Shown here: positions 1-64,000 of the stretch, piece by piece
Layout: the number at the start of each line of letters is the position of its first letter
How positions within the stretch are numbered: the first letter of the stretch is position 1
Assembly: GCF_011386835.1 (NCBI RefSeq)
Contig: NC_088792.1
Location: 30,194,001 to 30,258,000, forward strand
Origin: Chrysemys picta bellii
Lineage: Eukaryota
Direction of reading: 5' to 3'
DNA: 64,000 bases
The notes under the pieces: generated by a model
The model's database searches: none
The model's input: only the letters and a program-made list of their open reading frames with translations
What the model was told of the DNA's origin: nothing
Made by a program: the position numbers and the translations under genes

Positions 1-576
1 ACCCTGATGATTTCAAGGCCTTCCAAGACCTTATGAAATGTGTGGTAGATACATTACAGATTCCAGTGTTCCCTGTTGAACATGCATCATACATCTTCTC
101 AGGGCAAGATTGCACTACCTATCCCCAGCCTCCATGGAGTGGCAAATCCCAGCCACTGTACCACTTGCATGCAAGCGGGTTGACAAGAAGTACTATATCC
201 AGCCCATAGGCTTGGAGTATTTTTTCCTTCACCCTATAAGTAACATGCTGGTAGTTGAGGCAGTTAACTAATGGAACAGACAACATTGGTTCTGTTCAAC
301 CCCATCAAATAAAGCTAAAATGTCTGGTTTGTAAGAGCTACTGCTTGGCCTCTCTACAGCTCAGAAAAGCCAATTACAAATCCTGATAGCAAAGTACGAC
401 TTCACGTATTATTCCAAATTTGTATCTTTTATTGTATACCTGCCTCAGGATCACAGAGAACAATTTCAGGCCCTCATTACGTAAGGTTAGACAGTTGCCA
501 AAGCATCTCTCTTGATGCATTCAAGCCTCTCTTGATGCATTCAACACAGCCAAATGCCTCATGGCTATGGCAGTAG

Positions 577-1146
577 TTCTTCAAGTGCTTGCTCATGTCA
601 ATTTCCATTGTCGGTGTGCGCGCGCCCAGATGCGCGGCTGTCAGAAACTTTTGGCTTAGTGGTACCCATGGGCCACTGTGGCACCCTCTGAAATACCGTG
701 CTTGTGGCGCAATATATCGGGCGTCACTGGCCCTATGCCCTCTTGGTTCCAAGACTGTGAACTCTGAGCTCACCTCCTGGGATTCAGCTTGTGAATCACC
801 TACAATGGAATCGACATGAGCAAGCACTCGAAGAAAAAACAGTTACTCACCTTTTTGTAACTGTTGTTCTTCGAGATGCGTTGCTCATGTCCATTCCATT
901 ATCTGCCCTCCAGTCCCTCTGTCGGAGTTGTGGGCAGAAGGAACCGAGAGGGCACAGGGCCAGCTGTGCCGGATATACCGCGCCATTAGCACAGCACTCC
1001 AGAGGGTGCCACAGCCAGCCCTACAGGTACCGCTAAGGCAAAAGTCTCTGGCCACGCACATGGGTGTGTGCACACCTACAAGGGAATGGACACGAGCAAC
1101 ACATCTCGAAGAACAACGGTTACAAAAAGATGAGTAACCATTTTTT
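577..1146 (+). mobile_element. Non-autonomous mini-DIRS (lTR-ICR-rTR, no coding sequence) inserted in the host DIRS gag
   Basis: lTR 577-750 is inverted relative to rTR 940-1114. ICR 797-835 is complementary to the left end 577-616. ICR 834-897 is complementary to the right end 1083-1146 (58/64 identical, all 6 differences are transitions). Confidence 0.9.
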
Positions 1147-1781
1147 ATGTGCTGTATGCACCAACCTTCCTGGCTGCAGTACTCTGGCCTTCCCTGGGAG
1201 GTACACAATACTGTTAAGGACCTGCTCTTTGAGGGGACTGAATTATTTAGCAACACCACAGATGAGTCCCTTTGCTCTCTCAAGAACTCATGGGTGATGC
1301 TATGATCTCTGGCCAATTACACACTTGTGACAAAGAAATAATACAGCAGGTCACAGATGGCTCCATAACCTTGTTCAGTCTACCCCAGCCCATGAGGCCA
1401 ACTGAACCCCCCAAGAAGAACAAGGGTATTCTCCCAATCAGCAACATCTTCAAAATGTCCACTTTGACCCACTGGTCTAGAGTCACAAACCATCTCCCAC
1501 TCTAGATCCTGCACTTCACCACCATTATGGGGATTGTCTTTCCCATTTTCTGTTTTCCTTGGAGCTTATCACCTTTGACATGTGGATCTTGGAATAATTT
1601 CTACAGGTTATTCCATCCAGTTCAGCTCTCTACTCCCCCACCCCCAACCCACTCCCTGTCCCTTTTCAGGGACCCTTCTCACGAGGACTTTCTCAGGTAG
1701 CAAGTACAATCCCTGCTAACACTAGAGAATGGGTGGCAGGTTGGCGATCTGTTCCACTAGACTTTAGCTAGGAAAGTGTTC

Positions 1782-2950
1782 TATTCTCAATACTTCCTGG
1801 TTCCAAAGAGAAATGGAAGAAGGAGACCAATTCTGGACCTCAGAACTTTGAACTGTGCATCCATGCTCAACAGCTCAGAATGGTAACCCTAGCAATGTTA
1901 ATTTCCTCTCTGGATCCGGAAGATTAGTTTGTTTACCTCGACCTTCAGAATGCCTATTTCCATAGTGTCATGCATCCCTCACACTGACCATTTCTACGTT
2001 TTGTGGTAGGCAGGGACCGCTATCAGTATCTCATCCTACCCTTTGGCCTTTCCATCATCTCAAGCGTCTTTACCAATGTCCTATCAGTCGCTGCATCCCA
2101 CCTTCTCTAGATGTGAATAATTCTTTCCCTACCTGGGTTATTAGATCCTAAAAGGTCACTTGCTTCTAAAGATATAGACAGCAACCACAAAACCCAATCT
2201 CTGGTCCACTTGGTAGGGCTTTACCTCAACACACACAAAAATCTATGCTCTCACCCCTTCAGTGCATAGACTTCATTGGGGCCACTTCATCTCCATCACC
2301 GCTAGACCCTACTTGCCGAAAGACAGATTTGCCACAATGTCCAACCTTGTTTCAAAGATAAAACAAAGACTGCAAACCACAGCACAGGCTTGCCTACAAC
2401 TTCTGGGCCATGTGGTATTCTGCACATTTAGCAAGACTAATCTCTCAGTGTCTTCAAGCCTGGCTGAGAATTGTCCATTCACTCAAGTACATTCTCTGCA
2501 AATGGGTGTCCATACCTTGGAGGGGCCTCGTCTTCCAATTTGGTGGAAAGACACACTAAATGTGGGAGTTCAATTCCTGCAGCCCCTCTCTCCTCACCAT
2601 AGACACTTATCTCCTAGGTTGGGGCACACACTCCCAAAACCTCATAGCTCAGAGAAGATGGACTCCTTTGGAGGCTATCCTCAATATCAGCATATTAGAG
2701 CTCAGAGCAGTTCATCATACTTGCTAGCACTTCCTCTTCCACATCAGGGGCCACCCGACCAGAATAATGCTGAACAACAGAGCAGCAGTGTATTATACCA
2801 ACTGTCAAGACAGAGAAAGATCCCACTCATTATGTGCAGAAGCCATAAAACTGGTAAATATACAATGCATACAGATTTCAATATCTACCAGGACTACAGA
2901 ACAGAGTGGCGGATTCTCTCAGCAGACCTTTCAGCATCAAGCATGAGTAG
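1782..2950 (+). pseudogene. DIRS reverse transcriptase / RNase H remnant (stops and frameshifts)
   Basis: YSQYFLVPKRNGRRRPILDLRTLN (1782-1853), LDLQNAYFH (about 1937-1963), LPFGL (about 2036-2050), a decayed PYL(DD) region (about 2127-2140) and RNase H-like TIDTYLLGWGTH (about 2596-2631). Confidence 0.85.
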
Positions 2951-3120
2951 GAGCTGTGAGCAACGAGGTTTTCCGAAAGATGTGTCTTACCTGGAGCAAT
3001 CCACAAATAGATTTCTTCACAACTCCATCCAATAAGAAGTGTAAACGACTCTGCTTGAGGGGAGAGAATGGCTGCAACTCAATGGGGGATGCCCTAGTTA
3101 TTCCTTAGCCTTGTGTACTG

Positions 3121-3260
3121 CTTTATGCTTGTCCCCCCACGCCCCTACTGCTTATGTTCCTGAACAATTTGAAACAAGAAAGATTACTAGTCATCATCAT
3201 AGCACAGTATTGACTCAGACAGGTGTACAAAGCTGGTTCACATGTCTCTGCTACTGCCTC
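3121..3260 (+). pseudogene. DIRS Dam-like methyltransferase domain remnant
   Basis: LYACPPTPLLLMFLNNLKQEK resembles the DIRS1 MT motif LYAFPPxPLIxxVLxKIxQD, in the expected position after RNase H. Confidence 0.6.
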
Positions 3261-3429
3261 TCCATCTTTCCCTGTCAGTGAATCTTCTCAGCCAAGAGTC
3301 AAGATCCCTCACTCACCAGAATCTTCCAGCACTTCACCTCAAGGCCTGGCTACTAGATAGCTCTCTGGTATAGAACAAGACTGCTCCCCGGGTGTGCTTC
3401 ATAGCAGACTTTCAACAAGGAAAACTTAA

Positions 3430-4286
3430 TTGCAGAATCTATGCCAATCTATGCCTCCTCTTGAGTCTTGCCTTACACACGTTCTTGGTTACCTGTTCAA
3501 TTTAAAAACCTCAAGATTATTGTTGAGTTCCATTAAAGTTCACCTAGCCGCTGTCACAGCCTTTCACACGCAGCCCCTATTGAGGGGTTTTCAGTTTTCA
3601 CCCATCCAACCACAACAAGGTTTATAAACCTGTTCAACCTCTTTCCACCTTGGGGCCTCAACTTAGTACTCGGAGCACAGAGGAAACCTCCATGATCATG
3701 GAACCTATGACGAACTGTTCCCTCCTTCATTTGTCCCTTGACACGACATGCTTCATAGCCATCACCTCGGCTAGGGGGAGAGGAGAGTTTGGAGCCTTGA
3801 TGGCTCCACCCAGTATATAGAGTGTTTCACTGTGGCAAGGTGATGCTTCATTTTCACTATTTCTTCTTTCCCATGGTTTCTTCAGAATTTCACATCAACC
3901 AAGAGATTCGCCTGCTGGTGTTCAATCCCATGCCTCACTCTTCCATAGAAGAAATGGGCTTTCATACACTGGACATAAGAAGAGCTCCCAGCTTTTTACG
4001 TAGATGTGACCTGGCCCATCAGGATTTCACCCAGACTTTTCATCTCAATTGCAGAATGTATGAAAAGAGAGTTGATTTCCACCCAAACACTATCCAAATC
4101 GGTTACCGCTGCATCTTAAACTGTTACAAAGCCTCAGGGGTTGGTCCTCCTCCGAGACTCGTTGCTCATTCCACCAGGGATCAATCTACCTCATTAGCCC
4201 TTCCGAAAAACATACCTTTTCCAGACATCTCAGAGCAGCCACCTGGTCCTCACTACCCACATTTTTCCAGCACTACACTCTTGTGA
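3430..4286 (+). pseudogene. DIRS tyrosine recombinase remnant
   Basis: ORF-track fragments VLGYLFNLKTSRLLLSSIKVHLAAVTAFH and HTLDIRRA...RLVAHSTR; the H-x-x-R catalytic motif is at 4167-4178. Confidence 0.85.
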
Positions 4287-4341
4287 CTGTTCTCGGAGCT
4301 GACACAGCTGTCAGTGAAGCTGTTCCATGATCTGTACTGAA

Positions 4342-4362
4342 TCCTCCTCCTCCTCCTCCTCC
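4342..4362. repeat. (TCC)7 microsatellite inside the DIRS 3' region
   Basis: tcctcctcctcctcctcctcc, read directly. Confidence 0.9.
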
Positions 4363-7300
4363 TCAGCAACCTTCTCCATGATGGGGAGACTGCTCAGGAG
4401 TCTCCTTAGGTGGAGCACCCATAGGGATGCTACTCGAAGGAGGAGAGATTATTTATCTTGTACAGTAACTGGAGTTCTTTGAGATGCATGTACCTATGTG
4501 TGTCCCACTACCCACCCTCTTTCCGCTCTGCCTTGGAGTCTCTCTCTTTGGACTTTTTTGGTAAAGAAGGAACTGGAGTGGCAGCAGGTTCACCCCTCCC
4601 TATGTACGCTCCTGTTGGGGCATGAGGGTGACTGGGGCACAGGTGTGAACCCACAGACACAGCCAAAAAAACATCTCCAATTAAGAGCACATGGTCATGC
4701 ACATTTATCCTGATGTGGAGCAGCCACAGGAGGACACATCTCGAAAAACTCATTCCTGTACAAGGTAGGTAACCTCTTCTTCTTGATGTCTGTATTGTTT
4801 GGTTAAAGACACCCGTAGCTTGCCTTCTTGCAGAGGAGTAGCTCCCTCCACCCTTAGGACTAAATTAACTCTTTTTACCCATATATCAGACATGAGAGAA
4901 ATATAGACTGAGGTATCTGTAATAGTTATATGATGCAGAGTTATTTTTCATGTTCTTCACAGCTAGATACTTGTTTTTAATAAAAGCTGAAATTCTGATG
5001 TAATCTTATGATTCAGAATATGAATGGCCCTCTAAGCATGGGCCTATAGTGCCTGTGTCTTAATCCAGCCTTGGGTCCATTATCTATCTCATCTTGAAAG
5101 ATCATTGATCGAATGGAACATTTTATCATTCTGGCTATTGCTCTTTGATATTACGTTTAGTTGCTAAATATCTCTAGGTTACTATATTTTTAACCATTAG
5201 AAAATTTTAATATTTTATTCCTTCCCCATTCATAAACCCCAAACTGTCTAGACAATCTTTACAAACAATTCACTTGCCAAATTCAATTTTAAAACAGAAG
5301 TTGTAAAGTTATATAATTGCACAAACAATTATAACTCTGTAACCCTTTGAACACTACTGTTTGGGAAGATGATGCATTCTGAGCGTTTGGGATGGGGGCA
5401 GGCATTGGGAGGAGGAAGAATGTTCTGAACTAGGAAGAGAAGTATATGAAGTAAGTGTTTGTGGTGGGAGTGATGAGAAACTCACTTGGAAAGGGAGAAA
5501 GGGCTGTAAAAGAGTGTTGGATACTTATTATGAGATGTTAGGGCAAAGTCTTTGGCAGATAAAGTAATGGGAATAAGTGCTTGATTGAGGTTGGGGACCA
5601 TGCTGGCTGGGTCTTGTCTTCTTCTGCGTTCTAAAGATATTATTCAATTTTACTGTAATTATTTTTGTACTTGTGTGGATTAGGAGTGATGTGTGCTTGC
5701 TCTCACTCTATATATAAGTATAATATAATTTTATCTTTTTTTGTTTTTGGAAGCATTGACATTTTCGTCCTTTAGTTTGTAAAGGAGATTAAATTTACAT
5801 AATTCTTCTGTTGTTTATATACTTGTCTGTGCAAATGTCACCACCAATGGCATCAGTACTGCTCTGGGAATAGTGTCTGTCAACTGCAGCTGTAGAGCCA
5901 GAAGGGGGAGCTCCCAACATTGTTTTTTGTGTGTCTTGACTAAATAGAGGATAGTGCATGTTTTTAATATCAGAGCCAAAGAAAATGGAGGGTAGATATT
6001 TGGGTAGGGAGAGTATCCTCTGCCAGCTCTTAAGATTTTCTGTATTGCTGCTGTAAGTGATGTGGTAACAAATCCTGTGCTATGCAGGAGGTTGAACTAG
6101 ACCCTTTACATCTTTGAATCTATGAAATCCCAGTCTTACTTTGTAAGTTTATTGGGTACTTGCCCAACTTTCCAAAATGAAGACATTGTTAGTACTCAAT
6201 ATACTTACATAAAAACAAGGATTCAGAGAAAGGGAATGTTCTTTTCAGAAATTCTATGTACCGTAGTGCACCAGAGCTACCTGACAGTAACTGAAAATTG
6301 ATGTTATAAATGGCTGCTTATGATGTTATGTTGAGCTTCATCCCAGAGTAAATTTTAATGACATATTATAAACATGTGAAAAACTAAATTTAGACTGGAA
6401 ATGCTGACGGAGCTCTTAACTACAACAGATTGAACAACCTCCTGCGACAACCATTGTCACTGCTTTATCTACTTGGATAGAAAACTACAAGTAATGGAAG
6501 AATAACTATAGAGATACAGGAAGAGTGTTATGCCATATATTTTAAGAGAGTCATTCTGGAGCAGATTTTTAATTTCTTTTGTTAGAATACTCAGTATCCC
6601 TATGGAAATATTTTATATGAATTCAGATTTTTTTTAAATATTGAACATAAACAAGACTGTATTTTTAGTGTCTCTCTTTGTTTCCCGGATTTTGAATTCA
6701 ACACTTCATATGCATATCAGTAATTAAAATAGCCCATTGATATTTTGTCCCAGAAGATTTGGTCATTCCATAAAGGCAGTTCCTGTATTGTATATTTCCT
6801 GAGGGTATGAGAGCCTATACCTCCTACATATAATAAACTTCTCTTCATCTTTCTCTAATGCCATTAAAGCTACAAGCCTTTTGTTGTAAAAGTATACTAA
6901 TGAATAGAAATGTTACAACAAGAACAGAGTCTTGTGTTTTCCCTTCATCATGCATCATCCATTTTAATTAGACAAAGGGGTGGTGAGCACTGTGACAAGA
7001 GTCTGGAATTAAAATCATTAATTGATGTCAAGCTGAAGAGAGACTGCTAACATGAATTTAGTGACAGCAGGAAAGAAATTAACCTTATTACTTTATTTAG
7101 TATATTAGATTATTTAATATGTTTTCCTATGCATGGCCAATGCACTTTATTTATGATTATGGAAAAGGACAAATGATAAAAACTATGTGAATGTTCATTA
7201 TTATCTAGCAATGAAACTTGCGCAATAAACCCTTTGAAAACTAAAAACAAAAACAAAAAAAAATCAAAAGGCATGCACCAAAACTTCATAGTTTCTCTTT

Positions 7301-9599
7301 ATAACAGCTTCTTACATATTCTGAATGATCGTCATATACCATATGGTCTGTTTTTAGTTGGGCACATGTGTTAACAAGAGCTATCTGATGGAAAAAGTGC
7401 ATCTAACAAAATATTACTTTTCTATAAAATAGAGGAAAAATATCAGCATAGCAAAAACTAAACACATTTCCCCCCCCCCTCTCCCCACCCTCCCCAATGG
7501 TGATTGGAATAACTGACTCTCTTTGCATCATTGGAAATTTGGACTAATAAGAGTTGACATTTAATGTTAAGCATCTACCTTACTTTTGAGAAGAAAGGAT
7601 GGCAACAGCATCCTACAGATAATTTGTGACCTGAAAGGTCATAATAAAAGAATAAAGGGAGCGTTATCTTCCAGTAAAGGCCATCTGGAACTATTAAAGT
7701 ATCAGATGGAGTAAGGGTTGAACAGCAGGACACTCTCCTGGTGTCCTTCCAAATTTCCCAGAGAGACCATAATATTTTTATTGGAAAACACCAACCCCCA
7801 CCCCCACCAGCCAAATATTTTCATAAAACTGTTTCATCCTACATAAAGAAAAAAAGTAATACTATATACTGTAATATAGAGAGAATTTCTGCTTGGGTTT
7901 GTTACATAACCTACTAAGTGTTCACATATATCTTTAAAATAGAACCATACCACATTCAGTTGTAAAGTCTGCTTTTGATTTGGTTTATCCCAATGCCGCC
8001 TAATGCTTCTCAGCAGTGCTCATCCCATCTACATCCATATATACAATAGATATTCATTGTTCCATTGTTTTCCATAGAAGTGTGAGCCATGGCAAACCTT
8101 TCCTGACATCCTGGACATTTTGCATAAAATTCATTAGTGAGTATAAGAAAAAATCAAAATATTAATTTCTCCTTGGTGATCTTTGAGAAGGAATACAGAT
8201 GTGAGTGATGTTTGTTCTTTTCACTGTAGGTTTAGTGGAAAGCATTTTAGTATTGTTGTTTTATTTTTACATAATGCTCATGGGTCTAATGTTATAAGAT
8301 GGGTGCAGTGTATAAAGTAATTCTGTGGCCATAGTTTTTGCAAAAGAGAACACAGAATTGGAGCATAAGACGACTGAGCTTTGGCTAATTCTTTGGGCTC
8401 ATTCCTTCTCCCACTGAAGTTTATGAAACTATTGCCATTAACTTCAGTTGATGATTAAATTGGGCCATTGGTGGAATGACAATTGCTAAAAACAGTCAGT
8501 GTTTTAATAGAATATCTTTTATTTTCTATAAGTACCTTTCATGGTGCACAGAATACTAGATCGTATATTAAAGGTCTACTGTGAGTCTAGGCAGTACAAT
8601 GACTTAGTGCACTCACCCATCTCTTTTGGAAACTTAGGTTCAAATCAAGAATGCATTCTAAAGAGAAATAGAAATCTGCAAGGAATTTTAGGGGAAAATG
8701 TTTCTCCCCAAATCTGATGAATTATTGCAGGGACAATGAATTTGCTTTTATTTTTTAATCCAACGTGGCCATACAGTCACATTTTAATACGAAATGCCCC
8801 ATTTAAAAAAACAAGAAGAGTCATTCCACTATGTTTATTAACTTATTAAACTAAACTGTGTTTATTGCTGTTGAACTGAACAGCACTGAAAACCCATGAA
8901 ATCCTCTAGGCTGCACTACAGGAGTCTAACACTTTGTAGCTAGCAACACTTAAACAGTGTGTTTACTCTAATTCTTAAGGACAGTAGCAATTATCTGAAT
9001 AATCAAAAGGATACCTGATAGGATATTCACAACATGCAGCATAGGCTCCATCCACAGTGCAGCTGGAATCTTCATTTTGTAATAAGTTAAAGGCGCAATC
9101 ATTTTAACAGGTTACAAGTGACATGGTTCAGGTTGACAATGCCGCAGCTTTTCTGCCCTCACAACTGTGTTTTCATGTTCACAACTAAGTGTCCAACCAG
9201 GGAAGCAACTTAGGGAACCATTCTGGGAAATTTTGCTATCCCCTGGAGCCCCAGCAACAATTGCACACACCAAAACTGTGGATATTTTTGTTTTTTCTCC
9301 TTAGGATTTATGGGATTTCTTATGTAAAACCTCTAATCCCCCGCCTCACAGGTCATGCTGGCTTTTTCCATCATGGAGACTTTTTTGTCACTGCAGATTG
9401 CTTCATCTTCCAGCGTCAGGATTATGCTGCTTGTCACCCAATGCTGTGGAAGCACAATAGCATAGAAGAGATAACAGCACCCAGGGTGCTCTGAGTAGGT
9501 GTCTGAAAAGGAGGCAGAGGTGCATGCAGAATTTGTTGTCCACTTACATTACCAAACTGAAGATTGAGGAGGAGGCTGTGGGCTAGGCTGAGCTCAGCC

Positions 9600-10365
9600 T
9601 GTTGGCAGGATGATGGTCTAAGTGCCTGAACCAGCAGTTACCAGATGAGACTGCTGTGAATGACCAAGCACATTTCTGACATTCTGTGTGTCTGGCTGGC
9701 AAATGGCCTAACAACAGAAATGTGTGAGTATGCGAGCTGCTGTCCCTCTGCCTGATAGAGTTGTCATGGCCCTCTGGAGACTGGCCACAAACACCAAATG
9801 CTGTTCCCTGGCAGAGCTCTATGTCTTTGGGAAGATCACAGTTGAAGAAATGGTCCAACAAAGCAAGTGCTACTGACTTGTCTGACTGATAAAAATGGAG
9901 CTCCTGATGTAAGCGGGGCAGGGGTTGAACAACACGGCTGGAGCTGCCCAAGTCATTTTCGGATGGATCTCATTTTCCACTTCTTTGCGCCTTCATTCAG
10001 GCCAAAGCATTGAAAGTTTTGCTACTCTGTGGTGGATCACAGGAGCCACTTCCAGGGAGGTAGATATCATTTGGTGTGGCAAGTTTCAAGATGCCAGAAC
10101 ATAAAAGAATTCCTAAGAGACAGACTGCATCATTACTATCCCTTCCCCTCAGCAGGGTTACCAGCTGGGTTTCTGTGCCAACTGCACTTGGCTTTTGACT
10201 CCATGCCCAGATTATAAGGATGAGGACATGTTGGCTCAGTTGTGTCAGAGTGGTGCTTCGTGTATTTTGGGAGGCTGGAGGGCCAACGCTGAAGAGAAAT
10301 GATACATATACAGTCATGACTACTTGATGTTTGCTTCAGAACATCTGTGAATGCAAAGAAGAGCA
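9600..10365 (+). pseudogene. PIF/Harbinger (HARBI1-like) DDE transposase relic
   Basis: Colinear motifs across frameshifts: MRAAVPLPDRVVMALWRLAT (9730-9789), DGSHFPLL (9962), VVDHR (10029), WCGKFQDAR (10072), YFGRL (10263) and LLQNICE (10331). These match Harbinger KRVAIALWKLAT, DGTHIPI, VDHRGRF..WPGKVHDAR, AFGRLK and VLHNICE. Confidence 0.8.
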
Positions 10366-12000
10366 CGCCATGGGATGCTAAAGCTGGCCTCTGAACTCTG
10401 TGGTGGCTATTCCTGGCTGTGCTGTGCAGGTGAGCTTGAAGCAAATGGAGGGTGAAAAGGAATGAGCGCTCCATGCTCCCGCTTCTACAGGGTTTTCCTA
10501 CTTGACTTTCTTTCTTTTTGCTTGTATTTAATATACTAATGTATGTCTGTCCATCAGTGCTGTTCATAATAAACTGATTTTGATTAAAATGTTCCTTCTG
10601 TAGATTCTGCAGAGATGAATGTTGGCTTAAAGAAATGAATAAAATCCTAAAAAAATCTGCAAGTTCTGCAGACTGTGCAAAATTGTCAAATGTCATATGG
10701 GAGTGTAACTGAGATTCTAGTTTTCAGCCATTGATCACAACTGGTAATAATTCTCACCTGTGTCCTCAAGGTACCATTGGAAGCAGGTCTGAGATCTTTG
10801 GATGGATGGGTGGGACCCATCATAAGTAGAAGAGTGGTTATGAGACTCAGATAAAGATCAAAGAAGGATACAGAAGAGGGTAATTTCATACACTGACTAG
10901 ATTGCTGAAAACTAGAAAAAAGGTTTCCATCACCCTGAAAGCAGTATGGACTGCATGAGCTGGCTTACTTGCTGGTATGCCAAGCCCATAAGGCATTTTC
11001 CACCAGCAAAGGGGGATCTCTGGCAAGAAACGGCTACAGACCAACCCACCTAATGACCTCTTTACTGGAGGGTGACACTCTGGCAAAAATTGGTCTGAAT
11101 GCTGGCATCCCATTTGAATGGCACACATATGTTGACAGACTTTCTGTCACGGCCATTGTTTTTTCCTGTTTTGAATCCGTTACACAGAAGCAGGCCAATC
11201 AGGAGGCCGAAGCAAAGGGAAATGAACTATTATGGGGAAGCTGGTCCAGTGAACTGGCAGTTTCGAGGGGCTTGTCCTTTAGCTTCTGTCCTTACATAAT
11301 GTTACTTCTATCCTTAATAAACACTGCTTCAGTCATCACTGACTTGGAATTGAGACTGTTCAATGCAGTTTTTTGTAATTCACTGAGCCTTGGTGGAAGA
11401 GGCTAGGATACTGATTATCACTTGGGCAATGGTTGAATCTTGGCAGCAGCAGGAGCAACAAATTAAATTGGTGAGGCATGTTGCAGACCTGAAGCAGCAA
11501 CCAATCCCATTTCTGCTTTTATGGGAGGACAGTTATGCCTTCACAACAACAGATCTAATGCTTATGCCCTGGGTGCTGTGGTTCATTACAATCTCCCCCC
11601 CAGCCTGCTGTGTGCTTGCCACAAACTGTACTCCCACACAGCCTATTAATAAAGACATAGGGTAGAGCTTCCAAAATGCCTAAATCACTAATTTAAAAAG
11701 TCCCACAAATGGGATTTAGGCGGCTTTAGGTACTCTTGAAAAATTTACTCCTAGCCAATACTTGAGTTAGGCTTTTCCTCCTCCAATGGCCTGACAAGCT
11801 TATCGAACTTGACTCTCATCTGCTGGTATCTCAGATTTGAGTTTTCCACTGTCCACAAATTCAATTTCCTGACATGGGAAGCACTCAGTCCAGTCTCTTG
11901 AAAAGAGAACAGATTGTCTGTGGTTGCTGGAGATGTTATTCAAATCCTTCACTTAATTGTACTACACCTTCATGCATTTTTTCTTTGGCGCTGCCGAACG

Positions 12001-12054
12001 ATCATAGAATCATAGACCCATAGGTTTAGAAGGGACCACAAGGGTCATCTAGTC
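12001..12054 (-). mobile_element. CR1 3'-terminal fragment (54 bp)
   Basis: atcatagaatcataga...gaagggaccacaagggtcatctagtc is the reverse complement of the CR1 3' stem-loop plus TTCTATGA tail. Confidence 0.8.
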
Positions 12055-14049
12055 TGCTGGATCTCATTCTCACCAATGTGATCAGAGACTTGCTGATACT
12101 CCCTTTGGCTTCATTTGGCTGGAATGGTCTCCTCACTCCAGAAAGTAAGATCTTGATAATTCCTTTTGGGCAAAGTGTATTGTCTGTTTTTCCATAATAG
12201 AGATGGGGGCTGATGATCAGGTCAGAGCTATCTGGACAATAGTGTATTTATAAACCTACTTTCAGCTTCCAGGTGACATAGTCAGGTAAGATTTCTGACT
12301 TAAGTACAGGGAATAAATAGAGTCCCAGGAGTCATAAACAGTGGTACCTACAGAATATGTATCCATACTAATTATGGAGAGGAGAAGAACTAGATGTACC
12401 AGTTACAGTGGTATAGTGAGAGGTGCACGTCTACACAACAAAATAACCATGTGCCCAATGACTTGCAGGAAGTCATGAGTGTGCCAGAGTAGGCCTCTAG
12501 CAAGAGTTGTGCAAGCCTAGGGTTCACCGGTGGTTATCCACTTATTAACCACATGCTGTGGTGGCATGGTAACTGGGTTAAGGGCCTTTATTTCTGTGAA
12601 ATATCATCTCAAATTACCATAAAATCAAGAGATGATAGGTAGTCTAGTGTCAATGGATCAGCTTGTTAGTGGAAAGTTCTTGGTACAGTTATATGAAGTT
12701 CTGTGGCTAATAATGTTGTCATTTAAGCGGTCATCATTAGCCTTTGAAGTTAATGCCCCACAGATGTACATTGAAAGAGTTCACACCTTTCCCCATGCCA
12801 TGGTTTCAGATTGTCTGCCGCCTCAGAAATACAGCAGTGCATCAGTTGACATTTTCAAGCCCATCTTTACAACCAAATTGGCTTAAAAACGTCTTGTGTT
12901 TTTAATATAAAAGTTCAATTCTTTTTAACGCAGAAAAGTTAGTCAGTGTTTGCAAAATGCCTTGAAGATGAAAAGGATTATATAAATGCTAAGCATTATT
13001 TTTATTATTGTTGTTAAATCCATTAGAAATCTGTAGGCAGGCCCTAAATCCTCAGAATTAACTGATTTAAAATGCCAGACACAGGCATTTTTATTGTCCC
13101 ATGTCATAAGTAAATTACATTCAGCAGTTGTCAGTCTACTATCTTTTGGATGTATATCCACATCACAGAAGTGCTGCGTGATGGTCCGTCTCTTCTCCTA
13201 AGGCAGGATTTAAATAGCGGGAGTGAGAAACACTGGTGGGGATGAAACAATGTCAGAGACTGCTTGGCTCTAACCCCTGCTGCACTGTATGTTTTCATTA
13301 ATGTATACATGCACATACATATTTCAATCCCTTCCAAAATGTTGTAAACTCTAAATTTGCCATACGTATATTTATTTAATGAAATGCATAGAAATCAGGT
13401 GAGTGGAGAGCTCCTATACCAAGCAAGAAACCAAAAAGGTTTTAAAAAATTTTAAAAGCCTGTTGACGCATTAACTTCTAGAGCTGGTTATTTAGCCCCA
13501 CATGCATAAAGACATTTCAGAGTTCAGAGTGGTTTAAATCATAGACATTATAGCACAAAGCGTCCTTTGGGGCAATAGCCAGCATTCTTCATGAAAATGT
13601 GTTTAAATATTTCGTTCTTGTCATAGGATTCCTTTAGATTTGCAGACACAAAATAATGTTAAAACATATTGTGTCCCAAAGAAGACTGTAAGCCAAAACA
13701 GTATTTTAAAAATTATTTTTAAAATGTGTTATTTAAACAAGACTGGATACATTTTTAACATCTGAAAGTGATAGCAGTGTGTATAGTAGGCCTGTTTTTC
13801 TTTTTGTTCAATCTTAAAGCACAGAAAAGTAATTTAAAAAACATTTTGTGGGTCAGTAGAAAGGAGCCTCCCAAAACTTTAACCTTAGAATTATGCTGTG
13901 TGTTAAACATTACTGATTGTAAATGGCAATTGAATACTTGGGGTATAATTCACAGTAAAACTGCTGCTTCAATTTATATGGTATTCAGGCTTGAATCTAA
14001 TTTTTAACTCTGTGTATTATAAGATGCAAAAGAGAACAACTTTTATCCC

Positions 14050-14155
14050 AAAGAGAGCAGGACAAGAGGCAGTGGGTTCAAGCTACAGCATAGCATATTT
14101 AGATTAAATTTAGGACCTTGCGGACCCTACTAATCCTATGATTCTATAATTCTAT
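14050..14155 (+). mobile_element. CR1 3' fragment with internal deletion
   Basis: gcaggacaagaggcagtgggttcaagctacagc (the RTRGNGxKL region), then cctatgattctataattctat tail. Confidence 0.7.
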
Positions 14156-15813
14156 ATATGAATAATAGGATATGTGTTACTAATTAATTATAGGTAATAT
14201 TCTACAAACTAGTCTGGATACTACCGTAATTATTGGCATAACACCTTACTTTAACAATCCTCAGCCATAGGAGAAGGGATAAACACTGTGTGTTGAACCA
14301 TATGCAGCTATGTGAACTATGATACTGCATTGCTGCAAAAACATGAATGGCCCATGACCATATGAATGGCAGACTGAACAGATGAATGACAGACTATCAT
14401 TAAGAATAGATGAAACTTTGCAAAGTACATTTTGCCAGGATATTCATGGACAAACCATGGCTAAATTCACCAGAATGGCAATGTGATTTTCATTGTAACA
14501 TTAGGGATGATCTCACCAGTTGGGTAGGAATGATTCATTATCATCACATGTAAAAATCATATCAGGCATAGTTTGGACTGACCAATACACATTTTAGTTC
14601 ATGCCATTTATAGTTAAATTGTCCATTTTCATGCACTAAAAGGTTGGCTGCCTGCAATATTCGAAATATTTGTTCAGTCAAGGCAATATCAACTAAAGCT
14701 TCTAGGATGTGATTAAACGATGGCTCTTGAAACTGCAAATAAAATGCCAGAACCTACCAGTACCTGACCTCCCTTATTTATTTTTCTGTTCAGATAGCAG
14801 TAATATCAACAGATGGTACAGAAGCCCCCAAAATACAATTAACATAGAACTTCAAAATAGAAATGAAATCTTCAGCTAAAGCAGGTCATTTTCAGGCTTT
14901 GGTCCCTTGTGTTTATACCTTGTGTATTATAGATAGAACCCAGTATAGTTAAGGTTACAAACAATTTGAATCACAACCACCTATTCTTTGAATTATGGAA
15001 CAGTGAAAAATATGTATTTTCCCCACTGTGTCACAAGTTGTCATCACAGTATTTTAACAGGCATACAGCAAAAACAGTGGAAGTTTGAAACTCGTTTTGG
15101 GCATAATTCTCGAGGAGAACTAGTTCCTTTGCTTATTTGAAAAATATGTTTAATCTGAGAAAAATTAGGAGCATTTGAAAAGAGGAAATTGAATCATTTC
15201 AGTAAAAAGTGCCCTTAACTCTCTGGGTGTCCTTTGAGAGATGTATTGGAAGCTGATTGCCTCTAGATTTTCTGTTTTCCTTAAAATCAAATGGGAAAAA
15301 AACCCTAATATTAATACAAACATTACATTTCAAAATAAAACTTTCAAAAAATGAATGAATTACAAAAGTTAACTTGCTCTGGTAATGTTCACTTGATCAT
15401 GTTGCACTTTATGTGTATTTTCTGTTTTTTCTTAACTGAAAATCACAACCTATTGCTTTTGATTTGTATGCCATAAAATCTATTGGAGTCCAGATTCACT
15501 CCAAAGTGAATTTGAGTGTAGAGTCTTATCGCAATATCTAGTGCTGGAAAGACCACTTGAAAGAACAGACTGAGCCTGCACAAACTTTCCATGACAACGT
15601 TAGGATAGGTGAGTGGATTGTAAGCAGGTGACTCCTACCTAAAAGAGTGGATAGCCCTGGCTGGGAAGAGAGGTATGGGCAGGCACTTATTTTGTGTGAG
15701 GAATCGGTGCTTTCACCAAACATCTATGGAGTTAAACAGTAATGAAACCTGTCCCTCCCCACCCTTGGCATATATAATTCCCACCTTTAGTTAATTCAGA
15801 TGAACTTTTCTGA

Positions 15814-16100
15814 GGGCTTGTCTACATGACCCCCCAGTTCGGACTGCAGGAAAGTGAACTGCAGAATGCACTAGCATGCTACGCTGTAACTCCCCCATGT
15901 GGACGCTACAAATGCAAACTAGAAGGTACCTAGTTTGGGTTAATGTATTCCTGTTTAAACAGAGCTACATTAACATGAACCTAGATATCTTTTAGTTCAC
16001 ACCCACAGCATCCACACAGGGGAGTTACAGCGCAGCACATTAGCACCCACTGCAATTCACACCCCTGTAGTCCGAACTGCGGGGCCATATAGACATAGCC
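15814..16100. mobile_element. Foldback MITE, PIF/Harbinger-like (287 bp, palindromic along its whole length)
   Basis: TIRs gggcttgtctacatgacccc / ggggccatatagacatagcc. Inner arms pair (cagttcggactgcagg / cctgtagtccgaactg; gctgtaactcccc / ggggagttacagc). Centre ctgtttaaacag. Flanked by TGA on both sides (3-bp TSD). Confidence 0.8.
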
Positions 16101-16240
16101 TGAGTTGTCCCCATGTAGACCAGCCCATAGACTGAAATTGAAAACACTTGAACATACAGGATGTGCCTGTAATATTATCCTAATGTGCCTGCTAGTTAGC
16201 GAGGAAAACACCTTGAGTTGAAAGAAGTATATTATTGTGA

Positions 16241-16564
<324 letters not shown>

Positions 16565-17012
16565 TAGGCTCCAGACATCAGTCAATACTATGTTTCAAAA
16601 TTCAGCTTCATAATGTTTTTGCCATAGGAGTACTGTTCATCAATTTTAAAGCCAGAGCTGCATTTTATTAATGGCTTTTAAAAAGCCTTTATGTAGAAAA
16701 ATATTGAATTAACACAAATCAAGTCATAATGGAACGAGAAGCACAAGCTTTTGTAATGATTCTAACATTTCATCTCATTCTTTAAATGGTTTTGGACCCA
16801 AGATTCACTCTTTAGTATAATTCAAATTACAGTCAAACTTGTAACAGCCTCTGGTTTAATTATCCGAGGTCTTGCTAATGTGATTGGGGGACAATGACAG
16901 TTCTGAATTCTGTTTGGAGCAATTATTTGAGCTGTGCAAAACTCTTATAATGAAACCAAAAGCCTGGCAAAGCTTACCTGGATTCTGATTTTATTGCAAA
17001 TCTGAACCTCCG

Positions 17013-17360
17013 CCCAGCTGTGTGAACTTTTTGAGAAAACCTAGGCCATGTAAGTGAACTAGGGCTGGCTTTGGGCCAACTTCCTTACCATGGACTCTGG
17101 TGGGGAGAAATGTGTGTGTGTCTGTTTAGTAGTCGTGGGTGGAGCTGTTTGTTTGTTTTTGGTTGCCAAACTAAGCTATATATGTCAGTTTTGCATTGCT
17201 TCATTCCAAAATCAGGTACAACTCTACTCTGTTTGGGCTGAGACTTGAATTCACCTGAAAATTTGCAGCAAAAATTGGGACGCCAAATTCCACAATCAAG
17301 AACTGTCAAAAATTGTCTAAACTTCTGTAGACCAAATGTGGCAAAGTTCACACAGCTCTA
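17013..17360. mobile_element. TIR-bounded non-autonomous DNA element
   Basis: cagctgtgtgaacttt (about 17015) is inverted to aaagttcacacagctcta (17343-17360). No clear TSD. Confidence 0.5.
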
Positions 17361-19084
17361 TTTATTAAATAACTAAGAAACGCCTCTTTTGTTTCATATT
17401 CCTAGCGTGGTAGCTTTGCATTTTCTAAATTTTGCAAAAAAAATAATTTTAAATTCCTAATACAGAAGACATTAGTAATTCAAAAGAATATATACATTCA
17501 TCGCAGATACATTTTAGCTCAAAGATCAATGCTGCTGCACTTACAATAACCCAATGAAACCATTTCTCAGGGTTGCAGTATTTGAGGTCTGTAACCTACA
17601 TCAGAATACGACTTTAAATTCGCATATTTCACTTAAAACCAACAGACATTAAATTCCCATGGTGCTAGTGATGATGTAGCATTTGACCTCAAGGGGATGT
17701 AGCTGTCACCTATAGTTTAGCTGATTGTTTAGAGCTATTTTGAATAGACGGATGGAAACTGTTATGGGTAACCCTCAGCTGGACCGAGTGGGAAATATTT
17801 TTTAAAAGGGGCCTTCATCATGGCAGAAATATGTACATTATAACAGAAAAATACGCCATCAGATATTGAGAACTAATGAAATTTCAGGTGGACTTTGCCA
17901 AACATTTTTACTAACATTCAGTAACATATGGCTGCCTTTCCTTTTTTGATCACTCTGGTTTTCTAAATTGCTTAGCAAATACGCATGGTATAGGGCCTAT
18001 TTTGTGCATAAAATAAAATTGTGTATAATAAATACAGTCTGAATATACAACTTTTTTTTCCCCCTAAACAAAGACTGTTTCACCTTTAGGCTTGGAGTTT
18101 TACATACCTTCTTCCTTTTTACTTATCCCTGTATTGACCAATGGCAATATAATTAGGTGCCAGAAATCACATCACTTTTAGTGACCTTGAAAATCAAGGT
18201 AGTCTGGCTGGATAGTGTGGTTGCCACACTGACTTTTACAACTGTTTTTGTTAGACCAAAGGCACTGTTTCATGCCTGAGTTGAATAGTATCAACGTCAT
18301 ATGAAGAAAAAGAGTTATCTTTGATGAAAACCTGACAGGGAGAAAAGTAAGACCTGCCTGACCTAGCTAACTATGTGGGATCGCTGATGAAAGATCAAGG
18401 ACAGTGAGAGAGAGCAAAAGTGAAGTTATGGCTGGGATATTGGACTGTGGTGATAATCAAGAAAGCAGAATTGAAGAGCACACTAGTCTCTTGTTTGCAC
18501 CTTCAAGCGGTTAGTTATTGAAGTAAGGAGGACTTCACTAAGGATTATTGGATCATGCCACAAGAAAAGGAGAGACCCAGTACACCCATCAAAATTGAGA
18601 AAAAGCAACTCAAAAGCTAGAGTTGGAGCAGAAACAGCCATCTGGACAAATGACTTCGTGAAAACAGGGCAGTGAGGAAGCAAGATTGACTCAAGACAAG
18701 GGAGACAGGAAACCTAGCAAGAATGAAACTTGGAAAAAATTGAACAGTTGAAATGAAAAGGGAATCATATTTGTAAAGTGCCCATCACAATAGTTAGTAT
18801 CTGGGCTCTATGATACAGACTTGTCTAGTATATGGAATACTCTCCAGCAGGATCCTAGCTCTCCGCTCTCTCCTCCCACTTCTTAATAGAAATCAAACTC
18901 CAAATGGTGTTGGAAAGTACCTTCATTAAAATATGGGTATTGCAGCAAGTCTGAGAGGCTCACGCTCAGTTTAATCTCCTATCAAAAGCTTAATCTGTGG
19001 CTATGGGTCCTAGCTGAGAGAGCTTGGCATCTGACTCTTGCAAGAGCTTCGTCTCTGACAGATGAAAACCTTGTTTGAATGCAG

Positions 19085-19680
19085 CTGCTGCTCTTGGACA
19101 CAGAGGTGAGAGCCAGTCTTTGAGATTACCGGGGTGGGTCCCAGTCTGCTTAGGACTTTGTGAATGAAGATCAGGATCTTGAATTGATTTAATATTCAGC
19201 TGTATTGGAACCAGTGGAGGCCTGGGACATGATAGAGCTGCTTCAGACTCCTGGATGTCCTGCCTCTAACAAAGGGGAATTGAGGCATCCACCAAGATAG
19301 TATGGGGCATTATTCTGGGCCCCATATGAAGATCTTGATAATCTTACTAAAATCCTTTAAAATAGGATGGTGAGATGACGGGTAGTCTCCTCAAAATGTA
19401 CAAAAATCTAGATAAGACATTCATCTTAACTGTGTTAATTTTCCCACAGAGGCTCAGAGAAAGCTCTTGCCAAGAACTAGAGTCTTCGGCTAGTTGTAGT
19501 CTGGAGAAGGGTGTGATATGTTCGTAATCATGCATTGTGTGTGCGTATCTTCTTTAGCAAGTGGGTCGCTGCCTGCTTCACCATCTTTATCTTCTTGATG
19601 GCCTTTATGGTATCTCCAGGGAGATCATGTTACAGTAGTCTGGCCTGGAAATATTGAAATTCTGATTCACCCGTAGGTCA
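19085..19680 (-). mobile_element. Old L2 LINE ORF2 fragment, interrupted
   Basis: Minus-strand peptides ISRPDYCNMI (19653-19624), YEHITP, LHWFQ (19219-19205) and QFKILIFIHKVL; these are typical L2 ISRLDYCN...EHITP...LHWLP...QFKIL motifs. Confidence 0.7.
19350..19490 (-). mobile_element. L1/Tx1-clade ORF2 fragment lying within the L2
   Basis: WQELSLSLCGKINTVKMNVLSRFLYILRRLPV matches the post-RT L1/Tx1 motif W..L.LSL.GRIN.VKMN.LP.FLY. Confidence 0.65.
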
Positions 19681-19749
19681 TTATCCAAAAAAGGGCAGTG
19701 TCTCTGGCCAGCTATTTATAAAAGACATTCTTTGACACTTAGGTTGTGC

Positions 19750-20060
19750 ATTACCTTGACATGTGCCTCAGCACTGTATCAACCTACTAGCTTCTTGTCA
19801 CCATCTTCCAAGCCCTGAATAACTTTGCCCCTGTAACTCATCTGCCCTCATCTTGTTTCTGATTGCTCCCACTGCCTTCTCTTCACCAGTGATGCCAGTC
19901 TCATCTGCTTTTTGTCATTTCCCCACACAAATATCTCCATGCCTTTTTCTATGCCATCTCCTATGTATTGACTGCCCCTTCCTAAGCTTGTTTACAAGGC
20001 CTATAACCTCTCAGCCATCAAGTTTATCCTGATAAGCCACCTCTCATGATGCCCACAGGG
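19750..20060 (+). mobile_element. Old L2 3' fragment
   Basis: cttcttgtcaccatcttccaagccctgaataactttgcccct...ccatgcctttttctatgccatctcctatgtattgactgccccttcc resembles the L2 3' region. Confidence 0.5.
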
Positions 20061-21183
20061 AATTTGATGACTCATAATGGCTAATTTGAGAAGTAATTGG
20101 GAATAGTATTTACATCCTAAACATGTTGTTTGTATTAGTGTTGACATAAACTTGTATCACAATGATGTGACTAATCACCATTTTGATTATAAGTTGTACC
20201 CATTTGCCCTACCCCATCTCTTTAAATATGTAAGTTCTCCTAAATAGAGACAATCTTTTCCTTTCTCTTTGGAAAGCGGCTAGCGGCCATTGTAGATGTT
20301 AACAGAAATTAATAAAAATAGTATTTCCTCAGTAGATCATCTGGCGGATTGCCATTACACGGTTCTAACAGCATCCCTGTCTGAAATGTTCAGTTTATAT
20401 TAAAAGTGGGGTAGTTTAGTTGGAACATTTTATTTTTATACAGGTTTGTGTTTAGTGCCAAACAAAATTTGACATTTAAATATGTTTGAAAGGTTATTTG
20501 AATTTTCCTGTGAAGAAACCTGTAAACAAAACGTCTCCAGAATAGCTTGCATACTGTTGTTCAGAACTTATGTCAAATCTTTCCTTAACTTACAACAGAA
20601 CTATTGTGTTTAATTGTGAGGCTATGGTCAGGGTTTGTTTTTCTGTAATATCCTGAGACGACTTTTATTTTCATCAAGACTAGCCATCAAGTTGCGTAAC
20701 CTTAACCATCATGCTATCTGAATGATAACAAGCAGTAGATAAAGCGTATAAACATACAGCTGCTCATTATGATCTTGTGAAAGCAGGTTTCTGTGTTAAG
20801 TGTAAGAATGCTATAGCAATAGCATCTCTGGGATATGAATGCGGTGTTGTCCTTGTAAACTGTCAGACAAAAACTGTCCCAGCACTTCTTTTGCATCGTA
20901 ATATATCTAATCAGCATGCTTCTAAAAATCCATTTTTTCCCTGCTGAGTGGGGGGTGCTCAGATTTTTTTTAATGTCATGAGAACTGTTACGATGTTTGA
21001 CAAATTTCTGCAATACATTGAAAAGACAAAAAAAAATTGTTCCTGAAAGCATCTATCCACACCTTTCCCAAAATGTAAATAAAAATGATGTCTATAATGC
21101 CAAAGTAAATCAAAAGAGAGAGAGGTGTTTGCTAACTAACTGGGGATATAGATAATATTGTGGTCAATTCTCATACAAAAGTT

Positions 21184-21326
21184 AGAACATAAGAACGGCC
21201 ATACTGGGTCAGACCAAATTTCCATTTAGTCCAGTATCCTGTCTTCCAACAGTGGCCAATGCCAGGTGCCCCAGAGGGAATGAACAGAACAGGTAATCAT
21301 CAAGTGATCCATCCCCTGTCACCCAT
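21184..21326 (-). mobile_element. CR1 3' fragment of a different subfamily (TTCTTATG-type tail)
   Basis: agaacataagaacggccatactgggtcagaccaa...tccatttagtccagtatcctgtcttccaacagtggccaatgccagg. Confidence 0.8.
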
Positions 21327-21437
21327 TGCCTAACTGCAACTTCAATCGTGCCAGTTTTCACTACAAGAATTCTGTATAATAGAATTTATGAGCACCTTCT
21401 CTAGGACCTTTTCCTTAGTAAATTTCTGTATGGGATT

Positions 21438-21576
21438 CATAGGGGCTGGAATTAGGGGCTCTGAGGATGCTGCCACACCCCCTGTCTTGAAGTGGTTTCC
21501 ATCAAATACAGGGTTTACAGTTTGGTTCAATAGCTCTCAGCACCCGCACTATACAAATTGTTCCAGCATCCCAATG
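21438..21576. mobile_element. hAT-type MITE, copy 1 (same family as 57134-57286)
   Basis: TIRs cataggggctggaa / ttccagcatcccaatg. The interior (tttccatca..tacag..tttacagtttggttca) is shared with copy 2. Possible 8-bp TSD atgggatt / atggggtt; the right boundary is uncertain by about 3 nt. Confidence 0.7.
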
Positions 21577-23342
21577 GGGTTTCAGATTGCTTCAGAAATA
21601 CTTCTGTATGCAGAATTTAACTGAGGTTAGAGGAAAATAAATCAGTGATGGGTACTATAAGATGGTTCTTTTAGAAAGAAGGGTACGATCAAGCAAGTCA
21701 TATATATAGTTTGACATTGTGACGTTCTTCATTTTGAGCTTTTATGAAATCCTTGCAGATTTCAAGCCTGCAGTAATGTAGGTAGATAACAAGCCTCAGT
21801 GATTTTCAAAACCCATTTTAAATCTTAATAATTCTAGTCATATCAAATTGTCTTCTGTAGCACTAAATATGTTTTCCAAATAAATCGCTAGGAGTTACAG
21901 TAGGTGACTTTTCTTAACAGAGGAGGAACTTATATGTTCCGAGAATGAAGAATATTGAAACTAACAAAAACCAGGCAGTTTAAGGGGTTGGTTATCAGTT
22001 CAGCTCCAAGTATATTAGTTGTCTTAGCTATATTAGTTCCATTCTGTGTTCTAATGATTTGCACAGACAGTTTGTGCTGCTAAGATTTTGTTTAAATGTA
22101 TCATCTCTTCACTTTAGAAAAAGAAAGAAATGTGATGGAGTTCATGAGGCATGTTTATTTTACACGACTGGACCGAAAGGGTGTCTTGGGAATTGCATTC
22201 CTGTAGATATGGCTTTTAGTTTAGCTGAGAAATGTGTGCTAGTATGTTTTACATCATGCAGAAGAACACATGGACTGCTGATCAATAATATTTTTCATGT
22301 AGATGACGATGCTATACAATCGAGTTTTTATAGCTATCACCTAACATCCATAGTTGGAGAGTCCATAGAAAGACAGATCCTAATGGGCATTTACTGGCTG
22401 TCGCCATGTAATCATTTCCCACCAAGAGTGCATTGTCCTCAAATATAATTGAAATAAAATAGGCACTGTGCTGCTGCAAATCTAAATAGCTTGAAAATAG
22501 TAGGCTAGACTCCCCCAACTCAGTGAGGACACTTTAATGGAAACATAAATACCATAATCATATGCTTTTTGCATTCATTTGACCATTAAAAAGAAAAATT
22601 CCCATTTTAGAAGAAGAGACCTCTATGAACTGGTTTCTTTTCCATCAAAACTGGAATCAAGTTATGTCAAAGAAATATTTGGGGACTGAAAAAAAAAAAA
22701 CCCACCAAAAAGAGAAACAGTTGCCTCAGCTATCATCTGTTTAGTGCTAAAAGGCAACTGCTGTTTTAAAAATTTAAGGTCACACCACATATTTTCATTT
22801 GCTGCTCTTACAGATGAGAGGGAGCATTTTATTTAGATGTTAACTATTTGTTCAGTAGTGTTCTGCTTAACTTGAGGTGGGAATAATGAATTCTTCAGAG
22901 TAGCAAGACACATGGTAATATAATTTCAAAATATATCAAAAAGAGTAGAATAAACATACTCATTCTTTCTGGACTATGTGAAATAATTCTCTGTAATAGC
23001 CCAGTAGGTCACAAAAGCTATGAAATATTATATAGTAATGCCAGGATAAATATTGGTTAAAAAAACCAAGACACCCATACTGTTATATTAAACTTCTCCT
23101 TTATTAGTAATGTCAGTCATAGGAATTTTCTTTAAAGTCTGAGGTATCATTCACACACATAAATCTAAGCTTACTGCCATACCCATAATAGATGAAGATA
23201 TGAGTTATGACACATCCTGTAAGTGCCAAGATTTTCTCTTCCACAAAAGGAGTTATGACAGTTCTTTCATTTGCTCTGAGGTGCTAGTATAGGAGCATTG
23301 CAATGAAATGAACGACTAAGGTAATATAAACCACCTAACCAA

Positions 23343-23418
23343 TGACATTTTAAACTGTTAACTACCTGGGTTGAATAAGGCTATAAGTAGCTCCGACCCC
23401 ACCCAACCTTTGTTTATT
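23343..23418 (+). repeat. 76-bp direct repeat, left copy (target-site duplication of the CR1)
   Basis: TGACATTTTAAACTGTTAACTACCTGGGTTGAATAAGGCTATAAGTAGCTCCGACCCCACCCAACCTTTGTTTATT, identical to 28035-28110. Confidence 0.97.
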
Positions 23419-23477
23419 ACTCATAGACTCATAGACTTTAAGGTCAGAAGGGACCATTATGATCATCTGGTCTGACC
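23419..23477 (-). promoter_or_regulatory. CR1 3' RT-recognition stem-loop and octamer tail
   Basis: Minus strand GGTCAGA-CCA-GATGATCATAA-TGG-TCCCT-TCTGACC-TTAAA-GTCTATGA-GTCTATGA-GT. The 7-bp GGTCAGA/TCTGACC arms are at 23471-23477 and 23442-23448. Confidence 0.85.
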
Positions 23478-23792
23478 CCCTGCATGCTGCAGGCCATAAA
23501 ACCGTCCCTACCCCTTCCCTGGACTCTGCTGTTGAAGTCTCCAATCCTGTTTTTAGTGACTGCAATCGGCAGAGACCCTCCTGCTAGAGATCCCTGCCCC
23601 ATGCTGCGGAGGAAGGCGAAAAACCTCCAGAGGCTCAGCCAATCTGCCCTGGAGGAAAATTCCTTCCCGACCCCAAATGTGGCGATCAGTAAGACCCCGA
23701 GCATATAGGCAAGAGTCTCCAGCCCGACCCCGTTAGCCATTATACTATTTACCCACCATTGCTTGGCTTTCCTTGACTACTATGTTTTACCA

Positions 23793-26748
23793 TTAAACCA
23801 TTCCCTCCATAAACTTATCTAACTTTATCTTAAAACCAGACAGGTCCGTCGCCCCCACCGTTTCCCTCGGTAGGCCGTTCCAATATTTCACCCCTCTGAC
23901 GGTCAGAAACCTTCGTCTAATTTCAAGTCTGAACTTCCCCACGGCCAGTTTGTATCCATTCGTTCTGGTATCCACGTTAGTACTAAGCTGGAATAATTCT
24001 TCTCCCTCCCTTGTATTAATCCCTCTAATATATTTAAAGATAGCAATCATATCCCCTCTCAGCCTTCGCTTTGTCAGACTAAACAACCCAAGCTCCTCTA
24101 GTCTCCTTTCGTACGACAGCTTTTCCATTCCTCTGATCATCCTAGTGGCCCTTCTCTGCACCCGTTCCAGTTTGAGTTCATCTTTTTTAAACATGGGAGA
24201 CCAGAACTGCACACAGTACTCCAAATGAGGTCTCACCAGCGCCTTGTACAACGGAAGCAGGACCTCCTTATCCCTACTAGATATACCTCGCCTAATGCAT
24301 CCCAAGACAGCATTTGCTTTTTTCACCGCCACGTCACATTGTCGACTCATAGTCATCCTGCGGTCTACAAGAACCCCTAGGTCCTTCTCCTCTTCCGTTA
24401 CTTCTAACCAATGCGTCCCCATCTTGTAACTAAAATTGTTATTAGTCATCCCCAAATGCATCACCTTACACTTTTCACTATTAAATTTCATCTTATTTCT
24501 GATACTCCAATTCACAAGCTCATTCAAGTCTCCCTGCAGGATATCCCTGTCCTCCTCCGAATTTACAACGCCTCCCACCTTCGTATCATCTGCAAATTTT
24601 ATCAGCCCACTCCTGCAATCGGTTCCGAGGTCAGTTATAAATAGATTAAATAAAATGGGTCCCAAAACCGAACCTTGAGGCACTCCACTAGTAACCTCCC
24701 TCCAACCCGACAGTTCACCCTTTAATACAACCCGCTGCATTCTCCCCAGTAACCAATTCCTTATCCACTTCTGGATTTTCATATCGATCCCCATGTTTTT
24801 CAGTTTAACCAATAATTCCTCATGGGGTACAGTATCAAACGCTTTACTGAAATCCAGGTATATTAGGTCCACCGCATTTCCCTTATCTAATAAATCCGTT
24901 ACTTTCTCAAAGAAGGAGATCAGATTCGTTTGGCACGATCTGCCCTTCGTAAAACCATGTTGTAATTTATCGCAATTGCCACTACCCTCCAGGTCCTCAA
25001 CTAGTTTCTCTTTCAGAATTTTCTCTAACACCTTGCACACTACAGATGTTAGACTAACAGGCCTGTAGTTACCCGGATCACTTTTTTTCCCTTTCTTGAA
25101 AATAGGAATCACATTAGCTATTCTCCAGTCTAATGGGACCACCCCCGAGTTTACAGATTCATTAAATATTATCGCTAATGGGCCTGCTATTTCCCGCGCC
25201 AATTCCTTCGATATTCTCGGATGTAGATCGTCCGGTCCTCCCGACTTAGCCCCATTAAGGCGTTCAAGGTTTGTTTCCACCTCGGATACGGTAATCCCCC
25301 ATCCCGAATGCCCCTCTATAGTGGTGCTAGTATCCCTAATACCTTCATTGGCCTCATTAAACACCGATGCAAAATATTCATTAAGATATTGCGCCATGCC
25401 TAGATTGTCTTTAATCTCCTCTCCGGCAATAGACTTCAGCGGTCCCACTTCTTCTTTCTTTGTTTTCTTCCTATTTATGTGGCTGTAAAACCTCTTACTA
25501 TTGCTTTTAATTCCCCTCGCTAGGTCCAACTCTACACGGCCTTTGGCCTTTCTCACTCTATCTCTACATTCTCTGACTTCACTTAGGTACATTTCCTTAC
25601 TGATCCCTCCCCTCTTCCACTCTTTATCCGCTTTCTGTTTTTTCCTAATCGCCCCTTTGAGTCGGTCGCTCATCCAGCTCGGTCTAAATCTCTTGCTTAG
25701 TAATCTTTTTCCCTTTTTTGGAATACAGGCCTCCGACAGCTCATGCATCTTTAACTTAAAGTAATCCCAGGCTTCTTCTGCTTTTAAATCCATTAATACG
25801 TTTGCCCAGTCCACTTCCCTTACCAGTCCCCTTAGTTTGTTAAAATTGGCCTTTTTAAAATTATAAACCCTAGTCTTTGATTTAATTCTGTTACTCCTTC
25901 CATGTATTTTAAACCGAATTAGCTCATGATCACTGGAGCCCAAATTGTCCCCTACTACCACTTCCTCAACAAGGTCCTCACTACTTGCCAGAATCAAATC
26001 TAAAATGGCCTCCCCCCTCGTCGGTTCAGTTACCACTTGATGGAGGAATTGATCAGCAAGCACTTCTAGGAACATCTGAGCCCTGTTATTGCTACTAGCG
26101 TTTGTTCCCCAATCTATATACGTGAAGTTAAAGTCCCCCATAATTACACAGTTTCTGTTAGTAATTACTTTTCTAAACACATTAAATAGTTCCTTATCCA
26201 TATCCTGGGTCGATCCCGGCGGTCTATAGCACACTCCAAGCACTATCCCCGGAGAGGCTCTAGTAGTCCTATTACCCAGTGTGAGTATTGCCCAGACAGA
26301 CTCTGTGTTATCTAATCCATCCACTATTATTTCTTTACAGTTTATTTCACTATTGACATACAAGGCCACCCCCCCCACCTTTACCTTTGTTCTGGTCTTT
26401 CCTAAACAGCGCATACCCCTCCATACCTGTGTTCCAGTCTTGACTGCCATTCCACCACGTTTCCGTTATTCCTACGATATCCGGTTTCAGTTCCTGGACC
26501 AAGAGCTCCAATTCCTCCATTTTATTACCTAGGCTTCTGGCATTGGTGTATAAACACCCTAATGTATGTTGTTTAGCCCGTCTCCCATTAGCAGCACTAT
26601 ATGTTGCGGGCCTCCTTGTGTCCGTCCCCCCTGTCCTTCCTATGTCCAATCTCATCTCCCCGGCTATGTCTCCTCTCCTTTTACTCACCTTTTCCATACT
26701 GGAATCTGGCGTGGAGATTAACTGTGCATCTCCCAACCGTCTCCCCAA
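23793..26748 (-). CDS. CR1 ORF2 (APE endonuclease + reverse transcriptase), broken only by a +1 frameshift in a G8 run at 26369-26376
   Basis: EN motifs LYTNARS, GITETW, MGDFN and SSDH; RT motifs [24 protein letters not shown] and FADDTKV. The 132-aa and 885-aa ORFs join if G8 is read as G7 (KGGGVALYV). First in-frame ATG is at 26697. Confidence 0.93.
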
Positions 26749-26753
26749 ACTTC

Positions 26754-27890
26754 CTAGTTTAAAGCTCTTTTGATTAGATGAGCCAGCCTCCCTCCCAGAA
26801 GTCTATTTCCTTCCCTACTCAGGTGAAGCCCATCCCGCGAGAACAGGTGTCTGTCCCCGAAAGCCTCCCAGTGGCCATACATCCCAAAGCCCTCCTTATA
26901 GCACCACTCCCTTAGCCAACTATTTATTCTCACAATCCTATCAGCCCTTTGCTGCCCTTCCCTTGGAACGGGCAGAATCCCACTAAAGATAATCTGAGCC
27001 TCTATCTCCTTGAGCGTCTTCCCCAGCCTGGCATAATCTCCCTTGATCCTCTCTAACGAGAACCTAGCCGTGTCATTCGTTCCCACATGAAGGATTATCA
27101 AGGGGTTCTTACCTGCTCCTTTTAGGATCCTTTTCAACCGCAGGTCCACATCGCGTATCTTTGCGCCCGGGAGACAGCACACCCTTCTGTTCTCCGGGTC
27201 CGCCCTGGTCACAGGCCTGTCCAATCTCCTCAGTAAAGAGTCACCAATCACATACACCTGCCGTTGCCTGGCAACAGTGCGATCTAGTAATCTAGTCTCC
27301 GATCCCTCTAGTCCTGACCTGTGCCTGTTCCTATCTTCCCTTATGCTCCCCCTTATGCCTTCCTGAATCCTCCCGGGGCCCAGAATTGGTGCTGTCTCCA
27401 TCAACTCCTCCCCTCTCTCTCCTGGACTAGCTGCTCTTCTCTTCTTCCTCACCCTCCCACCTTCAGTCGCCACCTGCTGCCCCTCCACCTCGCTATCCAA
27501 ACACTCGAACCTATTCCTGAGTTCTATTCCCCCCTCACTGGCCCTTCTTTTCCTTGGCCTACTTCTCACAGTCACATGCTTCCACCTCCCATGTTCTCCC
27601 CCCTCCATTCCCCTCTCACCGTCCTCTACCTCTGCCTCTACCTCCGCCACAGGGCATTCTCCTTCAGCCCCCCCTTGCCTTTCCTCCATCAGCTGCTCAA
27701 ACCCCCGCCTAAACTCCACCAGGGTATCTACCTGCATCTGCAGCCCCTTAATCTTTTCCTCCAGTAACACTATCAGGCGACACTTCATACACACATACCT
27801 TTGTTCCAGGTCTCCTGCTAGGACTATATACATACCACAGCTCCCACATGTCGCCATCTGCATTCTGTCTGCTGCTGCTGCTTGGCTCAT
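26754..27890 (-). CDS. CR1 ORF1p, 378 aa (zinc finger, coiled coil, SGNH/GDSL esterase-like domain)
   Basis: ATG at 27890 in GCAGCC-ATG context. C-x2-C-x15-C-x2-C (CGSC...CMKC); heptad segment LLEEKIKGLQMQVDTL; esterase blocks VIGDSLLR, VGTND and DGLHL; ends RALN*. Confidence 0.93.
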   Translation of the reverse strand: MSQAAAADRMQMATCGSCGMYIVLAGDLEQRYVCMKCRLIVLLEEKIKGLQMQVDTLVEFRRGFEQLMEERQGGAEGECPVAEVEAEVEDGERGMEGGEHGRWKHVTVRSRPRKRRASEGGIELRNRFECLDSEVEGQQVATEGGRVRKKRRAASPGERGEELMETAPILGPGRIQEGIRGSIREDRNRHRSGLEGSETRLLDRTVARQRQVYVIGDSLLRRLDRPVTRADPENRRVCCLPGAKIRDVDLRLKRILKGAGKNPLIILHVGTNDTARFSLERIKGDYARLGKTLKEIEAQIIFSGILPVPREGQQRADRIVRINSWLREWCYKEGFGMYGHWEAFGDRHLFSRDGLHLSREGNRLLGGRLAHLIKRALN

Positions 27891-28034
27891 GGCTGCTGCG
27901 GTCCCTGCCCACAGCACCTGGGGGCATGGAGTACAGAACACACCGCGCCCTCCTGCCTCCCCGCTTACCTCCCCCTGCAAACTCCCTCTCAAACTCCCCT
28001 GTTAGCCGCCCTGTTTGCTGCCGCTGCTCGCAGC

Positions 28035-28110
28035 TGACATTTTAAACTGTTAACTACCTGGGTTGAATAAGGCTATAAGTAGCTCCGACCCCACCCAACC
28101 TTTGTTTATT
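28035..28110 (+). repeat. 76-bp direct repeat, right copy (target-site duplication of the CR1)
   Basis: Identical to 23343-23418. Flanking bases differ (a/c before, a/g after), which fixes the boundaries. Confidence 0.97.
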
Positions 28111-31100
28111 GCCATCCTTCCTATGGATGGTCTGTCTTATATTATTCTTGTTCAGTACTGCCTTACTCCACAAGTAGCTGCACTGAGATTAGATTTAATG
28201 GGGCTACTTGCAGAATAAAGGTACCCCTTCATGTGAGTGAGGGTGACAGAATCGGGCCTTTATATTGTAAGCTTCTCAGAGCAGGGACCTGTCAGTTTTA
28301 TTTATACATAAGGCTCCATAATTCATTTGTGGTGCTGTATAAATAATTTTTTAAAATCCATATATTTTCATTAGTGTTACCTCAAAAACACCGGGCCCGA
28401 TTCTTATTTACAGAAAACCTCTTCTCACCGCTCTGGCAATGTAAATGAGCCTTACATTTATGCCCATTATAAGGCCCCTTTACACTGGCAGAGTGGTGAA
28501 AAGAGGCTTAATGTAAATGCGACTCTGATTTCCTATTAAAAGGGGCTTTTAAGAATGGCATGCGTCCTGTCCTGGGTAATTCAATGACAACATTGTGGGG
28601 AACAGCTAACCGTCAGACCTGTCCAACGCACCAAACTAAAAATAATACCTGAAAAGAGAGGGGCGTGCATGTTTGGCTCGTCTTTCTCTTCCTTGTGGCA
28701 TATTCTTCCTATGACTGTGGTAAACTGTGGACAGCTAGTAAATGGGGTTTGAGACTCAGTGGGATCCTTTGTGCCTACTACTATTCCATTTGATTTTAGC
28801 ACTTACTCATACTTTACATGAAGTTCAGTGCATTCCTGTTCTTCCACTGCCAGCACCATAAACCAACAACCCTGACCCCCTAGACTGCCTAAAAATAGTT
28901 TTCTGTCTTATAGGCCTGTGGATCTAGGGACCATTAGAAACTAATAGCACTGGTATTCCAGGGACTTAGGTTGCTTTCCTTTTTCCTCCTTGAATCTTGA
29001 TGGACTATAAAACAAATTTTAATATAAATTCATGAGGATTTATGTAGAGCCCCTATTGTGAGGAGTATTTGCTGTGACACTATCCAGTGTTTGGGTTATG
29101 ATGGGGGGGGGGGAGAGACTTGAAGATTTACAGTGAGCTCTATTCAAAACATTCATTTTAATTACTCAGATGATCTGTATACTCTCTGACTAGATCCCAA
29201 GTGCTGACACTGTTGTGAGAACCACTTAATTATACATTTACCACAGCCTCACTGAAACCCTGGAATGTTTGCTTCTTCCCTCTCCAAACAGGCTTGATTT
29301 GTAATCTAAAGAGTGACAGCTATTTGTTGTTTTTCCAAAAACATAGTGAGTTAGTACTTCTAGAAATGTTTTCAATGGGAAAATGTATGGCAAGATAAGA
29401 AAGAAATGAACTTCCTATGGAAGGTTACAAAGCAGGAAGTGAACTTGGTTCCACCCAAAAGTACACCTTGTTGCTACTATACTTAAAGGTTGTTATAATT
29501 TTCTAGAAGTAAGCAATAACTCTTTTCAGTTCTTTAAATGATTTATTTAAGTGCAACTATTTTCTATGGTGAGCCAAGATAGTTATAAAAAGTGTAATTT
29601 AGCCCAGCAGAGATTCAAAACTTGTCACTCTTCATCAGTATAACTGTACAATCAAGATGCAAAAGTGGAATAAGACGACATCCTGTTGCCAAGATATGAA
29701 AGAAGAAAGCAGCTTCTGTTTTTTTCATGCTGTAGAAGACAAAGTTTAATAAAAGTAAACTTGCACAATGTTTTCCTTTAGAGTGGAGCAATACTTGATA
29801 TAAAGGAGAAAAAAGCTGCTATTTCAGCTGTCTAGTTAGTAATTATCATAAAATATATTCCACCAATGAACTATCTAGCAACAGAGTGAGCACACAAAGT
29901 TCTCTACTACCCAGCATACCTGTGCTGTAGAAGCTTTGTGGTTTTCTTGTTGAAAAACATATAGTAAATGCTTTTTGAAAGCCTTAAAATGCTTTTGAAA
30001 AGCAATAGCTCTTTCAGTTCTTAAAGGAAGTGTTATGTTCTTCCCATTAGGTGCTGTTAACATCTGTTCCCTTCTAGTCCTGTTGACCTAAATGTGCAGT
30101 TGGGGCCTGATGTTGTGCAACATAGTTATACCACAGGGCACTCCATTTGTACTAGGCACTCACAGTGGACATACACAGATTTAAAAAATCTCTAAAGGGC
30201 ATAACTATTGACATCAGCAGTTTCCTGGAGTGTACCCCTTCTGAGCACAATGGGCGTACTCTACTGCAATAAACAAGAAGTAGTTTTAGAACAGTGTTTG
30301 AGAAAGTACAAGAATTGCCTTGAGAAGGAGGATGGAAATACTGTTTAATTTGTACCCTTCAGTGAGGCTCTTAGGAAAGAGATGAGGTGAGAGTACTGTT
30401 TTAAAAAAAGAAATGAAATTAATTACCTCGGAGGAGGAACCGTGTGTGTGACTGCTTCATACTTACATCCCAAAACCCACTCTGATTTATTACATGGATA
30501 TCTCTTATAAAGGACATGTTAGGCATTCCCTATATTCCCACTATTGAGGAAGTAAGTAGCTCAATTTAGTTCACCAGGACCACTCAGAAAAGTATAATCT
30601 ACCCTCAGTAGTAAATATTTGCAGGATCCAGAGGCCTTAAACTATAAGTAACTTACAGCAAGTTGTGTGTCTCTGTGTCTCCTTGTGTATCTTGTACAGT
30701 ACACTGGTACTTCTTAACAGATAACATATGATGATGATAATAGGTGAAAGGTAGTATAATAGTTAACTTCTATAATGTTCTTATAATTAGCAAACTCAAT
30801 TTGACCCACTGTTATTTTATTATTAGTCTTCTTTACATGTAAAACAAACTATATTTAACCAGACTGTTTATTCTTATAGCCTGGCTTGTTTGTTTATGTG
30901 ACCTAAAACATATCCTGCTTCCAATCCAAGTATTTCATGGTTGACGGAAGTGGTGCAGCCTTGTCAGGGGGAAAAGAGTCCTGTACAGGAACTTTTAGGA
31001 AGGAAATGACATCACTGTGTGGGGTTTTTAATGCCTTTTAAGATCTTGTAAACTGATTTAATGCTTGTGAAAGGTTCCAGAATGACAGCCCTGGAAGTTG

Positions 31101-33119
31101 AGTAGTTTCTTAAAGACCCAGTTTAACTTTTTGTTGTCTGGAAAGATATTATGCTTCCCACTCTTCCCCTTCTCAAACTGTATAACCAGTAATGTAATGT
31201 ATTGGTACGGTGTGAATGATGCCATACTTTTCTAAGAACTAAAAGATTATATATAAGAACACTGAAATCTTGTTTCTCATGGCTCAGACATTGAGATGTT
31301 TAGAAGTTAAAAGGTTTTTCACATGATCTATTTTATATGATTATGATTTTCTGAAAAATGTTCCTGTAACATCAGTTGTACTTACTCTCTACAGAATTAT
31401 TTTCCATCCCTTAAAATACCAATGACATTTAAATAGGTTTTCAATCTGATGTATTTGACTCATGCATGCAGATTTTTCTTAGATTATGGACGTATGAAAC
31501 ATTTTTATAGTTAATAGAGCAGATATTTGTAACTGATAAGCAATTGAGTACAGCATGTGATCATTTTATGCATTTGTCATGTTACATTATTAATTAATTT
31601 GAAAGAAACATGAAAAGAACAGGTTTTGCTTCATTTTAATTTTTATAAACCATCTAGAAAATTAATATTAATAGATTTTGTAATAATATATTGCACTTGT
31701 ATAATACAATACATTATTTAATAAAAATGTTCCCTGCATCTAAACACTGAACCATTAGTGCAGAAGAACATGATGCCTATAGAAAGAGTCCTACTATTGG
31801 GCATCTAAGACTAATCCTCCTATCCAGCACCCTCACCTAACAAGCAGAGGAGAAGGAAGATAACAGTCTCAATTTCTGGCCTATCGCACTGAGACATGGT
31901 TTATTATTACTTCCAGCTCATGCCTCTCATGTAACCTAATAGTTGTAGTATATGGCATTGGGTATTACATGTCATAAAGAAAACGCTACAAAACTGTCTG
32001 ATTTTCTTTATCACTGGCATAATACATCTAGTACAAAAGTAGTAAAAGGGTTTCCTCTGTGTAGTTTTATGTATCCTCTTAAGTTGCACTTTCCCATTTG
32101 CCTGAGATCAGTTACGTGCACAGTTCCTAGAATGGAGTCACATGAACCCACCCCTTCCCAAGGATAGCTAAATACCCCTCAAGGAAGGAAGGAATGCATC
32201 TGGTCTGATTTAATTAGCTAGGTGTGATTTAAAGGTTGCAGAAATCAAAAAGGCTTATTCATTTTCCCTCAATAATCATTTTCCTTAATATTTCATCAAA
32301 ACCTGCTGATTTGGAGACCACCTTCTGGGCTTTGATTCATTATGACTACAGACATAATTTAATTTTTCCCCTTTTTCTCATTCTGTGATATACTCTTTCA
32401 TCTCTGAGACACTGTTAGAATGTTTCTAACATTCACAGATTGCTAATTGATCTAACTTTTTTTAAACTGTACTTAAAGCTAAGATCTCTCTGCCGTAAAA
32501 GCAATTTTTCATGCATTTGCTTTTAATACGTTTTCTTTCATTCTGTGCATCTGATAATGTGAAAATTTTCTTACATGTGTACTGAAAATTAAGGACATTT
32601 CATTTTTTTATGCCCTAGTAATAGTAAATCACATTCCTCTGTAATTTGGAAACATTCTTGGGCTATAGACTGAAGATGATGCCAGAACATTGACTCAGAA
32701 ACTTATTTGTTCTACAGTCATTTATTATTATCACTACTACAGCACTCAGATGTGTGCAAGGTGCTTCAGAGTACCAATAGAAAGAAATGACTTCAGCCCT
32801 GATGAGTTTACAATTTCAGTTTGGGTGTGATGCAATGGGTGAGGGTAACAAACATTAGGGAGGTCATGGGGGTGAGATTAGGAGTAGTCTTTAAAGCAAT
32901 AAGGTCACACAGTTACTGAGTTAGACATCTGCAGATATTTATGGTTCAATTGGAACTAATTTGAAATTTTAAAAAAAATTACTGTTGAGTCACTTTGCAT
33001 AAGCCCCACATCAGAAGTGTGTCTCAAGGAATTTGAATGAGAGGGGGTACTAACTTGGAGCACCAGAATTGAAAGGGCATTTCAATGGAAGAAGCCCTAG
33101 TCAAAAGAGCTAGTTCCAT

Positions 33120-33300
33120 TCTTCTGGCACCATGGAACTCTCAAAAATAAGAATCTAGCTCATCTCTGCAGGAGACAGAACCTTCTCTGGGGGTGAGGAG
33201 ACTGTGGAATGAACTTCCCCAGGAACAAAGGCCTATCCCAAAACTCACCACTTTCCACTCCAAGTGCAATGAGTGTTTATTTGACCTGCTTTCTCTAGCA
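33120..33300 (+). mobile_element. L2-like LINE 3' fragment
   Basis: ggagacagaaccttctctgg...gagactgtggaatgaacttccccaggaac...ctcaccactttccactccaagtgcaa...tttgacctgctttctct (GDRxFS...LWNELP pattern). Confidence 0.55.
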
Positions 33301-35764
33301 TAAAGACACAGATAGCAATAGGTATATTAAACAAACAAAAAACCCACAACACCAGCACCCTACCAAAACAAGACACTCCACTCCGCATGCTTCTCCCTCT
33401 GGGGAGGGGTTAGGAGAACAAACAACACATGATAGATCACATTGCTTAATGCTCTACTAAAAGGTGCTCAGATACTAACGTGAGGAGCAGAATATAAAAA
33501 TCGATACTATATAGAATAGACTTCAGCAGGACTATTCACGTGAGTAAGGGTTGTGGGATTGGCACCTACATGACCATACTCTGAACACTGGTAACTTCTA
33601 GTTTAGAAAATGCATTAGTGCTGCTGTTTTCAATGGAGTTACACTGCTTGCTTCCTGATGGAAAATCTTACTACATATCGGAGTACAAGGAGCCTTAAAT
33701 GCAGGTTTTAACCCTACCAATCACTGGTTACGTGCCGACAACAGAATTCAGTGGGACAGGAAAGATAAAACTACCAGTCAGACTGGGACTGGTTTTGGTG
33801 GTGGTGGATCTGGAGGAGCCAGAATCGTTGTATTTTGACAGTTTACTTTACTCATCTCTCACTCATAAAAAGACTACACTTAGTGAACGCAGTTGATGTC
33901 CATACTAGGCATGTACATGATTTAGAGCAGGATCATGTTTTTCTTTTAATATGCATGATGATTTACCTCAATCCAGTCTAAATTGAATTTCAAAAAATGT
34001 TCTCTAGGTCTTGCTTAGATGGTCAGAGCTAAATTGTAGCTTGTCTTCTAAAGCCACATTGAATAATTTGAGTAGACTCAATTTCATTAGCTTTCATTAG
34101 TTGTACCATTTTTGATGGTAGGTAAAATTGCTGCAGCTTAGGACATCAGAATTGAATAGGACAATCGGTGGAACCTAGACAGCATTCAACATTAGAAATA
34201 ATCTTGCTTCATTGGGCCTCAAATTTACATTTTTTAATACTCCTTACCATACTCACCACTGCCTCCATCGTGTATGTATATATATTGTGTGTGTATGTAA
34301 TGTATACAAATGTATATAAAGTGTGTGTCTGTGTGTGTTGAGATAGACATAAATATGTACATCTGTTTAATATATCACTTGATAACATCAGAAATGTGAA
34401 ATTTAAGAATCAAGATTATACAGGATTTGAAGGATTATGTAAATAACACAGGATAAGGGCCACCTTGCAAAATTATAATTCATTATTTACATGCAACATT
34501 TCTTGACATATTTGCTGATGTTCATAGTTCTTACTCGTATTGCATTTCCATAAAATGAATATTTTGTTCATACATATTTCATAGTTACACTTAGCCATGT
34601 GGCTTGTTTTGCCTGAATTATTTTAATAAATCCATTGTCTCTTTCATATAGTATGAAAGGGCAAACCATAACCCTTAATTTTTCTTTGTCGTCTAGGAAG
34701 TATATGAAGCTACTTTTTCTTTTCTCAGAACATACACTGATAAATACTCATAAAAGTAACCTTTATGGTATAAATAAGAGAACTTTAAGAATACAGCTGT
34801 GCAATGTCTGTGCTATTGGAGTGATGAAAATGTATACCAGCTGAGGATGTGTTCCTGTATTTGTTTACAGTTTATGCCTTTCAGTTTACTGCAAATTCTT
34901 CCACAGAAGTCATACTATGCTGGCACTGTTACTATTATTGTGGCCCTGCTTTTATTATAGCACTGTTTCTGTTACACTTACAAAGGGCTTTTAGCTTTCT
35001 TATTTTAACATTTTAGGATTCTGTAGCTCATCTGTACACAGCCCTTAGCTGGAATTTAGTATAAAAAAATCATGGCCCAAAGAGATTTGATACTGCATTA
35101 TCAAGGGACTGTAATGAAAGCTTCCATCCAGACCACGACAACTGCTCACCTACTCTTGTTTTGTGAGCTAAAAATCACAGATAGTGAGTGCTGTGGCTTT
35201 GCCGGAGAAGAGGGTAAGGGCTCCACAGGAGAAGGTGATAGGGAGGAAATGGAGCATCTCCTCTGTAGAGATCAGGAGCTCTACAGGACAATGATCTGGG
35301 AGAGAAAACTTACTGCTGAGCTCAGCTATGCTTCCATCCCCCTGCCAGCATGTGCTGGTGTGAGAAGGTTACATGTTCTGTGTAATGATCCACAAGTTGA
35401 TCTATTATTTAGAGAGGGTTGTCTTTCATCTACACAACATATTGGAACACCCGTCAATGATCCCAAAGAACTTTATAAAATTTAACTAATGCACATATCA
35501 GTATAAAGATCCATTCACCCCACTACTGAAACCTTCACCCAACGTGTAAAGATCCCTCTACTGAAATGCAACTACCTCTGGAGTGAAATATAACAGCTGT
35601 GACAGGAAGTGAAGACTATTGAAGTCAGTTGAATCTTCAAGGGGAATTAGGTAGGCAAAGATAATTACCTGAGCTGGAATTTGGCCATGGCACCAAGGTT
35701 AACACCAGTTCATGTATGAAAAGTGCCAGGTGACATTATTGTGTTGAATTCTAGAAAAGCACAT

Positions 35765-36000
35765 TAATTAGAGATAGAAAAGACCCTATTGGTCCAGCCT
35801 CCTGCTTACACAGAATTGCATCTTACAGTATATTTTCTACCACCGTGTCCAGTCCGGTTTCAAATGTCTTTTGGGATGGGTGTTTTTCACCACCTTATGT
35901 TGGGACACTATTCTTCATCTTTATACATCACAGCTAGGAAGATTATTTCTTGAAATTTAACCTAAATTTTCCTTTTTTTAACATCATCCACTTATTCCTA
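35765..36000 (-). mobile_element. Old, diverged CR1 3' fragment
   Basis: gaaaagaccctattggtccagcctcctgc...gtccagtccggtttcaaatgtc...cagctaggaagattatttcttgaaatttaacctaaatttt is the reverse complement of the FRLNxRKxF...RLD region. Confidence 0.55.
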
Positions 36001-36654
36001 AATGTACTATGCTCGGGTCCTGAGAGATGCTGAGCACCTGGATTTCCCAGCAATCCCTGAAGGGTATCTCTCAGATCCTGAATCTTTTTCTCCTTAACAT
36101 CTATACCCTTTGTATATTTGTAGATAGGTACCAGGTCTCTCTCTTGTAAACTTAGTTCATGTCAGTTCCATTAGACCGTTAATCAGTCTGTATCCTATTC
36201 ATGTGGAATACAGCAGGAATACAGTTTAAGGTAATTGAGCAATTACATCATCTCTTTTGTGCTATCTGTAATTATTCAAGTCCCCTCTTTACTGCGGAGG
36301 ACGGTGAAGACTGGGGCTTCAGGCACCTCCCATTTTGGAACTGCCCAGTTATATAAGAATTCTGAAAGCTAGTTTTTCAGTTCTTCTGCCGCATGACATT
36401 TCTGTAGTTGGAAGTCTCACAATAACTGTATCTGCAGAAGGGTAACCCTTGATTTCATATCTATCTCAGTGTCAGGAGGGGAAAAAAACCCTCCAATCTT
36501 GTTTTTGTATAACATCTCTATGGAACTCATATGAAAACTACTTCACAAAAATAACAAATATTCAGTTTTATTCTATTTTGATTTCATATTGTGCCTGTTG
36601 CTGGTAGCTGAGCACCTCTGAAGTGCAGCTGTGATGATTGCCATCTTAGCTGGT

Positions 36655-36716
36655 GCACTAGGGATTGAATCAGGGACCTCCAAAACTAAAAGTATGAGCT
36701 GCATTAGCTGGAGCTG
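36655..36716 (-). mobile_element. tRNA-derived SINE head fragment
   Basis: Reverse complement AGCTCCAGCTAATGCAGCTCATACTTTTAGTTTTGGAGGTCCCTGATTCAATCCC has a decayed tRNA-like B box. It is not a foldable tRNA gene. Confidence 0.5.
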
Positions 36717-38873
36717 TTTAATTGGGGTGGTAATAAACTCAGATCCTCTGCAGATCAGGCACGGAGGGGATGCTCACCAGTGGGTCACACAGCCGCCCTT
36801 ACAACAGTTATTGGATGTGGTGGTTTGTTTTCTGTTACGAAGTTTTTCTTTCCTGTTAATAACATGTCCAGCATAATACTTCATTGCCATTTTCAGTATT
36901 GGAGGGGCTTGTTTTAAAATGATTTTAAAATATAGTAGGTTCATAAGGCAGAGGTGTGTTGAAATTTGCATACCATTCCAGAATTCATCACCCACTTCTA
37001 CACCCCAATTTAAAAATGTGCTAGCAGCAACAAGAACAAGAATGAAGAGGAGCAAAGAAAAGATGAAAATCACAGAATTTTGAGCATGGTGGGAGTAGAG
37101 GTGAGGGGATCATTTTAGATGGTGACGAGATATGGGGCAGGAATTAGGAAAGGTGATCTCAGAGGATAAGTTGTTACGAGAAGAGACAGAGATGGTGGGG
37201 AGAAAATGAGACTTGGAAGAAGAGTGGTGGCGAATGAAGAGAGAGGAGCTGTGTGTCCAAGGGAAAAGGCAGCTGGGAGTCTGGAGCCTGAGAAGGATGA
37301 AGAGTGGAGCTGGAGAGTGCAGGGGAAAGGAAACAGCCCCTAATCTGTGTCATTAAGCTACATGACTATACAAATACACACATTATTCACTAGAATAAAA
37401 CAATAAAATGTTGCTGTTAAAATATTTTTTTCTTTTATGAGCCTTTTCTCCAGTATTCACCTAAGATTAACCTGGTCCATGAAACCCAAACGATGTTCAT
37501 TCCCTCCCTGCAACATCAGCAACGCTACAGGAACAGAAATAAGGCCTGGCTGCAGGATCCCATTATCTAAATTCAGCCTTTCTCCATGTCTCTGTCAGAT
37601 CAGAACAACTTGAATGGGCATGAAACAGCAGGAGAGGCAATGTATGTGCTCAGGTTCTTGCAGCTCCGTCACATTACCATCTCATTGTGTCTGCAAGGGT
37701 GCTGCAGACTTGATTAAAAAAATTAATGATGAGAAACAAAAATGAGAGAGAGGAGAACAAAGGAAAAAAAGTAAAGGGAGCATGGAGGAAGTTTACTGCA
37801 TAAAAGTCATTCAGTTATCCCTCAGAGCCTAGATCCCTTGTCTAATTGTCTAAGTTGGTCCTTCAGGACTGAACTGCTTAAGTGAAATGGCAGTGCTGTG
37901 GTAAGGTAACGACGGGAGGCAGGTTGTGAACAGGATTGCACATATATGCATGAACAGTGAAGCAGAGATTCCATCTGTTCGTATTTGTCTTGTACCCCTG
38001 TTAGTAGCAGAGATGCAAAGACTGCCAAATAAAAAGACTAAATGCTAGCCAGTAGTCCCTTCTGGTCAAGGTTGAGGCATTGGTGGTACAGTTTGAGGAA
38101 ACGTGACCTGATCCTTTGTATGCTGTGCTCTTTCTGTGACTAGTTTCCATCTCCAGGGCTGTAAATCTGTCAGTTTACACTGTATTAAATTTGTTTAGAA
38201 ATCTGAAGGAAAAGAAAAACAGCATAAAAATATCTCATTGCAAAGTCATTGGATACTGAAGAACATCAGAACTGAGCTGAAGTAGAAATGAAAGCGCTTT
38301 AACCAGAATCAGTGTACCATTGCAGCTGTTTATGCCAACAAAATACCATGATTGGAGGGACATCATGATGCGTAACTTTCAACCTTAAAGCACTAAGCAA
38401 GAATAAATTTATCTTTGGTACCTCTCCCGCCACATCCCTTGAGAAGAGAGAGCCCTCTTCCATCACTTCCCCTGACCAAAAAAACCCCTCCTCCCAGCCT
38501 TCTAGTCCTGTTCTATCATCCCATTTTAAACAAGTCCCAGGACACCCAAGGCATCCAACCACCCGTAGACTGAGAACCATATACTTTCCACTCACCTAAA
38601 TGCAACCATCCCAGGTTATCAGTTCATTAGCTCTGTTGACTCCCTACCAAGTTCTTCTTTGTCCCTGCCTTATTTCCCCACTGAAACCAGCTCAGCCCTC
38701 TCTTTCCCAGCTGTATGAAGGTGTCAGAAACAGGTAGGGTGAGGAGGCAGATGGCATTAGGAGCATAGTCAGGGAGAGGAGGCGGGTTCCCATTAAGGAG
38801 CATGGCAGAGAACGTCTATTTCATTCTAGGCAAGAGTCCTAAGATGTACTCCCTTCCAGTGGCCAGAAGCCTA

Positions 38874-39145
38874 GGGTTTGCCTAGACAAATAGTTGGTGT
38901 GCAGCCCGCTGGGGTGTAAATCTACAGGGCACAAGCATGCTGCACACTACCTGTCCATGTGCACCCTGCTACAGAGTACTAAAAGGTCTCTAGTGTGCAC
39001 TGACCTACTCCTGTTTAGCAAGGTAAATCAAAGTGCAATAGGGAACTTTTAGTGCACGGTAACAGGGCCACATGGACAGGTAGTGTGTGCCCTGTAGATT
39101 TACACCCCAGCTTCCTGCACACCTCCTATTTGTCTAGGCAAGCCC
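38874..39145. mobile_element. Foldback MITE, PIF/Harbinger-like
   Basis: TIRs gggtttgcctagacaaatag / ctatttgtctaggcaagccc. Inner arms ctggggtgtaaatctacagggcac / gtgccctgtagatttacaccccag. Flanks cta / tta. Confidence 0.8.
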
Positions 39146-40165
39146 TTAGTTTTCTTCCCTAGCACATTGCCCCATGGAGACTTTCAGTTTCTTAGGAAAT
39201 TAGCAAGTCCTTGGGTAGTTATATATTTTTACTTGTATAACACCCTAAGAGTATGGTATGGCAGTTTTTATAGATTAATAAGATACAGTCCCTGCCTTAA
39301 AGGTCATAGAGTCAAAGTTTAGACATAAGACAATGTAAAGAGGATGGAAGAGAAAGGGGGAGGACAAAGGTTACAACAGTAAGATCCTCATGTGGTTGCT
39401 TTTGATGACTCCAGGTAACATACACCTGGAAATTAGCTAGTTTCGTAAGGGATCATGTACCGCCTACAACAATGCAAGTATTATCTGGAGTGTAAAAAAA
39501 AAAGTTTCAGAGACACAGAATCAGAAGAAAAAGTGCTTTCTTTAGTAATCATAATTCTTACTCATGCTACATCATTATACTTACATTTCATTTAAGATTT
39601 TAAAGAACAACTCCTATTCATTTAAGATTTCCATCAAAAACTTCTTCCAAACCTGCTTAGTGCTGTATGAATAGTGAAATGATTCATGCAGCCAGACCTT
39701 TCTAACTGAATAATTGATACATTTTGACAAGCTGAACATACAATTGGGTATATTTGCCTCACTATATGCGTGTGATGATTAACGTAAGTAGGAACTTACG
39801 TGTGCTCATCAAGGGGAGAAAATGCCCCAGTGTGGCTATTGCCTGATGGTTCAGTGAGCTGAACTTTGGTACTAGATTTAGTCTGTTGATAATGTTTAAC
39901 AGAGTATAGTGATGGTTTATAGATCTGCATGTGAAAGTATAAAATTCAGTGCACTGCAGAGAGATCGGGAGCTAATTACAATGGTAAGAATGTAAATGGA
40001 CACTATCAATTTGTTTAGGCCCCAAAATTTACCCTGCTAAATTCTAAACCATATTCCTGGAGGATAGATTAATAAACTCTTATTTCTGCCCTCCCCTCCC
40101 CCGCAGCTCATTGGCAGCATGATGCCATTGGAGCCATGCTGCCATGGCTGCCTCCAGGCCCCTGA

Positions 40166-40459
40166 GAGTACATCTACACTGTAATAAAACACCGTGGCAT
40201 GGCCGCAGCTGGCCTGACTCAGTTGACTCAGGCTTGAGGGATTAAAAATCAGAGTGTAGATTGTTCAGACTCTGACTGGAGCCTGGGCTTTGAAAGCCGA
40301 CATGGTACATGAGTCTCAGAGCCCAGGCTCCAGCCCAATCCTGAATGTCTAGACTGCAATCTGTAGCCCTTCAACCCAAGCCCTACAAGCACAAGTCAAT
40401 TGACCCGGTCTCTGAGAGTCGGTGTCACAGGTTTTTTATTGCAGTGTAGACTTGTACCC
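40166..40459. mobile_element. GTCTACAC-type MITE, PIF/Harbinger-like
   Basis: gagtacatctacactgtaataaaa / ttttattgcagtgtagacttgtaccc, with internal inverted ggagcctgggct / agcccaggctcc. Confidence 0.75.
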
Positions 40460-40724
40460 ATACGCTCTAAGCAAGAATAACACAAGCCTTTAGATACCAA
40501 GGGGATGATATGTTACCTCAGACCCCATATATAGCCCGCTTGCGCCTCCTTTCCCAGCTTACTTAGTCATTGAACCAGGACTCCGGAGTGGAGATTGGAG
40601 TCATGGAGGTTGCTGGACCTCTTTTCTGTGGAGGGGATGGAGGGAAATCTGTTCATGTAGAGTTCTCACCATGTGTGGATTCCAGGGGGACAATCCAAAT
40701 TATTTATCTGTTTTTCTCTTATGT

Positions 40725-40950
40725 ATTTTTATAGCCCCCCATTACTGTAATATCTGAATGTCACACAATCTTTAATATATTGATTCTCACAACACCATGT
40801 GGGGTTGCTGCTATCCCCATTTTACAGACAGGGAACTGAATCACAGAGACTAAGTGATTTGCTCAAGGTCACACAGGAAGAGTGTGGTGGAGCTGGGAAG
40901 TGAACCCAGGTCTCCTGAGTCCCAGGTTAGCACCATAGCGACTAGGCAAT
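40725..40950 (-). mobile_element. MIR/CORE-type SINE
   Basis: ccccattttacagacagggaactga..cacagagactaagtgatttgctcaaggtcacacag...gaacccaggtctcctgagtccca (CORE domain plus tRNA-like head). Similar decayed copies are near 41280-41410, 44400-44540, 54720-54810, 57950-58340 and 61300-61470. Confidence 0.8.
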
Positions 40951-41081
40951 CTTTCCCATTGTTTGGAGGGGGAGGGTGTGTGTGTCTGTCTCTCAGTGGA
41001 CATGTAATACGATGATACCTGGACACATGATGACTAGTGTTCTGTCACATGCATTCATAAGAACTTGTGTGTAGTAAATAA

Positions 41082-41084
<3 letters not shown>

Positions 41085-41115
<31 letters not shown>

Positions 41116-41141
41116 ATATAAAAATACACACACACACACAC
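41085..41141. repeat. (GT)14 and (AC)8 inverted microsatellite pair
   Basis: GT run 41085-41112, spacer ataatataaaaat, AC run 41126-41141. Confidence 0.9.
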
Positions 41142-41769
41142 CCCACACCTTTGCATTAATGTAGCATCATATATGTCCAATGCACAGCTCACATTGACTT
41201 CAGTTGCAGCTCTGCACTTCTGTAGTTCAAACCCCAGTGACTCAAGTTGGGCATCCAGAAAACGAGGAACACACAATTAGTGACCACCTGTGAACAGTTT
41301 GGTTTAAGTGACTTGTCCAGCATCACACAGGAAGTCTGTGGCAGAGGCAGGGAAAGAATCAAATTCTCCAGGGCAGCATTTGACTGCCTTAACCATGAGA
41401 CTGTCCTTTCTCTTCCTGTGATTCCCTGCCCCATTCTCTACACACCTTCCAACTTCAGCAGCAAATGAAGCAGGGATTCTAGAAAAACAGCCTCCTTCAC
41501 TGTCCTGATTTATCCCTAGAGTGGGTCCATTCTCTGCACTGAATGAGGCAGGGATCCTGTTGAAAAATAGTATGTGATCATATACTGTAGTTAAAAATCA
41601 TAGTGCAAATACCCAAGGCAGATTAATTAAGTTTGCAACCTTAATTCTGGCATTTCCTAACTTTTGAGTGCTTGACTTTGCAACCGACATGTTTTTAAGA
41701 TAGCTTTTGGGGTATAATTGCTAGGTTTTTAAAAAAGAAAACTTAAAAAAAAAAATTGCATCATATTGA

Positions 41770-42490
41770 CATGGCTCGTTGCCTCTGACCTGTTCCTGTC
41801 TGACTTCTATCTTTTCACTGCCCTCGCTCCTTGCCCTAATCCCATTCAATTTGCCTATCCAGTCCCAGTCACCACTCCTCAGGCTTCTCATCCCAGTCCT
41901 AATCTCCTTGCCTAGCCAATCCTCAATGCCCCCCCTACTGATCCAACTGTTCCAGCCCTCCCAGCTTCGGCCTTCAATCTGCCTCTGCCCCACCCCCACT
42001 TGCTTCCAGTCCTAGTCTCCCTCCAGGAGATCCTCTTCCAATCCCTCCTCAGATTCTTTCCCCTGTTGACTCCTCCCTAACTTCTTGTCTCATTCTCTTT
42101 TCCCAGCCAGTCCCAATTTCCCTCTATCCCCAGCTTCTTGTCAGATCTATTTCCCCTCCTCTGCTCCCCTCACACTGATTCCTAATCCAAATTTGTTTGT
42201 CCAGCCAGTCCCAGTCTTCCCACATCCGCTCAGCTCCTTATCTGAACTCATTGTTTCCCTAGCCAACTTCCTAATCTGTCTCCCACCACCACCACCACCA
42301 GGTCCCTCCTCAGCTACTAGTCAGCCTGCTCTGGCTCCCAATTCTGTGCCTAACCAGTTCCAGTCTCTTTCCGCCCCTCCGCCCCCAGCTCCTAGTCTCC
42401 TTGCTCAGCCAGACCACCTTCCCCTCTCTCCACCTGGCTCCCAGTCCATTTTCTTGCCAAACTGCCCCAGCCCCTCTCCCTGTGCAATCT
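41770..42490. repeat. Pyrimidine-rich low-complexity tract (cccagtc-like motifs), probably the interior of a non-autonomous element
   Basis: Recurrent cccagtcc / ccagtccc and C/T-rich runs. These explain the proline-rich 181-aa ORF. Confidence 0.5.
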
Positions 42491-44587
42491 TAATTCAGCC
42501 CCCTTGCACCTGTGCATTATGCTCACTATTACATGATGACATGCTATTTTTCCTTATGATCTCTTTGTCATTCTGTACACAGTTTGGACAATGTTCAATA
42601 TTTCCTTTTTATCTTCATCATTCAATGTAGCTCCAGGCCTTATTTACCTCACCCCATCAAATCCTGTGCCAAATACAAAATTATGTGGATTGCTGTGTAC
42701 CATTAAATGCCCGCCTGACAATGGTGGGCAGGTATCATCAATGTATAGAATTTCCCACTCTTGCAAGATTCTGAACTCCTTGGTGGACCAGGGCCTAATT
42801 TTATAAACTATTTTGAGACCATGTAAGATGCTATATAAATAGAAATTCTTATTTTGTCTGGACAGTATAGTATGTGATAGACTGGGGGAGACATTATTCA
42901 AAGAACATTTTGAACCAGCATGAGTTCCAATATCTGAGCAATTATAATATTGCTATAGAATTAATTGCATAATGCATTTGATCCCTTAAAAAGAAGTAAA
43001 GGACTATTTTGCATTTGTAACGTAATTTTCTCACTAGAAAAATATAATTGGCTCCGGAAATAACACATTTTAAATATTTTATATTGTTAGTAACACTAGC
43101 GTGACACAAGAATTAACATGACAGAAATGCAAATGGATTTTTGCCTGACTTCTTCAACCATAATTGCTATTGGAGAATTGGTTCGTAATGATTTTCATTA
43201 TACACATCTCCTTGTAAATGCTAATAATTTTTAGTGTCTGACTACAAGATCCATGAAGTTGATGTCCTGCTCCTCTGTCAGTGAAGTCCACTCCACTATG
43301 GGCTTGATCCAGAGCCCAGTGAGGTCAATGGAATTCTTTTTATTGACATCTACGAGTTCTGGACTGGGTCATTTTTGGATGGAAAGTTTCCATTTGAACT
43401 ATTGTGTGTTGCCTTTTTCTTTTACATAATGTTCGGTCTTTTTTTTTTTTTTTCCACCAACCCTTTAGGTTTTGGTGAATGTTTATTGGATTTTTGATCT
43501 GGTAAAATGTTTACTCATGTTGTGCTAATACATTTAGCTACTGCTTTTTAGAGCAGTGTTTTTGTGTGTTTGTTTTTGTTTTGTTACAGTGGTTCTGGAT
43601 CTATCTTGTAAATAAAACCTAGTCATTTTGTGGGTCTATAAGTCTCTCTCTCTGGCCTATATTTTCTTTGTTTATTTCTTTATCTCTTGTAAGAGATTCT
43701 TTCCCTTGACATTATGTCCATGTGTATGAACTTAGCAAATCAAAATAATAAATCTGGGTTTTGAGGGCTTTTTATTATTTGTTTTTTACAAAGTGCCTCA
43801 ATCCAGAGACTAAATGTAGCCAAAGCTATTTTCTGAAAAAATGTCACTTTGTGATCTTGCACAAGAATAAAAGTATTAGAAATATGTTAATTTTTATAAA
43901 GGTGGAAGTGGTGAGTTTTTTTTATTTTCATTAAAGAGCTATTTTTCTGCTGAAATGCAAATTTTATATGAATTGTAATCCATATTTTTTCCTAAATTTA
44001 CATGTGTAACTTAACTCATATGAGTAGCCCAATAATTTCCAAGGAACTACTTGCTGCATAAGAAAAGTAACACACATGATTCAGCGTTTGGAGCATTGGG
44101 ACCTTAGTTTTTGTATCTCTAAGAAGTAAATGCTGTAGCTATTGTATTAAGCTAATTATGATAATTTTTTAAAAAAAGAAATGTATTGCTTGGGGTTCTT
44201 TAAGAAACACCTCATTACTACAACAATGGTCTTCAGAGTGCTTTTCATCAGAAAATCATGTAAATAGTTAGACTGCTTGGCAGCTACTAGGCTACAAGCT
44301 TTGGATGAATTATGGTCTACTTACACAAGTAATAGGTATATTAAATCTGAGTATTTCATCATCAAATCTCTAATACAAGTGAGATGAATTAAAATAATAA
44401 TACTTAGCACTTATAAAGTGTTTTACATTTCTAAAGCATTGTACAAATTGTTACTACAGCCCTGGGGAGCTAGATAAGTCTTTATCCCTTTCCTTAGAGA
44501 GGGGAAATGGAGGCAAAGAAAGCTCAGTTCACCAGTGTGAAGCCTGCAGGTTTCATGGGTTTAGCTGAAGGTAGGATATGCATCTCT

Positions 44588-45338
44588 GGGTATATCTACA
44601 CTGCAATGTAAGCCCAAGGTTAGTGGGACTCGAATCAGCTGACCCATGTTAGGGAACCCTGGGCTTGGGTGTCTACATTGTTTTTGAACGCTATGTTAAG
44701 ATTATTCTAACTCGTTCTCGAACCTAGGGCTCTGCAGTGTGCAGACCCGAGTCAAAGTAACCATATCCCAGACTGCCTAGTGCTCTCCCCCACACCTTCC
44801 AAAATGTGGCTGCTGTAGCCTTAGGACCGTGGTGCACTGTGGGAAAACTTTACTGCCCACCCTGCATGTTAGCATGTTACCAAGAAGCAGCTTGCTTTGC
44901 AAAAGGCTTGATTGGCTCACTCTCCGGTGCAAACCCAGGAGGCTCTGTGATAGTGTGCTTGCAGATGGTGATGATGGGTTAACGCTGACCTGAGCTACTG
45001 CCATTTACAAACGGGGCTGGGGGGGGGGGCTTCCATTTTCAATAGAGTGGATTGCAGATTGTTGGGATAGAGTGTACTAAGGAAGCTGTCCCATGAAATT
45101 GTGGGATACTTCCTGCTGACTCCTGGCATCTAGTCAAAGGGGGTTGCATCTACACTGCAAAGCGATAGGGCCTGGACCCTGGGTCCCAGCTTACCTTGAG
45201 CTCAGATCCTTCAGCCTTACAGAGTCCTGGGACCCTGGTCCAAGCCCTGGGCTAGTGCGTTTGCAATGTAGACACAAAAGGGTGTTAGTCTTGAGCCGGG
45301 GCTGAAGCATAGGTTTACATTGCAAAATAGGCACACCC
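44588..45338. mobile_element. 751-bp non-autonomous PIF/Harbinger-like element
   Basis: TIRs gggtatatctacactgcaa / ttgcaaaataggcacaccc; TCT on both sides (44585-44587 and 45339-45341). Removing it rejoins a MIR-like ctctgtggctcaatttcttcatctgcaaagtggg. Confidence 0.7.
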
Positions 45339-45500
45339 TCTGTGGCTCAATTTCTTCATCTGCAAAGTGGGATGCATATCTGTGTATCAATTTCTACGTA
45401 TTTATTATATGCTGTACAACAGCTTAATGCTCCTGCTTTTGAAATCAATGGTAAGATTCCTGTTGACTTCAGTGATACAGGATTGAGCCCATGTTTTGCA

Positions 45501-45632
45501 TCTCCCTTCCAGCCCTACATTTCTGTGATGTTGGTAGAGACCTCAAGAGGTCATCTAGTCTAGTCTGTGCTGAGGTAGGACCAAGTATACCTGGACCATC
45601 CCTGACAGGTGTTTGTCTAACATGTTCTTAAC
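45501..45632. mobile_element. Two CR1 3' ends tail-to-tail (+ strand 45501-45529; - strand 45530-45632)
   Basis: cccttccagccctacatttctgtgat (sense 3' end) abuts gttggtagagacctcaagaggtcatctagtc...ccatccctgacaggtgtttgtctaac (antisense). Confidence 0.6.
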
Positions 45633-47928
45633 CTGCAGTGCTTAGTGTCATATTGAATCAACTTGATCCCACTATTGCTCTGCATTTTATTAAAGCCAAA
45701 AATATGTCCTCCTCAGATGCCATTTAATCTTCTCTCCTCTTCCTACTCCACATCAAGAACAGACATTGAAGAAAATTATTTTAAACCTCACAAATTTGAG
45801 AAATATTTAACTTTGTCTTCAGTATCATGGACTATTTGAAATTATTCACTTTTCAACTCACTGACTTCTCTCAGACTTTGTTCAGAGCTGTTCTGTTTCA
45901 TTTTAGGAAAGGAATTTATAATTGTGGGTTTAGCATATGTTCTGTGTGCGAGTGTAAAATCTTCTTAGTGGTTACATACTATGTTTTTAAGTGTGCTGAT
46001 TTTTACCGCTTTTAAGTTAAAATTCATGTTTAGAGCACACTGTTACATAGTGTATTTTAAAGAAATCCCAATGCCCTGTCAATGAAACATACACATCCTA
46101 ATTAGTTTTTCACTGTCTCTATCCATTAGATTTCTCATGTTTTTATTTATTGTTCAGGGATCATTCTAGGGTTTTTAAAATAATCTATAACATCAGGCAC
46201 TGTTGAGATTTTTCTGTTCCCCTCATGAGCTTTGTTGGGTCCACCTACTTCCTTTTTGCCGTGATGAATTTCCTTTGTAGTTGAGTATAGTGATTTTCTG
46301 GGTTGACATCCCTGAGGCTCTGCCTTCCAAATCAATATAGTTTTTCAATGAGTGTTATTTTATGTTGTGATATACTCCCTTGCCCCCTTTCAAGTGTATT
46401 TTAGAATAAGCCCAAGTAGAGATTTTTGATAATATGTCAATTTACTTTTTCTCCATGTGCTTGTTTCTCAGTCAAATCTAAATCAATTGTTGTCCAAAGG
46501 TTTCTCATTTTCTGTTCTTATAAATTGTCATGGTCAAATGGTTTTTGTAGGCTGACATTTATCTTTGTCATGTAGCTGTCTACATTTTGAAGTATACAAA
46601 TACCATAGACCTCTGACATTCCTTCATTAAATATATTAGAAGGGTTGACCAGATTACAAAACCCATCAACTCCTTTTAGTTAGGTTTGAAGATATTAGAA
46701 ATATGAAATGTACCCAGGCTTCTGAGAAAGAAGTGAACAAATTTTCTTTGTTTAATTACTCATTTGGGATACTACAGTCTGTTGCCAAAACCAGTTATCA
46801 TCAGCTTTGATTAGAAATCATGCAAGACAGCTGCTGAAATGTGGAGTGAAAGAGATTGTATTGGATTAGAAAGGAGTTCCTTTGAATTTGAAAGAGCAGA
46901 AGGGTATCACTGGGGAACATTTGAATATGCATTTATTTTAATATGGAGATGGCTAGGGGAACAATAACGTATGTTCTGGTTTCAAATGTTTTTCATTATT
47001 ACATTAACTAGCTTTGCTGAGTTTCTCTGTGACCTGCACTCATTTTAATTTTAACTTAATTTCAATTCAGTGTTGCAGCCATACAGGTAGGTTGAAGCAT
47101 TTCAGTGTTCATAAAACAAATCCATGAATGAACCTTTTTTCCCAACCAAGTGAACCCATACCTTTGCTAGTTTGAATCTATCCCAACAGAAGGAAGCCTT
47201 GAGAATGTACAACCCCATCTCTCTTCTAAAATAGTACATTCCATTGCTAAACTTCAAAAGCATTGTTCTGCTTCCCATTCCTGTTTATCTGGTAGCTATT
47301 CCCTTTTTGTAACAGTGCCTGACTAGCAGAGTAACTGTCTAATTCAAAATTACAGAAAACTTTAATAAATAAGTTAAATTTCATTTAAAGCTTCTTGCTA
47401 CAAAGATTTGGGGGATATCCTTCGGTTTGTCATTTGTCTCAGGTCCTAAAGGGCATTATATGTGGGATAGTGTTTGGCAGGGAGAAAGTGGCTGAATTTT
47501 CCCCTGGGGCTCTTACCCCCTTCTATAGGATGGGGGGAAATATCCTTCTAGAATATGAAGCTGATTTTCATTTGCCCTAAGGCATCTTTCCATGATGCTG
47601 TGCCTTTGCCCTTTGACGCAGCTGAAGTGGTATAAACAGATCTTAGTGTAAATGAGACGCAGATCCTGTGTGTTTGTTTCTGTCCTGATTCCTGAAGGGC
47701 CTATTCATGTTTTTTTATATATATATATAAACACCCTTTGTCATTAATCGAGGTGCAGAGCACTAATGTTTCAAATCCTGCAAAATTATATACTTGGAGC
47801 TTTATGCCCCTTAGATAGGATATTAATTTTATACCATTACTGTAGTTCACAAAGCAGACACTCTATAAAATGAGTAGATTCTAAATTAAAATATCATGTC
47901 AGTATTTACTTTTAATAAGTCAACATTG

Positions 47929-48123
47929 AGGCCAACATTTTCCAGTTGCAGTTAGGCTCCAACATCCATATTCAGGCACCTAAATAAGTGTCTTGATTTT
48001 CACATGTGCTGAGCACATGCAACTCTCAAACAGTGGGAATTGGTGGTACTCTGAATATCTGAAAATAAATCCACTTTGCTTTAGGTGCCTACCTTTAGGG
48101 ACCAAATTGGAAAATGTTTCCCA
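47929..48123. mobile_element. Short palindromic non-autonomous DNA element
   Basis: ggccaacattttcca / tggaaaatgtttccc ends; internal aggcacctaaa / tttaggtgcct. Confidence 0.5.
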
Positions 48124-48149
48124 TACACTGCAGATACATCAGTGCAAAT

Positions 48150-48640
48150 ATTAATTGAAGCTATTATTTATATAGCACCACAAGTATGAATTATGTTGCT
48201 TTACAGACACTGAGGAACTAAAGTAGATGTATTGCACCACTGTAAAGGATGATGGCAAACAAAGGGAAGGTGAAGGAGGCACAGAATGATGAGATATACA
48301 ACAGTGATCAGTCACAAAAATGCTTATGGTTACAGATACATCTTTGTTCCTCATTAACTCTTTACCATAGTGAAATGAAGGCTAGTTTGAGAGTCAAAAT
48401 TGGAAGAAGAACCCAAAGAAGGGTTTAAATGAGAGGGGGAAGGGTACTTGGTGCACAGGATTAGAGAGGGCAATCCTGGCAAAATCAGCACCATGAGGAA
48501 AAAGTTGAAGGACCATATGTGGTTGAAGATAGAAAGTGTCATGGAGATCTGAAATGGCAGAGCATGCAGAGTGCAGGGAGGAATCAAGGAACAACTAGCG
48601 ATGAGATGAAATATAGGCACAGCATTTAAGTTAAGGATGA
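48150..48640 (-). mobile_element. Old L2 3' fragment
   Basis: tatttatatagcacc...ctttacagac 3' end and a purine-rich antisense body (gagagggggaagggtacttggtgcacagg...gcatttaagttaaggatga). Confidence 0.55.
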
Positions 48641-48954
48641 TGACTACGAAAGGAAATAAAAATACTGAATAGGATCATGAGGTTTTTGGCACAATAGCTT
48701 GATATACTCATTTTTCTGTTTGAACCAAATATAACCAGGTATGTCCTTTTAAACAATGGAACTGCAGTCCCTTACATTCCATTTCACACTAATAGGAATG
48801 GGATTTATCTACTTGGCACCAATTTATTGGGGTCTATTAATCTCCTCTACAATCTAAAAGACAAGCTGTAATAGATGGATGAGACACACAAGTGGGCCTG
48901 GGACAGCGGGCTGGGAGACAAGTAGTAACAAAGATACTATAATGTGTGTAATTC

Positions 48955-62775: not shown

Positions 62776-64000
62776 TAAGCTGCTCACAGTGTTTAAGACT
62801 GCTGAAACCCAAGCAACATATTTGCTGTCTAAATGGCTGCTTATAAATTTGACAGTGTTCCATTTATACGTGAGGTTTTTTCTTCCCAAAGAGATCATCC
62901 TGTATTATTCTTCACAGGTAGCAACTCAATGCAAATTATTAATACCCATTGTAGGTAGTCTTCCTCCTCTCTCCCTCCCCCTACTTTTTTTAAAAGTACA
63001 TGACTTCACTTGAACATTCTATATAGAAATATATTTAACTTGGGGGACAAAGCATGAAATATTGTAGGAACTACCTATGGTAATCAAGCCAACAAAGTTA
63101 TCATTACAGATAAATAATTGGTCTCAAGAACAGCACAAAACAAAGATCCACTTTTTTCCTTTGGTCCTGTGTTCAAATGATGCTGTTTGGTGGAATGGGT
63201 CACTTACTGTATAATAGTTCCAAGAGGAAAGGAAAGTGGTACCCTTGAAATTGTTTTCTTCATAATCAGTTCTTTTATACCATGATACTCCCTTTTTATC
63301 TTTTCACAAAGAATGTTAACAGAGTCAGTTGAAAGAAAACGGCTTTTTTTTTCACATTTTAGAGGAGCCTGGGGAGCATTGTTGCAGCAGCCTTGTGTTG
63401 AGCCAGAAAGTCAACCCCACAGTATTTTTCAAAAGAAGTTCATACAGAAGAATTTTTCTCCAGGGGGAGTATCTTTTAAACTACTTCGCAGGTGGCTATC
63501 TCAGTACCATGCCATGCGCATTGCAGCCAAGTTGCCATTGTCTTAAATTCAACCTTCAGAAGGAAATTCCCTGTTCCCATAGAAGTATTGCAGAGTGGAG
63601 TCAGTTCTTCTGGCATTCCAACGAGAGATCTGTGCTGTGAAACTGATGAAAGGAGATATTTTAATAGTGACATTTGAGTTCGTTTATCATGACATTTTAG
63701 GGGCTTCACAGTACATATTTTGATCTTTGAACAATCTCGCAGCAGTCTATAACTGTTAAAAGGGGTGGGGGGAACCCTCTTCACACAAAATACAACACTA
63801 TTAAAGTCCAAAATGATGACGCATTTGACTGCGGAACAGAACCAGGATCTATTGGATATGCTTTAAATTTGAAATTAAAACACATTGTATTAATTTATTT
63901 TATTTTTATAGTTTATCTTGCTGTAATTAGCATTAAAATTACACAACATCTGAACGGCTGCATACCTTGAGACTAACTGAATGTTAGCATACGATCATGC

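Follow-up and report, generated by a model that had tools for sequence, protein, structure and literature searches.

At positions 577-1146 of the 64,000-nt window (the whole stretch of painted-turtle DNA that we analysed), the forward strand carries a 570-bp element made up of a DIRS1-type left repeat, an ICR, a right repeat and a right extension, without coding DNA. Self-alignment places the left terminal repeat at 577-750 and the right inverted repeat at 940-1114, and their alignment over 573-750 has 139 identities against 35 mismatches and 8 gap columns; the arm segments 676-750 and 940-1014 are 80% complementary. Two spacers, of 46 nt (spacer 1, 751-796) and 39 nt (spacer 2, 901-939), flank an ICR that spans 797-900 in total, its end lying at 900 as against 897 in an earlier note on this DNA. 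The left part of the ICR (797-835) is complementary to 577-616 in 36 of 40 columns, and its right part (834-900) to 1080-1146 in 60 of 67. The right extension (1115-1146) ends in a run of T and finds its pairing partner in the ICR alone, and the six A at 834-839 are the circle-junction template, corresponding to six T in the joined ends. These alignments bear out the repeat-ICR-repeat DIRS1 cis-architecture that the earlier note had described. A motif at 936-944 also occurs near the inner edge of the right repeat (4565) of the DIRS element that surrounds this one, and its complement in the left repeat breaks off at 750, which suggests that the left repeat has probably lost about 4 nt from its inner end; the start of the right repeat may lie at 936 instead of 940.

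The element thus has inverted terminal repeats, an ICR complementary to both outer ends and an extension matched by the ICR alone, while gag, RT-RNase H-methylase and recombinase ORFs are absent from 577-1146, which makes it a derivative and not an autonomous member of the DIRS1-like group. The accessible text of PMC3266345 describes DIRS1-like elements, such as lizard AcDIRS1 and AcDIRS2, with inverted repeats, a two-part ICR, a right extension, NTT-type ends and no target duplication, as here. The sizes are close to those of AcDIRS1 (a repeat of 26 divergent plus 140 conserved nt, an extension of 26 and an ICR of 40-58, against about 175, 32 and 39-67 here), and the cis frame is DIRS1-like (PMC3266345, PMC8969392, accessible text of each). 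Unlike those elements of about 6 kb (PMC3266345), the 570-bp element lacks gag, RT, RNase H, methylase and recombinase, and the conserved part of its arms departs from strict complementarity.

The earlier note's statement that no coding remnant is present also holds: the longest stop-free frames in the element (91-143 aa) have no known meaning, and tblastn with 97 gag homologs gave only five matches inside it, all at E 0.21 or worse. Gag was the protein compared, and spacer 1 may still contain the last few codons of a YR. Protein word searches with pieces of the surrounding element returned no match, and a Pfam scan of eight translations from the window gave two sub-threshold matches only.

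The element strand has a predicted fold of -331.7 kcal/mol (z -22.6; 0 of 100 shuffles equally good) in which 75% of its bases are paired, and the minus strand, taken as RNA, has a stronger predicted fold (-364.6, 82% paired). The expectation that its RNA would fold on itself is therefore sound as regards the strength of the fold; transcription is not expected to yield the full-length hairpin, since most of each repeat is missing from the known transcript of DIRS-1 (PMC7192593, accessible text). No RNA run containing the element was present among the 24 runs listed, a result that is silent on expression.

Insertion into an older DIRS element and surroundings

The element is placed at a TT and has no target duplication; the gag that it interrupts belongs to another turtle DIRS (the host), which is older. 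Left of the insertion, 1-576 (plus strand) is decayed host gag with 97 homologs at E 0.001 or better; to the right, 1147-4784 (plus strand) holds the rest of gag and a decayed region of RT and presumed RNase H and recombinase, with the host ICR near 4400-4508 and the right end at about 4784, the left end lying beyond the window. The host's RVT_1 match (E 0.0065) is below the Pfam cut-off, and the stretches that we take to be RNase H and recombinase, from their motifs, have no Pfam match to either domain. Turtle names were found in eight of the nine host gag homolog clusters looked up. Two of ten scanned host gag homologs contain Pfam LAP2alpha, a domain that the accessible text of PMC9210276 reports in Xenopus DIRS ORF1. 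Within the host gag lies a perfect tandem duplication (507-544; 18-nt copies at a spacing of 20), and 10 of its letters, at 512, are missing from a contig of organism D, one of the organisms with public data.

In the 33 of 97 homologs that align to the right flank, the sequences on either side of the element are adjacent gag codons, and no host codons have been lost. Two T at the left end of the element and six at its right end equal the junction T6 plus the target TT, which argues for recombination at a shared TT without target duplication. Insertion at a short junction word is itself a DIRS1-like trait, the shared word being 2 nt here and 3 nt in the accessible text of PMC3266345. Three codons at 1147-1164 (plus strand) are extra relative to the gag homologs and resemble an old 9-nt tandem duplication with 5 of 9 letters alike; both copies lie to the right of the element, so they are not a target duplication. 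With no duplication on both sides and with DIRS-type ends, the element does not fall among class II MITEs.

The CpG observed/expected ratio is 0.59-0.92 in the repeats and ICR of the element and 0.14-0.20 in the host, so the insert is much younger than its host. Its right part aligns with the host's right end only distantly (261 identities, 123 mismatches, 72 gap columns), and the two therefore represent different families, as the earlier note had proposed.

The rest of the window holds other mobile sequences, and self-comparison found no second copy of the element within its 64,000 nt. A near-intact LINE occupies 23793-28001 on the minus strand, with an endonuclease-RT frame that is open over 890 aa and, upstream of it, a frame of 415 aa, and is presumably CR1-like, judging by its motifs; a 76-nt exact repeat lies at 23343-23418 and 28035-28110, and a second, decayed LINE copy near 49031-50452. 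Two self-complementary stretches of about 280 bp (15815-16100 and 38873-39146; 74-75%) are probably miniature DNA transposons. An open frame at 16241-16567, without a Pfam match, resembles a PARD3 exon, so the window may be intronic.

A single internal joint

Part of the element is contained in 20 of the 24 public runs listed, which come from 10 studies and five organisms. Contigs of four runs were aligned to 277-1476 at 80% likeness, and 31 of 13,575 pieces could be viewed; such contigs show presence, never absence, and may be placed on the opposite arm. One contig from run X14 (record 1, 472-833) spans both the left junction and 750/751 with zero differences, so that the joint between left repeat and spacer 1 is not an assembly error. 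X14 comprises 14 million letters and yielded mainly this locus and ICR pieces; its source organism may be the window's own, in which case the contig is no independent confirmation. The right junction is spanned by record 30 of run X2 and by record 15 of run X16, the latter from organism D at 98.7%, so the insertion is common to organism D, whose left-repeat contig ends at 742, before the joint.

Foreign contigs align over 750-949, and the 12 long foreign pieces that were scored are 81-86% alike to the element; relatives at this likeness carry the same ICR and right end, and two of their pieces (804-970 and 873-1048) show spacer 2 to be collinear with their ICR-to-right-repeat stretch. At the left edge of spacer 1 the relatives depart from the element: in the three larger runs, all five foreign pieces among those listed that reach this edge stop at 750-758 (three, from three runs, at exactly 750, the others at 752 and 758), with 17, 22, 40, 63 and 399 unaligned letters to the left of their stops by record coordinates. 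No foreign piece crosses 750/751 among the 31 of 13,575 listed. Because the relatives stop here and continue in other sequence, spacer 1 is the tail by which longer relatives lead into their ICR. The single break of the element thus falls between 750 and 751, at the base of the stem that the repeats form; the breakpoint rests on these contig ends and on the one bridging contig.

These observations bear on the proposal that the element is a MITE-like parasite, which would need several copies with the same joint; among the pieces listed, the foreign contigs have a likeness of 81-86% and end at the joint, and the proposal finds no support. A related reading, that the element belongs to an old, low-copy family of non-autonomous miniatures mobilised in trans, is in our view unlikely. 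It would account for the retention of every cis part, and the accessible text of PMC7192593 shows trans-activity for DIRS-1; DIRS-order non-autonomous families are known; and extra private changes in the left repeat could mask siblings. Position 719 carries a variant letter in 8 X2 contigs and 12 X16 contigs whose right ends are unseen, and some of these could cross the joint. Against this reading stand the five pieces that stop at the joint while none listed crosses it and, as a weak hint, the depth at 677, 693 and 711, which equals that of one contig in X2 (45.1) and in X16 (31.5). We dropped low left-repeat depth as proof of a single copy, since contigs may sit on the other arm and gaps prove nothing.

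Contig depth in the three larger runs is very high over 797-900 and 1077-1146, so these terminal motifs are common to many DIRS copies in these genomes; in X2, the depth over the ICR (a measure of depth, not of copy number) is about 9,400 times that of the locus's own contig. Joins leading from the right end back to 577 were considered as circles and dropped, since ICR-bearing contigs produce the identical join. The string proposed earlier for circle-junction PCR is likewise the reverse complement of the genomic ICR, and cannot separate circles from chromosomal copies. Metagenome contigs gave 0 pattern matches and then 6 with a looser pattern, none similar to window positions 1-5000 by blastn or tblastx, so we ascribe them to chance; viral contigs gave 0 pattern matches.

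Divergence of the two arms

At non-CpG sites the arms are more divergent (19 of 143 differ) than the pairs formed by the ICR and the ends (3 of 106; Fisher p 0.006), while CpG-type changes are alike between the two comparisons (p 0.81). This excess, together with relatives that are dense on the right repeat and sparse on the left, could indicate a chimera of two DIRS copies, one supplying the left repeat and the other the right part, or an artefact of assembly. We consider this very improbable: the X14 contig spans the left junction and the joint without a difference, contigs from X2 and X16 span the right junction, and the ICR matches both ends at about 90%. Moreover, nine of the excess mismatches belong to one class, and without them the arm excess has p 0.16. 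Specifically, 9 of the 11 non-CpG transitions between 604-750 and 940-1084 are an A in the left repeat facing a C in the right, a class with p 0.0005 post hoc, or 0.017 without the three in poorly aligned stretches. These pairs are G-T wobbles on the minus strand and have no common sequence context. Contigs carry G at 646, 693 and 712, so the left repeat is probably the arm that changed, and a single contig of organism D with G at 693 places at least one change late.

Comparison with catalogued DIRS elements

Painted-turtle entries from DIRS-1 to DIRS-29_CPB, listed in the accessible supplement of PMC9341512 and compared here by name and length only, come from the same host group as the element and are the likely source of its parent family. 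Among those listed, 56 painted-turtle DIRS entries range from 974 to 6,259 bp, with one entry named non-autonomous (DIRS-24N1_CPB, 5,144 bp) and a 974-bp entry catalogued by name and length (DIRS-24B_CPB). The suggested catalogue comparison thus finds that non-autonomous DIRS-order families are indeed catalogued, and that, by name and length, none of the 56 is near 570 bp. In zebrafish, the same supplement contains DIRS-order families named or described as non-autonomous (DIRS-N1 to N6_DR, DIRS-4N1 to 4N5; the DIRS-N name also appears in the accessible text of PMC5400779), with 116-3,066 copies for non-autonomous entries. Of these, DIRS-N1 to N4 measure 5.8-6.6 kb, against 570 bp here, and are labelled Ngaro, and N6 (1,187 bp) and N5-LTR (382 bp) are both labelled LTR only (PMC9341512).

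Our literature search, which covered titles and abstract openings outside subscription papers and Repbase Reports, found no miniature ICR-type DIRS. MITEs and TRIMs are short, non-coding and reduced to end signals; their defining marks are uniform copies in large number and target duplications. The element is likewise short, non-coding and made of ends only, whereas uniform copies and a target duplication are not in evidence here. Chlamydomonas TOC1 has split direct repeats. It is described as a non-autonomous DIRS-order element in the accessible text of bioRxiv 10.1101/2022.06.16.496473, and the accessible portions of PMC8498967, PMC9004415 and PMC5753468 contain nothing on short DIRS.

Discussion

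We identify a real, clean, internally deleted copy of a DIRS1-like element, probably at one locus. That the element is confined to a single locus, whichever the timing of its shortening, we consider likely. Judging by the decay of the ICR, copies that arose in one burst would be expected to show a likeness near 90%, as against the 81-86% of the long foreign pieces that were scored. Our preferred account, held tentatively and with rather less than even confidence, is that it derives by deletion from a full-length turtle DIRS1-like retrotransposon, was shortened during its own copying, and was inserted in trans. After passing through the ICR as it copied, reverse transcriptase would have jumped to the base of the inverted-repeat stem, skipping about 5.5 kb; the short cDNA would have rebuilt its ends on the ICR, and a helper's tyrosine recombinase would have inserted it once, with later decay in place. 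Both ends and the whole ICR were kept despite the break. According to the accessible text of PMC7192593, Dictyostelium DIRS-1 cannot do without its ICR, has single-stranded cDNA and encodes proteins that act in trans. Our stem geometry is taken from that element, and transcript ends of vertebrate DIRS may differ.

The same anatomy would result if a full-length DIRS had inserted here and later lost its interior in one chromosomal deletion, so that the short form never moved, a possibility that we rate as real if somewhat doubtful. The single break and the failure of siblings to show among the listed pieces fit such a history, as do the high ICR depth in X2, which implies many DIRS copies available for deletion, and the painted-turtle DIRS entries, mostly of about 6 kb (PMC9341512, accessible supplement). 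Both breakpoints, however, fall at cis borders, and a uniform random deletion in 6 kb would strike both with a chance of about 6e-5, a rough figure that ignores that scans pick striking cases; this favours a structure-guided jump over random deletion. Both histories, shortening before insertion and deletion after it, fit all results obtained, and we lean toward an element that was short when it inserted.

The accessible text of PMC7192593 indicates that a single amoeba is the only organism in which the replication of DIRS elements has been tested and that the minimal cis-element and the primer are undefined. The earlier claim that this element defines the minimal cis-element would stand only if the short form itself moved. 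If the short form did insert, it would be natural proof that two repeats, an ICR and 85 nt of spacer are enough, and would offer a template for designing a minimal donor; a deletion that followed insertion would make it an ordinary fossil whose break is tidy. A broader proposal, which we think improbable though worth stating, is that DIRS1-type replication repeatedly yields minimal repeat-ICR-repeat forms that helpers insert in trans, some of them founding small families. Were this true, turtle genomes would hold an unlisted class of DIRS miniatures of about 0.6 kb, and the element would set an upper bound on the cis-sequence needed by a vertebrate DIRS.

What the first reader, a model, noticed from the sequence alone, without database searches (positions are those of the whole stretch)
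23343..28110. Exact 76-bp target-site duplication around a full-length CR1
Seen: 23343-23418 and 28035-28110 are identical over 76 nt and abut the octamer tail and the 5' end directly. Known: CR1-clade insertions usually leave short or no TSDs, and L1 TSDs are mostly 7-20 bp. Inference: second-strand nicking occurred 76 nt from the first nick, or the insertion healed a staggered break. Zero mismatches also indicate a very recent event.
Basis: partly seen in the sequence, partly recalled or inferred. Interest (0 to 1): 0.7.

Follow-up and report, generated by a model that had tools for sequence, protein, structure and literature searches.

The report
Turtle CR1 with 76-bp target duplication
A young, nearly intact jumping gene in a turtle genome is flanked by two identical 76-base copies of host DNA, about fifteen times longer than its family normally leaves; this is probably a rare but known kind of insertion accident, still to be confirmed in raw reads.

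Summary
23343-23418 and 28035-28110 are identical over 76 nt, cannot be extended, and directly abut a 4,616-nt minus-strand CR1 LINE (esterase ORF1 intact; APE+RT ORF2 broken once, in a G8 run). The 76-mer has host-like GC (0.39 against 0.49-0.64 in the adjoining element), occurs nowhere else in the window, and is the only non-microsatellite exact repeat of 20 nt or more in 64 kb. Best reading: a real long target-site duplication (L-TSD) from target-primed reverse transcription that was finished at a distant second-strand break. L-TSDs over 20 bp are a named, rare class for L1 and zebrafish L2/CR1-group LINEs in cultured cells. CR1 normally gives 3-5 bp. I found no report of a natural CR1 case in 10 literature searches. 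ORF integrity and retained CpG are better evidence of youth. No read-level test of the junctions or the empty site was obtained, so a join of two haplotypes by the assembler (76 = 77-1) remains possible, about 13%. A single outlier of a known kind, with one testable idea: long staggers may favour full-length CR1 copies.

The parts
23343..23418 (.). 76-nt repeat, copy next to the element's 3' tail (putative TSD)
   Evidence: GC 0.39, like host tiles at 0.37-0.38
23419..23436 (-). CR1 3' octamer tail, 2.25 units of GTCTATGA; no microhomology with the target at the junction
23419..23792 (-). 3' UTR, 374 nt
23793..26697 (-). ORF2 (APE endonuclease + reverse transcriptase), in two frames as assembled; start codon inferred
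   Evidence: Pfam PF00078 E 5e-38, PF14529, PF03372; best solved relatives are L1 ORF2p
26369..26376 (-). G8 run where ORF2 changes frame; real mutation or homopolymer error in the assembly, not resolved
   Evidence: the related locus L001 reads through the same motif in one frame
26754..27890 (-). ORF1, 378 aa, uninterrupted, with N-terminal Cys motifs and a C-terminal SGNH esterase domain
   Evidence: PF13472 E 5.5e-11; 88% identical over its full length to P0001, a Chrysemys picta bellii protein
27891..28034 (-). 5' leader, 144 nt, 67% GC; 28034 is the first element base
28035..28110 (.). 76-nt repeat, copy next to the element's 5' end (putative TSD)
   Evidence: GC 0.39 against 0.64 in the adjoining element tile

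Best explanation
A young turtle CR1 inserted by target-primed reverse transcription. Inferred steps: (1) the ORF2 endonuclease nicked the + strand after the T-rich end of the 76-mer; (2) the RT copied the RNA from the octamer tail to, or close to, its 5' end; (3) the usual second cut about 3-5 bp away was not used, and the event was finished at a break in the other strand 76 nt away, with the duplex between the breaks unwound and both strands filled in. This left two copies of 76 nt of host DNA. Shown: the repeat, its exact fit to both element ends, its host-like composition and the element's anatomy. Inferred: that the empty site has one copy, and every mechanistic step.
For: Exact, non-extendable repeat touching both ends. 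Host-like GC and no other copy in the window or in 79 of 79 fetched CR1-like loci. Two other CR1 3' ends examined (L001 and the old copy near 49000) are followed by unrelated DNA. Tail complete and endonuclease-type words TNARS, ITETW, YRPP, GDFN, LDL, SDH all present (their catalytic roles are recalled from L1, and a search of that region against solved structures found 0 matches). The inferred first nick follows 5 T in 6 bases before a purine, as at 0.8% of host positions (chosen after looking, and based on L1's recalled preference). Youth: CpG o/e 0.57 against 0.19 in the rest of the window and 0.22 in the old CR1; P(at most 1 lesion) is 0.07 at 1% and 0.017 at 1.5% neutral divergence. Precedent: L-TSD over 20 bp is a defined class; 1 of 25 ZfL2-2 inserts in wild-type DT40 cells had one, of 1,228 bp (PMC2666801); TSDs over 100 bp reach at most 10% of L1 inserts in HeLa cells and 57-91% in NER-deficient lines, explained by a distant second nick (PMC5223499).
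Against: No empty allele and no junction-spanning read was seen. All long-TSD precedents that I read come from cultured cells or tumours, not from germ-line CR1. Published CR1-group TSDs are 1-10 bp. An exact 76-nt repeat with clean junctions is also what an unmerged k=77 graph overlap would give. The far end of the repeat shows no L1-like cut motif at the inferred second break. The ORF2 frameshift in a homopolymer may mean that this stretch of the assembly is imperfect.
Confidence: 0.6

Rival explanations
1. The duplication is real and made during insertion, but by extra DNA synthesis and not by a 76-nt stagger. Either the reciprocal end was extended by break-induced or fork-coupled replication, or a nick at the TTTT/AA site 9 nt inside the repeat was first extended 67 nt along the host strand by displacement synthesis and then jumped to the RNA tail (9-nt stagger plus 67 copied nt).
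For: Small tandem duplications at L1 sites are described as large TSDs made by break-induced replication (10.1101/2024.12.14.628481). The only TTTT/AA in the 76-mer has its cut 9 nt from the left end, a placement seen in 2.2% of random host 76-mers, and 9 nt lies within the 2-10 nt range of coelacanth CR1 TSDs.
Against: The motif was noticed after the fact and is L1's preference (recalled); coelacanth CR1 shows no obvious target specificity. The replication-type duplications are 1-10 kb. One finished allele cannot separate this from the best explanation.
Confidence: 0.2
2. Assembly artefact. In an individual heterozygous for the insertion, the filled haplotype was joined to a piece of the empty haplotype that begins with a k-1 overlap (76 nt for k = 77), so host DNA appears on both sides although the real TSD is short.
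For: 100% identity and clean junctions. 76 = 77-1, and 77 is a common k-mer size (recalled). The window has a 188-nt N gap and ORF2 has a homopolymer frameshift, so the assembly is not flawless.
Against: No other such duplication in 64 kb, and the 300-nt flanks of the N gap share no exact 12-mer. No N lies within 34 kb of the element. The join would have to fall exactly on an element end. A 4.6-kb young repeat assembled in place suggests long reads, which do not leave k-1 overlaps (inference).
Confidence: 0.13
3. The 76-mer was already duplicated in tandem and CR1 landed exactly between the copies, or two nearby CR1 insertions on homologues recombined unequally.
For: Gives the same final sequence; the window has one 20-nt near-tandem duplication at 507-544.
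Against: Needs an insertion at one exact base of a rare, still identical duplication, or two independent insertions 76 nt apart.
Confidence: 0.04
4. The 76-mer belongs to the element, as a terminal repeat or a carried flank.
For: It starts with AATAAA in element sense right after the tail, which could act as a polyadenylation signal. Other copies of this exact subfamily were not seen.
Against: Host-like GC. Absent after the tails of L001 and the old CR1 in the window. A 3' transduction would not also put it at the 5' end. Terminal direct repeats are not part of the CR1 structures described in 10.64898/2026.01.13.699120 (passages).
Confidence: 0.03

Closest known systems
Canonical amniote CR1 LINE with esterase ORF1 (10.64898/2026.01.13.699120; PMC4316615)
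   Same: Esterase ORF1, APE+RT ORF2, octamer microsatellite tail, no poly(A), about 4.6 kb; nearest ORF1 relatives are turtle proteins.
   Different: Flanked by 76 nt in place of the 0-10 nt reported for CR1; ORF2 carries one frameshift as assembled.
Long-TSD (L-TSD, over 20 bp) inserts of zebrafish ZfL2-2 (CR1-2_DR) in DT40 cells (PMC2666801)
   Same: CR1-group LINE with a long duplication of target DNA; rare (1 of 25 in wild-type cells).
   Different: That insert was engineered, somatic, L2 clade and 1,228 bp; this one is a natural copy in a genome assembly, canonical CR1 and 76 bp.
Large TSDs of human L1 in HeLa and NER-deficient cells (PMC5223499)
   Same: Proposed mechanism: completion at a distant second nick.
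   Different: L1 clade, poly(A) tail, cultured cells, mostly over 100 bp; that paper calls TSDs under 100 bp small, so 76 bp is long for CR1 but not by its scale.
R9 elements of bdelloid rotifers (Gladyshev and Arkhipova 2009; title only, seen in the reference list of PMC7943196)
   Same: Non-LTR element with an exceptionally long TSD.
   Different: R9 is rDNA-specific and makes its long TSD as a family trait (126 bp, restriction-like endonuclease; both recalled); here it is one copy of an APE element.

Membership tests
Canonical CR1 LINE | ORF2 with APE endonuclease and RT | tested here: met
   PF03372, PF14529, PF00078; split by one frameshift
Canonical CR1 LINE | Esterase-type ORF1 | tested here: met
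   PF13472 above cut-off, 43.7 against 32.9 bits; turtle relatives 61-96% identical
Canonical CR1 LINE | 3' octamer microsatellite tail, no poly(A) | tested here: met
   (GTCTATGA)x2+GT; feature described in PMC4316615
Canonical CR1 LINE | Conserved 3' UTR hairpin | tested here: inconclusive
   The last 72 nt fold into a hairpin, but no better than shuffles: z 0.26, 114 of 200 fold as well
Canonical CR1 LINE | RT phylogeny inside the CR1 clade | not tested
   No named CR1/L2 reference set was on hand; 65-70% nucleotide similarity to the old CR1-like copy in the window and to L001
L-TSD insertion (over 20 bp) | Direct repeat over 20 bp touching both ends of the insert | tested here: met
   76 nt, exact, both ends
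L-TSD insertion (over 20 bp) | Pre-insertion site holds one copy of the repeat | not tested
   No empty allele was obtained; one search shows only that related runs hold the left flank region
L-TSD insertion (over 20 bp) | Repeat is host DNA, not part of the element | tested here: inconclusive
   Host-like GC and absent beside two more distant CR1 ends; no other copy of the same subfamily seen
L-TSD insertion (over 20 bp) | Both junctions present in raw reads | not tested
   No read-level result was obtained
Endonuclease-independent insertion at a pre-existing break | 3'-truncated tail or loss of normal insertion hallmarks | tested here: not met
   Tail complete, endonuclease words present; 3' truncation as a mark ascribed to this route is

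The most novel reading that the evidence does not exclude
Long TSDs are not an accident here but the route by which turtle CR1 makes its rare full-length copies. A short 3-5 bp stagger falls apart, exposes ends to repair and gives 5'-truncated copies, while a long stagger holds the target together until the RT reaches the 5' end. Full-length turtle CR1s would then be strongly enriched for TSDs of tens of bases, which TSD searches limited to 30 bp miss, and such copies could be excised precisely by recombination between their TSDs. This extends the model of PMC4245944 (stable duplex between nicks gives direct joining and full length) to a natural CR1; one locus fits it, nothing here tests it.
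Probability: 0.12. Interest if true: 0.7.

Novelty: new member of a known kind. Interest (0 to 1): 0.35.

Why it matters
How the second strand is cut during LINE insertion is still open, and for CR1 almost all data come from truncated or old copies. A natural, near-intact CR1 with a 76-bp TSD would show that the long-TSD route seen in cultured cells also passes through a reptile germ line. If it is common among full-length copies it would link TSD length to the birth of new source elements. It would also qualify an assumption of retroposon phylogenetics, that CR1 cannot be excised precisely because its TSDs are under 6 bp (PMC3265382); recombination between long TSDs was proposed to remove L1 copies (PMC5223499). 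As a single unconfirmed locus it is a curiosity and a good seed for a genome-wide count.

Tried and rejected
No whole genome is held for the window, so TSD lengths could not be tabulated across the family. No read or contig alignment across the locus was obtained, so junction support and the empty allele stay open. (window 21700-23418): 18 of 24 listed runs hold 0.67-1.00 of the words, from 7 studies and 6 organism labels; leaving out the 3 possible source runs, 15 runs of 6 studies. This shows that the left flank exists in related genomes. It says nothing on the empty site, and only about 3% of the query's 31-mers lie inside the 76-mer. Looking for other copies: ORF1 in viral contigs, 0 of 7 candidates confirmed; a 28-nt tail pattern in metagenome contigs, 0 matches; the ORF2 C-terminus in metagenome contigs, 79 loci, mostly distant (27-81% identity over the best segment). 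Of the 79, 37 had 300 nt on both sides of the match and 3 of 37 had an exact bracketing repeat of 20 nt or more; all 3 are parts of longer, diverged or multi-copy repeats, not TSD-like. Element ends were not mapped in these loci, so this is no valid background. The 76-mer has no notable DNA fold (about -4 kcal/mol, no shuffle control). A 74% match of 31 nt at 31418 was not recovered by the BLAST search and is taken as chance. No host exon was identified beside the element: only stop-to-stop ORFs in 21300-22500 and 28111-31500 were listed, none was searched. Earlier findings: nothing by place, sequence or first words. PMC1716264 is not held.
Full report
Observation. The repeat is real in the assembled sequence. 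Positions 23343-23418 and 28035-28110 are identical over 76 nt and the neighbouring bases differ on both sides. Chance expectation is 7e-36 pairs in 64 kb. Of 18 exact direct repeats of 20 nt or more on the + strand, 17 are short offsets inside simple repeats and this is the only other. The 76-mer has no third copy in the window; the best other hit is 12 nt.

What lies between. The 4,616 nt between the copies are a minus-strand CR1 LINE. In element sense: a 144-nt leader of 67% GC; ORF1 of 378 aa with an SGNH esterase domain (PF13472, E 5.5e-11); ORF2 with endonuclease and RT domains (PF03372, PF14529, PF00078); a 374-nt 3' UTR ending in 2.25 units of the octamer GTCTATGA. The nearest ORF1 relatives among 47 hits are proteins of Chrysemys and Malaclemys at 88-96% over 34-100% of the query, so the host is most likely an emydid turtle (inference). 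Three close relatives start with the same MSQAA sequence. ORF2 changes frame once, in a run of eight G at 26369-26376. The related locus L001 reads through the same motif in one frame. Whether the break is biological or a homopolymer error is unresolved. The true 5' end cannot be fixed without a family consensus, so 'full-length' means that ORF1 and a leader are present.

Is the repeat host DNA? Its GC is 0.39, against 0.37-0.38 in the two tiles to the left, 0.43-0.45 to the right, and 0.49-0.67 in the adjoining element tiles. It does not match any of 79 CR1-like loci from metagenome contigs. The two other CR1 3' ends that I could read, L001 and an older copy near 49000, run into unrelated DNA. 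These are more distant subfamilies (about 65% nucleotide identity), so the test is indirect. Runs from six organism labels hold the left flank region: 18 of 24 listed, 15 from 6 studies when the 3 possible source runs are left out. That makes an empty-site test feasible but does not perform it. No read-level result was obtained, and no genome is held.

Age. With 76 sites, 0 mismatches allows up to 2.0% divergence per copy at 95%, roughly 20 million years at 1e-9 per site per year (rate recalled, order of magnitude only). Better evidence comes from the element. In a neutral-decay simulation of ORF1 and 2,571 nt of ORF2 (my parameters: CpG 8-fold, indels 0.08 per substitution, 300 replicates), at most one lesion had probability 0.46 at 0.5%, 0.07 at 1% and 0.017 at 1.5% divergence. 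CpG o/e is 0.57 in the element, 0.22 in the old CR1 and 0.19 in the rest of the window. The copy is young, probably under about 1% diverged, but 'very recent' is not shown.

Mechanism. In element sense the 3' junction is tail, then the start of the 76-mer, with no overlap between the next expected tail base and the target. The 5' junction is the end of the 76-mer, then the leader. The simplest reading is a first nick on the + strand after ...TTTATT, reverse transcription of the whole RNA, and completion at a break 76 nt away on the other strand. A T-rich end before a purine occurs at 0.8% of host positions, but I picked this motif after looking and from L1's recalled preference. The endonuclease-type words are all present, although the region gave no match among solved structures, while the RT region matched L1 ORF2p best. 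A second real route gives the same product: extra synthesis on the host template. The only TTTT/AA in the repeat has its cut 9 nt from the far end (2.2% of random 76-mers), which would fit a 9-nt stagger plus 67 nt of displacement synthesis before the jump to the RNA. This is speculative. The serious non-biological rival is an assembler join of a filled and an empty haplotype with a k-1 overlap, since 76 = 77-1. Against it: no other such duplication in the window, no overlap at the only N gap (62588-62775), and the join would have to fall exactly on an element end. I put a real insertion-made duplication at about 0.8 (0.6 distant break, 0.2 extra synthesis), artefact at 0.13, the rest at 0.07.

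What is known. PMC4245944 (passages and section 9): TSD peaks are clade-specific, 13-15 bp for L1 and 3-5 bp for L2 and CR1, citing Ichiyanagi and Okada 2008, which I did not read; 93% of ZfL2-1 inserts in DT40 cells had 1-8 bp; L-TSD is defined as over 20 bp; a stable duplex between the nicks is proposed to favour direct joining and full length. PMC2666801 (passages): 1 of 25 ZfL2-2 inserts in wild-type DT40 had an L-TSD, 1,228 bp. PMC5223499 (passages): TSDs over 100 bp in at most 10% of HeLa L1 inserts and in 57-91% in NER-deficient lines; distant-nick model. PMC2912911 (passages): genomic L1 survey limited to 5-30 bp, so longer TSDs were not counted. PMC4255032 (passages and section 11 part 1): 13 of 16 polymorphic coelacanth CR1s have TSDs, 2-10 nt, all 5'-truncated. 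PMC3265382 (passages): avian CR1 TSDs absent or under 6 bp. 10.1101/2024.12.14.628481 (passages): 1-10 kb duplications as large TSDs by break-induced replication. 10.64898/2026.01.13.699120 and PMC4316615 (passages): CR1 structure; the former has no mention of TSDs. 10.64898/2026.06.26.733778 (passages): TSD lengths across more than 600 vertebrates, figures and supplements not seen. PMC4540587 (passages): precise excision as a source of homoplasy. R9 was seen as a title only. Ten searches of the held library listed no paper that by title or abstract start reports a natural CR1 with a long TSD; I opened 12 papers, and most subscription journals are not held.

Verdict. The element is an ordinary young turtle CR1. 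The 76-nt flank is far outside the published CR1 range but belongs to a named, rare class of LINE insertions. It is a new natural member of a known kind, unconfirmed at read level. The interest lies in the follow-up: whether full-length CR1 copies are enriched for long TSDs (probability about 0.12; interest 0.7 if so). Overall interest 0.35.

Noticed in passing
window 26369-26376: ORF2 frameshift in a G8 run is the only lesion seen in either ORF; if it is an assembly error the copy would be a candidate active CR1.
   Followed up: partly
window 49031-50452 (minus): Older CR1 ORF2 fragment, 65-70% similar to the young element, CpG o/e 0.22, with no recognisable octamer tail after its 3' UTR.
   Followed up: partly
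window 573-1117, 15815-16100, 38873-39146, 58091-58176: Imperfectly palindromic stretches (70-80% self-complementary), probably non-autonomous DNA transposons.
   Followed up: no
window 21473-21572 and 57188-57284: A 100-nt dispersed repeat pair at 79% identity, probably a SINE or other repeat fragment.
   Followed up: no
window 2217-4864: Several stop-free frames of 90-272 aa in a cluster, possibly a decayed retroelement read off-frame; not searched.
   Followed up: no
window 62588-62775: A gap of 188 N; its flanks share no exact 12-mer.
   Followed up: yes
L001 1-2764: A metagenome contig that holds most of an amniote-type CR1 ORF2 (61% identical in the C-terminal part) with an octamer tail of two units, probably host DNA in the sample.
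   Followed up: partly
window 26754-26802 (minus): The frame leading into ORF2 is open back across the last 16 codons of ORF1; the turtle protein P0021 is predicted with the same read-over sequence.
   Followed up: no

Follow-up and report, generated by a model that had tools for sequence, protein, structure and literature searches.

Introduction

The way in which LINEs translate their second open reading frame is a long-standing question, and the experimental answers come mainly from L1 and SART1, by reinitiation. The bicistronic LINE mRNAs of human L1 and silkworm SART1, which resemble CR1 in this arrangement, make ORF2 in dependence on ORF1 translation, with reinitiation or UAAUG coupling as the described route (PMC2881922, PMC5009743). 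For two other APE-type LINEs, TRE5-A and TRE3-A of Dictyostelium, which differ from CR1 in clade and in ORF1, a review states that ORF2 depends on a -1 frameshift (PMC5911963). In retroviral gag-pol, coronaviruses (IBV) and PEG10 (PMC5009743), as at the CR1 junction described below, a heptamer of the form X_XXY_YYZ ends the first ORF and a pol-like ORF follows in the -1 frame. IBV itself uses U_UUA_AAC, and all three of the heptamers that are implied for CR1 are listed among the shiftiest (PMC5009743). Protein-stimulated frameshifting is described for PRRSV and the cardioviruses, with CCCANCUCC at 11 nt and spacers of 11–14 nt (PMC5009743).

The vertebrate CR1 clade LINEs of PMC13343379 combine an esterase ORF1 with an ORF2 of APE endonuclease and reverse transcriptase (RT), and the published consensuses carry the same junction. 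In the available text of that paper the words 'overlap', 'translation' and 'fused' are absent, 'frame' is used in other senses, and the translation mechanism is unaddressed. A literature search, with the 1997 CR1 papers outside its scope, gave no report of -1 frameshifting for CR1.

Results

The CR1 element of the window

The window, the whole stretch of 64,000 nucleotides of Chrysemys picta bellii DNA that was analysed, carries a young full-length CR1 LINE (family A) on the minus strand (23419..28034), with an esterase ORF1, an ORF2 encoding APE endonuclease and RT, an octamer-repeat 3' tail and a flanking repeat. The latter is a 76-bp direct repeat, a probable target-site duplication, with the 5' copy at 28035..28110 and the 3' copy directly after the tail (23343..23418). 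Elements of the CR1 clade end in a short tandem repeat and not in poly(A), and the octamer repeat at the 3' end fits a tail of this type. Judged by its domain content and the similarity of its junction to rows labelled LINE/CR1, the element is a CR1 clade LINE.

ORF1 (26754..27890, minus strand, 378 aa by ORF calling and Pfam) has an N-terminal Cys motif and a C-terminal SGNH esterase domain (Lipase_GDSL_2, E 5.5e-11, 43.7 bits versus a cut-off of 32.9), and it ends in RALN*. The 5' part of the ORF2 frame (26350..26802, minus strand) comprises a 49-nt overlap with ORF1, a linker and the start of the endonuclease, and the 3' part (23793..26465, minus strand) the endonuclease and RT (Exo_endo_phos_2, E 7e-14; RVT_1, E 5e-38). 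A run of eight G residues (26369..26376, minus strand) breaks the ORF2 frame in the window copy; its length is variable among family-A loci and also in public sequencing runs. Intact family-A copies are open for 989 codons counted from the slip site, in agreement with the 1365-aa fusion (378+987) that the first-pass annotation had predicted. Pfam detected no protease domain in the window element.

The ORF1–ORF2 junction

On the minus strand ORF1 ends with GCU UUA AAC UAG, and ORF2 lies in the -1 frame. As described in the first-pass annotation, the heptamer U_UUA_AAC (26757..26763, minus strand) stands in the ORF1 frame over its last two codons and adjoins the stop codon UAG (26754..26756, minus strand), which is UAA or UGA in other lineages; on re-reading, the -1 frame is likewise open from 26802 and the 49-nt overlap is free of ATG. 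The junction heptamer is the only in-frame X_XXY_YYZ of the entire ORF1 in families A, B and D (378, 335 and 355 codons, respectively). The 69 codons from the slip site to endonuclease motif I (26557..26763, minus strand) form an open, fast-evolving linker, predicted to be disordered in the structure model of family D. The overlapping stop-start UAAUG of SART1 type is absent (the junctions of families A–D read TAGG or TAGA), and a conserved AUG is also lacking, unlike in L1 and SART1.

Conservation of the heptamer and of the reading phase

Five CR1 families (A–E) were found in the turtle genome, with U_UUA_AAC and the stop kept. The heptamer is conserved in 30/30, 48/49, 17/19 and 79/79 distinct copies of families A, B, C and D, respectively, counted after merging of duplicate loci (50 to 49 in B, 90 to 79 in D) and removal of one locus without anchor (L081). 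In one further set of 30 loci, 4 without the ORF1 anchor were left out. Representative copies of the same four families are identical over the 13 nt GCTTTAAACTAGG. Between families the synonymous sites have come close to saturation: where a residue is shared, the four-fold sites agree at 4/24 positions for A, B and D and at 0/21 with C added. Of the remaining Leu codons of the esterase region, 3/77 are TTA. Free synonymous variation and a variable phase had been named in the first-pass annotation as refuting conditions, and neither held: the Ala, Leu, Asn and stop codons are fixed at the nucleotide level across near-saturated families, and every family is in phase -1. When the genome was searched with ORF1s of lizard, bird and crocodile type, families B or D came up again, and older families are undersampled; a degenerate pattern for crocodilian-type families had 0 matches in the genome (G000) and was uninformative, and a diverse alignment (A2) was too variable to scan loci.

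Among individual copies, the phase is -1 in 26/30 (A), 49/49 (B), 11/19 (C) and 76/79 (D). The linkers span 69, 50, 78 and 55 codons in A, B, C and D, and the numbers of stops in their -1/0/+1 frames are 0/6/4, 0/2/3, 0/8/8 and 0/1/2, respectively. Upstream of the slip codon the -1 frame closes within just 2–13 codons. Counts of dN/dS type for the linker revealed no synonymous excess in its -1 frame.

In the case of family D, 70 of the 76 in-phase copies have no Met in the linker, and 7 of the 12 full-length copies checked are open for 970–973 codons, with the first Met at residue 64. The endonuclease model of this family matches the TRAS1 and L1 endonucleases in a fold search (Z 21–23); L1 EN was found by profile search and fold search and missed by single-sequence PDB searches. 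Strand 1 of the model comprises residues 53–60, and residue 52 aligns to residue 6 of L1 EN and residue 60 of APE1, so that a start at Met64, which lies behind the predicted first endonuclease strand, would lose strand 1 and Asn60.

Junctions in other vertebrates and distant relatives

The ending RALN*, put forward in the first-pass annotation for other amniote CR1 ORF1s, is indeed present in turtles, lizards, a snake and a bird, and also in a frog. Eighteen published consensus junctions (alligator, crocodile, bowfin, bullfrog, chimaera, rays, sharks, coelacanth and lizard) carry TTTAAAC followed by TAG, TAA or TGA, behind different residues; the motif was a condition of this search, which covered the initial 400 characters of every sequence. 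Six synonymous alternatives of the heptamer gave 19 matches, 0 of them at an ORF1 end. The residue before Leu is variable, and its third base stays T. Bird proteins of the ORF2 frame read FKL at the corresponding place.

Among 63 ORF1 homologues with a DGxH motif 20–45 aa from the end, 49 terminate in LN, 2 in GN and 1 in KN, at tail lengths of 24–39 and against a background of 0.7%; 11 end otherwise, and one more ends in LK. The remaining 87 of 150 proteins, without a DGxH-like motif near the end, were excluded, and the search profile itself included the LN end, which is a mild bias. The endings LN, GN and KN match the three shiftiest heptamers. A distant metagenomic relative with 29% identity (L064) has A_AAA_AAC followed by UAA, phase -1 and no Met in 139 codons. 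Four fish L2-like loci (L061–L063, L065) are without the slip site. Matches from the viral-contig and genome-contig scans (L087, L168–L170) were unrelated, as was the sequence L066.

The RNA downstream of the heptamer

In the window copy TGGGGAGA lies 9 nt downstream of the heptamer and is able to pair as the first-pass annotation had proposed. The stem is weak (-5.7 kcal/mol versus -16.6 for the MFE) and has a pair probability of 0.08, where the competing GGAGAU/AUCUCC hairpin reaches ~0.9; thus position and pairing potential are borne out, while a role of the stem as stimulator is not supported. The hairpin (26713..26733, minus strand), also pointed out earlier, begins 23 nt after the heptamer and occurs in families A and C only, with both arms retained in C. 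The G-tracts had been put forward as well, and no G-quadruplex is predicted here or in the other families. Folding of the region downstream of the heptamer in the window copy does not exceed that of shuffled controls (z -0.9 to -1.3), and the z-scores of the families range from -1.6 to +0.7. The best H-type pseudoknots were matched by 3/30, 6/30, 2/30, 10/30 and 1/6 control windows. The consensus fold of B, D and E reaches just -2.5 kcal/mol, and a single pair out of 8 shows a two-sided change. A weak candidate fold of B and D with one A-U/U-A swap was not counted, since older B copies break the swapped pair. Within 120 nt of the heptamer no stem-loop or pseudoknot at 5–9 nt downstream was supported.

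A conserved GGGG run (26743..26746, minus strand), 10 nt after the heptamer, is a candidate stimulator element. The G-run is offset by 8–10 nt in A–D and by 12 in L064, and by an eye count it falls at offset 3–13 in 14 of the 18 published consensus junctions (the background is 3–7% per 7-nt window). As in PRRSV and the cardioviruses, a short, conserved, homopolymer-rich motif without evident structure follows the shift site at ~10–11 nt, and the viral motif, unlike that of CR1, is not G-rich; a trans factor for CR1 would be a candidate only. From gag-pol, IBV and PEG10 the CR1 junction differs in belonging to a non-LTR element, in the lack of a detectable pseudoknot or stem 5–9 nt downstream and in the lack of a Pfam protease.

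Discussion

The junction shows several features of a canonical -1 signal: a zero-frame X_XXY_YYZ, a -1 ORF open from the slip site without a conserved initiator, and a heptamer conserved beyond what the protein needs. Since the heptamer is followed by the stop, ORF2 lies one base back and some young families have no start codon ahead of the endonuclease, the second protein of CR1 is likely made by programmed -1 frameshifting at U_UUA_AAC, giving a predicted ORF1p–ORF2p fusion. The frameshift reading given in the first-pass annotation is therefore supported at the sequence level, by the fixed codons, the constant -1 phase and the non-conserved ATG. Ribosomes would pause through slow termination at the adjacent stop and at an element starting with the G-run ~10 nt downstream, and tRNA-Leu and tRNA-Asn would slip together, yielding the transframe sequence RALN-LGSLGR. 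Free ORF1p would be the majority product, with the fusion (1365 aa in family A) beside it, and the frameshift rate would set the ratio of ORF1p to RT. The fusion may tether endonuclease and RT to ORF1p assemblies, as Gag-Pol does, and it would likely stay uncleaved, as no protease domain was detected.

The missing AUG alone is no proof of a fusion, because human L1 ORF2 is reported to be AUG-independent (PMC5009743). Termination–reinitiation of this type, at a near-cognate or arbitrary -1 codon, with the conserved sequence as a termination/reinitiation signal and not a slip site, is unlikely but deserves some weight: ORF2 of both L1 and SART1 is coupled to ORF1 translation (PMC2881922), near-cognates occur early in most linkers (for example ACG at codon 5 in D and TTG at codons 4–5 in A and E), and the structural frameshift stimulator that was looked for was not found. 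However, these codons vary by family, B has none besides ATG in its first 25 codons, and the exact X_XXY_YYZ, its replacement by A_AAA_AAC, the GN and KN endings and the fixed -1 phase would be left unexplained. Reinitiation at the first in-frame AUG, the competing model of the first-pass annotation, is considerably less probable. The family-A ATG (26695..26697, minus strand) has a good Kozak context (AGT-ATG-G), and A, B and C each have some in-frame AUG in the linker before the endonuclease, so reinitiation could also occur there. Yet this ATG is family-specific and reads ATT in 4/30 A copies and in the family-C copy L070, the ATG of B corresponds to GTG in E and to CAT in D, and no in-frame AUG precedes the endonuclease in D, which has intact ORF2s, in E or in L064. 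The start at 26697 is at most a side route in family A.

Retention of LN* for the function of the ORF1 protein, with codons and phase inherited by descent, is slightly less credible still. At the protein level the region of the C-terminal helix is well conserved, and in most homologues DGxH is followed by a tail of 26 aa. Against this, the synonymous positions stay fixed where the background is near-saturated, tails of 26, 27, 32 and 39 aa all have LN, which GN or KN can replace, the third base before Leu is kept while the residue varies, and family D would have no way to make its endonuclease; this explanation is largely refuted already. The least probable account is splicing, by which RNA would join an upstream AUG to ORF2 at the acceptor-like CTAG|G or lose ORF2 from a donor-like site in the linker. 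Donor-like GT(A/G)AG(T/A) hexamers do lie 34–79 nt after the stop in A–D. The stop is, however, TAA or TGA in several lineages, there is no polypyrimidine tract, and 0/177 distinct copies break at the donor-like site; contigs of four public runs, which cannot show expression, contain no joint there.

Programmed -1 frameshifting could also apply more widely. We tentatively propose, as a possibility with the odds against it, that all CR1 elements with an esterase ORF1, from those of sharks to those of birds, and more distant animal relatives as well, make an uncleaved, Gag-Pol-like ORF1p–ORF2p fusion without a folded RNA stimulator. The rate would then be set and regulated by the adjacent stop and by the G-run that lies 10 nt downstream, to which a trans factor would bind, either ORF1p or a host protein with affinity for G-rich RNA. 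If frameshifting is used, a retrovirus-style recoding strategy operates in a major LINE clade, the esterase ORF1 forms the N-terminal part of CR1 ORF2p, and host factors that restrict frameshifting are candidates for the control of LINEs. The junction also bears on the annotation of ORF2 protein starts in databases, where 37 of 120 ORF2 proteins begin at a Met within endonuclease motif I.

The ORF1/ORF2 junction of the window element

The full-length CR1 LINE (28034-23419, minus strand) encodes an esterase ORF1 of 378 aa and an endonuclease/RT ORF2, followed by an octamer-repeat tail. The closest named proteins are from turtle (88% identity). The best 150 genome matches to the esterase region are 99-100% identical, and the family of this copy (family A) is therefore young. 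As read in the first-pass annotation, the slippery heptamer TTTAAAC is found at 26763-26757 with TAG next, the -1 frame is open from 26802 (a 49-nt overlap with no ATG inside), and the first ORF2 ATG is at 26697. ORF2 of this copy is interrupted at the G run 26376-26369, and 989 codons are open from the slip site in three of the four full-length family-A copies retrieved.

This G run forms a hot spot for frameshifts, with lengths of 7 (21 loci), 8 (5) and 6 (1) among 34 family-A loci (7 unscored). A perfect 76-bp direct repeat (28035-28110 and 23343-23418) flanks the element, an apparent target-site duplication that is very long for such; in 20 further full-length copies the longest stretch common to both flanks measures 10-18 bp. 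Elsewhere on the minus strand (50371-49034) lies another, older CR1-like RT fragment, truncated at its 5' end, with 49% identity to the ORF2 of the element.

CR1 families of the turtle genome

Protein searches recovered families A, B, C and D, and an ORF2 query family E. The esterases of B and A share ~53% identity, C is the older sister of A, and E an older relative of B. The A query stopped nine codons short of the end of ORF1. For B, C and D, ORF1 proteins carrying the RALN end served as queries, a bias toward the peptide, not toward its codons. Among distinct copies, TTTAAAC is present in 30/30 (A), 48/49 (B, one TTTAAAT), 17/19 (C) and 79/79 (D), and the endonuclease motif lies in the -1 frame in 26/30, 49/49, 11/19 and 76/79, respectively; the remaining copies show another frame or no motif match, and the inspected ones have indels. 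The linker between the slip site and endonuclease motif I comprises 69 (A), 50 (B), 78 (C) or 55 (D) codons, with no stops in the -1 frame of representative copies and 1-8 in each other frame. Of the 30 loci in the search including family E, 26 had an ORF1 anchor; TTTAAAC and a stop were found in 23, with two one base out of register, and the -1 phase in 20.

Four family C loci (L067, L073, L074, L086) show repeated loss of one short direct-repeat unit just past the stop, which in L073 and L086 leaves the endonuclease in frame 0 behind UAG. Families A, B and D represent at least three divergent lineages with many copies intact in both ORFs, and thus were recently active side by side.

The synonymous comparison used one natural copy per family and identical residues with four-fold codons. 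The same codon is kept at 8/25 shared residues (A, B), 4/24 (A, B, D) and 0/21 (with C), and TTA accounts for 3 of the 77 other Leu codons of the esterase region, while the 13 nt encoding Ala-Leu-Asn-stop-G show no difference in the 4/4 family pairs compared. That constraint on the protein end of ORF1 explains the junction is scarcely credible. Within the ORF1s of A, B and D, no in-frame X_XXY_YYZ heptamer other than TTTAAAC occurs. The -1 frame closes 13 (A), 5 (B, D, E), 2 (C) or 3 codons (L064, a distant metagenomic relative) upstream, so any slip would be confined to the end of ORF1.

The junction outside the turtle genome

In L064 (29% identity) ORF1 ends CCA AAA AAC TAA, an A_AAA_AAC heptamer, and the -1 reading continues through the endonuclease motif, with 139 codons without Met. 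The same scan found no slip site in four fish loci, L2-like by their sequence. One of them, the esterase element L063 (999-2100), has a long Pro/Ser tail and a frame-0 ORF2 that directly follows TAG and has an ATG two codons on; by our reading, this sister clade is translated by another strategy.

Among 150 ORF1 profile hits, a DGxH-like motif lies 20-45 aa before the end in 63, and these terminate in LN (49), GN (2), KN (1), LK (1) or other residues (10). Named carriers of the LN end include turtles, lizards, a snake, a frog, a swallow and a sawshark, and FKL occurs at the junction in bird ORF2-frame proteins. Across the PMC13343379 supplement, within the leading 400 characters of the individual consensuses, TTTAAAC plus stop occurs 23 times, and 18 of the 22 matches listed are ORF1 ends by our reading (TAG 11, TAA 6, TGA 1); these counts concern motif and stop, not phase, because the rows are gappy. 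The preceding codon is GCT, GGT, GAT, TGT, TAT or CTT (one row starts at the motif). Six synonymous alternatives gave 19 matches in this part of the supplement, none an ORF1 end, and two further ORF1 ends met there via other terms both carry TTTAAAC. We regard the CR1 junction as a real, deeply conserved recoding-type signal within a known element.

The region downstream of the heptamer

The stem proposed earlier has a pair probability of 0.08; G-quadruplex prediction, nested folds, pseudoknots and the alignment fold downstream of the heptamer gave nothing above controls. A conserved GGGG run begins 8-10 nt past the heptamer in A-D, at 12 nt in L064, and at 3-13 nt in 14 of the 18 published junctions (background expectation 3-7% per 7-nt window). 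The 42 nt from +5 are identical at 34/42 positions in both A-C and B-D, and the stretch just before the endonuclease at 24/45 and 20/45, respectively. A putative RNA-level element fits these 42 nt more than a protein one, because they are conserved yet show no synonymous excess. Passages of PMC5009743 place structural stimulators 5-9 nt downstream and the protein-bound CCCANCUCC at 11 nt; the spacing of arterivirus and cardiovirus sites there is 11-14 nt.

Expression of ORF2

Programmed -1 frameshifting, giving an ORF1p-ORF2p fusion, is the probable mode of expression. Beyond the sequence anatomy we infer all steps of the mechanism, in which a pause at the slip site may be protein-assisted or stop-assisted. 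TRE5-A and TRE3-A require a -1 frameshift, according to passages of PMC5911963, and for Paramecium a +1 shift or read-through is proposed in those of PMC5405496. No paper describing CR1 frameshifting was found in the literature covered, which takes in passages of PMC2881922, PMC2734521 and PMC11835228, and passages, section 15 and supplement matches of PMC13343379; beyond it lie the 1997 chicken/turtle CR1 papers and Repbase reports, which could mention it. CR1 was not found in passages of PMC5009743.

The last source describes LINE ORF2 translation by novel initiation; for CR1, AUG-independent reinitiation is unlikely. Reinitiation at an in-frame AUG, for which ATG 26697 had been put forward, is very improbable: ATT replaces this ATG in 4/30 A copies and in the one family C copy checked. 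The ATG position of the B linker reads GTG in 12 and ATG in 10 of 26 loci scored, and CAT in D, where 70 of 76 in-phase copies have a linker without Met. A splice-donor-like hexamer lies 34-79 nt past the ORF1 stop in the A-D linkers (26688-26683 in the window, minus strand), as GTAAGT in B (49/49) and D (74/79), GTGAGT in A (24/30) and GTAAGA in C (11/19). It may represent a U1 site or have arisen by chance; no A-D copies breaking at it were found, and splicing is the least probable route to ORF2.

ORF2 stays open over 970-973 codons in 7 of the 12 full-length D copies, where residue 64 is the first Met. The AlphaFold model of the first 300 residues of D (pLDDT 80) shows the linker at low confidence and places strand 1 at 53-60. 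Residue 52 is aligned to L1 EN 6 and APE1 60 (structural comparison, Z about 21), and, if strand 1 is ungapped, Asn60 corresponds to L1 Asn14 and APE1 Asn68, which we take to be active-site residues. A start at Met64 would yield a truncated endonuclease, since strand 1 and Asn60 precede it. Among database ORF2 proteins (P0197-P0316), 37/120 begin at a Met within endonuclease motif I and therefore miss the first strand.
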